From assembly GCA_050575255.1 (NCBI GenBank), contig JBNZDD010013730.1, positions 2,559,907 to 2,623,906 of the forward strand: a stretch of DNA of 64,000 nt, read 5' to 3'. The notes under the pieces are model-generated. The model was not told the origin of the DNA, ran no database searches, and saw nothing but the letters and a program-made list of their open reading frames with translations. Every line of letters starts with the position of its first letter. Position 1 is the stretch's first letter. Both the position numbers and the translations under genes were made by a program. Source of the DNA: Harriotta raleighana. Taxonomy: Eukaryota. Of the stretch, positions 1 through 64,000 are shown piece after piece.

Positions 1-229
1 GTTGTTCGAATCTGGAATGCATTGCCTGAAAAGGTGGTGGAGGCTGATTCGATAACAACTTTTAAAAGGGAATTAGATCTTTATTTAGGGAGAACAGGTC
101 TATTAGGCTATGGGGAGCGAGCAGGGCAGTGGGATTAAATCGCTCTTTTCAAAGAGCCGGCACAGACTAGATGGGCCGAATGGCCTCCTTTTGTGCCGTA
201 AACTTCTATGAATCTATGAATCTATGAAT
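1..229 (+). mobile_element. CR1-type LINE 3' end
   Basis: Typical CR1 3' terminus (TGGAATGCATTGCCTGAAAAGGTGGTGGAGGC...GATGGGCCGAATGGCCTCCT) ending in tandem TCTATGAA repeats; recognised from family knowledge. Confidence 0.8.
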
Positions 230-1859
230 CCTTACAGTAAATCCTGTGAAAAACTTTGAGATGGCCTCCCAAAATGCACAATATCAGATGCAAATATTTA
301 CTATTATACTAGTCTGTTTACCTTTCGTCCAGTTCCCACCATCAATTTTGTGCTGCAGAGCAACCTATTTTGAACCTGATTTTCATTGGCTCCAAAGTGA
401 CAGCAAATGAAAGCCACTGGACTCCGTGAATGGTCAATCTATTAGGTCAAGCACTTGACATTATCAGTCAGGAGTTGGGTCCTGTAAAGGTCCTCTTTCC
501 AACGGCTCCTAGGAAACAATTATTAGAGTCACCTGGGAGTGTTGAAAGAGGGGCAATATTTCATGAGAGAGGACTGTACAGTAATTGCTTTTACTTTTTA
601 GTGGTATTTTCTCCTCTTCTCCCATCGGAGAGGCCAGGTGAATTTACTACCACCATTGCCTCCAGTAGTGTCACAAGCGACCACTGGGAGGCGCACCAGA
701 CTGTCCCCGCTGATTGCACTTCCCTTCCATCTATTTATCTTGTGGTAACGTTGCTGGAGTGAACAACTCAACAGTGAGAGCACTGAAAGAGACAAATCGA
801 AGACTATTCAATGGTATTGCTGGCATGACAAACTCTTACGAACCCGTCATTGGGCATTTGCTTAAAAAAATGCATGTGGACTACAAACTTGTTTTTGGTA
901 AAATCAGTGGTGGTAGCAATAATAATAATAATTGCATTTGGTACAGTGCCTTTTTACATCTTTGAGATGTCTCAAAAGTGCTTTGCAATGTCTCAAAAGT
1001 GCTTTGCAGAATGTATACCACAATGTGAAGTGACAGTATTTTGTGGTAGGTAAGTCAGAAAAAGTTTATCCTCCACTGGAAACAACAAACAATTAATTTT
1101 GAAAATTGATAACCACAATCCCACTAATCTCAGCTAGAAATCAACGAATTCCATAGTGCGAGTCAGAAATTAATGTGGAAAGGACGATTTATTGAATCGC
1201 ATTGAAGCACGTTGCTTAGGTATTGGGATGCTTTTTTAAAAAAAGAAACGATGCTCGCATTTGATATAGCGCCTTATCGCATCTTTAAGACGCTTCGCAA
1301 AATATACAGTAAAATGAATTGAATGTATTTTTTTTTGGGGGGTGGGGGGGGGGGTTGGAGGGGCTGGGACAGAGGAGCTCTAGCAAGTCCCATCAACACT
1401 GCTACTGGATGAAGCCTTGCAACATTGGTGCGCAATTTGTCTGCCGCGTTTCGCCCACAAATATACAGTCAATTTTCATACTCTCCTTCCTCCTACCCCC
1501 TGCTCTGGTCCCCACCTGAATGTTCAGCGCCTGGGGACGTCCTCCCGACGTGAAAGGCGCTATATAAATGCAATTTTGATGGATTGAGTGAGTGAGTGAG
1601 TGAGTGAGTGGTTGATTGATCTCACCTCTGCCTGCCTTGCCTGTCTATCTATCTGTCTTATCTATCTGCGACAGTATTTTGTCCTTCCTGTGTGGTGTGG
1701 TGTGTCTGTCTGCCTGAAACAGATTGCAGAAAGAGGGAAGGTTTGGGGTGGGCGGGGAGAGTGGTGGGGGTGGGGGTGGGGGAGAGAGAGAGAGAGAGAG
1801 AGGGAGGGAGAGAGAGAGAGAGAGAGACCCTCACCACCACCATCATCATCATCACCAAC

Positions 1860-4400
1860 AACATCTCAGCCAATGGGCTGCCGGGGCTGGCAGTCACGTG
1901 CCGCTGAGAGGCCACTGGAAGCTTGAGAGAGTGAAGCCTTCTCCTCAGACTGGAGGAGCTGCGCTTCACTAACCGGCATTCATCTCGGCCGCTGTACACA
2001 TATCTATCTATATCTATATCTATATACACATATATTTTTTAAAAAGTGTTTTTTTTTAAAAAATGTGTTCAAAAAAACATATATCTANTAACCGGCATTC
2101 ATCTCGGCCGCTGTACACATATCTATCTATATCTATATACACATATATATTTTTTTTAAAGTGTTTTTTTTTTAAAAATGTGTTCAAAAAAACATATATA
2201 TATCTATATATATATAAAAAGTAGATAGATCAACCTTACCGTCTTAAAACACACGCCTGAGAAACCTCACCATGCGAAAAAACAACCCAAAGAGCAATCA
2301 CACTGCTGGAGTAGCAGTAGTAGTAGCAGTACTGGAGTAGTAGGAGGAGGAGAACGAAGACGACGGTGTGTATGTGTGGAAAGTAAGTTGGAAGCTTCTC
2401 TTTTTTATTTCTCTTTCCAAAAAAAAACCACAAAAAAAAACCGCGTTAACTTAAAAGAGAACCAGCGCGTTTGTTTGTTTACCTGTCAAACCTCCCAACA
2501 AAACATAAAAAATTACAAACAACAAAAAAAAAGGAAGGAAACTTCAGAGGTTGTACAACTTTGTTGGGAGGGGGGGGGGGGTAGAGGAGAAAGAGTTAAA
2601 ACAAGGCTGTTGTGAGGAGTGGGTGGGGTCGGAGAGAGGTAGAGACAGACTTGGAGGTGCGGTTGATGCTAGCGACTTGCTCGGCTTTTCCCCCCGCTTG
2701 CACACTGCACTGCACTCGCGCGCTGCAGAGTGACCGTTACTCGGGGTGAGTGGAGGGGGAGGGGGGTCGCGAGCAGGCGGGAAGGCGGCACGAGCGGTCA
2801 GTGTGTGTGTGTGGGTGGGGGGGGGAGAGAGGGAGAGCTCTCGTGGTAAGGAGCACCCTGTGTCGCTGTGTGTGTGTGTGTGGTGGGGGGGTGTCTCGAG
2901 CGACCTGTGCGCGCGTGTGTGTGTGTGTGAGGGTGTCAAGAGCGACGAGTGTGTGTGTGTGTGTGCGGGGGTGTCTCGAGCGACCTGTGCGTGAGTGTGT
3001 GAGGGCTCGAGCGAACGACCTGTGTGTGTGTCGAGCGACCTGCGTGTGTGTGTGAGGGTGTCTCGAGCGACCTGTGTGTGTGTGAGGGTGTCTCGAGCGA
3101 CCTGTGTGTGTGTGTGTGTGTGGGGGGGGGGGGCTCGAGCGACCTGTATGTGCATGTGAGGGTGTCTCGAGCGACCTGTGTGTGGGGGGGGGGGGTCTCG
3201 AGCGACCTGTGNNNNNNNNNNNNNNNNNNNNNNNNNNNNNNNNNNNNNNNNNNNNNNNNNNNNNNNNNNNNNNNNNNNNNNNNNNNNNNNNNNNNNNNNN
3301 NNNNNNNNNNNNNNNNNNNNNNNNNNNNNNNNNNNNNNNNNNNNNNNNNNNNNNNNNNNNNNNNNNNNNNNNNNNNNNNNNNNNNNNNNNNNNNNNNNNN
3401 NNNNNNNNNNNNNNNNNNNNNNNNNNNNNNNNNNNNNNNNNNNNNNNNNNNNNNNNNNNNNNNNNNNNNNNNNNNNNNNNNNNNNNNNNNNNNNNNNNNN
3501 NNNNNNNNNNNNNNNNNNNNNNNNNNNNNNNNNNNNNNNNNNNNNNNNNNNNNNNNNNNNNNNNNNNNNNNNNNNNNNNNNNNNNNNNNNNNNNNNNNNN
3601 NNNNNNNNNNNNNNNNNNNNNNNNNNNNNNNNNGGGGGGGCTCGAGCGACCTGTGTGTGTGTGTGTGTGGGGGGGGGGGCTCGAGCGACCTGTGTGTGTG
3701 TGTGTGGGGGGGGGGGGCTCGAGCGACCTGTGAGTGTGTGCGCGCGTCTCACGCTGGAGCTGCTCTTTAAANTTCTGATGGATAAAGCCATTTGTTTCAC
3801 TTACAAATATAGGGTCAAATTTTTCCTACTTTCATCCCCCCTCCCCCCCCCCCCCCCCCTCTCTCTTTTGGACCCAACGTCCGCTCGTGGGCTTCATGCT
3901 GTCTGTCTCTGCCTGAGGTGAGCTGTTGTGTGTTGGCTTGACATCCTCTTCCTCATCCTCCCCCCACCGCACCACCCCCATTTGCCCTTTTGAAATCTCC
4001 CTCCCCCACCACCACCTTCTCTCCCGTTAATTCAAACGCTTGCCAGCTTTTATTTTAATCGGCCAAAAAAAAAAGATTGTTTTTCTCTCCAAACAAGGGA
4101 AATGTAAGAGAAACTGGAAGGCGAGATAACAAGAAGGAGACGAGTAAGTCGGAGGGGGGTGGAGAAAGGAAGCGTTCGTTATCAGCCACAGATCAGTTTT
4201 AGTACGGGGTGGTGGGTGGATGGGCTGTGTTTTTTTTGAAAACACACACGCACATACACACACACACACACACACCCCACAATCTTGAGTCTGCACTGCT
4301 TCAGCTCGACAGGTTTTTGTTTGGGCCCCCGACGCACGCAATTCGGTTTGGTAAACGGTAGAAAATCTGTAACGTGTTAAATCTTAAATCCCACGCCTTT
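1860..4400 (+). promoter_or_regulatory. CpG-rich promoter / 5' non-coding exon region of ARHGAP29
   Basis: Higher GC and CpG than flanks; CCAAT (~1870) and CACGTG (~1895); several consensus donors (GTAAGT 2383, GTGAGT 2746, GTGAGC 3918, GTAAGT 4144) upstream of the first coding exon. Confidence 0.55.
2870..3735. repeat. GT-rich minisatellite with CTCGAGCGACCT core, spanning an assembly gap (N 3212-3633)
   Basis: More than a dozen visible copies of CTCGAGCGACCTGTGTG separated by (GT)n and G runs on both sides of the gap. Confidence 0.9.
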
Positions 4401-5101
4401 ACTTACTTATTTACTTACCCCCTCATCTCCCCCCCCACCACCCCATCCCCCAATCGACCGACTGTACTGTAGTTCGTTAAAAGTTGCTGCAGTTCAATCT
4501 GCAATTCTACTGAGGAAGGAACTACTTATTCATCGGTGGACAAGGCTCGTCAAAAGTGTTTTTAACTCTCTTCCCCCACCCCTGAAAAGGTTGCCCTTGC
4601 GATGTGGATCATTCACCACGAGTACAGTTCTCTGAATTTAAACTGGAAAATCATTTGCGACAGAAGTTATGGCTCCTGAAGTTTTTTTCTCTCTCTCTCT
4701 CTCTCTGCGTTATCTGTTTGGCAGAATACGGGCAAATGCTTTTCTTTTTTTTAATTGAAAAAAAATTAAGGCATTGTTTATTATTGCGACAGACTTTTTT
4801 TTCCCCCCCAAAAAAAAACCCCTCTCTTAAATCGTGATTCTTAACTTGGATTAATATCTGCAACGCTAGCTCAGTTATAATGGATGTGAAATTTGCCTTG
4901 TTGATGTGACGCCCATCCACGTTTTGAAGAGGGCGCCCAAGTGAACTTGGTGTCAACTTGTTTTCATGTTGCATATGTTGACATTTAATGATTTCCGTAA
5001 TTATGGTTTGATGATTCATTCGACAGTGATGCATTTTAGAGTGAAATTACAGGATTTGGGTTGACACTATATATACACACTGTGTATATACATACACTTT
5101 G

Positions 5102-5132
<31 letters not shown>

Positions 5133-5515
5133 TCCAAAAAATCGCACAATGTTACCCATCCTAAGCTTCTGGTAAATTCAGTAGTTGAAAATGAGTGAAT
5201 ATTGACCATTTAGGTATACAGTACTATACTTTCCAAATGGAGGAAGACTACAGCTTTTACAGGGAAGGAATATGAGATGTATGGTAGCAGCTGGGGGAAG
5301 AGAGGAGGATTTGATTCAAGCATTATTAAATGTTGAGAACAATAAAGCTTTTTAATACTCTTAAAGTTAAATTGTTGACACAAATGAATGATGCTAACTA
5401 AATCATGTTTTTTTTTAGGATTTGATGAACTTTTCATAAGTTTGAACTTTCAGATGGTCTTTTAGCCAAATCTACGAGTTGCCCAGAGGATTTCACAAGC
5501 AGCACAGCAGTTGGG

Positions 5516-5777
5516 ATGTTGCGACAGAACGCCGGAAGCAATAAACGCGGTTTGGGCATTACCCGTTTCTCTAGTTCGAATTTCTTCGCCTTGCCCAGTT
5601 CGGGAAACAGGAGCATGGGTCGAAGTGCCAAAAGTGGCTCTGTCAGCAGCATCACCTCCCATTCAGATTGTTATGACAGCCCAATGGTGGATCCAGAACA
5701 CATTATGCAGTTGGTGAATGATGTCAGGAAGTTTTCAGAAGTACTGGCAAATTTGAAAGAAGCCTTTCTTTCAGAAG
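5516..5777 (+). CDS. ARHGAP29: ARHGAP29 coding exon 1 (MLRQNAG...HIMQLVNDVRKFSEVL)
   Basis: ATG 5516; motif IMQLVNDVRKF; donor GT at 5778, phase 1. Confidence 0.85.
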
Positions 5778-8700
5778 GTGTGTTATTTACTTTGTGCTTA
5801 TCCTTCAATTTCCTTAGGATTAACTAGATTTGGCAATGCAAAATGCACGCAGTCATAACTGTAACATATTTGTCCATGCTTTGATTCTACCAAAACCCCA
5901 AATAGGGATTAGTGTTAGTTACATTTGTTTAGTTTTTTTTTGATGGGAGGAGGAACCTTTTACTTCTTATCAAGAATCACCAGACATAAGATAGATCAGA
6001 AAAAAGAATTAGAAATGTATTTTCTCCACAAGCCTGATAATAATCCCTCAGGAAAAAATAATGAATTGGTCACTTCAATTCCAAGACTGTTGGGGGGACA
6101 CTGCTGTGTGCAATTGGCTGGCAAATTTCACCCATAAATAGTCAATTTAATTTACAGTATATCTGTGAAGCGCTTTGAGACGTATAGAATATGTGGAAAA
6201 ACAATATATTGAATGCAAGGATTATTATTAATAGATATGTGAGAGTGAGCTATAAAGATGTTATTAAATTGAGGGGTTGAAATGATATCTGGACCATGCG
6301 AAATTTGATGAACCCTGATAATTCAATGCTTCAATCCTGTGAAATTCACCTAGTTTGCATTGTGTTGTCAATTTTTTAAAAAATGCAGGTGTGGACAAAT
6401 GATTTTGTGTGTAGGAATACGGGAATAATAACTTATTTCTGTCAGGATTACATTTAGGAGACTGGAAGACCTGTAGAGATTAGTGAGGCACATTTGTCTA
6501 ACATTTCTAACATTTGTCAGCTCATCCACAACAAGAAAAATGTTTTCAAATGCCACTGATAACAAACAAATATATTTCCGATTACTGGAGGAGACCTTAA
6601 AATAGTTTGATGTTAAACCCATCCTCACCTTTATGGGGGGGGCAGTTGGGGCAGGCGCAAATATATTTAAATCAAAAGGACAATTTAAATCAATAGTTGG
6701 TTTAGCATTCACTCAGACAGCTTCATTCTTTTTAAACTCTTCTAGCCATTTTTAGACAGAAATTTAATTTAGTTTAGTTTTACAGTACTAAGTTATCAGC
6801 CAATGATAGAATGCTTGTGATAATCTTAAGTGAGCTTTTCCGCAGTACCACGATAAATCAATTTTGTCTTGGGTCCAGCAGGGGGTGCTTGTAACCTGGT
6901 TGGAAGGGTAGTAATAATTTCCTTTTTCATAAGTGGCAAAGAGTATGAAATGTTGATTGAAATATTAATGGCATTTAGAAAATTCACCTTCCATTTCATC
7001 TTCCATTTCTGATTGTTTCATAAAGGATTTTAAATGCTTAAAGGCAATTTGCTAAAGATTAAAGAACTTTCATTGTTACTACATTAAGTCAACAAAATCT
7101 TAATGTCCTGCATTTTTAAAGATACATAGAACTAATCAGAAAAAAGTGGGAGGATGATCTGAAACATTCGTGGAGTCCTGTAGCTCATTGGTTAGAGCAC
7201 TCGCTTTACAAGCGAGACCCGAGTTTGAATCCCAGTGGGGTGAACCCCTGGGCAAGTATCCTTACTCCACATTCCTGATAATAATCCGTTAAAAAATAAA
7301 AAAGTGGTTGTTTCCGTGGGACTCTGCTGTGTGCAATCGGCTGGTGCATTTCGCCCATAGTCAATTCATTTTACAGTACATTCTGTGCAGGGCTTTTAGA
7401 TATGAAAACCGCTATATCTTTGGGATTACTATTATTCTTGTTTGTTTCCTAGAGCAATAAAAATCCTGTGCAGTCTTAGATCTGGTAAAATTGTTTAATC
7501 AGTTTGTAAGAATAATGTAATTCAAGGATGGTGGAGTTATGAATTCACTAATTATATTTATAATAATAATCCCTTTTGATATAGCACCTTTCATGTCGGG
7601 AGGGTGTCCCAAAGTGCTTCACATGATTTACTGTGAAGTGACGGTATTGAGCATTATCTCAATTGACCTGTACTTGGGAGAAACTTCTTTCTCTTTTTGA
7701 AAAGAGCCACAATTCTTTAATCTCCACCTGAACAGGAAGCTGGGACCTCGGTTTAACATCTCATTTGAAGGGCAACTCTTCCAGCAATGCAACATACCCG
7801 CAGCACTGCATTGGAGTCTCATTTTAGAATATAGGAATCCAGGTTTCGATATGGGTCATGAACCCACATTCTTCTGATTTGAAGGGAGGGTGTTACTACT
7901 AAGCCAGGTTGGCGCAGTGTTTTAGGTTTGAATTAATACTTCCATGTAAATTGAGTACTTTGTACTGTTTGGGTGCAGTGGTGTTTTCACCTTTTTCACA
8001 AGTATATTTGTCTTTTTCTTCAAAAAGAACGTCTTGCCCATCACCACTTACTAGAAGTGTAGAAATGGGTGAGGAGAAATGTGTGTGTGTGATGCCACCA
8101 ATGGTAGCCTACTAATGCTTATTGTCTAGATTAATTTGTGATGCGTGGTAACTTGGTGAGGTACTGAAAGACGGTTTATACCTGTAAGATCACTGGACAA
8201 CATGAGCGTCCTCAGTGAAAATTGTGTGGGGTTATTTTGAACGTGTTTCTGACAATGTGAACACAGCAATATCGCACAGTGAATGATCATTTTTGTTTGG
8301 GGATTGTTTGCCAAAATACCAGGAGAAACTTTCCTTTCAAATAATGCCATGGGATCTTTAACGAAGTGGAAGGTAGAACCTTTGTTTAAAATCTCATCTA
8401 AATGAGGGCACACCCAGCACTGCTCTGGAGTGTCAGCCTAGAATATGATTTTAAAAGCCGATGTTGAGTTTAAATCCATCACTTTTGGTCTCCAAAGATA
8501 AGAGTGTTATCAACTAAGCCAGGCTGACAACATTTTTTAAAAATCCACGGTTTTAAGATTTTATTTTCTGAAGTCGGTAAAGCTGAACTCTGGTAAAACT
8601 TGATATAGTCAACAGGCTTCATTTTAATATACTCTTATCGGAGACATTATAAGATCTTACAATAAATAATCCTTGCATTTGCTTTACTGTTGTTGCATGT

Positions 8701-11700
8701 TTCATGTCAAGAGGGTGTCAAAATTGCTTCACAGTATTTTAGTTACTGGTTGCAGGCAAATGCAGCAGCCAATTTATGTGAACCAAAATGACCCACAAAC
8801 AACCATAAAGTGAATGGCTATATGGAGTACATCTAGATCAACGAAGATGTTTTGCTTATTAGTGTTCCAATTCTTTCTAATTGGTATTTGTCACCGCTGT
8901 CATTCATCCTGGTATTGAAGACATTATTAGTTATTGCAATGCATGTATGCCAATGTTGTCGCCTTCTGTAATGATACGTTTGGGAAATTGACTCTTTAAT
9001 GTGTGTGTTTGTCCTATTTTTAATGGAAATAGCATTTTGGAAGTTGTCATGACATTAATTACAAAGAAAAATCAGGCTAGATACTTTCCAGCTACTCTGT
9101 TTGCTGCAGCTGAAACTGTTTTCATGCATTGTAGATGATCAAGGAAAATGATTTTTCACCCGTAGAAGCTGTCCATTGTCAGAATGGAAACACATTAATT
9201 CTAGACTGGAGAAATCGCACACAAAAAGTCTTGAGCAGACAACACTTACAAAGACTGAAATTTTAAAGAGCCCTGCCCATCAAACTGGGTTTTTAAACCC
9301 ATCCTCTTCTCAAAATCCAGCCTCAATTTATCTTTTAAACCTTTCAGCTTGTGAACTTCAATTTATGGACCTATTAAAATCCTATTTTTCAGGTCTTGCA
9401 GCCAACAGACCAGTGTTGGCAAATGCCCTTTAACAATGACGAGGTTTCTTAGTCAAACAGCCTTTCTTGTGTGAGAATAAAGTGTGTTTTACTTAGTAAT
9501 TCCTGTTGCTTTTTCACATGGAAATGGACATCCTCCTTTTGTATGCAGCTGTGAAAGAATGCCATGAGACTAAGTGATGATCCTATCGTTGGATACATAT
9601 TCAGTATATCCTACTGTGGTGCAAGTTGCAAATTTGGGCTTGAAGTAATGCCAAAAATAACTTGGTAATAATATAACATTCTATTTTAAATATTTCCTTT
9701 GCAGCACAGTATTTGATTTTTCAGTAAGGCATGTGTTTTAAAATTCTGCTCTTGGTAAGAACCACTTAGCCAAGTCGGTTCAATGTTTAAGCTATGTATT
9801 ATACAACATACTATAAAGTTGCTGCAAGTAACGGTAGTTCTGCAGTACTGATCCTTTGATGCTGGAGATTCATTTTTTTAAAGATGTCTTGTAGAGAACA
9901 CCTGAATGATTTTCTAAAAAGGTTTTGTATAACTTACTTCATGCATGTGTAAAAACAGCATAGGATTGCTGTATTTAAACAGTTTTTTAAAATGCATTCT
10001 AGTACCATTTTAAAATCGAAACCTCTTTTGTGTGACAATTTTACACACAACTGATATTATGTGGCTCAGTATTGCAGTACTGTATTTGGATAAGGAATAA
10101 AGTTGTGTGATTCACAGTAGCTTTTGAATCCAGGTTGTAAAGATCTAAATGAAATTAGAAATAGCATAAATAATTAGAATTGCAACACCCAAAATAGCCA
10201 TATTTCATTTCTGGAAAGATTGTAACATGACATTCTCTAAAGCGCTGTTAGTGTTTTAAACTTAAAGTTGCATACATTACACCATGGGCACAGGTTGATT
10301 TTTGTTATTTGTGATGGATTTTGTGCCAACTCTCATATTTCACTTATTGAAACAAAGATTCTTCTTAATTAGAAAGCAACGGGTTACTTATTTATTAGCC
10401 ACTTTTGCTGACAACTGATGAAGACTGATTGAGAGAGTTACCATAGCATGACATGCAACTCCAGAGATCCTGTTGTGCTACTGGCAAACTTTTCCACAAA
10501 TACAGTAATGTGCTGAGTCAATATGCTTAATTATTGCCCAGTAGGGGTTTGAAGAGGGTGTAAATGAATAGCTGATAGAAAGCTGGTTTCTATCAAAAAT
10601 GTGAACATCTTATGACATTCATCTAGATCAGCCTTGCTATAAAAATAACCATAATATACTCAACTATGGAATAAAGCAAAATCTATATAATTTTTCAGGC
10701 AATGTGTGTGTACTGATGAATTGCCTTGGATTTTATGTTTGCCATGCAATACATCGATGCAAAAACATGATAAATGCATAAAAGTTCAGTTTTACTGATT
10801 TTGGTCAATTATGGGAGTAGCAAGAATATGTTATCTGATCATGAGGCATAAATAATAAAAAAATTGATAGGATCAAGTCTTTAACATCCATGTGAATGGG
10901 AAAGCAGGTGGTTTTTATCTCTTCTGAAGAATGACCCATCTCCAGGAATATAATGCTGTACTCCAATGTCAGCCCTGAATATGAGCTCAAACTTCTTACA
11001 TTTGCTTGAACCCCAAATCTACTAACCCAGAAGCCAGAGTGTACGACCCTGAGCCAAATGATCTATCAATAATGCTCAACTATAACCTTGTAAATGAATA
11101 ATTTAATGTAAAGGGTATTATGGCATGACATTCCATTCATGTGGAACATCTAAATGTCTTTCTAAAACCGACCGCTTGGTTGAATTAGCATTTTTTCTAA
11201 TATGTTTGTTTTAAAAATACTGAATAATACTCTCCCCACATTTAGGTTTGTACTTCCCAAATAATAACTTGACAACAGTCCATGTGTCACAATTTTGCAC
11301 AGATTGATCAAATTAAGATGCTTTGTGTTTGAGGGGAGGTGTGTGGCAGCTTCTTGGGACGTGAAAAGAGCTCTAAATGTAATTGTGTTGTTGTTGGCAA
11401 ATTCAGTATGTGAGGTAATGAACATGACCTTATTGTTATTCAATATGTTGTTCAAAAAAAACTGCAATCCAGAACAACATTCTTGCCTTTTCATTGTTTT
11501 TCCTACTTCCTGTAGAAAGTTAAATTTATCTTGCATTGCTGGCGTGTCGATAACATTTTTTTTGTTCAATTACCTTTAGTGAAGTTTAAATCATTTGTTT
11601 TCCTATGTGGGGGAAATGAGATTGATGTTTCGTATCTTCAAACAGTTTTGCTCATTTTATTTATGGCTATGTATAAAGAATTAATGCGAAAGCAGGTCTC

Positions 11701-14700
11701 AAATTTATTTCTATGCTATGAAGGAAGGGGCAGGCACTCAATTAAGTGGAAATGTACAATTCCCTGTGGTGACTCTACTTCAAGATGGCAGATCTAATTG
11801 AAGGGTCCAGCCATGCTCCTGTTTTTTTACAGGCTTAATGATATGGGTGAGAGTGTTTTAGAATAATTATATGCACAATTGCCATTGCAAGGCTCACCTA
11901 TATTTTCCTTCTTCATGAAAGGATAAAGATCACTATACAATTTTATTTGAGGTAGATTGTGAGGTTTTAAAGGCACTATAATTTTTAGTTCTGTGCTATT
12001 TTCGGGGGAAGTTTTTTTTCTCTCCTTGGAATTTGAGGCTGTTCTCCTGTGGTAAAGGAAATACATGTTCATATCATTTGCATTGTATTTTAAACTACAG
12101 GATGAATCCTTTCTTATGGAAAGACTTAAAAATATTGAATGGGCTCCCCGGTGATTTATTCAACAATTCAGAATAGAAATGTTACTCTGAAAAATTAATA
12201 GAATGGAACTTTTACTAATTGGTGCTTTATTTTACTTCTGTTTTATATAAAATAAGTGGTGGGTCATCATTCAATCGCCAGAAATACTGCTCTGGGACTA
12301 CTCAGAGTTGCAGGCAATTAAATATCTTTAAAAATATATCCTCTGTAGCTGTAGACAGAAATAGACAGACTCAAATGTACCCTTCAAATGCAACAGCTTG
12401 ATTGCATAAAGATACTTATTTTTCCAGGTTGCAGTCACAGTTGCTCATGGTGTCGTGGTTGATTTTGACCTGGGCAGTCTATAACAACAACAACATTACA
12501 TTTGTATAGCGTCTTTTACGTCGGGTCTATTCTCAGTTCTGATTCTGTTAGCATTCATGTATAATATTTGGAAGAATCCACCATATTAGTGCTTGCTGAG
12601 TTTGATAAAGGTACATGATCTAATAAGGTTAGTTCCTTTAAATTCCTCCGCAATATTGCCAGGCTCCGCCACTACATCATTCCCCATGCACCGAAACCCT
12701 CATTCACTTCCAGTCTTGACTACGGGAACTCTCTCCTCGTCAGCCTTCCCAACTCCTCCCTTCACAGGCTGCAGATCATTCAGAATTCGGCAGCTCGTGT
12801 ACTCTCCCGCACCAGGCTTTGTGACCACATCTCTCTGACCCTAGCCCGTCTCCACTGGCTCCCCATCCCCCAGAGGATCGAATTTAAGATTCTTGTCCTC
12901 ACTTTCAAGGCCATTCACGGCCTTGCCCCCGCCTGACCTGCTATCAGCCTCCCCCACCCTCTGTTCAGCAGACTCAGACCTGCTCCACGTTAACCACCCA
13001 ACCAGCGGTTCAGCCTCTCTACCCCCACACTTTGGAACTTCATCCTGCAGTCCCTCCGCCTTGCTTCCTCCCTTTCCTCCTTCAAGGCCGGTCTCAAGAT
13101 CTTTCTCTTCGACCGCACCTTCGGCTCCCCCAACTCTTCCCACTCTCCTTTCCCCTACCCCCGATCCCCCACCCTGCTCGGGTCCTGACCTGACTGTTCA
13201 GCGCTTTGGGATGTCCTTCCGACGTGAAAGGTGCTATACAAATATAATTTTATAGTTGCTGTTAAAAATATTCAGACAACTTGTAGTTAAGCGATAATTT
13301 AATATTTAAACAACCCCTCAAAATGTGGCCAAAAAGTCAAATGTAAAAAGACAACAATGAGACATGACTTTTGAATAGCTGTTTACTGAGTTTGAAATAG
13401 ACTTAGCATTTCAGAGACAAATACGTGCGACATTGTGAACAGGAGCATGGCTTCACAATAATCATATCATATATGTATAATGTTCAGCTTGAACTTTCAA
13501 GGCAAAAAGCTGCACTGGAGCCTGGTATGGTTTTTATTTTTTTAAAAGAATGGAAGTGAATGTAGCTCGCACCATGCAGGGTAGCATCTCAGAGCACTTA
13601 ATAGTGGTGGAGCCTGATTCTGAGTTCAGGGTGAGAGGGGGAGTGGCTGTAAGCACAGTTGAAGAGAAAGGTTTTCAGGCTGAATTTGAAAAAGGGGAGA
13701 GATTGAGAGAGAGTGTTCCAGAATTTTGGGTGTAGTGGCTGAAAGAGAGACATCGATGATGGGGCAGAAGAAGGTGCAAGGGACGAGCAGGAGGCCGGTG
13801 ACAGTCTAGTGGAGGCGCTGGTTGATGGATTGGGGAGTGAGGAGGTTGGAGAGGAAGGGAAGTGCCAGAGAGTGAAGGGTTTTGAACACGAGTGTGAGGA
13901 ATATTTAATAATAATAATCCTTGCATTTGATTTAGCGTTTTTCACATCTTCTAGACGTCTCAAAGCACTTCACAGAATATATTGTAGAGTAAATTGACTA
14001 TTTTGTGGGCGAAACACAGCAGCCAATTGTGCATAGCAGTGTCCCACAAACAATCGTGGATTGAATGACTAATTTATTATAGTTTTTTTTGGGACGGATT
14101 ATTATTAGGAATGTGGAGTAAGGAAACTTGCTCAAGGTTTCACCCTGACCTGCCTGGATTCGAAACACAGGTCTCACGCTTGTAAACCGAGTGCTCTAAC
14201 CGCTGACCTGCAGGACTCCAGACCATTACATGCACATTTCAACAAGTTTTCTGTTTTAAATGATTAGGGAAGCACTTTCATAATGCATCACGTAGATCAT
14301 AGAAAAAGTGTGTAATGTATTAGTTTATTGGAAGTCATTGTTTAAGGAAGTTGTATAATTGCTACACATTTCACAAAAGGATGGGTTTTTCTTTCTCTTT
14401 CAGCAAATAAAGTCTCCTTACATTCTGTGGCCCATGAACGTTTAGGAGAACTATTAAGAGTATTAAAAGCAGTGATTAGCAAACACCAGTCATTGAATTC
14501 TGTGGACATTCTAAGTGCAGCAGGGACAGTTATTTCTAAAATAAAAGGTAAGTGGAACAATAATTTTTCAACTAAATAGTAATATATCAACGGTAAAACA
14601 AATATTGGTAAAATAAGTGAAATGTCATAGTGGTCTAAATTTGAGTTTTTTTTAAAATCTGGTAGATTAATCATAAAGGAGAATTTGCACTGTTGCATAA

Positions 14701-17700
14701 TGTTTTATGGAATGAACTATACATAGATGTCTTTAAATGAATACATTTGAAAACTACCTCTTTTTGCTGGTATTAATTTGCTTCACTAAAAAAGTTAATA
14801 TTTTCTGGATTAGAATAGTTAGACAATTTCTGTTTTGGGAAAGTAATAGCGTGAATATTTTCTAGTTGATTTATGCTATCTGCTGCTTTAAATAAGCCTG
14901 TTAGTGTGTACAGAAAGGTGTTAGTATATGCGGAGCAGAGCAATTAGTTATCAAAGATATAATGAAGAGTAGTATTTGACTATTGCAAATAGAAAGTAAT
15001 ATGCTATCAAATCCGTCATGCCCTCGTGACTCCCTGCCTATCCAGTTTGCTTATGCCCCGTCTCCCCCACCTGCTGCCACCACTCAGCTGGCTCTGGCCT
15101 CCTGTTTGTCCTTCGTCAAATCATTCAATCAATAATTACATTTATGTAGTGCCTTTCACGTCGGGAGAACGCCCCAAAGCGCTGAACAGTCAAGTGGGGA
15201 TTAGAGTGGGGTTGGGGGAAGGAAAGTAGGAAAATTTAAATTTGTGGATGAAATACGGTAGCCAAATTGCGCACAGCAATGTCCCACAAACATTCACGGA
15301 AGTGGGGCTGGGTGAAAGGAGTCCTCTCCTCATTACCATCTGTACTGTGCTTTCAACCACTATGCCCCAAAACTCTTGAACTCTCTCCCTCTATGCCTCC
15401 TTCTTGGCCCCTTCCCCACTTTCTGATCCCACCTAAAGTCCTTCCGTTTTGATTGTTCTTGTGGCCTCTTCCCACTTCTTTACCTCCTGGCTCGGACTCA
15501 GACTCTGCCACTGTGAAGCGTTCCAGGGCGCTATCCCATGTGAAGGGCATTATATAAATGCAAGTTAGTGTTATTAATAAATGCAAATGCATTTAAATCC
15601 AGCAAGACCACCCAAAATCCTTAAACTACTGCTGATAATCTGATATTTATTATGCAAATCCATTTTTAAAAAATTGATCTTGCTGGCAGTTAAGCTTGCA
15701 GACATAATTACTTTTTTTGGGGGGCCAGCTGGATAACTGACACATGCAACAAACAATCTCAGTTTATTGGGAGTTTCACATCTGTATGCCATTTACATAT
15801 GTGGGGTGAGTGGAGAAAACTACAACAACAAAATTACACTTGTATAGCATCTTTCATGTCGGGAGGACGTCCAAAAGCGCTGAACTATACCATTAGACAG
15901 ACATTCTATGCTACTATGACTAGGATTTAGTTGCTAAAAAATCATTAAATTTATTGGATGGAAGAAAATAGGACAAGAACCTCAAAATACAGTTTATCCA
16001 CATGTCAAATTTCTGGATTCAAATATGACGAGATGTACTGCAACCCGGGACTTTGGTTGTAACAACTGCAGGAAGTTTGTTTCCTCAAAACAAAACTGGA
16101 GAGATCAAAGGGCTTAAGCAAAGCTCTTAGCAGAAGTCTTCCTGTAACAGGGGGAAAACAAAATCTGTGTTTAGATGTCATGTACACAATTTTGATTGGT
16201 GTTTGAAATTGCAAATGAGATGGGAAACTAAGATTTGGGCTTTGACAGGACATGGTTTTTGTTTGTATTTTTTGTCATCCAGTAATTCTACAGTAATCAT
16301 TTATTACAAATTCATGTTTATTTGAACAACATGGAGTGCTGTCTTGTATAGTGTGTGAGAAGAAGTCTGTTATGAAGACAATTATTTTAGTGGCCTGTGG
16401 AATGTTTCACATTTTTTTGAATATTAAACTTTGATACATTTGACTGGGGGTGGGAAGAGAAAGGTAAGAATTTGTGATTGTAATCATTTTCATTTAGTAA
16501 ATTTAAATAGCAATTTCTACTTAATCACTGAAAATATTAAATAGATTACATCGGGGTTCCTTTTTCAAACAAGTTTAGAAGGTGCTTGATTAAGTTTTGT
16601 TTACTTTGCGGTTCATCCATTATTATGTTCAGAGGCACAGGAAACTGAAGTCTTTACAAGATTGCAGTCATAATTTTGGTATAACAAGATCAGTAGATCC
16701 TTGTCACTTGTTTAGGTGAAGAAATTACTGTACTCTGTCAGCCATTGTGTCATCCATTGATTTTTTTTTATCAAAGCTGCCTTGGTAGCAGGGTGGATCA
16801 AATTTAATGGTTGTGAGTCTTCAGGACAACAAAAAACAAATGGGTAGAATTTGGTTTAGACATAACAAATTTGAGTAATATTAACTAAGCACTGCGCTTT
16901 ACAGAATCCAGAATATTTCTTTAGTGACCAAAGGGTTGAGAATACTGTGGCTTTTTTTTATCATTGTAAAATTGTAGCAAATCTGTTGTGTAAATGCAAT
17001 GAGATTTTTGTAAAGTTGAAATATACAGCTCTTTCTGTATTTTTAATGATATTACAAGTTGTTACTACCTTTTACTGTACATACATTGTAGAGCAAAAGC
17101 TACACGTATCTCACATCTATAACTGTTTGTACTAAACTGTAATTTTCCTTCAGGTGCAAACTACAGTGACGTGAATGATGACAAAAGAGAACATTTCAGT
17201 GATATATTTGCTTCAATCGACACATTAGCATTCACCTTTGGTAATGTGTAAGTAATAATTATTTTAGGCTTCTTTTTGATTTGTGTGTGGCGAAAATAAA
17301 GTGTTTGAGGCCTTTGATCTCTTTAGTTCAGTTTTGAGAAACCAGCTTCCAACCATATTGTTCAGCTACATTCGACATTTTAAAAACTTACTTACAAAGT
17401 GTTGGGATTTACCAATCCCAATTAGTTTCAAAGCCTTTCCTCTTGTCCAGATGGCTCTTACCTCATACCTCCCAGATCAAGGGTCAAACTGGTACCCTCC
17501 AGTTTATGTCGCCAACTTGTTCCGACCACATTCTACCAAAATTGTAATAAAGTTTAATTCCCAACAAAAGTCACTTTTTAAACAAAAGAATTATAATTCT
17601 TGAGTATTTCTTAACTTTCAACTATCTGAATAAAAAGGTCAAACTACAATAATAAAATTGGTCATTTCAATCCATGACTGTTTGTGGGACACTGCTGTAC

Positions 17701-20700
17701 GCAATTGGCTGCCGCATTTCGCCCACAAATATACAGTCAATTCACTTTACAGTATACTCTGTGAAGCGCTTTGGGACGTTGATAAGATGTGAAAAGCGCT
17801 ATATCAAATGCAAGGAAAAAAAAAATGAAAAAAAACGTCCTCCCAACGTGAAAGCAGCTCTATAAATGTAATTTTGTTGTTGTTAAAACATATGTTAAAT
17901 GAGTATATTTTGAGTGGGGCTGTAAAAAGACAGAAGTCTTATCTGTTCAGGTAGATGCTAAAGATCCCATGACAATTCAGAAAGTGAGCGGAGGTGTTCC
18001 ATTTCTGCTCAACAAACCTGGCGTATAAATTATCCATTCAATTCATGGCTGTTTTTGGAATGTTGCTAATTCTCCCAACAGAAAGAAAAATGATTAACCT
18101 TAAAATGTCAGTTATTGATTTATAAAACATCTGAATCAAATACATCTGACTTACAGTATTTCAAACTTCCTTATGGGAGATATGGACAACAGCTCATCCT
18201 TGGGAGTCCCACTGACTGGGAGAAGCCGGGTAGGTTCTCGGAAAATCATGTAAGAATGTGAAAGCTTGATGCATGAAATTGTTACCTTGCTAAAGTTTAG
18301 TGATCTATCAGTGCAAAAAATTGTTTTATTCCAGCCGTGAAATTTATATGTCATGAAGTTTTGATTTTGATTTTATTATTTGCAAGTCTTTTGAAAATCT
18401 GTCCTTGGGATCTGGAGGGTCACTTCAAGAGAAAGATGATCTACGAAGTACAGGTACAATTTATTGAGTACTAAATGCTGCCAAATGGCTTAACATTTTG
18501 GTTCCAAACTGATTAGGTTTGTCTTCATTGGCTCAACTTACACTTGCAAATAGAAATACCCTTTGGTTAGATGAACTTTTCCTCAATTCCTTTAGATGCT
18601 TTATGGGGTCTTTCATTTTCTGGTTTGATTTCAGTATTTATTCAGAAAAGACCTCCATTTGACTAATAAATTCAGAATGGTCCCCTGCTGACCCTAAACA
18701 ACCTACAACCCTAAACATGAAAGAGTAGTTGTGATTCTCTTTGTGGGAGAAATGTATACTTTACGATGGCTGGATCTCAACTGCCGTAATCCTTTTTTTA
18801 TACTAGTCCAGGTAAGTAATTGGTAAAAGATACCTTACCTTTGAAAGTAGTTCAACAAAGATGCATGCGAACATCATCTTGCAGATCAGAATCTGTCTTA
18901 AATTTCTTTGCTGTATTTATGTTTGTTCTTATTTTTCTGGTTCAATATTACCATGCCATTCCTGGATTTATAGCACCTATAATTTAATTTACAGGTTTCG
19001 GGCAATCTAGCCAAATATTAATAAGGGTTAATATAGGCAAAAGTACTCTATTTTGTATCTATAAATTGATTTCCTGTAGAGTATATTCACTGTGATGATA
19101 TTTATTAAATCAGTTGAAAATATTTGAGTAGACTTTGAAGTCAACAATTGTTACCTAAAATAATTGATAGCTGATATTGTGTGGTCAATTTGATTGCTAT
19201 CAAAATGTTCAATATTTTATTTTGGATACAATAAGGCAGTCGTGTATAATGTGATTGTATTTTTGTGGTGGGGAAATCCAGTCATTGAATCATTTTCCTT
19301 TCATCCCTCCCCCCACCATTGTTCTGATTTAGTGTCAACTTGTATTATGGTACATTTCCAAGGTCAAAGTGGCTTTTCAGAACAGACATTTTGGATGTCA
19401 GCTTGTTGATGGGAATCTCTGTCTGATTCTCATTTCCTTATGTTTGACTTCCCGTTTTCAGGGACTCTTCGAGCAGAAGATCTTGACAACATGCTGTTAA
19501 AAATTGACAGTGGAATAGAATCGGCTCTAATTTATACAAAAAACTGGTCCAAATATACCAAAGATGTTCTGGCCTGGTTAGAAAAAAGGCTTAGCCTGGG
19601 TAAGTCGTGCACTATGCTGTCTGATCCTATTTGTCAAAATAGATTTAAATTTGTTGCCTGGATTATGCGACAGCAATGTCTTTGTTGCTAATGTGATTTT
19701 AAAATTCAGTGACTTTTATGTAAATAATTGTTACCTAATTATTAAATGTGAACATTTCCATTTTAATGTTTTAGGTATTGGTAAAATGTCAGATAAAATG
19801 ATTGACCTTATCAGTGAATTTCAAAAGTTACATAGTGTCTCTGTGATAGTTCTTCTGCATTTTTCAACTGAAATTTAATCGATTATTTCATTTTTTTCAG
19901 ATGTAGAATATGCAAGAAGCTTTTCAAAACTGGCTGATTCTGCTAAATCATTTATCAGCCAACCGGTAAATACCAAAATAGTTTTAACGTCAATCCTTCA
20001 AAATCTGGTGCTTATCATGTTACACGTGATAATGTTTGTTGGAATGTTTAAATTATTTTACATCTTGTAGTTTAGTTTCTGGTAGATTTATTCTAATTCA
20101 TCATTGTAGAAAGTTTATAATTATAAAACCTGATTTTTGTCATTCTAAAAAGATCCTAACAAAAATAAGTCTACTTATTAGAAACAGAATTTTAAATTAG
20201 TTTTTTGCAATAGGAATGAGAAGTGATTTAGTTAATATATGTACCAGCGCGACTCATTTTTCATTGGAATTGCATGCAGCAGACAGATGAACATCTTGTT
20301 TAATAGAGTTCTCAATCGCTGCTATAAAAACTATTATTTGAAGTACTGTAAATAAAATTTTGCTATAAAAATGTGAATTATTTTTAACAGGAACATATGC
20401 CATTTCAATCAGTTTACATTTCTGCCTTTGAATATGATGTTGAATATAGTCATCTTATGCTGCAAACAGGAGCAGCACTCCAAACAAACAAATTTATTCA
20501 GGTGAGACAATTTATCAGAAATATGTATTTTATTTTTATTTTTATCCCAATACCTTGGGATGTCCTCCTGACATGAAAGGCACTATGCAAGTGTAATTAT
20601 GTTGTAGTTCTCCCATCAGCAGCAGGGCTTTCAGCCTCTCTGCCCCACACTTTGGAACTCTATCTCACAATCCCTACGCCTCGCTCCCTCCCTTGTCTCC

Positions 20701-23700
20701 CTCAAGGCCCGACTGAAGATCCTCTTTTTCAAAAGTGCCTTCAGCCACCTGCCCTACCACTCTGTACTTCCTCAATGCAACCCTGCAGTATAACAACCTT
20801 GCTCTATCTAGCATTTGAATTAATTTTTTTTTATGCAAATGTCTTAATTTATGGAGGATGGATTGTAAAAAAAAAATGAAATTCTGTTAATGTTTTTGCA
20901 GCCTCTTGTTTTGCGAAGAAATGAATTGGACAAACAACGTAAAGAAATCAAAGAACAGTGGCAACGTGAACAAAGAAAAATGGTACTATGCTCTGTAGTT
21001 ATAATAATCATTCCTATAATTATTGACCTTTTTAGCTTCACATTTACTATTTGCTGCATTATAATACTTACGTTTGATGTAAAGTCTTATTACATTGGTG
21101 TATCTCAAATTGCTTGATACAGTGAGTTGCAATGAAATGTCTATCTCGGCTAACTTGGTAGTTAATCTGCACCATCAATGGCTGGAAATTGATTTAAAGT
21201 GAATTTACAATTAATCTGTCTTTGAATTTGCATGATGGCAAAATATTGGCCAAAACATCAGAAAAACTCACTGCTCTTTGACAAATTGCTAATGGATCTT
21301 TAGGGTTGATCCAATAAACATCTAATACAACAGAGATAGGTCTCAAGTATTCCCTCAGTAATGCACTGTAAAATTAGTTCAGATTGAGCTCAGGTTCTGG
21401 TAAGATTGTGCCCACATCCTATTGACTCGATGAAGTTGAAACAAGCTGGCACTGCTTATTGAAAAAGATGAAATCTTAAAAATATTGTCATGTGATTTGC
21501 AGCAGGAAGCAGACTCAACCCTTAGAAAAGCAAAACTATTGCACATTCAGCGACGAGAAGAATATGAGAAGGCAAAATCTTCCACAATCCGAGCAGAAGA
21601 AGATTTGACCTTAAATGGTGGACAAGTTGGAAATTATAACCGGCAACGTGAGAAAAAGAGAAAACTGGAAGAAGAAGCTTTACAAAAAGTAATTATAACA
21701 AAACGTTTGAGAATTTTGAGTAGTCATACTTGCTGTTAAATTTAAAGAATGTTGTTATGATTTTATATTGAAAGTCTGAGACTGTAGATAAAATGTTGGT
21801 TTGTGTATGCATAAAAATCTTATGCTGGATATGCCTCTTCATGTGGTTAGCGCAGAAACAATGAATGCTATTATTTTAAGGAGTAAAATCTTTCTTGTTA
21901 AAATTCTATCATGTCTGAATGTTTCCTGAGCCTACTGTAAATTGAAGACTTGATGCTTAAGTACCTATTTTAAATTAATTCAGCATGTTAATATTTCGGA
22001 TGGCACAGTAATTACGCAGATTTATTTACTGTCAATCGATTATTAGGTCAGTAGGGACAACTTTGTGTAAAATTTGTAGAATTATAGATCTCCTTGTTTT
22101 GACATAAATTGTTTGTGTTGCAGGCTGAAGAAGCTGGGGAGCATTACAAAACATGCATATCTGATGCTAATGAAAAACGAAACGAGTTGGAGAATGTCAA
22201 AAGTTACATACTGACACAACTACGTGAACTAGTCTATCAGTGTGATCTCACCTTGAAATCAGTAAGGATATTACATAAGTCTTGCTATCAAATTTATAGC
22301 TTATAGATAAAGATTAAGAATTTGGGCTTTGTGAGTAGAACTTGATGTGTGTACAAAAAATATTTGAAATTGTGTTTGATAAGGCTGAAATGACATTTGA
22401 ATCTTAAAATGTCTGTCACCAAATTTTATTTTTCAGGTGACTGTCAACTTGTTCCAAATGCAACATGCTAAAGTGGTATCTCTTCCTGTTAACTATCAAT
22501 CTCTTTGTGAAAATACCAAGTTGTACGAACCAGGGCAACAGTATTCCGAATTTGTCAAGAGCCTACCAACAGAGGAAGTTCCCATGGAACAATACTTATT
22601 TGAGTCTTCTGTTCCATCGGCTGGAGGGTAAGTGTTGAGTGCTGATCCTTAATTATAGAGCAGGAACCTACTTAGAGTGAACCAAGGCATATATATGTTG
22701 GTCTTCGATGGTGAACTGGAACTGTTGAGAATTTGCAAATTATGAGTACATGAACTCAAGTTGGTTTAACAAGGCTGAGGAGAGGCAAGAGATGTCAAGC
22801 AAAAAAAATGCCAAAAATTGAAAACAAAAAGTTGGGGCTATTCCCATGCTGATCCTTGTAATCATTTATTATGGATAGTATTGACAGAAACCAATGATTA
22901 AATTGTAGCTGAAGCTAAATGGCTCAAACTATGGGAATTTCTCCCTTCTCTTTGTTGGATCATGACTATTTTAAATTTACTTTTTCTCCTTTTGTAGGTT
23001 TATTAAAAGAACAACAAGTAGTACCCATTCATCACAAGGAAATTTGTCCCAAACTTCAGCCACATCAGGAGACCTTAATTTTCAGCCGTCTGATGTTGAT
23101 GGTCCCTTTCATGTAAGGCCGGATAATATCATAGAGAAGCGGTCAAATAGCAGCAGTGATATACAAGGTAATTTCAAGAAACTGATGATTCTATTGCTAA
23201 CTATTATAAATTTTTCACCATTTGATCTATTCAGTACAAAGTGCAAAATAAAAACAAATTTAAATCATTTTAAAGCTGTGCACTTTTAATACAACGTTAA
23301 ACAAAAATGTTGCCATTCATATAAGTGATTATAATCTATCTTGCACAATTAAATTTAGATATTACTCGCTTGTAGATGTTTAGCCAAGAATCCAATTTTT
23401 TTGTTGTGTAAATTATCTACTAAAGTAGTTTTCCTTGAAGAACCATTGCATAATTTTATTGTGCCTGTGTGTATGGGTATAACCCGAGCCTTTCCTGGCA
23501 GGTTCTGTTTGGGAGTCCCAACCAGGACCATCTGTTTGCTCTTTGTTAACCCCATCTGTTAATAGGATTTCTCAATCTGTTAATTGGACCATCAACTATC
23601 TCTGATCTGATCTATGTAATCAGTTTAATCTCTTTTTTTTCTTTTTTGAAGTATTTTTCTTCATAGCCTGGATTCGCTTCCCTTTTTGTTAGCCACATGT

Positions 23701-26700
23701 TTTTCCCACGAAATACAGTTGATCAACTTTACAGTGTATATCCTGTGAAGCACTCTGAGTGAGACTTCTTGACGACATAATAGGACGCAATATCAAATGC
23801 AAGGCTTATTATTAAGCTCTATTAGAGTTCTGATAAACGATAAGTCATAATGTTAACCTAACCCACTGTTATCCTATTGTGTTGAATATTGATATCCCAA
23901 TGCTGCGAGTCACTGCACACATTTGGCATTTACATTTCAATAATGGGCGATAGTTGTTCAGATAATCTTGTATGAGATGACCTGCTCAAAAGATGACATG
24001 GTCAGTTGTATTATTAGTTGTGTGTCATGAAAACAATTTTCTGTGGCTTTTGCAGTACTTCGGGGTCAGGGCCCATTTAGAGCTTGGCCCTTGGGTATGC
24101 AGGGCAGTGGCATGTGCAGTGATTCAGAAAGTGCCGGTGGAAGTAGTGAATCACGCTCCATGGATTCTCCCTCTGCCAGCCCAGGTATAAATCCAAGACC
24201 TTTCATATTTATAAAATGGTTAAATAATCCTTCAAATGAACAACCTTAGTGGGCTAGGATTTGCTGAGTGGCATTCGCCATTCTAGTTGACTAATCATAT
24301 GGCATATTGCTGTTCCAGAAACAATAATTTAATATATACTGTTTCAAATTGTATGAAATCCTGGAAATGAGGTGTGCAGTATAACCAAAGATCAGCTTTA
24401 GGTTAAGTATAAGTAATGTGTGGGTTTTCTGACTGACAGGTGATTTTAAACGAAGGTTGCCCCGAACACCCTCAACAGGCACAATGTCTTCTGCAGATGA
24501 CTTGGACGAAAGAGAGCCACCATCCCCCTCAGACCCTGGTGCGTATAATATAGTTCACCACATTTACAATTTATTTTCTGGCTTATAGTGCAACAAAGCC
24601 AGCTTCCCTCTTCAACTGTGCTTTTCCCCACGCTCCTTTGCCCTCCCACAGGCTTGGATGCAAACATTAACATAGGAATTCTGAATATATTATCAATTTG
24701 CCATAAATTCCTGAGATCTATATCATTTAGGAACGTTGTATTTTGATTGTGGTTAATATTTTAGTGAAAAGGATGAAGAAAATCTTATTTACTTCATTGT
24801 ACTTGGGTCTCCCACTTGAAAGTACAATTTGCATAAAAATGTAATAATTTAAGAAAATAATAATGTTTATACTGTGTTCCATTTATTTCTACCATAGGCT
24901 TGAATGACAATATTGCAGAGATGCCAAATTCTCCAGGGCCTTTCCGTAATACAGTCATGTCCAAAGCAGCACAAACACACAAGCTGCGAAAGCTACGGGC
25001 ACCATCAAAGTGTAGAGAATGTGACAGCCTTGTTGTGTTCCATGGAGCTGAATGTGAAGAGGTGAGTTCTTTTATGATGTATGAACAGTTAAATCCTTAA
25101 CCAACATTTCAAAGTTCTATATTAGGTTGGATAAGGGATTCTTTACCTATAATTTGAGATTTTAATTTTATCACATTCATTTCCTCATTTCGTAAAGAGT
25201 AATTTGATTTCTTGCAATGAATTGCAAAATTGTGTAACACAATTATATTGTTATGTTTTACAAATCTTATCCTAATCTGGAGATTTACCTTAGTGAACAT
25301 TTTGCTATTGTGGAGGTTGCAGAAAAGTTTATTTTTCACCACGTCTAATGTTTCAACTAAAGCTAAATTACTTTTGGCGTTTCTCCTCCTCAGTCCCTCT
25401 GCCTTGTCTCTTAATTCCCTGTCTTCATTTAAGAGTTCCAAGGAGTTACACGACATGAAAGGCGTTTTAGAAATGTAATTTTGTTGTTGCCTCAGTATGC
25501 AAAATACTGTGAGCCAATCCGACAACTGAGCACTTCCTTATTTCAGCACGTGAACCTGCACACTAAAATAAATCTAATCTTTCAGTTTAATAATCCTCTC
25601 ATTTGATATAGCGCTTTTCACATCTTCTAGACGTCTCAAAAGTGTTTCACAGAATATACTGTAAAGTAATTGACTATTTGTAGGCGAAATGCAGCAGCCA
25701 ATTGCACACAGCAGTGTCCCACAAACAGTTGTTGTGTATTGAATTTTTATTGAGGGATTATTATCAGGCATATGGAGTAAGGAAACTTGCTAAAATGCGA
25801 ACACAGGTCTCAAGCTTGTAAGGCGAGTGGTCTAACCACTTAGCCACAGGGCTTCGGCTTGAATTCTATCTTCTTGGGTGATGGGGAGCCAATGGACCTG
25901 GGAGAGGGCGGGGTTGATAGGGTCACGGAGTCTGTTGCGGGAGAGGACATGAGCTGCAGAGGTTTGGGATTATCTGCATTTGGTGGAGGGAGGAGGACAC
26001 AAGCATTTATATCCAATTTTCAGTGTAGTGAAATAATGTTTAAATTAGGTAGCCTTTTTCTTTCCTCGTAATTTCATTATCCTTCACTTACCACTTGGAG
26101 TTAGCCTAGCCCAAATTTGATGAGATTTTGAGTAATGGTGTTATGCATTGCTCTGAAGGAAAACAGTTAGGTTCATAATAGTAAACCTGTCAAGCTTTGA
26201 AGTGAATTAATGTTGTGACCACTGATTCTAATTCACAGTGTACATTGGCTTGCCACAAAAAATGTCTCGAGACTCTGGCAATTCAATGTGGCCATAAGAA
26301 ACTCCTAGGTCGACTACATTTGTTTGGGGTAGATTTTACTCTAACTGCAAAAAATTCTTCTGATGGAATTCCTTTCATTATTAAGAAATGCACCTCCGAG
26401 ATTGAAAGCCGAGCCCTAAACATAAAGGTAAATTTATAACTAATTATAAGTTAAAATGTATTTTTTTAAATTGTTGCATAGTTTACACTGTTAAACTGAA
26501 ATGTGATCTTGCATTTGTTTAATTCAAAAATGGAATACATTTGTATTTCCTGTTTTTTAACCCAAATGAGAAGAGAACCATTTAATCTATTAAAACTATG
26601 CTATGTGTGTGTGACACAAGAGCAGATATTCTTTAACTTAAGATCATACATTTTGTAGAATAAAAGGTAAAGCATATTGGTTATACATTGAATGAAATCT

Positions 26701-29700
26701 TGATTTACCATTTGGAAGACAAGTTGGTAATTGGTCAAACAAAAATTCCTGCTACAGGAGAATTTACAGTGCAATTACCAACACACTTGAAACTAAACCA
26801 GTAAAAAAAAGTCTGAGCTCACTTATTGCTGAGTAGTTTAATGTTCACAAAAAAGGACAGTATCCAAATTACATTTTGACAACATAGTATTCTGGTGTGT
26901 AATGTACGACTGTACTGAGTAGTCATATTTTACCAGAAAAATAACAATCTCTTAATTTTTTTATAGGGTATCTATCGTGTGAATGGAGCAAAATCAAGAG
27001 TTGAAAAGCTGTGCCAGGCTTTTGAAAATGGGAAGGATTTGGTAGAACTCTCCGATTTATACGCTCATGATATCAGCAATGTACTCAAACTATATCTCCG
27101 CCAGGTATTCAAATGCAAGATTCCATGAAACATAAATTAATATTTGATTTTTATTGTTGTAAAACCTCAATAATCTGACATTCTGAAATTCGCCAACTCC
27201 CTAAAACCGGCAAGATTTCAAAATCCATACGGCATAAAAAAAATTCCTGTGTCCAGCAAATTTCCCCCAAATTCTGCCATTACAATGAATTCATTGGCCT
27301 GGCCAAGGAAACACAGCCTGGCTCAATAAGAGCAATGCTGGTGATGAAGATAATGGGAAACCAAACAGTCCAACTTCAGGAAAAAGTTGCTTGCAGTTCC
27401 TGCTGGTGCTGCCGCTCTGTCATACGGTGATGGAGGTCGAGCATTTTTTGGCTTCAGTGCTGAGTTTACAGGTCACTTTATGTATGGAACAGGGCTTCCC
27501 AAGCCATTTCTAGGGTAGATTTTAAATAACTGCAATCTCCTAAATTTGGGAGGTGAGTGGGCTCAACCGTGCCGGATTATCGAAATTTTACTGTACTGAA
27601 ATGTAACCCTTTTTTGTCTGTCCTCTTGCAAGCTGCCAGAACCATTGATATCATTCCGCCTTTACAATGAATTCATTGGCCTGGCCAAGGAAAGACACAG
27701 TGTTAGTGATGAAGCTAATGGGAAACCAAACAGTCCAACTTCAGAAAAAAGCTGTTCAACTAACGTCATCAGAATCATTTTCAAAGTGAAAGATTTACTT
27801 CGGCAACTGCCACGGATCAACTACAAGACTCTGCAATATCTCATAGATCATCTTCACAAGTAAGTAAGGAAGCAAATGGGTATAATATATAAAATAGCAT
27901 TCCTGATTACATGGTTCAATATGGTACAAATTAATTGATTTTTATCTGTTGATCCTGTCTTGTTTCCAGATCCAGGATGGTTTATATGGTACTTCAGTAC
28001 ACGCAAATTCCTACACGCAAGGAATAGGCTGCTCTTCAGACTCTCTAATTTCATCTAATGCACATTGTAAAGATAGAAGATTAGCATCCCTTTTATTGTT
28101 CTTTGCTAATGTGCATTAATAATAGAGAAGCTACCTCAGTGGATTAATATTTACTATAGAATTTAAATACTTTTCGCGTTTTAATACTTAATTTTAAAAT
28201 CTAATTTTGAGGTAATCTTGGGACGTCCTCCTGACGTGAAAGGCGCTTTATAAATGTAATTTTGTTGTTAGTTGTTGTCATAATGTTGCTTTCCAGTGTA
28301 ATACTACTATGCTGTGATCATGTTTTTTTTAAAAAGAACTCCGAAAGTATTTGTCCCTCCAATTTTCCTCTTTCTCTTCCTTTTCCTCTGCTTTCCTCCA
28401 AAAATAACAAATTGGGTAAGATGTGTTTTTCTTTTTTTGCATTGATAGAGTGGCAGAGCAAGCTGAAGAAAATAAAATGTCAGCCAGCAACCTTGGAATT
28501 ATTTTTGGGCCAACTCTTCTCCGACCAAGACAGACCGATGCTACTGTGTCTTTGTCTTCTCTTGTTGATTATCCGTACCAGGCTCAAACAGTGGAACTTC
28601 TCATAACCTACTATGATAACATATTTCTTTCTTCATCAACTCCATCATCTCCTTTACAAAAGGGATGTCCATCAATTGAAGAGAAAGACAAAAATATGGT
28701 ATTTTCACCAGAGGAAGCTTTAAGTGAAAATGAAAGGCTACAATCAACTAGCAAAGTAGTAAGTGTGTCAAACCAAAGGTGGTACTTGTGATACAATTTT
28801 TTTTCTTTTCCATTGATAATGCTGTGAACTATGTTAAAGTAATACATTTTCAAGAATTGATCTAAAAAGAAATTTTAAAAGTCTTGTGACCCAACAAAGC
28901 TGAATTTATTTTATTGAAAAGTGGGAGGTGATTTTATATTGACCCCACCCTCTAAATTATGTGCCCTTCATAAACTAAAAATCATTCTTTATTGTTCATC
29001 TAAACATACAGTAATATATTGTATGTTCACAGATGATTTTACTAGGTTATTATTGATGGGAAAACTAGAGGTGAATGTATTTAGAAGGTGAAAACATTTT
29101 AATTTTCTATTGAGAAGCAATCACATTTCTGAATTACTTTATTCTTCAACATTGGCAGAGCTTTGGGTTGGCTGGAAGTGAGTCTGATTCTCCAGAAATG
29201 GCATCTTCCAGTGATACTTTTGATGTTGTGAAAGATCCCCAATGGAATGGAAAAGAGAGTACATCAGGTTGGTAGTTTTAATTGATCTACATAAATAGTT
29301 GTTTCAAAATAAAGATATTTGCTATCAAAAGCCAACATGCTAACCATCTTAAATTCACATTTTCTTGATTGTTGGCAATGTTAAAATAGTTTTATGTTTT
29401 GAAAATACTTACGCCTTAATACTGTGTTTTCAAAAAGATTCATTAGGTTACAGTAGTTTGATAGTTCCTTTAACATGAGCTTTTCTGTATGATAAACTAC
29501 ATTCCTGTTCTATAACATTTCAGGTGCAGTGGTCACACAGATTTCAGAGAAATCTGTTGGACCTTTGAAGAACTTACAAAGTGCACAAATTTCAGAAGCA
29601 CAGAAGTCAAACAAGTCATCACTAATTAACAAAACGAGTAAATCGCACGTTAAAGTTAATATGCGACCTCCCAGGACAAAGCCATTCATGCCTCGGCCTA

Positions 29701-30425
29701 CAAGCTTACCTGTTTCTGAATCTTTGATTTGTTACTCAAATGACAAAAATTCAAAAGGGCAGTGTAACACAGACACCATTGAAAGGAGTCCTATTATTGA
29801 GGAAGCCTCTGAATCAAAAGGTCATACAAACACGTGTTGTAGACATTCATACTACGATGTTCAGCCAATGCGTAGGACATGGGATAAGCTCTATAAATTT
29901 TATGACATAACTCAAAAGACAGCTATGATTATGGCAAATGTTCCTCCAGAAAACAAAACCAGTGACCTTCCTTTCTCACCAGCCTTAGCCTATACTTCTG
30001 GCAATGCCTTTGGAAGCAGTTTGCTTCCTAATAAGCTATCTACAGTTCCTGGTAGGCCTGGAAGGACCACAAAGACTGATGGGAACCCATCTGAGACTGC
30101 CTCTGTTTCTGCATTCCGTGCTCCAAGAACCTTGCAGCCTCCACCTGGCACTTTTTACAAACCTCCTGCCATCAAGCACAGTATAGGCTCTTTGCCTAAA
30201 CCTCAAGCAAAATTAGACAATAGCTTTATGTCTGTACAAAATAATATTGGGACAGTAATTCCTGTAAAGGAAAATGAAAAGTGCAGCAACGTGGATGAGG
30301 AAATTGAAACTACACAAAATACAGCACAAGAAGCGGTTGAAGCAAATCACAAGCAAACATTTCAAAGAGTGCGATCAAAACGAATTCCACCAGAATTTGA
30401 ACACCGAGAAGCACATTTTGTGTAG
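5516..30425 (+). CDS. ARHGAP29: ARHGAP29 (Rho GTPase-activating protein 29 / PARG1), whole CDS span, 22 coding exons, about 1328 aa
   Basis: Spliced frame is continuous across GT-AG exons; F-BAR region (IESALIYTKNWSKYTKD), C1 domain (HKLRKLRAPSKCRECD...CHKKC), RhoGAP (GIYRVNG, NKMSASNLGIIFGPTL), C-terminal EAHFV. Confidence 0.95.
6030..6232 (+). mobile_element. 5'-truncated tRNA-derived SINE copy
   Basis: Family body GGGACACTGCTGTGTGCAATTGGCTG and tail ...TGCAAGGATTATTATT. Confidence 0.75.
7172..7435 (+). mobile_element. tRNA-derived SINE (Deu-like body)
   Basis: Head GGAGTCCTGTAGCTCATTGGTTAGAGCACTCGC with A/B-box-like motifs; family body and tail. Confidence 0.8.
7561..7910 (-). mobile_element. 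Older Deu-type SINE fragment (related copies about 8255-8530, 10870-11056, 21165-21440)
   Basis: Shared degenerate motif GGTTTAACATCTCAT...CAGCACTGCA(T/C)TGGAGT(G)TCA recurring in the window. Confidence 0.55.
12655..13265 (+). mobile_element. L2-type LINE 3' fragment
   Basis: L2 ORF2-terminal motifs (CTTGACTAC, CTCCACTGGCTCCCC, GAATTTAAGATTCT) and tail GGGATGTCCTTCCGACGTGAAAGGTGCTATA. Confidence 0.8.
13906..14220 (-). mobile_element. Near full-length tRNA-derived SINE
   Basis: Reverse complement of the family consensus from the (ATT)n tail to the tRNA-like head. Confidence 0.85.
14404..14547 (+). CDS. ARHGAP29: ARHGAP29 coding exon 2 (VAHERLGELLRVLKAVISKHQSLNSVDIL)
   Basis: tttcag acceptor, gtaag donor, frame continuous. 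Confidence 0.9.
17154..17247 (+). CDS. ARHGAP29: ARHGAP29 coding exon 3 (IFASIDTLAFTFGNV)
   Basis: ttcag acceptor, gtaag donor, frame continuous. Confidence 0.9.
17648..17880 (+). mobile_element. 3' half of SINE followed by a second L2-like tail
   Basis: Family body and tail, then CGTCCTCCCAACGTGAAAGCAGCTCTATAAATG. Confidence 0.75.
18157..18229 (+). CDS. ARHGAP29: ARHGAP29 coding exon 4 (ISNFLMGDMD)
   Basis: ttacag acceptor, gtagg donor, frame continuous. Confidence 0.88.
18387..18453 (+). CDS. ARHGAP29: ARHGAP29 coding exon 5 (SFENLSLGSGG)
   Basis: tgcaag acceptor, gtaca donor, SFEN motif, frame continuous. Confidence 0.8.
19462..19599 (+). CDS. ARHGAP29: ARHGAP29 coding exon 6 (start of F-BAR)
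   Basis: LLKIDSGIESALIYTKNWSKYTKDVLAWLEKRL; AG/GT bounded. Confidence 0.92.
19901..19965 (+). CDS. ARHGAP29: ARHGAP29 coding exon 7
   Basis: VEYARSFSKLADSAK; AG/GT bounded, frame continuous. Confidence 0.88.
20391..20501 (+). CDS. ARHGAP29: ARHGAP29 coding exon 8
   Basis: EHMPFQSVY...LQTNKFIQ; aacag acceptor, gtgag donor. Confidence 0.9.
20902..20982 (+). CDS. ARHGAP29: ARHGAP29 coding exon 9
   Basis: PLVLRRNELDKQRKEIKEQWQREQRKM; AG/GT bounded. Confidence 0.9.
21503..21688 (+). CDS. ARHGAP29: ARHGAP29 coding exon 10
   Basis: QEADSTLRKAKL...EKKRKLEEEALQK; tandem CAGCAG acceptor makes the start uncertain by 3 nt. Confidence 0.88.
22124..22261 (+). CDS. ARHGAP29: ARHGAP29 coding exon 11
   Basis: AEEAGEHYK...LRELVYQCDLTLKS; AG/GT bounded. 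Confidence 0.92.
22437..22627 (+). CDS. ARHGAP29: ARHGAP29 coding exon 12
   Basis: VTVNLFQMQ...KLYEPGQQYSEFVK; AG/GT bounded. Confidence 0.9.
22998..23167 (+). CDS. ARHGAP29: ARHGAP29 coding exon 13
   Basis: Ser-rich linker ending EKRSNSSSDIQ; AG/GT bounded, frame continuous. Confidence 0.82.
24056..24184 (+). CDS. ARHGAP29: ARHGAP29 coding exon 14
   Basis: GMCSDSESAGGSSESRSMDSPSASP; AG/GT bounded. Confidence 0.9.
24440..24538 (+). CDS. ARHGAP29: ARHGAP29 coding exon 15
   Basis: GDFKRRLPRTPSTGTMSSADDLDEREPPSP; AG/GT bounded. Confidence 0.92.
24898..25061 (+). CDS. ARHGAP29: ARHGAP29 coding exon 16 (C1 domain start)
   Basis: GPFRNTVMSKAAQTHKLRKLRAPSKCRECDS...ECEE; AG/GT bounded. Confidence 0.93.
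25590..25852 (-). mobile_element. tRNA-derived SINE
   Basis: Reverse complement of the family consensus with internal deletions. Confidence 0.8.
26239..26427 (+). CDS. ARHGAP29: ARHGAP29 coding exon 17 (C1 end, RhoGAP start)
   Basis: CTLACHKKCLETLAIQCGHKKL...LFGVDF...IPFIIKKCTSEIE; AG/GT bounded. Confidence 0.93.
26967..27104 (+). CDS. ARHGAP29: ARHGAP29 coding exon 18 (RhoGAP arginine finger)
   Basis: GIYRVNGAKSRVEKLCQAFENG...HDISNVLKLYLRQ; AG/GT bounded. Confidence 0.95.
27155..27595. mobile_element. Non-autonomous TIR DNA element (Tigger/pogo-like MITE) containing a copy of part of the adjacent exon
   Basis: Left end GTAAAACCTCAATAATCTGACA matches the reverse complement of right end GTGCCGGATTATCGAAATTTTACTG followed by TA; a CAGT-initial TIR with a TA flank is typical of Tc1/mariner/pogo. 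Confidence 0.6.
27633..27859 (+). CDS. ARHGAP29: ARHGAP29 coding exon 19 (RhoGAP)
   Basis: LPEPLISFRLYNEFIGLAKE...LLRQLPRINYKTLQYLIDHLH; tgcaag acceptor, gtaag donor. Confidence 0.92.
28449..28758 (+). CDS. ARHGAP29: ARHGAP29 coding exon 20 (RhoGAP end)
   Basis: VAEQAEENKMSASNLGIIFGPTLLRPR; donor gtaagt at 28759. Confidence 0.9.
29159..29267 (+). CDS. ARHGAP29: ARHGAP29 coding exon 21
   Basis: 109-nt open exon, ggcag acceptor, gttgg donor; phases match both neighbours. Confidence 0.75.
29524..30425 (+). CDS. ARHGAP29: ARHGAP29 last coding exon
   Basis: tttcag acceptor; long ORF with RPTSLP and RAPRTLQPPPGTFYKPP motifs, ends HREAHFV-TAG. Confidence 0.92.
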
Positions 30426-31907
30426 CAGCAATTTATCTGAACCTTAGAGAAGTGTAACTGACTGTTTAGTATCCCAAGTTCGTGGTTTAATACAATTATA
30501 AAGTTTTATTTTTCTATGAGGAAAGAGTGCCATAACAAATACAATGGAAATGCAAAACCCTTATAGAAGTAGAACAGTGTCTGCATATCTACACCGTAAA
30601 GGTGGAGCTTGAAGTAAATTAGTTCAAATTATCTCAAGCGGATACATTTTTTTTATATTTTAGAGTTTATTAGTAAAAGACAGGGAGTTGGATTAGACTC
30701 TGATACAATTTTATATTAATTTCCAATAAATTGCTATATATATATCCTGATGTAATGAACATTTTGAGAATTTTTTTTACTTTGTAGGGTGGGGTAATTG
30801 CATTATCTCAAAGCTTTTGTGGCTGTAGTTTTTTTTAACACTTCTAGAAATAAAGCTTTAGTGGGAGAAACATTATTGGCTGCATAACCTCAGTTGCCAT
30901 TCTTAGTTCTGCAATCAAAGCTTGCTGTATCAGTCTTCAAACCTGCATAAGTGCTACAAGGCATTGCTGTTGCATAAAACCATGACAATTATTCCTATTA
31001 ATGTTGTTTCGTCCCATGTTTTCAAGCCAAGGTGAGTTTTTAAAGGCCTTTTTGTAGCCTTTATTTGTTATTTTTATATTATGGTCAGTGACCAAAATGA
31101 TGCACATATTAAGGTTTCCATCTCTTAAAATGTGAATTAGAAATTCATCGCCTTTAATATGTGCATCTGTTGATTATTTATGTTTTGTTACATGTATGCA
31201 TTTCTTACATTATTTTGTACACAAGATACACTAAAATATGTTAAAGCAAATATATTAATTCTTATACGTCAATTAAAGTGAGTTCAAAAACTTCTTAATC
31301 TTTGCAAAACGTTCTTATGTAATTTATTAAAGTTTAGGTTATATTTGTTCACATGTATATATAAAATATATATTATATATATTCCATACAAGTGAATGAT
31401 TACTATCCAAATATGAATAATTATGTACTCTTTCGTGTTTTTGTACTGGTAATTCTTTTCATTGAATTACTTCACCCATGGAATTTCCTGACTAAGGTAT
31501 AACTGAACAATGAGCGACATCAGTATTTGTTATAACTGTTAAGTATTTGTTAGTTTGGCTATTTACATCTCTGTTGCACATTTATAGGAAGTTTCACCAA
31601 TGCCACTGTTCATTTTTCTTTTTTAATCCACTGTTTAATTGATGAAGGTGTTGAATGAAAGAACAGTAAAAACATGGTTTGGTTGACCTTGTTTATTCTA
31701 TAACCTTTTACACTTTTAGTGAGTGTAAACTGTATAATATTGTTTGTATTTAGGAAGTGCTTTTGGAGAAGCAAATGTCGCTAATGCTCACTGTTAAGAT
31801 CTAGTTGTCCTGCGTTCTACTGTTATCCTATTGTATCCAACAGTTATCTTACAGAATTGCCAAAATTGATATTTTGAACCGTTGCCTTTTGTATGGCACT
31901 AAATTGT

Positions 31908-31913
31908 AATAAA
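31908..31913 (+). terminator. Candidate ARHGAP29 polyadenylation signal (AATAAA)
   Basis: AATAAA about 1.5 kb after the stop, followed by T/GT-rich sequence; earlier AATAAA hexamers at 30725 and 30849 are alternatives. Confidence 0.45.
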
Positions 31914-33310
31914 TATTGTACATTTTATTCCTTGAAACTTGTGATTTTATAACAGTTGAGAAAGCAATACTCGGTTCCTACTTAACTGCTGTGTCTTTAT
32001 TTCCGGAGTGCACTTGCATCACCTATATAATAGCATGAAAAGTCCAAACGTTTTAAAGGAAAATTAAACCAAGCTATATATTGAACGTGCTTGATTTGCA
32101 CATTCCATTCGCAGTAAAATTATTGCTCTGTAACTCATCGCCAGCTTTTGAATTAATTTTTTTTTCTTGCCAATTTTTCAGACAAATTGATGCAAATGCG
32201 AATCTGAAAATCTTAAAATAAATAATATATTAAAAAGTAACCTGGGAATTGAAAAAGAGCACTAACTTTTTTTTAAAAAGTGCTATCCTATCAACAAACT
32301 GAATCTAGTTAGGAGATTAATAGTTTACTTTTCAGGGATGCACATTATCTTAAAATGCATCATAACATTCTGCACTAGATATAGTTTAATGCTGCCTCAT
32401 TCAGGTTTGAATCAATTGTGATTTGTTCAATTTTTTTTTATAGTGTTAATTTTTAGTTGATTAAAATAACAGATGTTTGAATATGGCATTATTGTGGAAG
32501 ATTGATTCAAAGGGTCTTTTCATCTGACTGTATCCAGTAATGAGATTCCAATTCAACATTTATGGAATACTTGGGGTGCCAGTCGAAGTGGGGTGGGTGG
32601 GGGGAAGGTTTCCTTTAAAATCCAAATTTAGTTTGGGTATCAAATGTTCTAGATCCGATAGTTAGGGGAATAAAGCCAGCAACTTCAGTTTATATTCTCT
32701 TGATTATTACAACAGGATCACGGTAGGCACAGAAGATGGGGAATCAGGAAGCATACAGTATATGAAACAGAGCATTTAGAAGTAGAGGGGGAAATGTAAT
32801 TTTTTTAAAAAAAAACTTGGATGTAATCCCAGTAATGACGCTGAAAACAATTTCAGATATGAGCCCATGGCACCTACTGAGGGTCAACAAACAAACACTG
32901 TGTGTAGGAATGAAAACCCTTGCTGAGACAACTGGGACAGAGTGAAACAGGATAATGTGAGGCCTGCATGGGGAGATCAGTGCAGAAAGCAGCAACAGAG
33001 TCTTGAACGTATTGCAAAACCAGAAAAGAAACTATGTTGGCCATAATACTGCAGGCTTTGTGAGAGATTCACAGCAGTGAGCTGGTGACACAGGCATGGT
33101 AATACAGATGAAGCTAACCAATGAATTGGGCTTCTTTGATTAGTTGCTGCCCTCAGGAATTCACTGGTTAGCTTTTAAATTAGATATGGTAGGAGAAAAG
33201 AGATAAGATTAGCTATTAAAACTGAAACTCAAACTATATTGTGACCCAAGATTACATTTAAACACTTAAACGCAATACTAAAATACCTGTTGCATAGGTA
33301 AAACTTAATG

Positions 33311-33610
33311 TGGAGTCCGGTAGCTCAGTGGATAGAGCACTCGCCTTACAACCTGTGTTTGAATCCAGGCAGGTCAGGGCGAAACCTTGGGCAAGTATCC
33401 TTACTCCACACACCTAATAATAATCCCTCAAAAAAATACAATAATGAAAATTGGTCATTTCAATCCACAACTGTTTGTGGGACTCGGTGTGTAATTGGCT
33501 GCCGCGTTTTGCCCACAAATATAGTCAATTCACTACAGTATATTCTGAAGTGCCTTGATGTCTAGAAGATGTGAAAAACACTATTATCAAATACAAGGGT
33601 TATTATTAAT
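33311..33610 (+). mobile_element. tRNA-derived SINE
   Basis: Head GGAGTCCGGTAGCTCAGTGGATAGAGCAC, family body and tail. Confidence 0.85.
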
Positions 33611-33875
33611 GATAAAACCTTTAGGTTTAAAAAAAACCTAGAGCACACTGATAATCACGCAGTTTACACTTGTGTAAATATCCTCAATTCTTGTATTTAC
33701 ATGGTTGTGATTTAGTTCCTCTGCTCTCCTTGCTTGAATTGATATATGGGATAGATCACACGTACTGTGGACAACTACTACGTGACAGGTGCTATAATAC
33801 AAGTTGTTCAATGAGAGCCATTGTAGGGTGATTGCAATGAGAGTCGTGAGGCTACTACATTCGCCACTACATCCA

Positions 33876-34192
33876 TAATAATATTCTTTGCATTTGATGT
33901 GCTTTTCACATCTTATCGACGTCTCAAAGAACTTGACAGAATATACTGTAAAGTGAATTGACTATATATTTGTGGGCGAAACGTGGCAGCCCTTTGCGCA
34001 CAGCAGTGTTCCACAAACAGTCGTGGATTGAAATGAACAATTTTTATGATTGTGGGGGTTTTTTTTGACAGATTATTATTAGGTGTGTGGAGTAAGGAAA
34101 CTTCCCCAAGGTTTCACCATGATCTGACTGGATTCGAACATGGTCATAAGTTTGTAAGGCAAGTGCTCTAAACACTGAGCTACAGGAGCTCC
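33876..34192 (-). mobile_element. tRNA-derived SINE (inverted relative to the 33311 copy)
   Basis: Reverse complement of the family consensus. Confidence 0.85.
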
Positions 34193-35130
34193 CTAAGTGG
34201 ATTGCAAATTAGATGCCCTTATGTTCCATTTTATATCCTTCCAAAGCTCCTTAACCTGGTTCAGTCTATCTCAGTGTAAGATAATTTTCAGTGGGCACTA
34301 TACCGAGACAAATAAAATCTTTGTAGTCGTACTTTTCAACAGTGGCTTCTATTTACATGATGTAGTATTGAAAAGACGATCTAAATTTCCCTACATTAAG
34401 TAATTTAAGACAAAATAAAATATTTTGCAGTTTTTAAAATTTGTTCAAAAATATTTTTATTTAGCACCTATACACAGAACAGGTTGAAAAGACCAGGTTG
34501 CCTTTTTTTTGTAGGATTTCCTTTTGTTCTTGCTTTTTACGTCATGGTTTTTCATCACAACTGTAGATATTTGGTTTTGTGTTGTCAATCCTAATATAAT
34601 GCGAAAACTGAGGTTTACGCAGTGCTATTTTGAATTGGGTTTTTTCCTGCTATTCATGATTTTTTCAAATTTTACAACGCAAGTGCTGGATATGTGTCAA
34701 AATATGAAACATCTTATCAAAAATAAATGTTTTTAATTAAGTCCAAAATGTTACAATCAAGTAGGAACATATTATTTTGGTAGGTATGCAAATGTTATTT
34801 CTATGTCCCATTTGTACTGCTGCTGAAATTATTTCGAGAGTTTTATTGCTTCATATCTAATTGGACTAATTAACAACGACAGCTTCCAAATGATTGGCTA
34901 CAATTTATAAGTACGTATCATGTAAATGCTCACTGACATACAGGTCATGTATTAACAAAACTTCAGACTAGCAATTGATTGAATGTCTTCTTTCAAAAAT
35001 GATTACACTCAAAAGAAAACCTGAAAAACAATGCAACTTGTATTGAAAATATTATTCTGTTCCATGAAATTCAATTTACTTTAACTTGTTTTTACAAATG
35101 TTGCTTGGCGAGAGAGTTCCATCTTGAGAT

Positions 35131-35281
35131 GGGGATTAACCCAATCAGATTACAGTTGAGCTGTGTAGTTTGAAGCAGCTCTTTCTGTGGTACGCATCAC
35201 TAGAAGCTTGCTTGGAAATGTATTGTCATACGAGCTTGATTTCCTTGGATGTGGCTTTCAAATGGCACTTTTCAGTTTAAG
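35131..35281 (+). promoter_or_regulatory. Candidate ABCA4 promoter and non-coding first exon
   Basis: GGATTA (35133) and AGATTA (35147) K50 homeodomain motifs around CCAAT (35141); strong donor AAG|GTAAGT at 35281/35282. Confidence 0.4.
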
Positions 35282-37436
35282 GTAAGTTGTTGTACGTGTT
35301 TCTTTACATTTTACACAGAATTCGTGCCTTGTATGACCTACTTCTCTACTTGTTTATCCTTAGATTCTTGATAATCTGAAGCAGGCCTTACTGTCTAACC
35401 CAAATCACTGTCGCTAAATCCCTGCTTAATTGCCATTGGAATGCAAGAAACATTTCTGTAGAAATATACAACAACAACAAACAACAAAAATTACACTTAT
35501 AGAGCGCGTTTCATGTCAGGAGGACGTCCCAAGGCGCTGGACAGATTGGTTCAGGACCCGAGCAAGGGAAAATGTTCAGGGCGAGGGGGGGGAAGGGTGG
35601 GAGCAAGGAGGGGGTAAAGACTCGAGAGGGGCGTTGAAGGCACGGTCAAAGAGAATACACGAATAAATTCCCTTTTAGACCTTTGGCAGTTTTCTTAAGG
35701 AGCATGTTAAACCTTAGTCTGATGAAAAAATAAAGTACGAGTGAAATGGATTCACACTTGAAATATTAGAAGAGGAGCAGACTTAGTCAACGTACATAAA
35801 CAACAACGGTATTTCCCTAAATTCTGGGAATATGTACGAGGGAATGTAGAATATTTCAGAAGCAAAACAAACTTAAAAGGAACTTGAACAGAAAGTAATT
35901 TCCTGATTGAAGGATATCACCCGAGATGTAAATCAGAATGTTTTGTAACAGAGACACCCAACAGATTGTACACCGAGAGTGGTTGAGAATGGTGGGTTGG
36001 CCTGTCGCATTCAAGATTGTGAAAAATGTTTTGAGTTGAGAACATTTGTACTGAAACTAATAGTTGTAATAGTTGCACATGTTTTCAAAACGGTCTGTTT
36101 CTCAACTGTAGATAAAATTGCAATCTAAAGCTGATCAGATTTAGCTGTGAATGTAGACTGCATATGCATTTTATTATTGTTTCAAAATTGCTGTTGCAAA
36201 CTACAATTCTGGAAGATCTAGAATCGACCTTGATTTGAATCCCATTTTGTTATTTTTTATACACAGTATGAGGTGTATGGTGTTGATATGGTCAATTCTG
36301 AGTTTTGGGGCTCAGTATTAAAGGATTTTACTTGGAGATTTAGAAATATTTAATTATCTGATTCAGGTGGAGAAAGTCCAGACAGGTGTGAAATCTCAGA
36401 TCACTTTTACTGCTGCTAAGATTGAAAATCATTTTTGTTGCTATTAAAATTCTAGTGTGTAAGGTGCACAATTCACAAATTGTGATGATGGAACTGTTTC
36501 ATATGAATCTATTGGTTTGCTATTATTGCTGCTGGCTTCCAGTCTTATTAAGACTAGTATGAACCAGAGTTTGTCATTCAGCATTCTACAGGTCAGCAAA
36601 ACAAAATCCCTCCCCATCATAAATAATTTGTTCTAATTGGATTAAATATCTGTAGAGAACAGCAACAAAAAAACTAATGCACCAGCTTTATAAGTACTTA
36701 GGTGTATGTACATAAGAGTATTGGTAATCCATTTCTATTCTGAATNAATGCACCAGCTTTATAAGTACTTAGGTGTATGTACATAAGAGTATTGGTCTGG
36801 AAATAATCCATTTCTATTCTGAAANTTAGGTGTATGTACATAAGAGTATTGGTAATCCATTTCTATTCTGAATCCATTAATGAGGTTTAGATAACCCTGC
36901 GTAAGATGTGAAAACATGTTTAATATTTATGATTTGCTAAATATTACTTTCCTTTTTTAATGGAACATCGTACAACAGTGCAAATGTAAAATGAACATCT
37001 TAAATTTGGATGAGTGGAATTTTTCTAACTAATTTATCATCATAATAATGTTTAACTTGACGGTTAATAAAATAATTACTGTGTAATGAACCTACAAGTT
37101 TTATTGTTTTTTTGCAGAAAAAACATATGCAATAGTAAGACAGTATCCTGATTGCAGGATTTCACCATAAAATATTCGCCATAAAATTAATTAAGTAGAA
37201 TTAAGGAAACGCAATTTCTAAATTAAGTAATACCTGTCTTGATGGTTGTAAATCTCAACCTCAAACAGATGGGTCTTAAAATGGGTTTTAAAAGTTGGTA
37301 CAACAACAACAGAATTAATTTCTAGAGTGTCTTTCACGTCAGGAGGACGTCCCAAGATGCTTTAGAGAGGATCGTGGCAGATAGAATTCACTCTCCTATC
37401 GTGAGATAGATCAAGAGGGGACCATTGTTAGCTCAG

Positions 37437-37795
37437 TGGAGTCCTATGATTAGAGCACTCGCCTCGCAAGTGAGAAGACCCAAGTTCACTTCCTGGGCAC
37501 ACCAAAACCTTAGGAAGGTTTCATTTCTCCACACAGCTGTTTACTGAGAAATAAGTAGGAACCTGGTTGTTAGTCAATTGCAGATTGCTTTTCTGTGTGT
37601 AATAATCCCTCAAAAAATACCTAATTAGTTGGTCACTCGATCCACAGCTGATTGTGGGACACTGCTGTGCACAATTTTCCTGTTTCACCCTCAAAATATA
37701 CAGTCAGTTCATTGTGTAATATATTTTGCGAGGCACTTTGAGACATCTCAATGACATGATAAGCAGCTATACCAATTGCAAGGATTATTATTATA
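37437..37795 (+). mobile_element. Diverged tRNA-derived SINE
   Basis: Degenerate head, body and GCAAGGATTATTATT tail. Confidence 0.65.
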
Positions 37796-37942
37796 AGTGG
37801 ATGGAGCCACCAGGTCAATAGGGTGGCAGGAGGTAGGGTGGGGTGAGGCTATGGGGAGATATGAAAATGAGGATGAGAATTTTGAATTTAATCCACTGGT
37901 GGATGTGACGCAATGAAGTGAGGATGGGAGATGATTAATCTC

Positions 37943-38198
37943 AGAGCTTCACAGAATCTACTGTAAAGTGAATTGACTGTGTATTTGTGGGCGAAATGCG
38001 GCAGCCAATTGCGCATAATAGTGTTCAGTCGTGGATTGAAATGACCAATTTGTTACAGTTTTTTGGGGGACGGATTATTATTAGGCGAATGGAGTAAGGA
38101 AACTTGCCTGAGGTTTCACATTGACCTGCCTGGATTCGAAACACGAATCACGCTTGTAAGGCGAGTGAGTGCTCTAACCACTGATCTACAGGAGCTCC
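37943..38198 (-). mobile_element. tRNA-derived SINE (3'-truncated)
   Basis: Reverse complement of the family head and body. Confidence 0.8.
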
Positions 38199-38479
38199 AT
38201 TAAAGTGATGAAAGTGTCGATTTGTCTTGTCAGCCATGGGAGAAAGAGAATGGCGGAGGGAAGTGATGTTATGGAGCTGAGGGAAAGCTAAATGAGTTAG
38301 AACCCAGATATAGGGCTTGAAAGATAGTTGTGGGAGTTGAACAAGATATTACAGTTTCACACTTGCTCTATGAGGTGAGAAGATACTGCTGGGAGCCAAG
38401 CAGGAGGGCCTTGAACTTGCTGATCCCAAACTTTACCGCCCACATACTCACAGTTATTAAACTCTGTTCCCTCATCCCA

Positions 38480-38880
38480 CAGGTTCTAGCCAGGCTATCA
38501 ATCATTAAACGGATCAATTTCAAGATCCTCACATTCGTTTTGAAATCTATTCATGCCCTACCTTTGCAAGCTGCTTATCCCCCCCCCCCCCAAAACCACT
38601 GTCCGCTGCTTTCACTCGATTGGCTCTGGCCTCCTGCTTATCTTTCACGCCATTCTTGGTGTCTGCGCTTTCAGCCATTACGCCCCGAAGCTCTGGAAGA
38701 CTCTTCTCTATCCCTCTGCCTTACCCGTTCCTTCCACAAATTCCACACGCATCTAAAGGCCTTCCTATTTGATCATGTCTAGGGTCCATTCCCTTATCCC
38801 CCTGGCTCTGTGTTGCGCTCCACCACTGTCAAGCTCTGAGACACGCTGCTAGGGAGCTATATAAATGTAAGTTGTTGTTG
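38480..38880 (+). mobile_element. L2-type LINE 3' fragment
   Basis: GGATCAATTTCAAGATCCTC motif, GCTTTCAGCCATTACGCCCC, tail GCTATATAAATGTAAGTTGTTGTTG. Confidence 0.7.
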
Positions 38881-41734
38881 ACATTCAACTGAAGACCATT
38901 GGAAGAAGATGAAGATGCTGGGATAAGCGGGAGTGAAACCAGGAAAGATCAGAGCCTTGGAGTTGAAGCAAGGAGGAGAGACTGTAGAGAAAGGGGGCGG
39001 GAATGATTGACAATGTCAAAGATGACAGCAGCGAGGTTCGAGGAGAATGAGGAGGCAGAGAGCCCTGGTCACAAAATCACACAGGAAGCAGGGATTAAAC
39101 AAATTACACAATGAGTAGGTCTGTCTGTTTGTCTGAGGACAAGGTTGCACTCACTGTCTAGGCTTACAACAGAATAATCAGTACTTGGTCAGCAGTGTGA
39201 TTATTCAACATTACATTGCATTTGAGGCAGACCAGCCTGCTCCTGTCCAGACCTAACATCTTTCTAAACATACACATTTAAGCATATTTCAATGAACACA
39301 AGTAGTAATCAGAAGGGAAACCCTGATTTTTTTGTGTTCATTTTTAGCTTGGGGGGCAATTTCAATTGAGACCAATTTCAACTGAGACCAATTTCAACCG
39401 CCATCCGAGCTGGAATTAGAAACTCAAAAATAGACCAGAGTTTGAATCTGGGGCTTTCTATATATTTGGCTCAGTTCTTCACTCGATGGCGTAAATCATT
39501 GCTGCCAAACCATAGAGTCATCAGCCACATGTGAGGATCTCGGCTTGACTCACAGCCACCTCAGCCTCAGCAGAAAACTTAGGTTTCAGATCATTCTGAC
39601 CAAAGATTTGCCTACAGGGATATGTATACTTGGCTATTTGAATACAATACACTGTAACGTATATGACCCATTGGAAAGGGTCACCTAAAATAATACTCAT
39701 CTGAATAATGGAACAAAACTCGTGAAGCTATCTTGATATGTTTGGTGACAGAACTGCTCTGTGCAGTTCCTCTATTGTTTTGACTGAAACTACACAAGTT
39801 AGTTTGAAAGAAACCCCTGGAAAATCTCACAATATAATAATAATAATTCTTATAATAATAGTCCTTGCATTTGTGTTGCTTATAACTAAGTATAATTGTC
39901 TCTTTGGGACGTCCACACTTCAGTACCTTGGGACGTCCACACTTCAGTACCTTGGGATGTCCTCCCGACGTGATAGGCACTCTATAAATGTAATTTTGTT
40001 TTGTTGTTGCTTTGATTTCATACTGCTAGTATTTCCTCATGTTTACTGTGGTATTCTTGGATGTGCCTGTGCTGAAATAGAGTAAGGGACGTGCTTATAA
40101 AAGAAATGATTCATAGGAATTTCTTTGACTTTTTCTCAACTGGTGGTGACTGTGGACCCAAAGGAGCATTGTGATCCCACATCCAGAAGCATTAAAAGCA
40201 AATTTCTACAGATGAAACAATGCTGTGTGCATTTGTTTCAAGGCTTGCGTTTGAAATATTATGGAAGCAGGCATCTAATAAGTAATAAACATACTTTAAT
40301 TATCAAATAATAGTCTGAAAGTTGATCTAAAGTTCTGTAAAAACTGCCTACATGGTGACCACTTGGAGACTGCTGACAAAATTGTCATCACTATTATTAT
40401 AGTAATTATTATCATTATTTTATTATCATTATTATGGATGGGCAATTATTTATTTACTAGTGTCCAATTTTGAAATTATTGCTGGGGAATTCCTAGTGGG
40501 GACTTTCCTCAACACTTTATATTGTGTGTTTTTTTTTAAAAAAGCCCAGTTCACACTGTAGTTCATGGGCCACATAATTAGCTTGGTATTAATCTGGGTT
40601 TAACAACGAGTGCAGAACACCAAATGAGATCAAAGGAAGAAAGCCATTCAACCCACTTTATCTCATCTTTCCNAGGAAGAAAGCCATTCAACCTACTTTA
40701 TCTCATCTTTCCAGCATACAAAACCTGTTGTTCTCCAACTAGAGCATCAAGCTTTTTTTTATTAAAAAAAATAAATCCAGCCACTTTACTGATAACCAGG
40801 AACCAGTAAATTTATTTATTAATTACCTCTTAGATAAATACTTTCTGTAAATAAATACAGGATAACATTATAAATGCAAGTTATTGGAGGTGTTTTGTTG
40901 TCCACCAGTTGGTTGTGACCATCCTTTTCAGTGGGAAGTAATGTGTACTTTAATTTTTTTTTAAATGCTTTGATCTTAAAACATTAACTGGAATAAATAA
41001 AAACACTGGCTAAACAACAATAACTTGCGTTTATATAGAAACCCCTCACTCAGGGGAGGGTTCCCGGGACACTTGACTAAACCCAAACTGTGTCTCTTAC
41101 TTAGGATTAATCTAGAGTTCAATTTGCACTGCTTTCAACTCAATTCGAATGCATCCATGAAGCAAAAGGAAATGCAGTTATTCTGGTAGTGGAGGATCGG
41201 GAGTGGGGTGGAGGGTTGTGTGGAGTGTAAACTCCAGCCACAGACGAGTTGGGCCAAATGATCGTTTCCACGCTGTATCATTCTATGTCATACCTTTTGA
41301 GTGAAAGTTACTCAAGGGAGGAAAATAATATTGAAAGTTACGTTCCAACAATCCAAGACTGCAATAAAGAGAGCCTGTGTTCAGAGTGACCCCCCCCACA
41401 CCCCCCCACACCACCACCTCCCGCTGGATCATCTCCATGGTTCCCGCGATCGTCTTAATTGTAACTACCTTAAGTCCTCCCTGAGACATTCTATGCAACC
41501 AACAGAGTTATAACAGCATGAAAACTGCCTCGAAAGAGTAGCTATTTATGGAACAGACATGCTGATTGAAGCTGCCGTGGTCAGTGTGTGTGTGTGTGTG
41601 TGCGGTTAGTTACTCAGTAAGAAAGAAAATGAGATGTTTTCAAACTGAACTGCCTTGCTACTCGCTGGGTAACCCAAATTAAGAGTTGTGTCTAAAGAAG
41701 TTAACACAGTAATATCAATCAATCAATCAAAATG

Positions 41735-42335
41735 TTATTTATATTGCGCCTTTCACGTCGGGAGGACGTCCCAAGGCGCTGAACAGTCAAGTGGGGGGGA
41801 GGGGTCGGGGGAAGGAAAGTAGGAAAAATTTACTGTGTATTTGTGGGCAAAACGCGGCAGCCAAATTGCACACAGCAGCGTCCCACAAACAGTCATGGAA
41901 GTGAGGGGGCCAGGGATGAAAGGGGGAAAGAGGGTAAGGGGAGGGGTCGAGGTAGGGGGAAGAGACCAGGAAAACCAGGTGTATATTTGGGGCGAATATA
42001 ATTGTAATAATAATAATCCTTGCATTTGATATACCCTAATAATAATAATACTTTAATTTATATAGCGCTTTCCACATCTTATCGACGTCCCAAAGCGCTT
42101 TACAGAATACGACAGCGTCCCAAAGAGCGGGCGGCGGGGGGGGGGGGGTAGGGAGAAAAAAGGGGGAAGGAAGAAAGGAGGGCGTAGTGTCTTTTTGTGT
42201 CTTCGAAACATCTCGAGTCGCTTCCCAGAATATGCTGTAAAGTGAATTGACTGAATATTTTATGGGCGAAACACAGCAGTTAATTGCGCACAGCAGCGTC
42301 CCCACAAACAGTTGTGGATTGAGTAACCCAAATAT
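41735..42335 (-). mobile_element. Cluster of SINE and L2-tail fragments upstream of ABCA4 coding exon 1
   Basis: Several reverse-complement family tails and bodies. Confidence 0.75.
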
Positions 42336-42484
42336 TGTATTATTCTCCTTCCTTTCAATCTTCCTGTTTCCCACAATAGCGAGGGGAAGTGTTTAGTAAA
42401 TCAAGAAATACTATCTCAAGGTAGGGCTGTTTGTTTTTCAGGAGCTCAAGTGTTGAACTGCAGTAGTGGAGGAGAGGAAGAAAC

Positions 42485-42547
42485 ATGTCCTCCAGTAAGG
42501 TATCCCTGTTGCTGTGGAAGAACTGGACAATCAGGAAGAGACAGAAG
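42485..42547 (+). CDS. ABCA4: ABCA4 coding exon 1 ([21 protein letters not shown])
   Basis: ABCA N-terminal motif LLLWKN; in-frame TAG upstream at 42464; donor gtgag. Confidence 0.88.
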
Positions 42548-45500
42548 GTGAGATGCTTTTAATTCAACAACAACAACCTCATCAATCTCGCATTTATATA
42601 GCACCCCTCACACAGGATAGAGTTCCAGAGCGCTTGACAGTGGCGGAGGGGGGAGGTGGGGAGGTGACTGTAAGCACAATAGAAGACGAAGGTCTTCAGG
42701 CCCGATTTGAAGAGAAGGAAGGAAGGAACAAGACGGAGAGCTAGAGGAAAAGTGTTCCAGAGTTTTGGTCTCACTGTGGCTGAAAGCACAACCATAATTC
42801 CCACCGGCTTGTAATTCCCATACGACTTAGCAAAATAAAGGACTTCAAAAGAAGGTTAAATCAAACCCTGCAGAAACTGGTCTTGAACTAATTAAAATCA
42901 ACCCCAGACTGAATGGTGAATTGTCACCTCACCGAAGTTCGTGTCTTTTCTCTCGTGTCAGCGACGTAATCGTTCTGCAACGCAGCTCGATCCAGCCGCC
43001 CAACTGCAAAGTGGATGAGATGGTTATTCCTGTTCAGACTGTTCAGTTTCCATGGAGCTCATGGAGTTGGGTATTTTAAGAACTTGTAGATATATATTGA
43101 GCAATTCCAGTAATTGAATTCAGGGTCCTGTGGCTTTTGAACTTCAACTGTGCTGTAGAATTCTGCCGGGCTCGGTTGTCATCTTACCAGGTTTTCCCCT
43201 GTTTGGCCCAACGCGGCTGCTGTGCGTCTAATTTACTAAAGACCAAAGTACTTCACTGGGAACTTCATTGACAGGTTGATAAAGAAGCGTTTCCTTGCTC
43301 GGCACTTTAATGAATTTTCCCGAGCACAGAGTGACAGCTATCACAGGAACATAGGAACAGGAGTAGATCATTCAGGTGCTCGAGCCTGTTCCGCCATTCT
43401 GTAAGATCAGCTGTACCTGAACTCCAATTAAATTCACTTTATTGACCCGGTGGAGCACGTGGGAGAACCTTTGTTAGCCCGAGAGCTTTTTTGCTTTCCA
43501 AGAACTGAAGTTTCCCTCTCCGAAGGCATAGCTCTATATATACAACATTACTGTATAATAAAATCTTGAGCGTTTAATTGCCAATGGTTGGACTCGCGAA
43601 TAAAGTCCTCTAAGCATTCGAGAAACTCAGTGTTTCACTGTAAACCTGTAAATAAGAAAGCCATGTTTGATGACGTGTCTTCTACCAGTTAAATATTTGC
43701 TTCACTACTCTTAAGTACAGTTGAACCAATATGGACTGGGTTTGACACAGAAAGGTGTTCAACTCAATCAGCAGCTTTACTTTAAATCAAATAAGGCAGT
43801 TAAATGTGATTTAGGTTTCATATTTGCTCTAGGTAAATTGATAACCCACAATCTTCTGACTCAGATGAGGGTGCCAATCATTTTGATCACTATTTCAGAA
43901 ACTTCTAAGTTTTTAGAGATGAGTGTTGAGTATTTTGTTTGACAACTTACGTTGTGACTGTAAAGAAGGAGAAAATGAAGGAAGCCATGCTTCACAGACG
44001 GATTAGTCACATTGTTGAGCCACATTAGGGTAGGATTCACTCACAAAATATACAGTTCATTGATTTTACAGTACATTCTGCGAAGCGCTTTGTAAAGGTG
44101 GTAAAAGCAATCTTTTGCTCCTTCCTTCGGGTTCTTGTAAGTAAACTTAATGCAGCTCAAATGTCCAAGTAACAATTCACTATATCTGATGAGATTAAGG
44201 CTTTGTTTGTTAATTATAAACACGGAGATTAGGAATATTTACTAAAACAAAAATAATTGTAATTAGCACACAGCAGCATTTCCGCTGTCCTAAGCAATTA
44301 TAGCAAATTCTCGTTCTGCTTCACAAGCAAGAGCAAACAACATTATATCAGTTATTCACTGATCACGGGACGTTGCAATAAGCAAATTGGCTCTGTGTCC
44401 AACCACAAATACAGTCACTACACTTCACAATACTTCCTGTTACGTGCTTTGAAATGTTTTGATGAGGTGATAAGGTGCCAATGTACTGTATACAAGATGC
44501 AGTGATTAACATTATATTTTATTATTGTGAGGGACTAGAGAGGGAAATGGGTCTGACTGCTGGAATGGAATTTAAAGATAAATAAATTGTTTATTTCAGC
44601 CCTCAAGTAATAAACCTGCTGATTTTTAGCTTGATGATTTATATATTCTCATGTATTTCATTAACATTTACCAGCTCCGTCTTCTTGTGGAACTTGTATG
44701 GCCTCTCTCTCTTTTCCTGGTTTTGGTTTGGCTGCGGAAAGCAAATCCACTCTACCAACAGCATGAGTGTAAGTAACCTTAGCTATTGCGTTTGCTGTAA
44801 ATGGTACTGTGTTTGATAATCTTCATATAACTGACCTTTAACTCAAGGTAAACAGCACTGAGCATGAAAAAGAAATACGCTTTTTTTAGGTCATTGCTTT
44901 TGGAAGTGGAAATGCACAGTCACTTGAAATTAAGCCTCGGAGAGGTAGTGGAGATCCCTTCGTACTGCTTTATACACTGCATGTGGATAACGTTAGCAGA
45001 GTCTCAGCCTATTTGATCTGACTGAGAATGACTGTTCCACACCAGCTGCCCTAATTCATCAATCTCTTTTCAAAGAGGCAGGGATTTCAGGAGCAGTGAA
45101 TGGCGGCATCAATGGTACAGCAGGAGAGACCTTTTCTGGTGTTCAAAACTGCATAGTTGACTCTGTTCCAAGGATACATCTTTTTTTTTACTGAAGTATT
45201 AGTTGTGGTCGGAAGCAAAGCAAAACAGAGGGGCCTTTCTTTGAAATGCATATTATTCTTTCTAAAGAATGCAAAATAAGTTTTTTTTAATATAAAAATA
45301 TATATATATATATACTGTGTATATCTATAAAGTTCCTTGAAAATCTTTGTGTGTTTGTTTCCTCCCCCCTTCTCTCTCCTGTTCAGGCCATTTTCCTAAT
45401 AAAGCGATGCCCTCTGCGGGAATGTTGCCATGGTTACAGGGAATTTTCTGTAACATGAACAACCCCTGCTTCCGCTACCCTACCCTTGGGGAATCTCCTG

Positions 45501-48500
45501 GTGTGGTTTCCAACTACAAAAACTCCATGTAAGTACAGTATAACTCAAGGTGTGGCGGTGGCAAACAACCTAGAGTGTTCCAGTCCATTCGAAATGAACT
45601 GGCAGTAAAATTCCTTATTGAAACTGATTTCGTGGAGATCCTGTAGCTCAGCGGTGAGAGCACTCGCCTGGCAAGCGAGCGACCCCGGGTTCGATTCCGG
45701 GCAGGTCAGGGCGAAACCTTGGGCAAGTTTCTTTACTCCACACACACACACACACACACACGCCTGATAATAATCATCCCTCCAAAAAAATAATTAATTG
45801 GTCGTTTCAATCCACTGCTGTTTTGTGGGGACACTGCTGTACGCGATTGGCTGCCATGTTTCGCCCACCTATATATACAGTCAGTTCACTTTACTGTATA
45901 TTCTGTGAAGCGCTTTGAGACGTCCAGAAGACGTGAATAGCGCTATATCAAATGCAATTATTATTTTTTATTACAGTCATTTTCACCTTAATGCAAACAT
46001 CACCCAAGCGCTTATAAGACTTATACGATAAATAAATGGAAGTATATTCCTCTTCCAATCTACATTAAATTCAATATAAATGTAATTGTAGAAATACTGC
46101 ACATGGCTGAGATTTTTTAAAGTTATTTTCCAGTACTTCTACAATTCTTTCTCCCTTATAAATTTTATCTGCTCTCGCCGGCCATCTTTTCATTGGGTTC
46201 CTTTGTCATTTTTGATTTTACTTTGATTTTTGATGAGTAAAGTAATGAGATTCATGGCATGATAAGAATGCTACACTGTAAAAAAAAAACCCACTAAATA
46301 TCTAATAATACTAACCTGTAAACATGGGGCATATAAGGAATAATTGCCAATGTGAGGATTAAAAGTAGTGTTGAATGTTTCAATGGATATCCTAGACTGT
46401 TTGTGTTTCCTTTATCAAAATGTTGAATATTTAGCAAAATTAAAACGTTTCAAGAGCATTGAATGTGAATTATCCCGATGTGTAGGCAAGGACAATTGTA
46501 TTTGACGATTCCTTCATGCGCCTGTGCCTCTGTTTAGATTGGCACGAGTTTACACAGACGCCCAGGAGTTGCTGTTCGATGAACCTAAGATCCATAAGTT
46601 GCAAAAGATCTGGTTGGACGTGAATTATTTATCGGAATTAATGGGTTCACTAAGAAGCAATCCAAGAAAATATGCAGGTAAGACTTAACTAGATTTTGCT
46701 TATCTTATTGTAGGTTATCAACCATCCTCAAAGAGTGACAGACTTTGTCTTGTCGTTAGCCTTGAACCAGCACGAATAACTTTGCGTTTAACACTGCTCC
46801 AATCTTGATGTCCAGATATTAATCCTTCAACTCTTTCTCAATTTTGCAATAGACTATCATGGTACTTTGACTCATTGTATACCATGCAATGGATTAAACC
46901 GATCCTGAAAAGTTTGCCTCTGCCTGTAAAAAAAATACTGTACAATCCATTGGCATTCAGTGCTCACAACCCAATGTTTATAACAACTGCAGACTGTGTT
47001 GAGGGAGTCTGGTTAAATACTTGGGATTCTGACAATGTCCACTGTAACCAACCTAAACGAGAGCAAAGAATATGTAAGTCAGTAGTTTTGAGAGGACTCT
47101 TTTATTCTGGCTGGCTTTCTGCTTTCATGCAGCTCCTCTCTTATTTTTCAGGGCGAGGCGTTCGAATCAAAGATTTTCTCAAGGAAGATGAAACCCTGAC
47201 TGGATTTCTCCTCAAGGATATCAAGCTCTCAGACTCGGTCGTTTATCAGCTGATCAACTCTCAAGTGCGGGCTGAGCAGGTGTGTACTGCAAACCCAGGC
47301 AAATGTATTCAATTGCGGAAATGTCTGCAGATATGACGGACTGGACCCGTGCGCTTGTGATGTAGCAATCTTCTTTTGTCCCTGATCCCCCGAATCCCAA
47401 TACCTTTTGCGGTTCGTTCATCCGCTGCTTCACAAAACATTACCCACTTTGGAGCTAGGTTTGATCTCTTCCTGTGCCTTTGAGTCTCTGATTCGCCACA
47501 TTGGCAACACACACGAGCAGAGACACTGACGAACAACAGCCACCAGGCAAGCTCAGGGCAACATTGAGAGGAACACCGTGGAGACGTGGGAGCAGGTAAA
47601 GTCACCTGGCCAAGGCTGGTGTCCAGCCTAAGAGAAAATACAGGAACTCATAGCCTCACATAAAACAGCCGGAAATGTCAGCGTTGGCATTTCTTTGAAT
47701 TAAAAAAATCAATCAGAATGTACTTTCCACTGGATTTTCCATCATACCTCGAAGCAAAGGACCCCCTGTACTGTTTCCCATTGAATGTCTAAGTGCTGAG
47801 ATAATTCCAATCTGCATCATAATGTCCTTTTGCTACTGGTTAGTGGCCCCCAAGACTTTTCCGTCGTCTGTTTTGCGGATGGAATGTACTCGTGTGGGAA
47901 GGACTGATACTGCTGGGATAGCAACACAATCCTGAAAACTCTGTACAGAGTGAGAAAGGATCTTTTCATATGCAAATAGATCAAATAATTAGAAAACATC
48001 CACGTATGCTTTGATTCAGAATTTGCGCAGACCTCACCAATTTAACCTTCGTTAGAAGCTTCAAGCCAAACAGTTTCTATACAACAACTGAGAATTCTCG
48101 CAGCCTGATTCCCTGGACAGAATGTATTAATATGATACATGGCTAACCCGCGGAACAGTAGCTTAACCTATCAAACAGACTGTACAGTGTACTTCATGTG
48201 TTCGTACATCTCTGCTGGAATGTCAGAGGATTTATGGTTGCCAGTGAATGATTGACTTTGTGGCTATTGCTGTCATTTTCTGTTTTACAGGCACTGGCAC
48301 AAGGCATGTTATTCACTGGTGAATAAATAATTTTGTTTTAAAAAAACACCTAACCAAAGTTTAAACTTGTCGTATGCAAGAATATACAATCACAGTCGGG
48401 CACATAAAAATGACTGAATGCTGGTAATGTTGGCTTGTCTTATGATACAACTCGGGTCAAAGGCCATTAGTGTATTGTAAGCTACCCTCTGACCAAATGC

Positions 48501-51500
48501 ATTCCTTTAAACTTTGGCTTTAGAGCGAGAGCCAAAGGTCAGTTATTACATTGCTGACGTGGGCAACATCGTCAAAGGTGAATTTGTCTTAAAGAGGGTG
48601 GTCTCGCTTTATTTTTGGTTCACAATATTGACAGTATCAGTGACGGTGTGAAACTGCCTGCTTTCAGATTTCTTTCGATTGAAAAAGAGTTTAAGGTTGC
48701 GTCTGCCTTTCTCAGTTGGTAAAAAGTTGACTTCAGCATTTGAGTCACCAGCACTGCTGCAATGGTGGTGGAGTGTGTTTATGTGGAGTTATGTTTTCCC
48801 CCCTCCAATAGACTCTTCAGTGAAACGGCTTGAATGACTAACGGTTGGGCTGTTTGTGGGAATTTGGCTGTTGAATTCTCTTTGAGAAAACATGATGCTA
48901 TTTCCTGTGATGAACTTTGAGTAACGTTGATGTTACAGGCACTGTAAAAACGCAAATTATTCATCTATTGTGTATTTTTTTCTCCCCCTCCTTTCAGTCG
49001 TCAATGAATCAGTGACACTGCACCTGACTTGTCAATGTTAATGTGCATGTCGACTCAGGGTTTGGGCAGAGTTTAGCAAGGCGATCTTGCTGACGATGTG
49101 CTCTGAGAGAGGTACTGAAAGGAGTTGGGGATAACGACTCAAAATTTTTAAACTTTTAGCTTCAATAGTCAGCCCCCAAAAATCCAGGCATTCCAAAGGA
49201 ATAGATCACTGGGAACTAGTCAGTACCTATCACCCACTCCCACTGCCAAAGAACATAGCGGAGCCAGAGATTATACAGATGGGGGGGCTGGGTGGGTGTT
49301 GATTACATGCTAACACACACACATTTTGTCCTCCTCCCTCATTAAGCTGTTAGGAATTTAATATTTCTTGCGCTAATATTTCTTGAGTATAATTTTTTTT
49401 TTGAAACGATCCTTTATGTTAGTTCTGTGACTCTCAACCCAGTAAAATATGAACTTTTCACAAACTTAAAGATGCCCGAACCATAAATTGTCCGAATTTG
49501 GACCAGATCTGTGTTTACAAGAATAAGCCACAGTTGCTGGTGATACGAGTTGTCAGAATCTCTGATTTTCCATTGGTACCCAGTCCAATTCCTACCAGTC
49601 TTTCTGTGCTGCCAGAATCCATTAGCGGATCCCTGTAGCTCAGCCACGCAAGCGAGAGACCTGGGTTCGATTCCAGGACTCCACACGCCTGATAATAATC
49701 CCTGGAAAAAAAACCCAATAAGAATTTGGTCACTCAATCCACTTCTGTTTGTGGGACACGGTTGTAATAATAATAATAATAATAATCCTTGCATTTGATA
49801 ATAGCGCTTGCTTTTCACATCTTATCGACGTCCCAAAGCGCTTCACAGAATATACTGTAAAGTGAATTGACTGTATATTTGTGGGCGGAACGCAGCAGCC
49901 AATTGCACACAGCAGCGTCCGTCCCGTCCCGTCCCCACAAACAGTCGTGAATTGAAATGACCAATTTTATTATTGTGTTTTTTTGGGGGGGATTATTATT
50001 AGGCATGTGGTGTGGAGTAAGGAAACTTGCCCAAGGTTTCGCCCTGATCTGCCTGGCTTCGAACACAGGTCTCAGGCTTGCAAGGCGAGTGCTCTAACCA
50101 CTAAGCCACGCAATTGTGCGCAATTGGCTGCCGCGTTTTGCCGGCAAATATACTGCAGCCAATTCACTTTACAGTACATTCTGTGAAGGGCTTTGAGACG
50201 TCTAGAAGACATGAAATGCGCTAGATCAAAAGCAAGGATGATTATTATTATCATCAGCATCGAATCCTCAAGATGATACTCCTCCCCTCGGCTTGGTTGC
50301 CTTGGGCCCGCACCTGGTTGTTTATACACTTTATTATTGAGACTGTGAAGATTCACACTCCGGCCTGAGTCATGGCATACAAGGACACAGGGACACAGAA
50401 ACCTATATTAAAGGTTTCCCAAGATTTTGAGAGAGAGGCCCACCAGTAGGCTTGCTGGGAGCTGAGGATAGCTGCTGGGGCATTCAATCAACCAGGTCTT
50501 TCTGCTGTTTGTTGGGGCTGAACTGCCTTGCGCTGCCACTGAATTAACAAAATAGTTTTGCTTCACTACGTTGATAATAAAGGATTTGTAAATAGCGAAT
50601 GCCAGATATGTTCTGGCCAACATCTGGGAACTCCACTCAAACACTGATCTCAGCTTCTGACTTGCACGAAGGCAGTGTGCAAGTGACTCCTAGAGGTTCA
50701 GTGATGACATATTGAGGCTCTTTATTTGCAAAATCCTTCTGCCAATCTGGCTAATTGAATAAAACTCGAATCATCATTAAAGTCAGCCTTTGCTTGTGTT
50801 GTTAACCCACCTTGCTAACATGAAACAGTTCACTGAAAGAAATCTTTTGACAATGAACCTTTTTGCTGACACATCAGGAATCGATTATCCAGTTAATGAA
50901 TAAAGGTAAATGGGTTTCTATAATTGTTCTTAAAATATTTGTGGAAGTTTAATTTATCAGTAAGTACCCCGGTACCACAAGTATGAGTTTTCTTTTGATC
51001 AGTAGATACTGTGACATTCTGGGTCTTTAACAAGGGAAAATTGCAGATATGCTGTTAAGATTTGCAATTTAAGCTTGATTCTCTGACTGAGCTTTAAACA
51101 CATGGACAAGTTTCCGATAACATGGACTTGGTTAACAAGTAGTTAACAATCTTCAATTGGGGAGCTAAATAAATTTCATAACCTGTTTTCCTTCACTACA
51201 AACTCCATCAGCCAAGGGATTGGAGGCTGGAATAATCAGTTTCATTCAGAGACGAGTAAAATAGATGAGTGTTATGTGTGTGCTACTGTTGTGTAAGATT
51301 CTCTTGCTTTTGCTGTGCTTACAGTTTGCTTATGGAGTTCCAGATTTAGCCCTGAAAGACATCGCTTGTAGCCAGACTCTTTTGGACCGTTTCATCATTT
51401 TCTCGAGTTGGCGAGGTCTGCACACTGTTCTCAATGGAATGTGTGTTCTGTCTCCACAACGGCTTCAGAGAATAGAGGACAAGCTCTACGACAATGTGGA

Positions 51501-54500
51501 TTTCTTCAAGCTTTTCAAAATGGTAGGTCCCACCGCCTAGATCCTTATCCGTTTTGTTACCGCAGAAAATATTATGCCAAGTGACGGTTTTCTCAAATGC
51601 TCGTTCGTACACACTATTGGTGTTGGTGACTGCAATCCTTGTCAAGAGTTAGCAAGCGCTATGAGTAGCAATGGAATTGGATACTATCTGCTCTCCAGGT
51701 TGGCATTAACTGAACTCTAGGCTGAAGATACTGCATTTGACGCAAGTAAAGTCAGTTTACAAAGTACAGTACATGCTATAAGAATGTTTTTTTTTTTAAA
51801 AAAGCTCTTTGCACAGACAAAGCGTACCCTATTTGGGACTTTACAGTACCCTGAGCTGTTGCCCTACCTGAGGGGCTCTATATAAATGCAAGTTGTTATT
51901 GGACAATTTCAACTACAAAAGGACAGTTCTGCTCAGAAGTACTCCACAAACCCCTGCCGTAGCCAAGCAAAACTACAGAATATCCTTCCATTTCCACATG
52001 TCCACCATTCAACTCTGGTCTTTTTCCCCACCACAGAGCTTTTTCCTACTTAAAGCTGTCTTAAACAAAGCCAGAGTTCGCTTTTCCCACTTGTAGTATC
52101 TGGTACACAGGTTATAGGTGTAAAGGTCTAATGGTGTTTTTGCGAACCTCTACACTCACACAAGTTACCAGGCATCACATGTTAACATTATTAACAGTAA
52201 TATGGCCACAAAACACAGTGTATAAAGCATTCCTGCTGTAGTTACACCACTCACACTGCATTTGTCAATGAGACAACTCCTCTAAAACCAAAAGAAGTTT
52301 GAGAATCTTTGCTTTGGTTCAAGTAGTCAAGCACAGGTTTCAAAAAGCTCAGGTCAGGGCATTTGCAATGCCTTCTACTGTGTGTGTACACAAGGTACAG
52401 AGTTGGGATTTAAAAAGAGATAAAACGGTAGGAGCGAGTCACAAATTGTGACAATATGAGGTGTTATTGTCACAGCAACTCTCCCTGACACTGTTTACCT
52501 CTAGTCTCAGAGTTTCCTGCCGATCGATATAATGTACATTTGGTTACAGTCGGGAAATGGATGTGTCCCAAATATGCCTCTGCAGTTCAGCACTCAGTCC
52601 ACCCAGAAATGGTCAAACCAGAATCTTTGTCAGTGTTAAGCTAGTTAATCACAGAATGGGCAACAGTTGAGGATGTTACAATAACATCAGTGCCCCTGAA
52701 CTAGAGGAGGGCAAATCAATCAAAGTTCTTGCTCACCATCCACAGACCCTTCCAACAAAGCATTTGTTTGTAGAGATTTGAGTAAGAACTTGTTCACATG
52801 TAATCCCCCCACCCTCACCGCAACCGAATAGTTTGCCAGCGCTCACTGTGAAAGCTCACACTCGAATGATTGACATCCCTGGATCTTTGCTGTGCTCTGG
52901 TAGAAAGTTGGGTTGGGGGTGGGGGTGGAGGGGGGGGGGAACGGACTCAAAATTGCTTCAGGAAAGGGGGTCAGAAAAAATTGTCGTCAAAAGGGAACAA
53001 GATTTGATTAGAAAGGGGACAGAGCCAGCAATCCAAATTTTGGACAGACAGCAGGAGGAGAAAATATGTCACAATAGACTTGCACAATACGCTTTCATGA
53101 CTGGACCTGTGTTTGAATCTGGACCAGACCGATGGAATGAAAGGCTCCTCTCTCTCTCGCTCTCTCGCTGGCTGGCTGGCTGAAAAGGTCCCATTTGAAG
53201 TTAGTTTGGCCAATCTCAATGTACATTCTGCTGGCTGCAAGTCCGCAAAACTGTGCGGAATTCAGCACGAAACTGAAAATCCCACTCAGTCGCCCCTTCA
53301 CGCTCTAATTGAAAACAATGGTCAAATTAAAGGGGGAAGCAGCAGCGGTATAATTATACAGAGAGATGGTGGCAGCAAATCAAATGGAAAAAGATAGCAA
53401 TGATCTGCTTTGAAAGGGATGGCAGCAATCAAATTAAGGAGAGAGTGAGAGATTTGGACCACTCATCGAATTATAGTGAGACAGAGAGTGAAAGAGAGAG
53501 ACATTTATTGAATTAGAGAGAGTGAGTGAGAGAGAGAGAGACAGAGCCAACAAAGAAATTAAAAAGAGAGGGATAGAACCAGTGACCAAACTAGAAGGAA
53601 GTTAAAGCCAGTGATCAAATGATCGAGAGTGAGAGCAAGATCTGGAGCGAGTGATTGAATTAGAAAGTGAGCCGAGGCCAGTGATCGAATAAGAGAGACA
53701 GACAGTGAAGTGATGAAATTGAAGGGAAGGAAGTCTGAGCCAGCGTTCGAATGAAAGAGAATTGAGGAACGAGGCCAGCGATGAAATTAAAGAGCAGAGG
53801 ACAGCAGCATTGATCACATTAAGGAGCGAAGCAGATCGCGTGGCAATGATCTTCTTAGAAAGGGAGTTGACCGAGATCGAATTACAGTCAGAACAGAGGT
53901 CGAGATCGAATTAAAAAGAGAAAAGGAGATAGTGATTTACTTATAGAGATGACAGCAATGCACCAGGCACTTTCCAGTACCAGAGTAGTGGTATATGTCA
54001 TGGCTGATACAACTATATTTATTTAGCATTCTTCTCACGGGGTAGTGTCCGGGATTTTTGATAGAAACCAATGTTATACAGTTTATCATTTATCATACAG
54101 TTCATCGTTCGATGAAGCAGCAGCTTAAGCTCCCAATCATAGTGTCATCCAGCAACTGTCTAATTTAAGTGAGAGACCGAGAGCATTACTGTAAATCAAA
54201 GGACAGGACGAAACATCACATCTGAACATATTGTTCTACATCTTGCCCTTTTCGCTGGCTGCATGCTATTAAAACATTCTTAAAACAATAATAAATTGGT
54301 TATTTCAATCCACAACTGTTTGTGGGACACTGCTGTGCGCAATTGGCTGCCGCGTTTCACCCACAAATATACAGTCAATTCACTTGAAATGACTTATTTA
54401 CATACTATATTGTACAAAGCGCTTTAAGACGTCCGGAAGACATAAAAAGCGCTGTATCAATTGCAAGAATTATTATTATTTTATTATTATTTCGCGTTTT

Positions 54501-57500
54501 AGTGTCTAGTTTCAAATGAATAGAAGCAGAGTAGATGTCCAACAAATAAAAGTTACTGAAGAAGAGAAGGTAAAACTCAAAGGACCTACTGTAATTAGTG
54601 TAGGACAAGTGGAACCACTTTCAGTATGCAAGTTAATTTGTACATGATATCTTTTTAGCTTCCAAAAGCGCTGGACAGAAAATCATTTGGAATAGACTTA
54701 CATTATTGGATGGAAATTCTGAATGAGGCATCGCCAGTATTACAGGAGGTATGGAAATTAAAACTGACATTAATTCGCTTTCATTTTGTTCAGTACTGTA
54801 AGCTGTAATTGTGACTCTGCAACACCATATTGTTTCCAAATGTTTTAGACAAAATCAGACTGCCCTTTGAAATGTGATCGATCATTAGATATAAAAGTTC
54901 AGGTGACCAAATCATTCTCAGTGAGTGAGTTTTAAATGCATGTGGGCAAAGTTCTGTAATTCCACCCCCCACCCCATCCCACCCCAAGCCCTGCCTATGT
55001 AAAGGAATTCACCCAAATCATTGCTGAAGCCTCTCTGAATCAGGTTTAGATCTGAGCTCAATTCTGGTTAGTCCTGTGCTCTGCACTCTGCAGAATAGAA
55101 ATTGACTAAAACTTTCCAGCTAGGTTTCACTTTACACGCTTACAGCTGGGAGAGAGAGAGAGGAAATCTTCATTGTCTAGTTCTAAATTAACTGATTAGA
55201 ATATATGGCAATATATATATATATTTCTTATCANTTCACTTTACACGCTTACAGCTGGGAGAGAGAGAGAGGAAATCTTCATTGCCCAGTTCTAAATTAA
55301 CTGATTAGAGTATATGGCAATATATATATATTTCTTATCTATATATATATATAGATGCCTGTATTTTTAACAGTAGTTCACTTCATCGCTGTTTGTAGGA
55401 TATCGCCTGCAAGCTAACTGCTGTGTTCATCTGCAAGTTCAGTCAGTAACTTGACAGAGAGCCTTTTGAGATGTTTCGATACGATGCGGGCGCTGTTATA
55501 AAACGCAAGGATTATTATTATGTTATCATTTAAATATTTGCGAATGACTCTCATCTACAGTTTATCAATACGGAGGGTGTTCAGGAACTGATCCCAGTGT
55601 TTTACCCACTCTTTCGGGTTGGTGGCCCAAGTACGTTGAGTCAACTAACAGACTTAATATCAAATCTAATCTGTGGTTACCCTGAAGGGGGTGGTTCCAG
55701 AGTCTTTTCTTTCAACTGGTACGAAGACAACAACTACAAGGCTTTCCTGGGAATCAATGACACGAAGAAACAGTCAGAGTATAAATATGATTACACCACC
55801 AGTAAGTCTGTTTCCTTTTTCCAGCAATATCTACTTGCGCTCCAGTTCCTGGCTATTAACTAGCGATAGGTGCTTGTGCACAGTTGAAGTTTAGAGCTCC
55901 AAAATTTGGAGCATTTTAATTTCTAAATCAGATCTGAAATAGTGGAGCTCCTGTAGCTCAGTGGTTAGAGCACTCGCCTTACAAGCGTGAGACCTCTGTT
56001 CGAATCCAGGCAGGTCAGAGCGAAACCTTGGGCAAGTTTCCTTATTCCACACACCAGCCCAATAATAATCCCTCCCCCAAAAAAAACGCAATAATAAAAT
56101 TGGTTATTTCAATCCGCGAGTGTTTGTGGGACACTGCTGTGCGCAATTGGCTGCCGCGTTTCGCCCACAAATTCACTTTACAGTGTATTCTGTGAAGCGC
56201 TTTGAGACGTCCAGAAGACGTGAATATAGCGCTATATCAAATGCAAGGATTTTTAAAATTATATTACTCGCTTGCATACTGTATNGTGGGACACTGCTGT
56301 GCGCAATTGGCTGCCGCGTTTCGCCCACAAATTCACTTTACAGTGTATTCTGTGAAGCGCTTTGAGATGTCCAGAAGACGTGAATATAGCGCTATATCAA
56401 ATGCAAGGATTTTTTTTATTATATTACTCGCTTGCATACTGTACCTCTGCTAGACTCTCTGGCCTTTGAGTCACACAGATACTCGACAAACAGGAATTAG
56501 CACCTATGCAGCCAGACTGGCTGAAGAAAATAGTCACAAATTCAGCAAATAACCTTCCAAACATCAGGGACGCAAGTGCAATCCTTTCCGCACATGATCA
56601 TCTGGTTATAAATGAGCCAACACTACCCAACCACAACCAGGCACTTAACTGTTAAGATACATTGCCTTTTCTTGACCCTCACCAGAGAGACCTCTGCTAT
56701 GGTAGGAAAGGAAATTTTTCCAGGGAGATTATTTCTGTACTCATCTGTAATATAGTGAGATGTATAGTNGTGCAATCCTTTCCGCACATGATCATCTGGT
56801 TATAAATGAGCCAACACTACCCAACCACAACCAGGCACTTAACTGTTAAGACACATTGCCTTTTCTTGACCCTCACCAGAGAGACCTCTGCCATGGTAGG
56901 AAAGGAAATTTTTCCAGGGAGATTATTTTTCTGTACTCATCTGTAATATGGTGAGATGTACTGGTTATGAATACACACACATGGGATCTTCAGATAGATG
57001 CTCAGAAAAGGTCAGGCTCTGAATGCTAACGTTTTGTATCACCTCTTGCAGCTCCGTTCTGCAACGCAATTAGTCAAAATCTGGAGTCCAACCCTGCCAC
57101 CAAGATTATCTGGAACGTGGTGAAACCCCTGCTCATGGGAAAGGTTCTGTTTGCCCCCGATACTCCCGCAGTGCGACAACTGATGAAGCAAGTAAGAACA
57201 GGTTCCCTTCGTTTGTGTTCGAAAGAATAAGTGGTTTTAAAATGGACGGCGCACAAACTCCTCTGCCTGTTCTCACTTGTGTGTGTGTCTTTGCTGAGCA
57301 ACGCAGAACGTGTTTCTCCGGAGGATCTGGGGGAGTAACAGTCGTGCAGTCCACGGCGTTCGTTGTGAGGAGGTTCATTGCCACCGCTTTCCACAGGACA
57401 GTCAAAGCGACATTTTTAAAATTTGTTCTGTGGTTGCGTACAAGCTTCAGATAAAGTAGCAAGTGTATCANGACAACTGATGAAGCAAGTAAGAACAGGT

Positions 57501-60500
57501 TCCCTTCGTTTGTGTTCGAAAGAATAAGTGGTTTTAAAATGGACGGCGCACAAACTCCTCTGCCTGTTCTCACTTGTGTGTGCGTCTTTGCTGAGCAACG
57601 CAGAACGTGTTTCTCCGGAGGATCTGGGGGAGTAACAGTCGTGTAATCCACGGCGTTCGTTGTGAGGAAGTTCATTGCCACCGCTTTCCACAGGACAGTC
57701 AAAGCGACATTTTTAAAAATATGTTCTGTGGTTGCGTACAAGCTTCAGATAAAGTAGCAAGTGTATCGGTACCAATAGACAGACAGACGCCTACATTGTA
57801 CATCAAGAAGTTGAGGACAAAGGAGACAATTGAAGGATCAGAACTTACTCTGTAATCATTGCTTTCAGCTGCTGTTTTTAAAAAAAAAACGTACAGTAAT
57901 AAGCAAGCTAGGCAAATCACAATCAAAATTGGTCAAAGTTGCAGAAATAAATATTCCGTAGGTGCGTAGAATAGCGAGAATGTGTTGATGACAGTGACAC
58001 ACGGCACTTGTATTTACAAAAGCTTTAATTCAACCATCGCAATGATTTGTGACACAATGGAGTTGGATGCGATGCCTAAAAACATTTTGTATCTGATGTG
58101 GGTCTGTGGAGCGTGAAATTGGCCGGTGGTGATGGACTCTGTACTGTCAATGATAACACACTGAGCAAGCTTCATACCCTGCCACATGCTTACAGCATCT
58201 CATGAGAGTGTTGTTAATCGGGACTGACTGCCAGTCCCAAATCTGTGTCTTTACACCCAGAATCAAAACACTACGTCGAAAATCAGGCACCAGTTTCACT
58301 ACATATCGGAAGATGAGTTTCTCATTTTGACTATTGTTTGATCCATTTTGATTTATTTTTGTTGCATCAATTTCAAGTGGAGTTTATTCACACAATGAAA
58401 CACAGGTGCAATTCTGTGCTGTTTGACTAAAGTAAAGGGAGGTAGTGAGTGCCACAACGACCGGTCAGTTATCCAGTTGGAGGATTTAGTCCCACGTTCG
58501 TTCCAGACACCTGGTGATGGATTGGGTAACATGGCATCACAGCAATGTTGTCTAACGGGATTTTCTTCATAGGCAAATGGCACCTTTGAGGAGCTAAACA
58601 GACTGAAGCACATGGGAAAGATCTGGCAGGAAATCAGGCCTCAACTCTGGGAGTTCTTCCAAGATGGTGTACAAATGAGCATGATTCGAGTAAGTGACCA
58701 TACCAAGGGAGGAACCACACAGTGTTGGTTCAGCAGTTACCAGAGAACAACAGCAAAATTACATTTATACAGCGCCTTTCACGTCAGGAGCACGTTCCAA
58801 GGCCCTGAGCAGTCAGGGATTGGGGCAGGGATGGAGTAGGGGGGAGGGGAGGGAGAGTGTGAGGGTGGTGGAAGGAGGGTATTGAGAGCGGCCTTGAAGG
58901 AGGCAAGGGGGTAAGTGAGGTGAAGGGACTGTGGCATGGAATTCCAGAGTATGGGGGCAGAGAGGCTGAAAGCCCGGCCACCGGTGGGAGACATGGAGCA
59001 GACTAGAGCCCGCTGAACGGAGGGGACGGGCAAATTGATAGGGAGACAACACTCAGTCGTGCCTTATTTTAGTCCCTTATGACATTGTCCCTTATTTTTA
59101 AAATTAAATAATTACGTTGCTGAAATAGACCAAAACATCTGGATATTTACATTCATTCCTTTAGTGTTTCATCTCTGTAGTTGTTTGGTTGCTTGTTTTC
59201 CACGTTAGTCTTTGTTCATTGCACATCAGTATTGTTTTTAATGACATTTTCTGTATAATTGCTGGGTTAAGAATGTGTGTTAAGGTGTGACACCATGTGA
59301 TATTTCTGATGGATCAAATGGGTTTGATGGGATGGAACAACCTTATTGACGGTTGACGGAATTGGCTGGCAACAGCCAGCAGGTCAGGCAGCATCTATGG
59401 AGCAAGGAAAAGTGAGTCAACGTTTTGGGTCCACCACCCTTCGTCAGAACAAGTTTTTGTTTCAGATTTGCAGCATCTGCAGTAGAGTAATGTACTTTGC
59501 GTTTTTATTGACAGTCGGTATTGGAGTGACGGACTATTTTTTGGGCAAATGCGTTTCCCAACTCAATAATTCTCTATTCGTTCTGAACAGGACACGTTAA
59601 GAAACCCCACTGTGGCATTTTTCCTCGACCTTCAGCTGGAGAATACGGCATTGAGCACCAGCGACATCGTTAACTTCTTGTACAATGGTCCCTCGGCTAC
59701 ACAGCCAGAGGAAACGCCAGATTTCGACTGGAGAAACGTGTTTAATACAACAGACCAGATTCTAACTCTGATTAACAGTTACATGGAGGTAAGAACTTTC
59801 AATGACAACAGGGTTGTGTCCCAAGCGCGAGTTCATTTTCTGTTTTTGTAGAGTTCTCTTGGCCTTACCTATAATCCAAACAGGTTCTGTGACTAAAGGA
59901 CTGGCATAGGATTTAAGCTGTGTATAAATATTCAATACTTGTTACCTCAATAAGATTAGCATTAAATAACTGTGCTTTGGTTAATACGAGATAAGTATAG
60001 CCAGACTTACTCTGAACTGAATAAGAGTTTGGGGTATTTTGAACCTATGGACCTCCCCTCAAATTATAAAAAAGAATATATACGGGTTTGGGCTATAAAA
60101 CAAAAAGTTTCTCCCCCTAGAAACTAATAATGGGCCTTAACATTAGTCCTGAGTTAACATTTATCCCAGACAACTAATTCTGGGCCTTGGAACAAACTTG
60201 TTCTAGGCTTTCTCCCTGGCAACTACCTTTTGAGTTCCACTGAGCCCCCAATCAGTAGATAACAAGCAAAGCAACAGTTAAGGCATTTTGACACTATCGC
60301 AGCAGTTTTGACGCGAGAGAATAAAAGCATTAGCAGCATCTTTGAAGTGAAGCGATTCAGGTTTATTGTCTCCTAATAGCTCACTGACAAGATAAGATTA
60401 AGGTGGTTAGCTAACCCGCAATTTATCATGTTTGGCAAGTAAAACAAATGTCACCCATGTTATTCTGTGCTTTCATACCGATCTTGGCACCGCAATGCTG

Positions 60501-63500
60501 TCTGTTTCTCTGCAGTTAAACGTTTGGAAACTGTACATTTGTTAGTTTTCATTTAAAAGTCCAATAAATAGGTGACTAGCCCAAACAGCGCAGAAAGTTT
60601 CGCTCCGTGTTAAGAGTCACGTTTAAACATGAACAGTTCCAAGAAGTTTTACATGAAGATTTTATTCTGCCTTGCTATTTTTTTTTCAATTGTTTGTCTT
60701 GGCAGTAATCTAGTTTTACAAGCTATTAGCAACCTGCATCTTTTTACTTATGTCCAGTGTCTGGTGTCTATTATTGGTACCCAAGGGATCCCATAAAGTT
60801 TATACCACTGCTTTACATTCTAAGCAAAGCTAGTAACGTATTTCCTTTGAAACCCAAGAAATCTTTTATTAGTTATACTGACAACACAAATGAAAATGTT
60901 ACTTTCTAACTTTGCTACTTACTAATCTGCTCCTCTGAGGCCATAACCTTTGATTACTTGGCAGTGTTTGACTCTGGATAAATTTGAAGGTCTCGCAGAC
61001 GAGGATCAGTTAACCCATCGGGCACTTTATCTGCTGGAGGAAAACAAGTTTTGGGCTGGAATTGTGTTTGTGGATTTGTATCCCTGGACAAACAAGCTAC
61101 CGCCACATGTGAAGTATAAGATCCGAATGGATATTGACACAGTAGAGCGTACAAATAAAATAAAAGACAGGTTGGTTTTACAAGTGGGAAGCATTCACAA
61201 AGACACGGCCTTTGTGGAGCTCCTGGAGCTCAGTGGGTTAGAGCGCTCGCCTTACAAGCGTGAGATCCGTGTGCGAATCCAGGCAGGTCAGGGCGAAACC
61301 CTGGGCAAGTTTCCTTACTCCACACTCACGTGCCCAATAATGATCCGTCCCAAAAAAAAACACCACAGTAATAAAAATTGGTCATTTCAATCCACCACCG
61401 TTTGTGGGAAACCGCTGTGCGCAATTGGCTGCCACGTTTCGCCCACAGATACAAAATATACCGTCAATTCACTTTACAGAATATTCTGTGAAGCGCTTTG
61501 AGACCCTTTAGAAGATGTGAAAAGCACTATATCAAATGCATTATTATTATTATTACTCTTCCTCCCGATGCAGCAATACATCCAGCCTTATTACTAGATG
61601 TGAAGGTCATGCAGAGACTGAGCTAGGCTGCAGCATTTCGAGTTATGTTGGTGGAGCGATAGCATGTGAAACCTGGGTCTGTAGCTGTATTGGGAGTTGG
61701 GCTGGAGTGAATCATGTACAGGTTCTGGTAGGAGAGGCCAAATATTTGCCCCCAGTGTCCCACACTGGAATTTTCTTTGTCAGTTTGACCTGAGCAATCC
61801 TTCCAGTACAGGACATGATTTCAAAACAGTCTATCTGAAGAGCTGGGAAATGTAATCTTGACCATGCGAACTGGAGACATAGTTCGTGAATTCAGTGCAT
61901 TTTCTTCTGGAATTGTAACTTTCATGCACGCCTTGCTAACACCAGTTTCAGGCAATACTGCTGTAATGCACATTTTGACATACCAGTCAGTTAGAACAGA
62001 CATTCTGCTCGTGCTCTCGTTAAGTTTTTGTGCGTGTTCTACTCTGATCCATGATCGACACTCAGTTACTCAGATGCAAGGAAACGTCCAACGGTTTAAT
62101 GCTCCCTTGTAATGGAACGTGTTACTTCCTCACCCCTGACCAGCACTCGCCAACCAAGTGACTTTTTACCCAGTGACATTGCCTATTCCCCGCAGGAATG
62201 AATACAGCACAAAATACTCTGGCATAAAATCGCACTGACGCAGTAGAATCTCAGCTCTTTAGGGGCATGAAAGAATTCACCCGCCCTTTCCCGGATGGAC
62301 TCAAACTGTTAGTCAAGAGACACCGAAATGTGATACTGCTGTACATCTTCAGCCAATAATCAGGAATTTTGGGGGAGTGCACGAGGTCTGAACCAGAGCT
62401 CGCCGGTGACTCTTTCTGCAGGCGCACTATCTGGTCTGATACTGAGCAAAAATGTTCACACACTTGGCATCGTTGTTCCCTGGGGGGTGCTGGTCTGTGG
62501 ATAGGATTACCACGGAATGTGATGCCCCAAAACGTATGGACACTCGCAGTCTGTTCTGTGATGGCAAAAGCATTGCAAAGTTTATATCCCAACTGTTGAT
62601 GTAGGTGACATGATTGAACCCATAAACGCTGCATGAAATCCGTCACTCCCAACTTTTCAATTGAAGTGTGTCGGGAAGACGAGTGTCTCAGCATGCATAA
62701 TAATACTGTAATCCTGGCATTTAAGATCGCGCCTTATCACGTCTTCCAGACGTCACCAAACGCTTCACGGGAACACGCTGTAAAGTGAATTGAGAAACGC
62801 CTGACCTAAAACGCTAGCGTTCAACAGGTTCCCTTTGTTCTGCTTCAATACAGATATTGGGACCCAGGCCCAAGAGCTGACCCCATCGAGGACTTGCGCT
62901 ACATCTGGGGAGGGTTTGCGTATCTGCAAGATATGATTGATCGTGGCATTATCAGGACTCAAACCAACGTTGACGTGCCATCAGGAATCTATGTCCAGCA
63001 GATGCCGTATCCGTGCTTTGTTGATGATCTGTAAGTCTGAGACACTACCCTGTGGGGAGGGCGTTATATATGAATGCAAGTTGTTGTTGTCATCGTTGTT
63101 GTGAGTCAATTAATATTAAGAATATAATACAATATATATACTATTTTGAACCCCCGAATATGTCGATTTCCAATCTTTTTGTTTCTTATACAGTAATTCA
63201 CACTGCGCTGTAACTAAAATCGGGAGGTTTTACGGAAACCTATACGGGATCTGGTACAACAAAACATGCTTAGAGCTTGGCTCTGATGGTCACCCGGGTA
63301 TGGGAGACTAATTGACAGAATGGTATCAATGGGGGAGTGATCCAACTTTAGCCTATCCAACTCATTTAGATCTGTCACTTAACTTAAACTCCATTATCAT
63401 CCGTGAAGTTTTAGGGTGCAGGTTAAATGCTCTTCATTCCATTGTCATCTTAACATTTGTAAAATACTTTTCTTCCCCCATTTCTGCGCTGTCTCCGGCA

Positions 63501-63790
63501 ATTGTCCCCACCATCAACCCCCCCTCCCACCCCCCCGCAACTATGTGCTTGCTGATTCCCACCCCAGCTTCATGCTGACCCTAACCCGCTGCTTCCCCAT
63601 TTTCATGGTACTGGCCTGGATCTACACTGTCTCCATGACTGTGAAGAGTATTGTGCTCGAGAAGGAGTTGAGGCTGAAGGAGACTATGAAAACCATGGGT
63701 GTCAGCAACTCAGTGCTTTGGGCCACATGGTTCATCGACAACTTCATCATAATGACAATCAGCACCCTGATGTTAACTGTGGTTATTATG
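42485..63790 (+). CDS. ABCA4: ABCA4 (retinal ABC transporter), partial: coding exons 1-14, 719 codons; gene continues beyond window
   Basis: [89 protein letters not shown]; exon sizes 94/142/140/128/198/90/241/140/117/198/206/177/223 match the human ABCA4 pattern as I recall it; adjacent to ARHGAP29 as in mammals. Confidence 0.93.
42570..42790 (-). mobile_element. L2-type LINE 3' fragment
   Basis: (CAA)n tail, CATTTATATAGC, GAAGGTCTTCAGG, GTTCCAGAG...GGCTGAAAGC motifs shared with other L2 copies in the window. Confidence 0.65.
43345..43425 (-). mobile_element. CR1-type tail fragment
   Basis: CATAGGAACAGGAGTAG...CTCGAGCCTGTTCCGCCATTC resembles the reverse-complemented CR1 3' end of cartilaginous fishes. 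Confidence 0.55.
44675..44768 (+). CDS. ABCA4: ABCA4 coding exon 2 (TM1)
   Basis: [31 protein letters not shown]; AG/GT bounded. Confidence 0.93.
45387..45528 (+). CDS. ABCA4: ABCA4 coding exon 3
   Basis: [28 protein letters not shown]; AG/GT bounded. Confidence 0.95.
45633..45972 (+). mobile_element. Full-length tRNA-derived SINE
   Basis: Intact A box TAGCTCAGCGG and B box GTTCGATTCC, internal (CA)n, family tail. Confidence 0.88.
46538..46677 (+). CDS. ABCA4: ABCA4 coding exon 4
   Basis: [12 protein letters not shown]...; AG/GT bounded, frame continuous. Confidence 0.92.
47152..47279 (+). CDS. ABCA4: ABCA4 coding exon 5
   Basis: [20 protein letters not shown]...[10 protein letters not shown]; AG/GT bounded. 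Confidence 0.93.
49628..50250. mobile_element. Nested SINEs: minus-strand copy (about 49765-50106) inserted in a plus-strand copy
   Basis: Plus copy breaks after GTTTGTGGGACAC and resumes at TGTGCGCAATTGGCTGCC. Confidence 0.75.
51325..51522 (+). CDS. ABCA4: ABCA4 coding exon 6
   Basis: [26 protein letters not shown]...NVDFFKLF; AG/GT bounded. Confidence 0.94.
53320..53960. repeat. Degenerate purine-rich tandem repeat with CAGTGATCGAATTA-like core
   Basis: Recurring GATCGAATTA / GTGATCAAAT / GCGATGAAATTA separated by GA-rich spacers. Confidence 0.65.
54286..54490 (+). mobile_element. 3' half of tRNA-derived SINE
   Basis: Family body and (ATT)n tail. Confidence 0.8.
54659..54748 (+). CDS. 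ABCA4: ABCA4 coding exon 7
   Basis: [30 protein letters not shown], 90 nt, AG/GT bounded. Confidence 0.88.
55561..55801 (+). CDS. ABCA4: ABCA4 coding exon 8
   Basis: [30 protein letters not shown]; 241 nt, AG/GT bounded. Confidence 0.94.
55943..56270 (+). mobile_element. Full-length tRNA-derived SINE
   Basis: GGAGCTCCTGTAGCTCAGTGGTTAGAGCACTCGCCTTACAAGCG head, B box GTTCGAATCC, family tail. Confidence 0.9.
57052..57191 (+). CDS. ABCA4: ABCA4 coding exon 9
   Basis: [39 protein letters not shown]; AG/GT bounded. Confidence 0.93.
58573..58689 (+). CDS. ABCA4: ABCA4 coding exon 10
   Basis: [11 protein letters not shown]...QMSMIR; AG/GT bounded. Confidence 0.93.
58745..59030 (-). mobile_element. 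L2-type LINE 3' fragment
   Basis: Reverse complement of the tail and body seen at 12655-13265. Confidence 0.75.
59591..59788 (+). CDS. ABCA4: ABCA4 coding exon 11
   Basis: DTLRNPTV...NFLYNGP...[12 protein letters not shown]; AG/GT bounded. Confidence 0.93.
60965..61170 (+). CDS. ABCA4: ABCA4 coding exon 12
   Basis: CLTLDKFEG...FWAGIVF...[24 protein letters not shown]; AG/GT bounded. Confidence 0.95.
61214..61556 (+). mobile_element. Full-length tRNA-derived SINE
   Basis: Family head, body and (ATT)n tail. Confidence 0.88.
62854..63030 (+). CDS. ABCA4: ABCA4 coding exon 13
   Basis: [28 protein letters not shown]...[11 protein letters not shown]; AG/GT bounded. Confidence 0.95.
63568..63790 (+). 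CDS. ABCA4: ABCA4 coding exon 14 (TM2/TM3)
   Basis: [39 protein letters not shown]; AG/GT bounded. Confidence 0.95.
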
Positions 63791-63813
63791 GTAAGGCTTC
63801 CGGTATAATGTGT

Positions 63814-64000
63814 TGGGCGTCCTGTAGCCCAGTGGGTTAGAGCACTCGCCTTCCAAGCGTGAGACCTGTGTTCGAATCCAGGCAGGTCAGGGCGAAACCT
63901 TGGGCAAGCTTCCTTACTCCACACGTCTAATAATAATCCCTCAAAAAAAAAACACGCAATAATAAAAAAAAGCTGGTCATTTGGATCCGCGGCTGTTTGT
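63814..64000 (+). mobile_element. tRNA-derived SINE (runs off the window end)
   Basis: Head CCTGTAGCCCAGTGGGTTAGAGCACTCGCC and B box GTTCGAATCC. Confidence 0.85.

Follow-up and report, generated by a model that had tools for sequence, protein, structure and literature searches.

The intron between coding exons 18 and 19 of ARHGAP29 in the chimaera Harriotta raleighana contains a diverged copy of part of exon 19, lodged inside a short non-autonomous Tigger/pogo-type element (Table 1). This single copy was most probably written when a break within the resident element was mended by microhomology-guided gap filling, without transposition; the transposon is the landing site of the exon fragment, not the agent of its transfer. 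Positions are those of the window, that is, the whole stretch of 64,000 nucleotides that was analysed (contig JBNZDD010013730.1, positions 2,559,907 to 2,623,906 of the forward strand).

Table 1. Features of the ARHGAP29 exon 18 to exon 19 interval and of the element within it (window positions)
Feature	Position	Strand	Basis
ARHGAP29 coding exon 18, RhoGAP domain, in-frame part	26970–27104	+	Pfam PF00620; tblastn with C. milii ARHGAP29; intron borders; donor GT at 27105
Phase-0 intron, 528 nt, of which the element makes up 437 nt	27105–27632	+	Intron borders
Non-autonomous Tigger/pogo-type element carrying the insert	27157–27593	+	Family consensus of 333 bp, 24-bp TIRs, TA flanks
Left TIR, decayed; TG as 5' flank where TA is expected	27157–27180	+	Family consensus, window sequence
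A-tract in place of the family T-tract	27237–27245		Copy comparison: A-run of at least 5 in 0/16, T-run of at least 5 in 10/16
Captured tract 1	27271–27315	+	Copy of exon 27653–27697, 42/45 matching
Left junction microhomology ATTC, common to element allele and exon	27271–27274	+	Allele in L008, L013, L014, L020 and L022 (5/28 copies listed)
17 additional bases, closest to a degenerate repeat of exon 27679–27697	27316–27332	+	Shuffle p = 0.02
Captured tract 2	27333–27389	+	Copy of exon 27698–27754, 51/57 matching
Right junction microhomology, 5 nt	27385–27389	+	Third base T here; C in today's exon and family consensus; T in relatives' exon
Right TIR (27570–27593) and intact TA (27594–27595)	27570–27595	-	Family consensus, window sequence
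ARHGAP29 coding exon 19, reading frame intact, parent of the insert at 27653–27754	27633–27860	+	Pfam PF00620, tblastn, homologue search

Results

A partial copy of exon 19 in the preceding intron

The preliminary description of this DNA had reported a diverged copy of coding exon 19 in the intron, and alignment confirms it: bases 27271–27389 agree with exon bases 27653–27754 at 93 of 102 aligned positions (E = 8e-26 in a BLAST inside the window), and homology stops at 27389 and 27754, 2–3 nt before the ends first claimed. The substitutions, 2-nt deletion and ~19-nt insertion given there are recovered as 9 mismatches and a net gain of 17 nt between the two captured tracts, which equals those two indels combined. 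The insert proper, between the arms of the element, is 110 nt long (27275–27384). It stands in sense orientation and comes wholly from inside one exon of the host gene; copy and parent are spaced 263 nt apart, and 60 bp separate the end of the element from the start of the parent.

The parent was correctly named as ARHGAP29 coding exon 19, part of the RhoGAP domain (Pfam PF00620). In tblastn, the Callorhinchus milii ARHGAP29 protein falls on 22 coding exons of the window, the parent being the 19th, and two further hits, which are the copy itself, are not counted among the 22. The same protein is the best homologue (84%), sharks being lower at 62–74%, and a PDB search returned ARHGAP12 as the sole match. 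The exon 19 linker (27698–27770) shows several amino-acid-changing differences to two relatives, organisms B and C, within ~70 nt, and evolves fast between chimaeras.

The copy lies within a member of a dispersed element family

Imperfect ~25-bp inverted repeats had been proposed around the copy (27155–27181 and 27569–27595). Within the window alone they are weak (17/24 alike by manual count) and were not reported by the repeat finder; it is the genome-wide family that establishes them and places the element at 27157–27593. A genome search with 27140–27610 gave 2,204 candidates, of which 40 loci were scored. The right arm is matched by all 39 other scored loci, 33 matches to the left arm are listed as well, and the middle is matched by the exon alone, so that the ARHGAP29 fragment is absent from 39/39 other scored loci. 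Among the 29 fetched copies, which are those most similar to the window copy and not a random sample, the consensus is 333 bp long with 24-bp TIRs that are 23/24 alike; TA stands at both ends in 21/29, at the 5' end in 23/29 and at the 3' end in 26/29, and divergence from the consensus is 7.6–15.3% (mean 11.3%). The exact TA-plus-TIR pattern occurs 100 times genome-wide, against 0 occurrences of a control pattern. The terminal repeats thus have many other genomic copies that lack the fragment, and the arms of the window copy cover the whole consensus.

The TA claimed for the right repeat is intact. At the left end of the window copy, the first two bases and the TA are gone and TG stands at 27155–27156; owing to this loss, a target-site duplication is no longer readable in this copy. 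The A-tract at 27237–27245, 26 nt left of the insert, fits a 9-nt micro-inversion. In most family copies, the element also carries a sense-strand consensus 5' splice site (27550–27558 in the window, 79 nt before the true acceptor), and the family may on this account be prone to exonisation. Three family copies (L044, L046 and L062) hold mutually similar inserts that finish in short TTG/ACA repeats and are probably the 3' ends of a nested retroelement.

The suggested Tigger/pogo affinity was borne out by the 24-bp TIRs, the TA flanks and the sharing of these TIRs with transposase-bearing loci. The domain set CENP-B_N, HTH_Tnp_Tc5 and DDE_1 marks pogo/Tigger. Thirty of 127 DDE_1 matches were fetched, and the TIR was matched by BLAST in 5 of these 30 loci. 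L064, L065, L072, L076 and L089 are full-length or nearly full-length Tigger/pogo elements of 2.3–2.5 kb with TA flanks that form two subfamilies, 80–90% alike within each. Both translated ones are frameshifted: L072 (2.5 kb) and L089 (2.3 kb) hold HTH_Tnp_Tc5 and DDE_1 frames between TA flanks, and L089 a CENP-B_N frame also. TIRs of the small element are 17–21/24 alike with those of the intact-ended loci L064, L072, L076 and L089, and its right end further matches L089 and L065 at 29 of 35 nt. As these TIRs and the TA are common to elements with HTH_Tnp_Tc5/DDE_1 (CENP-B_N) frames, the small element is classed as non-autonomous and of Tigger/pogo type, within the Tc1/mariner superfamily. The internal sequences of L089, L065, L072 and L076, in contrast, do not match it, which makes them relatives rather than a demonstrated parent; no direct autonomous parent, as judged by an internal match, was found among the 30 of 127 DDE_1 loci. 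Many loci of the L063–L092 set carry long uninterrupted DDE_1 frames (480–725 aa) with none of these TIRs nearby, for example L063, L069, L070, L073 and L088, and a lower match (G000:C12596:4617-5156) has an open frame of 1,822 aa. The ones with no such TIRs nearby are possibly domesticated Tigger-derived genes.

Junctions and proposed mechanism

Both ends of the insert coincide with short matches between element and exon (Table 1). The element allele seen in 5 of the 28 listed copies agrees with the window sequence to the left and to the right of the insert and, compared with that allele, the window copy is short of ~5 of 333 bases, at an internal point ~0.35 along the element. In a simulation following the scheme of Tan et al., the chance of such matches was 0.015 for the 4 nt and 0.0045 for the 5 nt. 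The joint chance was 8e-5; it becomes 2e-4 when the majority consensus serves as reference and the left match is taken as 3 nt. The microhomology at both junctions, the loss of ~5 bases and the nearness of the parent uphold the earlier proposal that exon sequence was templated from a few hundred bp away by template switching during repair.

The 17 extra bases, which are more scrambled than the rest of the insert, may reflect a slip during synthesis, going by their resemblance to exon 27679–27697. A longer ancestral exon was rejected as their source: no such linker insertion is present in 15 aligned homologues, the exon of organisms B and C is free of indels in the rows listed, and a length of 17 is not divisible by 3. 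An extended homology of 13–18 nt between the break site and the exon end was likewise rejected as the cause of priming, 1.7% of neighbourhood windows scoring equally.

On the proposed course of events, the element would first have inserted at a TA, and a later break or stalled fork would have arisen about one third into it. One end would then have primed on the exon 0.3–0.4 kb off through the 4–5 nt match, and ~100 nt would have been copied with one slip leaving the 17 extra bases. The second match would have let the new strand anneal back to the other end, and the copy would have drifted afterwards, probably neutrally. The survey of Tan et al. 2021 (PMC8277862), cited here from part of its text and tables, lists 370 Pack-TIRs from 100 animal genomes. 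Almost all of these were single-copy; 56.9% had the parent no more than 15 kb away, 67.6% had microhomology and 13.4% had exonic parents, and the median gap was 4.6% of the element. Gap filling is supported by the traits that this part of the survey assigns to it, namely a bias to templates in cis, microhomology, an internal break, a small gap and a single copy, all of which recur here. Templated insertions made by polymerase theta (TINS; PMC7165422, also cited in part) are similar in being local direct copies with short microhomologies and more than one round of synthesis, yet their primary tracts, as described there, seldom exceed 10 bp and derive from nearby flanks, whereas those found here measure 45 and 57 nt and come from 0.3–0.4 kb away; for this reason an SDSA/MMBIR-like route suits the tracts better than polymerase theta alone. 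The claim that the transposon captured part of the exon is accordingly retained in one respect and revised in another: the fragment does lie inside a TIR element, and the Pack-TIR label holds, but the element received the fragment and did not transport it.

Age and order of events

Relative to H. raleighana, organisms B and C differ by ~6–7% over the exon and its flanks. Their contigs join the element's right end to the same intron and exon, the element middle not being spanned, and the element insertion therefore predates the split from B and C. At 3 of the 9 copy-versus-exon mismatches (27703, 27715 and 27752) the copy has the relatives' letter, and at the 27715 codon it keeps Asp, as in C. 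milii. It follows that the exon has changed since it was copied, and that the copy is not recent but dates from around the time when B and C split off. When the copy was set against that split by shared derived letters, no site was demonstrably both shared and derived. Runs X7 and X5 (both B), X8 (C) and X11 gave no contig of insert plus element flanks at 80% likeness, in a search of low sensitivity in which the B and C contigs carrying the exon were not aligned to the insert either. A contig of B at 27382–27412 is taken as a paralogous copy because its flanks differ.

Outside the microhomologies, the copy's own changes amount to at most 6 of 93 sites (6.5%), and its later drift was probably neutral. 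In counts that used 44 copies after removal of partial and duplicate loci, the arms differ from the consensus at 44 of 284 non-CpG sites (15.5%), an excess over the insert with a Fisher p of 0.016 (range 0.016–0.033). If only private changes of the arms are counted, they number 28/284 (p = 0.22), or 24/284 (p = 0.36) with the A-tract taken as one event. An age gap between arms and insert is thus suggested by these counts but is not firm, and capture likely came after insertion of the element.

These figures bear on a variant in which the exon was captured during the family's active period, when a transposase cut or excision was followed by gap repair off the sister chromatid that was aborted and switched to the nearby exon. 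Such an event predicts the same junction signature, elements with transposase and TIRs 17–21/24 alike (L064, L072, L076 and L089) are present in the genome, and the conservative age test fails to separate insert from arms (p 0.22–0.36). We nevertheless consider it unlikely: in the fuller count the arms have diverged more than the insert at non-CpG sites (p 0.016–0.033), and excision should, on the account of Tan et al. in the part cited, leave larger gaps biased to the termini (PMC8277862), whereas the gap here is of ~5 nt and internal.

A template of RNA in cis, with a nascent ARHGAP29 transcript or an R-loop patching the break, would agree with an insert that is sense, wholly exonic and placed by a break in the same transcription unit. 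It is highly improbable, given that the insert has neither an exon-exon junction nor poly(A) and that a DNA template accounts for everything. Exonic parents are moreover a minority (13.4%) among the published single-copy cases, which mostly stem from nearby non-exonic DNA in the figures cited from PMC8277862.

Copy number and integrity of the locus

Mobility of the fragment would be expected to leave it at other loci. A genome search with the fragment alone, which is non-repetitive, found the copy and the exon, two places in all (such counts are lower bounds), and no ARHGAP29 sequence was found in any of 59 other family loci (3 of which overlap earlier ones) screened for at least 25 extra internal bases; the extra bases in these 59 loci, which were not traced genome-wide, resembled nested repeats, tandem duplications or misalignment. 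No remobilisation is thus seen: the expectation of fragment-bearing element copies elsewhere was not borne out, a single copy standing beside its parent, and no further element copies with the fragment were found elsewhere in target sites of their own, as a multicopy (mobilised) Pack-TIR would have. That a mobile Pack element of the FoSTeST type hopped beside the parent, by chance or by local hopping, is accordingly only a faint prospect, although both arms are complete and the chimera could in principle be a substrate for transposase: one copy alone was found, the parent lies 60 bp from the element end, and the multicopy Pack-TIRs of Tan et al. are described in the cited part as always far from the parent (PMC8277862).

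An assembly artefact, as for the near-identical duplicates that stand either side of a single N at several places in the window, has a negligible chance of explaining the copy, which has no N, differs from the exon by 9 mismatches and the 17-nt indel, and is bridged at its junctions by contigs of two public samples with 0–1 substitutions relative to the window. In run X2 a single contig spans 27200–27460 with 0 substitutions, and in run X1 two contigs bridge the left and the right junction, respectively; X1 and X2 are two samples from one study, so at least one differs from the source of the assembly. Both also carry at 27429 a 6-nt allele that is missing in the assembly and restores the family length, the difference being either a polymorphic deletion or an assembly error. 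The N-flanked tandem duplicates of the window (55126–55339, 56126–56443, 56576–56960, 57175–57767, 36698–36873 and 1970–2202) are probably assembly artefacts themselves. Another dispersed repeat of ~330 bp, with 70–82% identity, occurs at 13896–14220, 33310–34192, 45624–45974, 49768–50109, 55931–56279 and 61211–61564.

Discussion

The copy fits the biological definition of a single-copy Pack-TIR formed by transposition-independent gap filling, a class already published (PMC8277862, in the part cited). It has 110 nt of non-TE sequence, where 100–5000 bp is asked for, between the arms of one TIR element with both termini present; one identifiable parent, with a length ratio of 119/102 or 117%, within the 80–120% wanted; and a single copy, a near parent in cis, microhomology at the breakpoints and a small internal gap. 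The initial designation as Pack-TIR-like is thus sustained by size, termini, a unique near parent, copy number, microhomology and gap alike. Two filters of Tan et al. would pass it over: its 93 matching bases lie below their BLAT score of at least 100 (judged from the match count), and the element end stands 60 bp from the parent, where no TE within 100 bp is allowed. As set out in the cited part, these filters target young and clean cases, and the authors themselves retain sub-threshold orthologues as Pack-TIRs (PMC8277862); the BLAT and 100-bp flank filters are detection filters and not part of the biological definition. The 100-bp filter guards against segmental duplication, which is excluded here by the continuous arms of the element.

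Among the published single-copy cases, the gibbon Pack-Tigger1 is an example of the same arrangement, a host fragment between the arms of one TcMariner-type element, and the present copy also shares with that class its single copy, a near parent in cis, microhomology at the breakpoints, a small internal gap and an old, short element (PMC8277862, in part). It differs from those cases in that its parent is only 60 bp off and is a coding exon of the element's host gene, and in having an internal slip and a short insert (110 nt, against a median of 224 nt given there). The multicopy Pack-TIRs attributed to FoSTeST, such as frog hAT-N8_XT/CAPSL and fly Ssk-FB4, resemble it in carrying exon sequence inside a TIR element with template-switch junctions; unlike them, as far as the cited part describes them, it has no second copy that was found, no move away from the parent and no intact gene fragment (PMC8277862). 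ARHGAP29 is not mentioned in the text supplements of that paper, and our literature search for Pack-TIRs in sharks found no paper. The mechanism itself has already been described, and nothing new is raised on that side by the present case.

Pack-MULEs have Mutator-type long TIRs and 9–11 bp target duplications. The element described here belongs to another superfamily, with 24-bp TIRs and a TA target, and does not qualify as one, although it has in common with the plant Pack-MULEs a gene fragment inside a TIR element (PMC8277862, in part).

The self-copy might conceivably be a poison exon through which ARHGAP29 dosage is adjusted, a decay switch made from the gene's own next exon. From the splice signals in the sequence, an AG at 27255–27256 would join tract 1 to exon 18 without a shift of frame, and the 17-nt slip would then bring a stop after 57 codons. 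A consensus donor, at 27553, is provided by the element. We hold such a role to be very unlikely: a match of frame would arise by chance in one case out of three, the donor is shared across the family, the T-tract ahead of the AG at 27255 is now the A-tract at 27237–27245, which leaves the pyrimidine tract weakened, and the rate of decay of the copy is compatible with neutrality.

The copy is a small fossil of an older exon, as the Asp at the 27715 codon illustrates. As the survey filter drops parents within 100 bp of an element, in the part of the source cited, captures of an exon into the adjacent intron may be undercounted (PMC8277862). The case comes from a lineage with 0 cases in one published survey (elephant shark in the table of PMC8277862), and it provides a junction-resolved example of how old transposon relics gather pieces of host exons through DNA repair alone.
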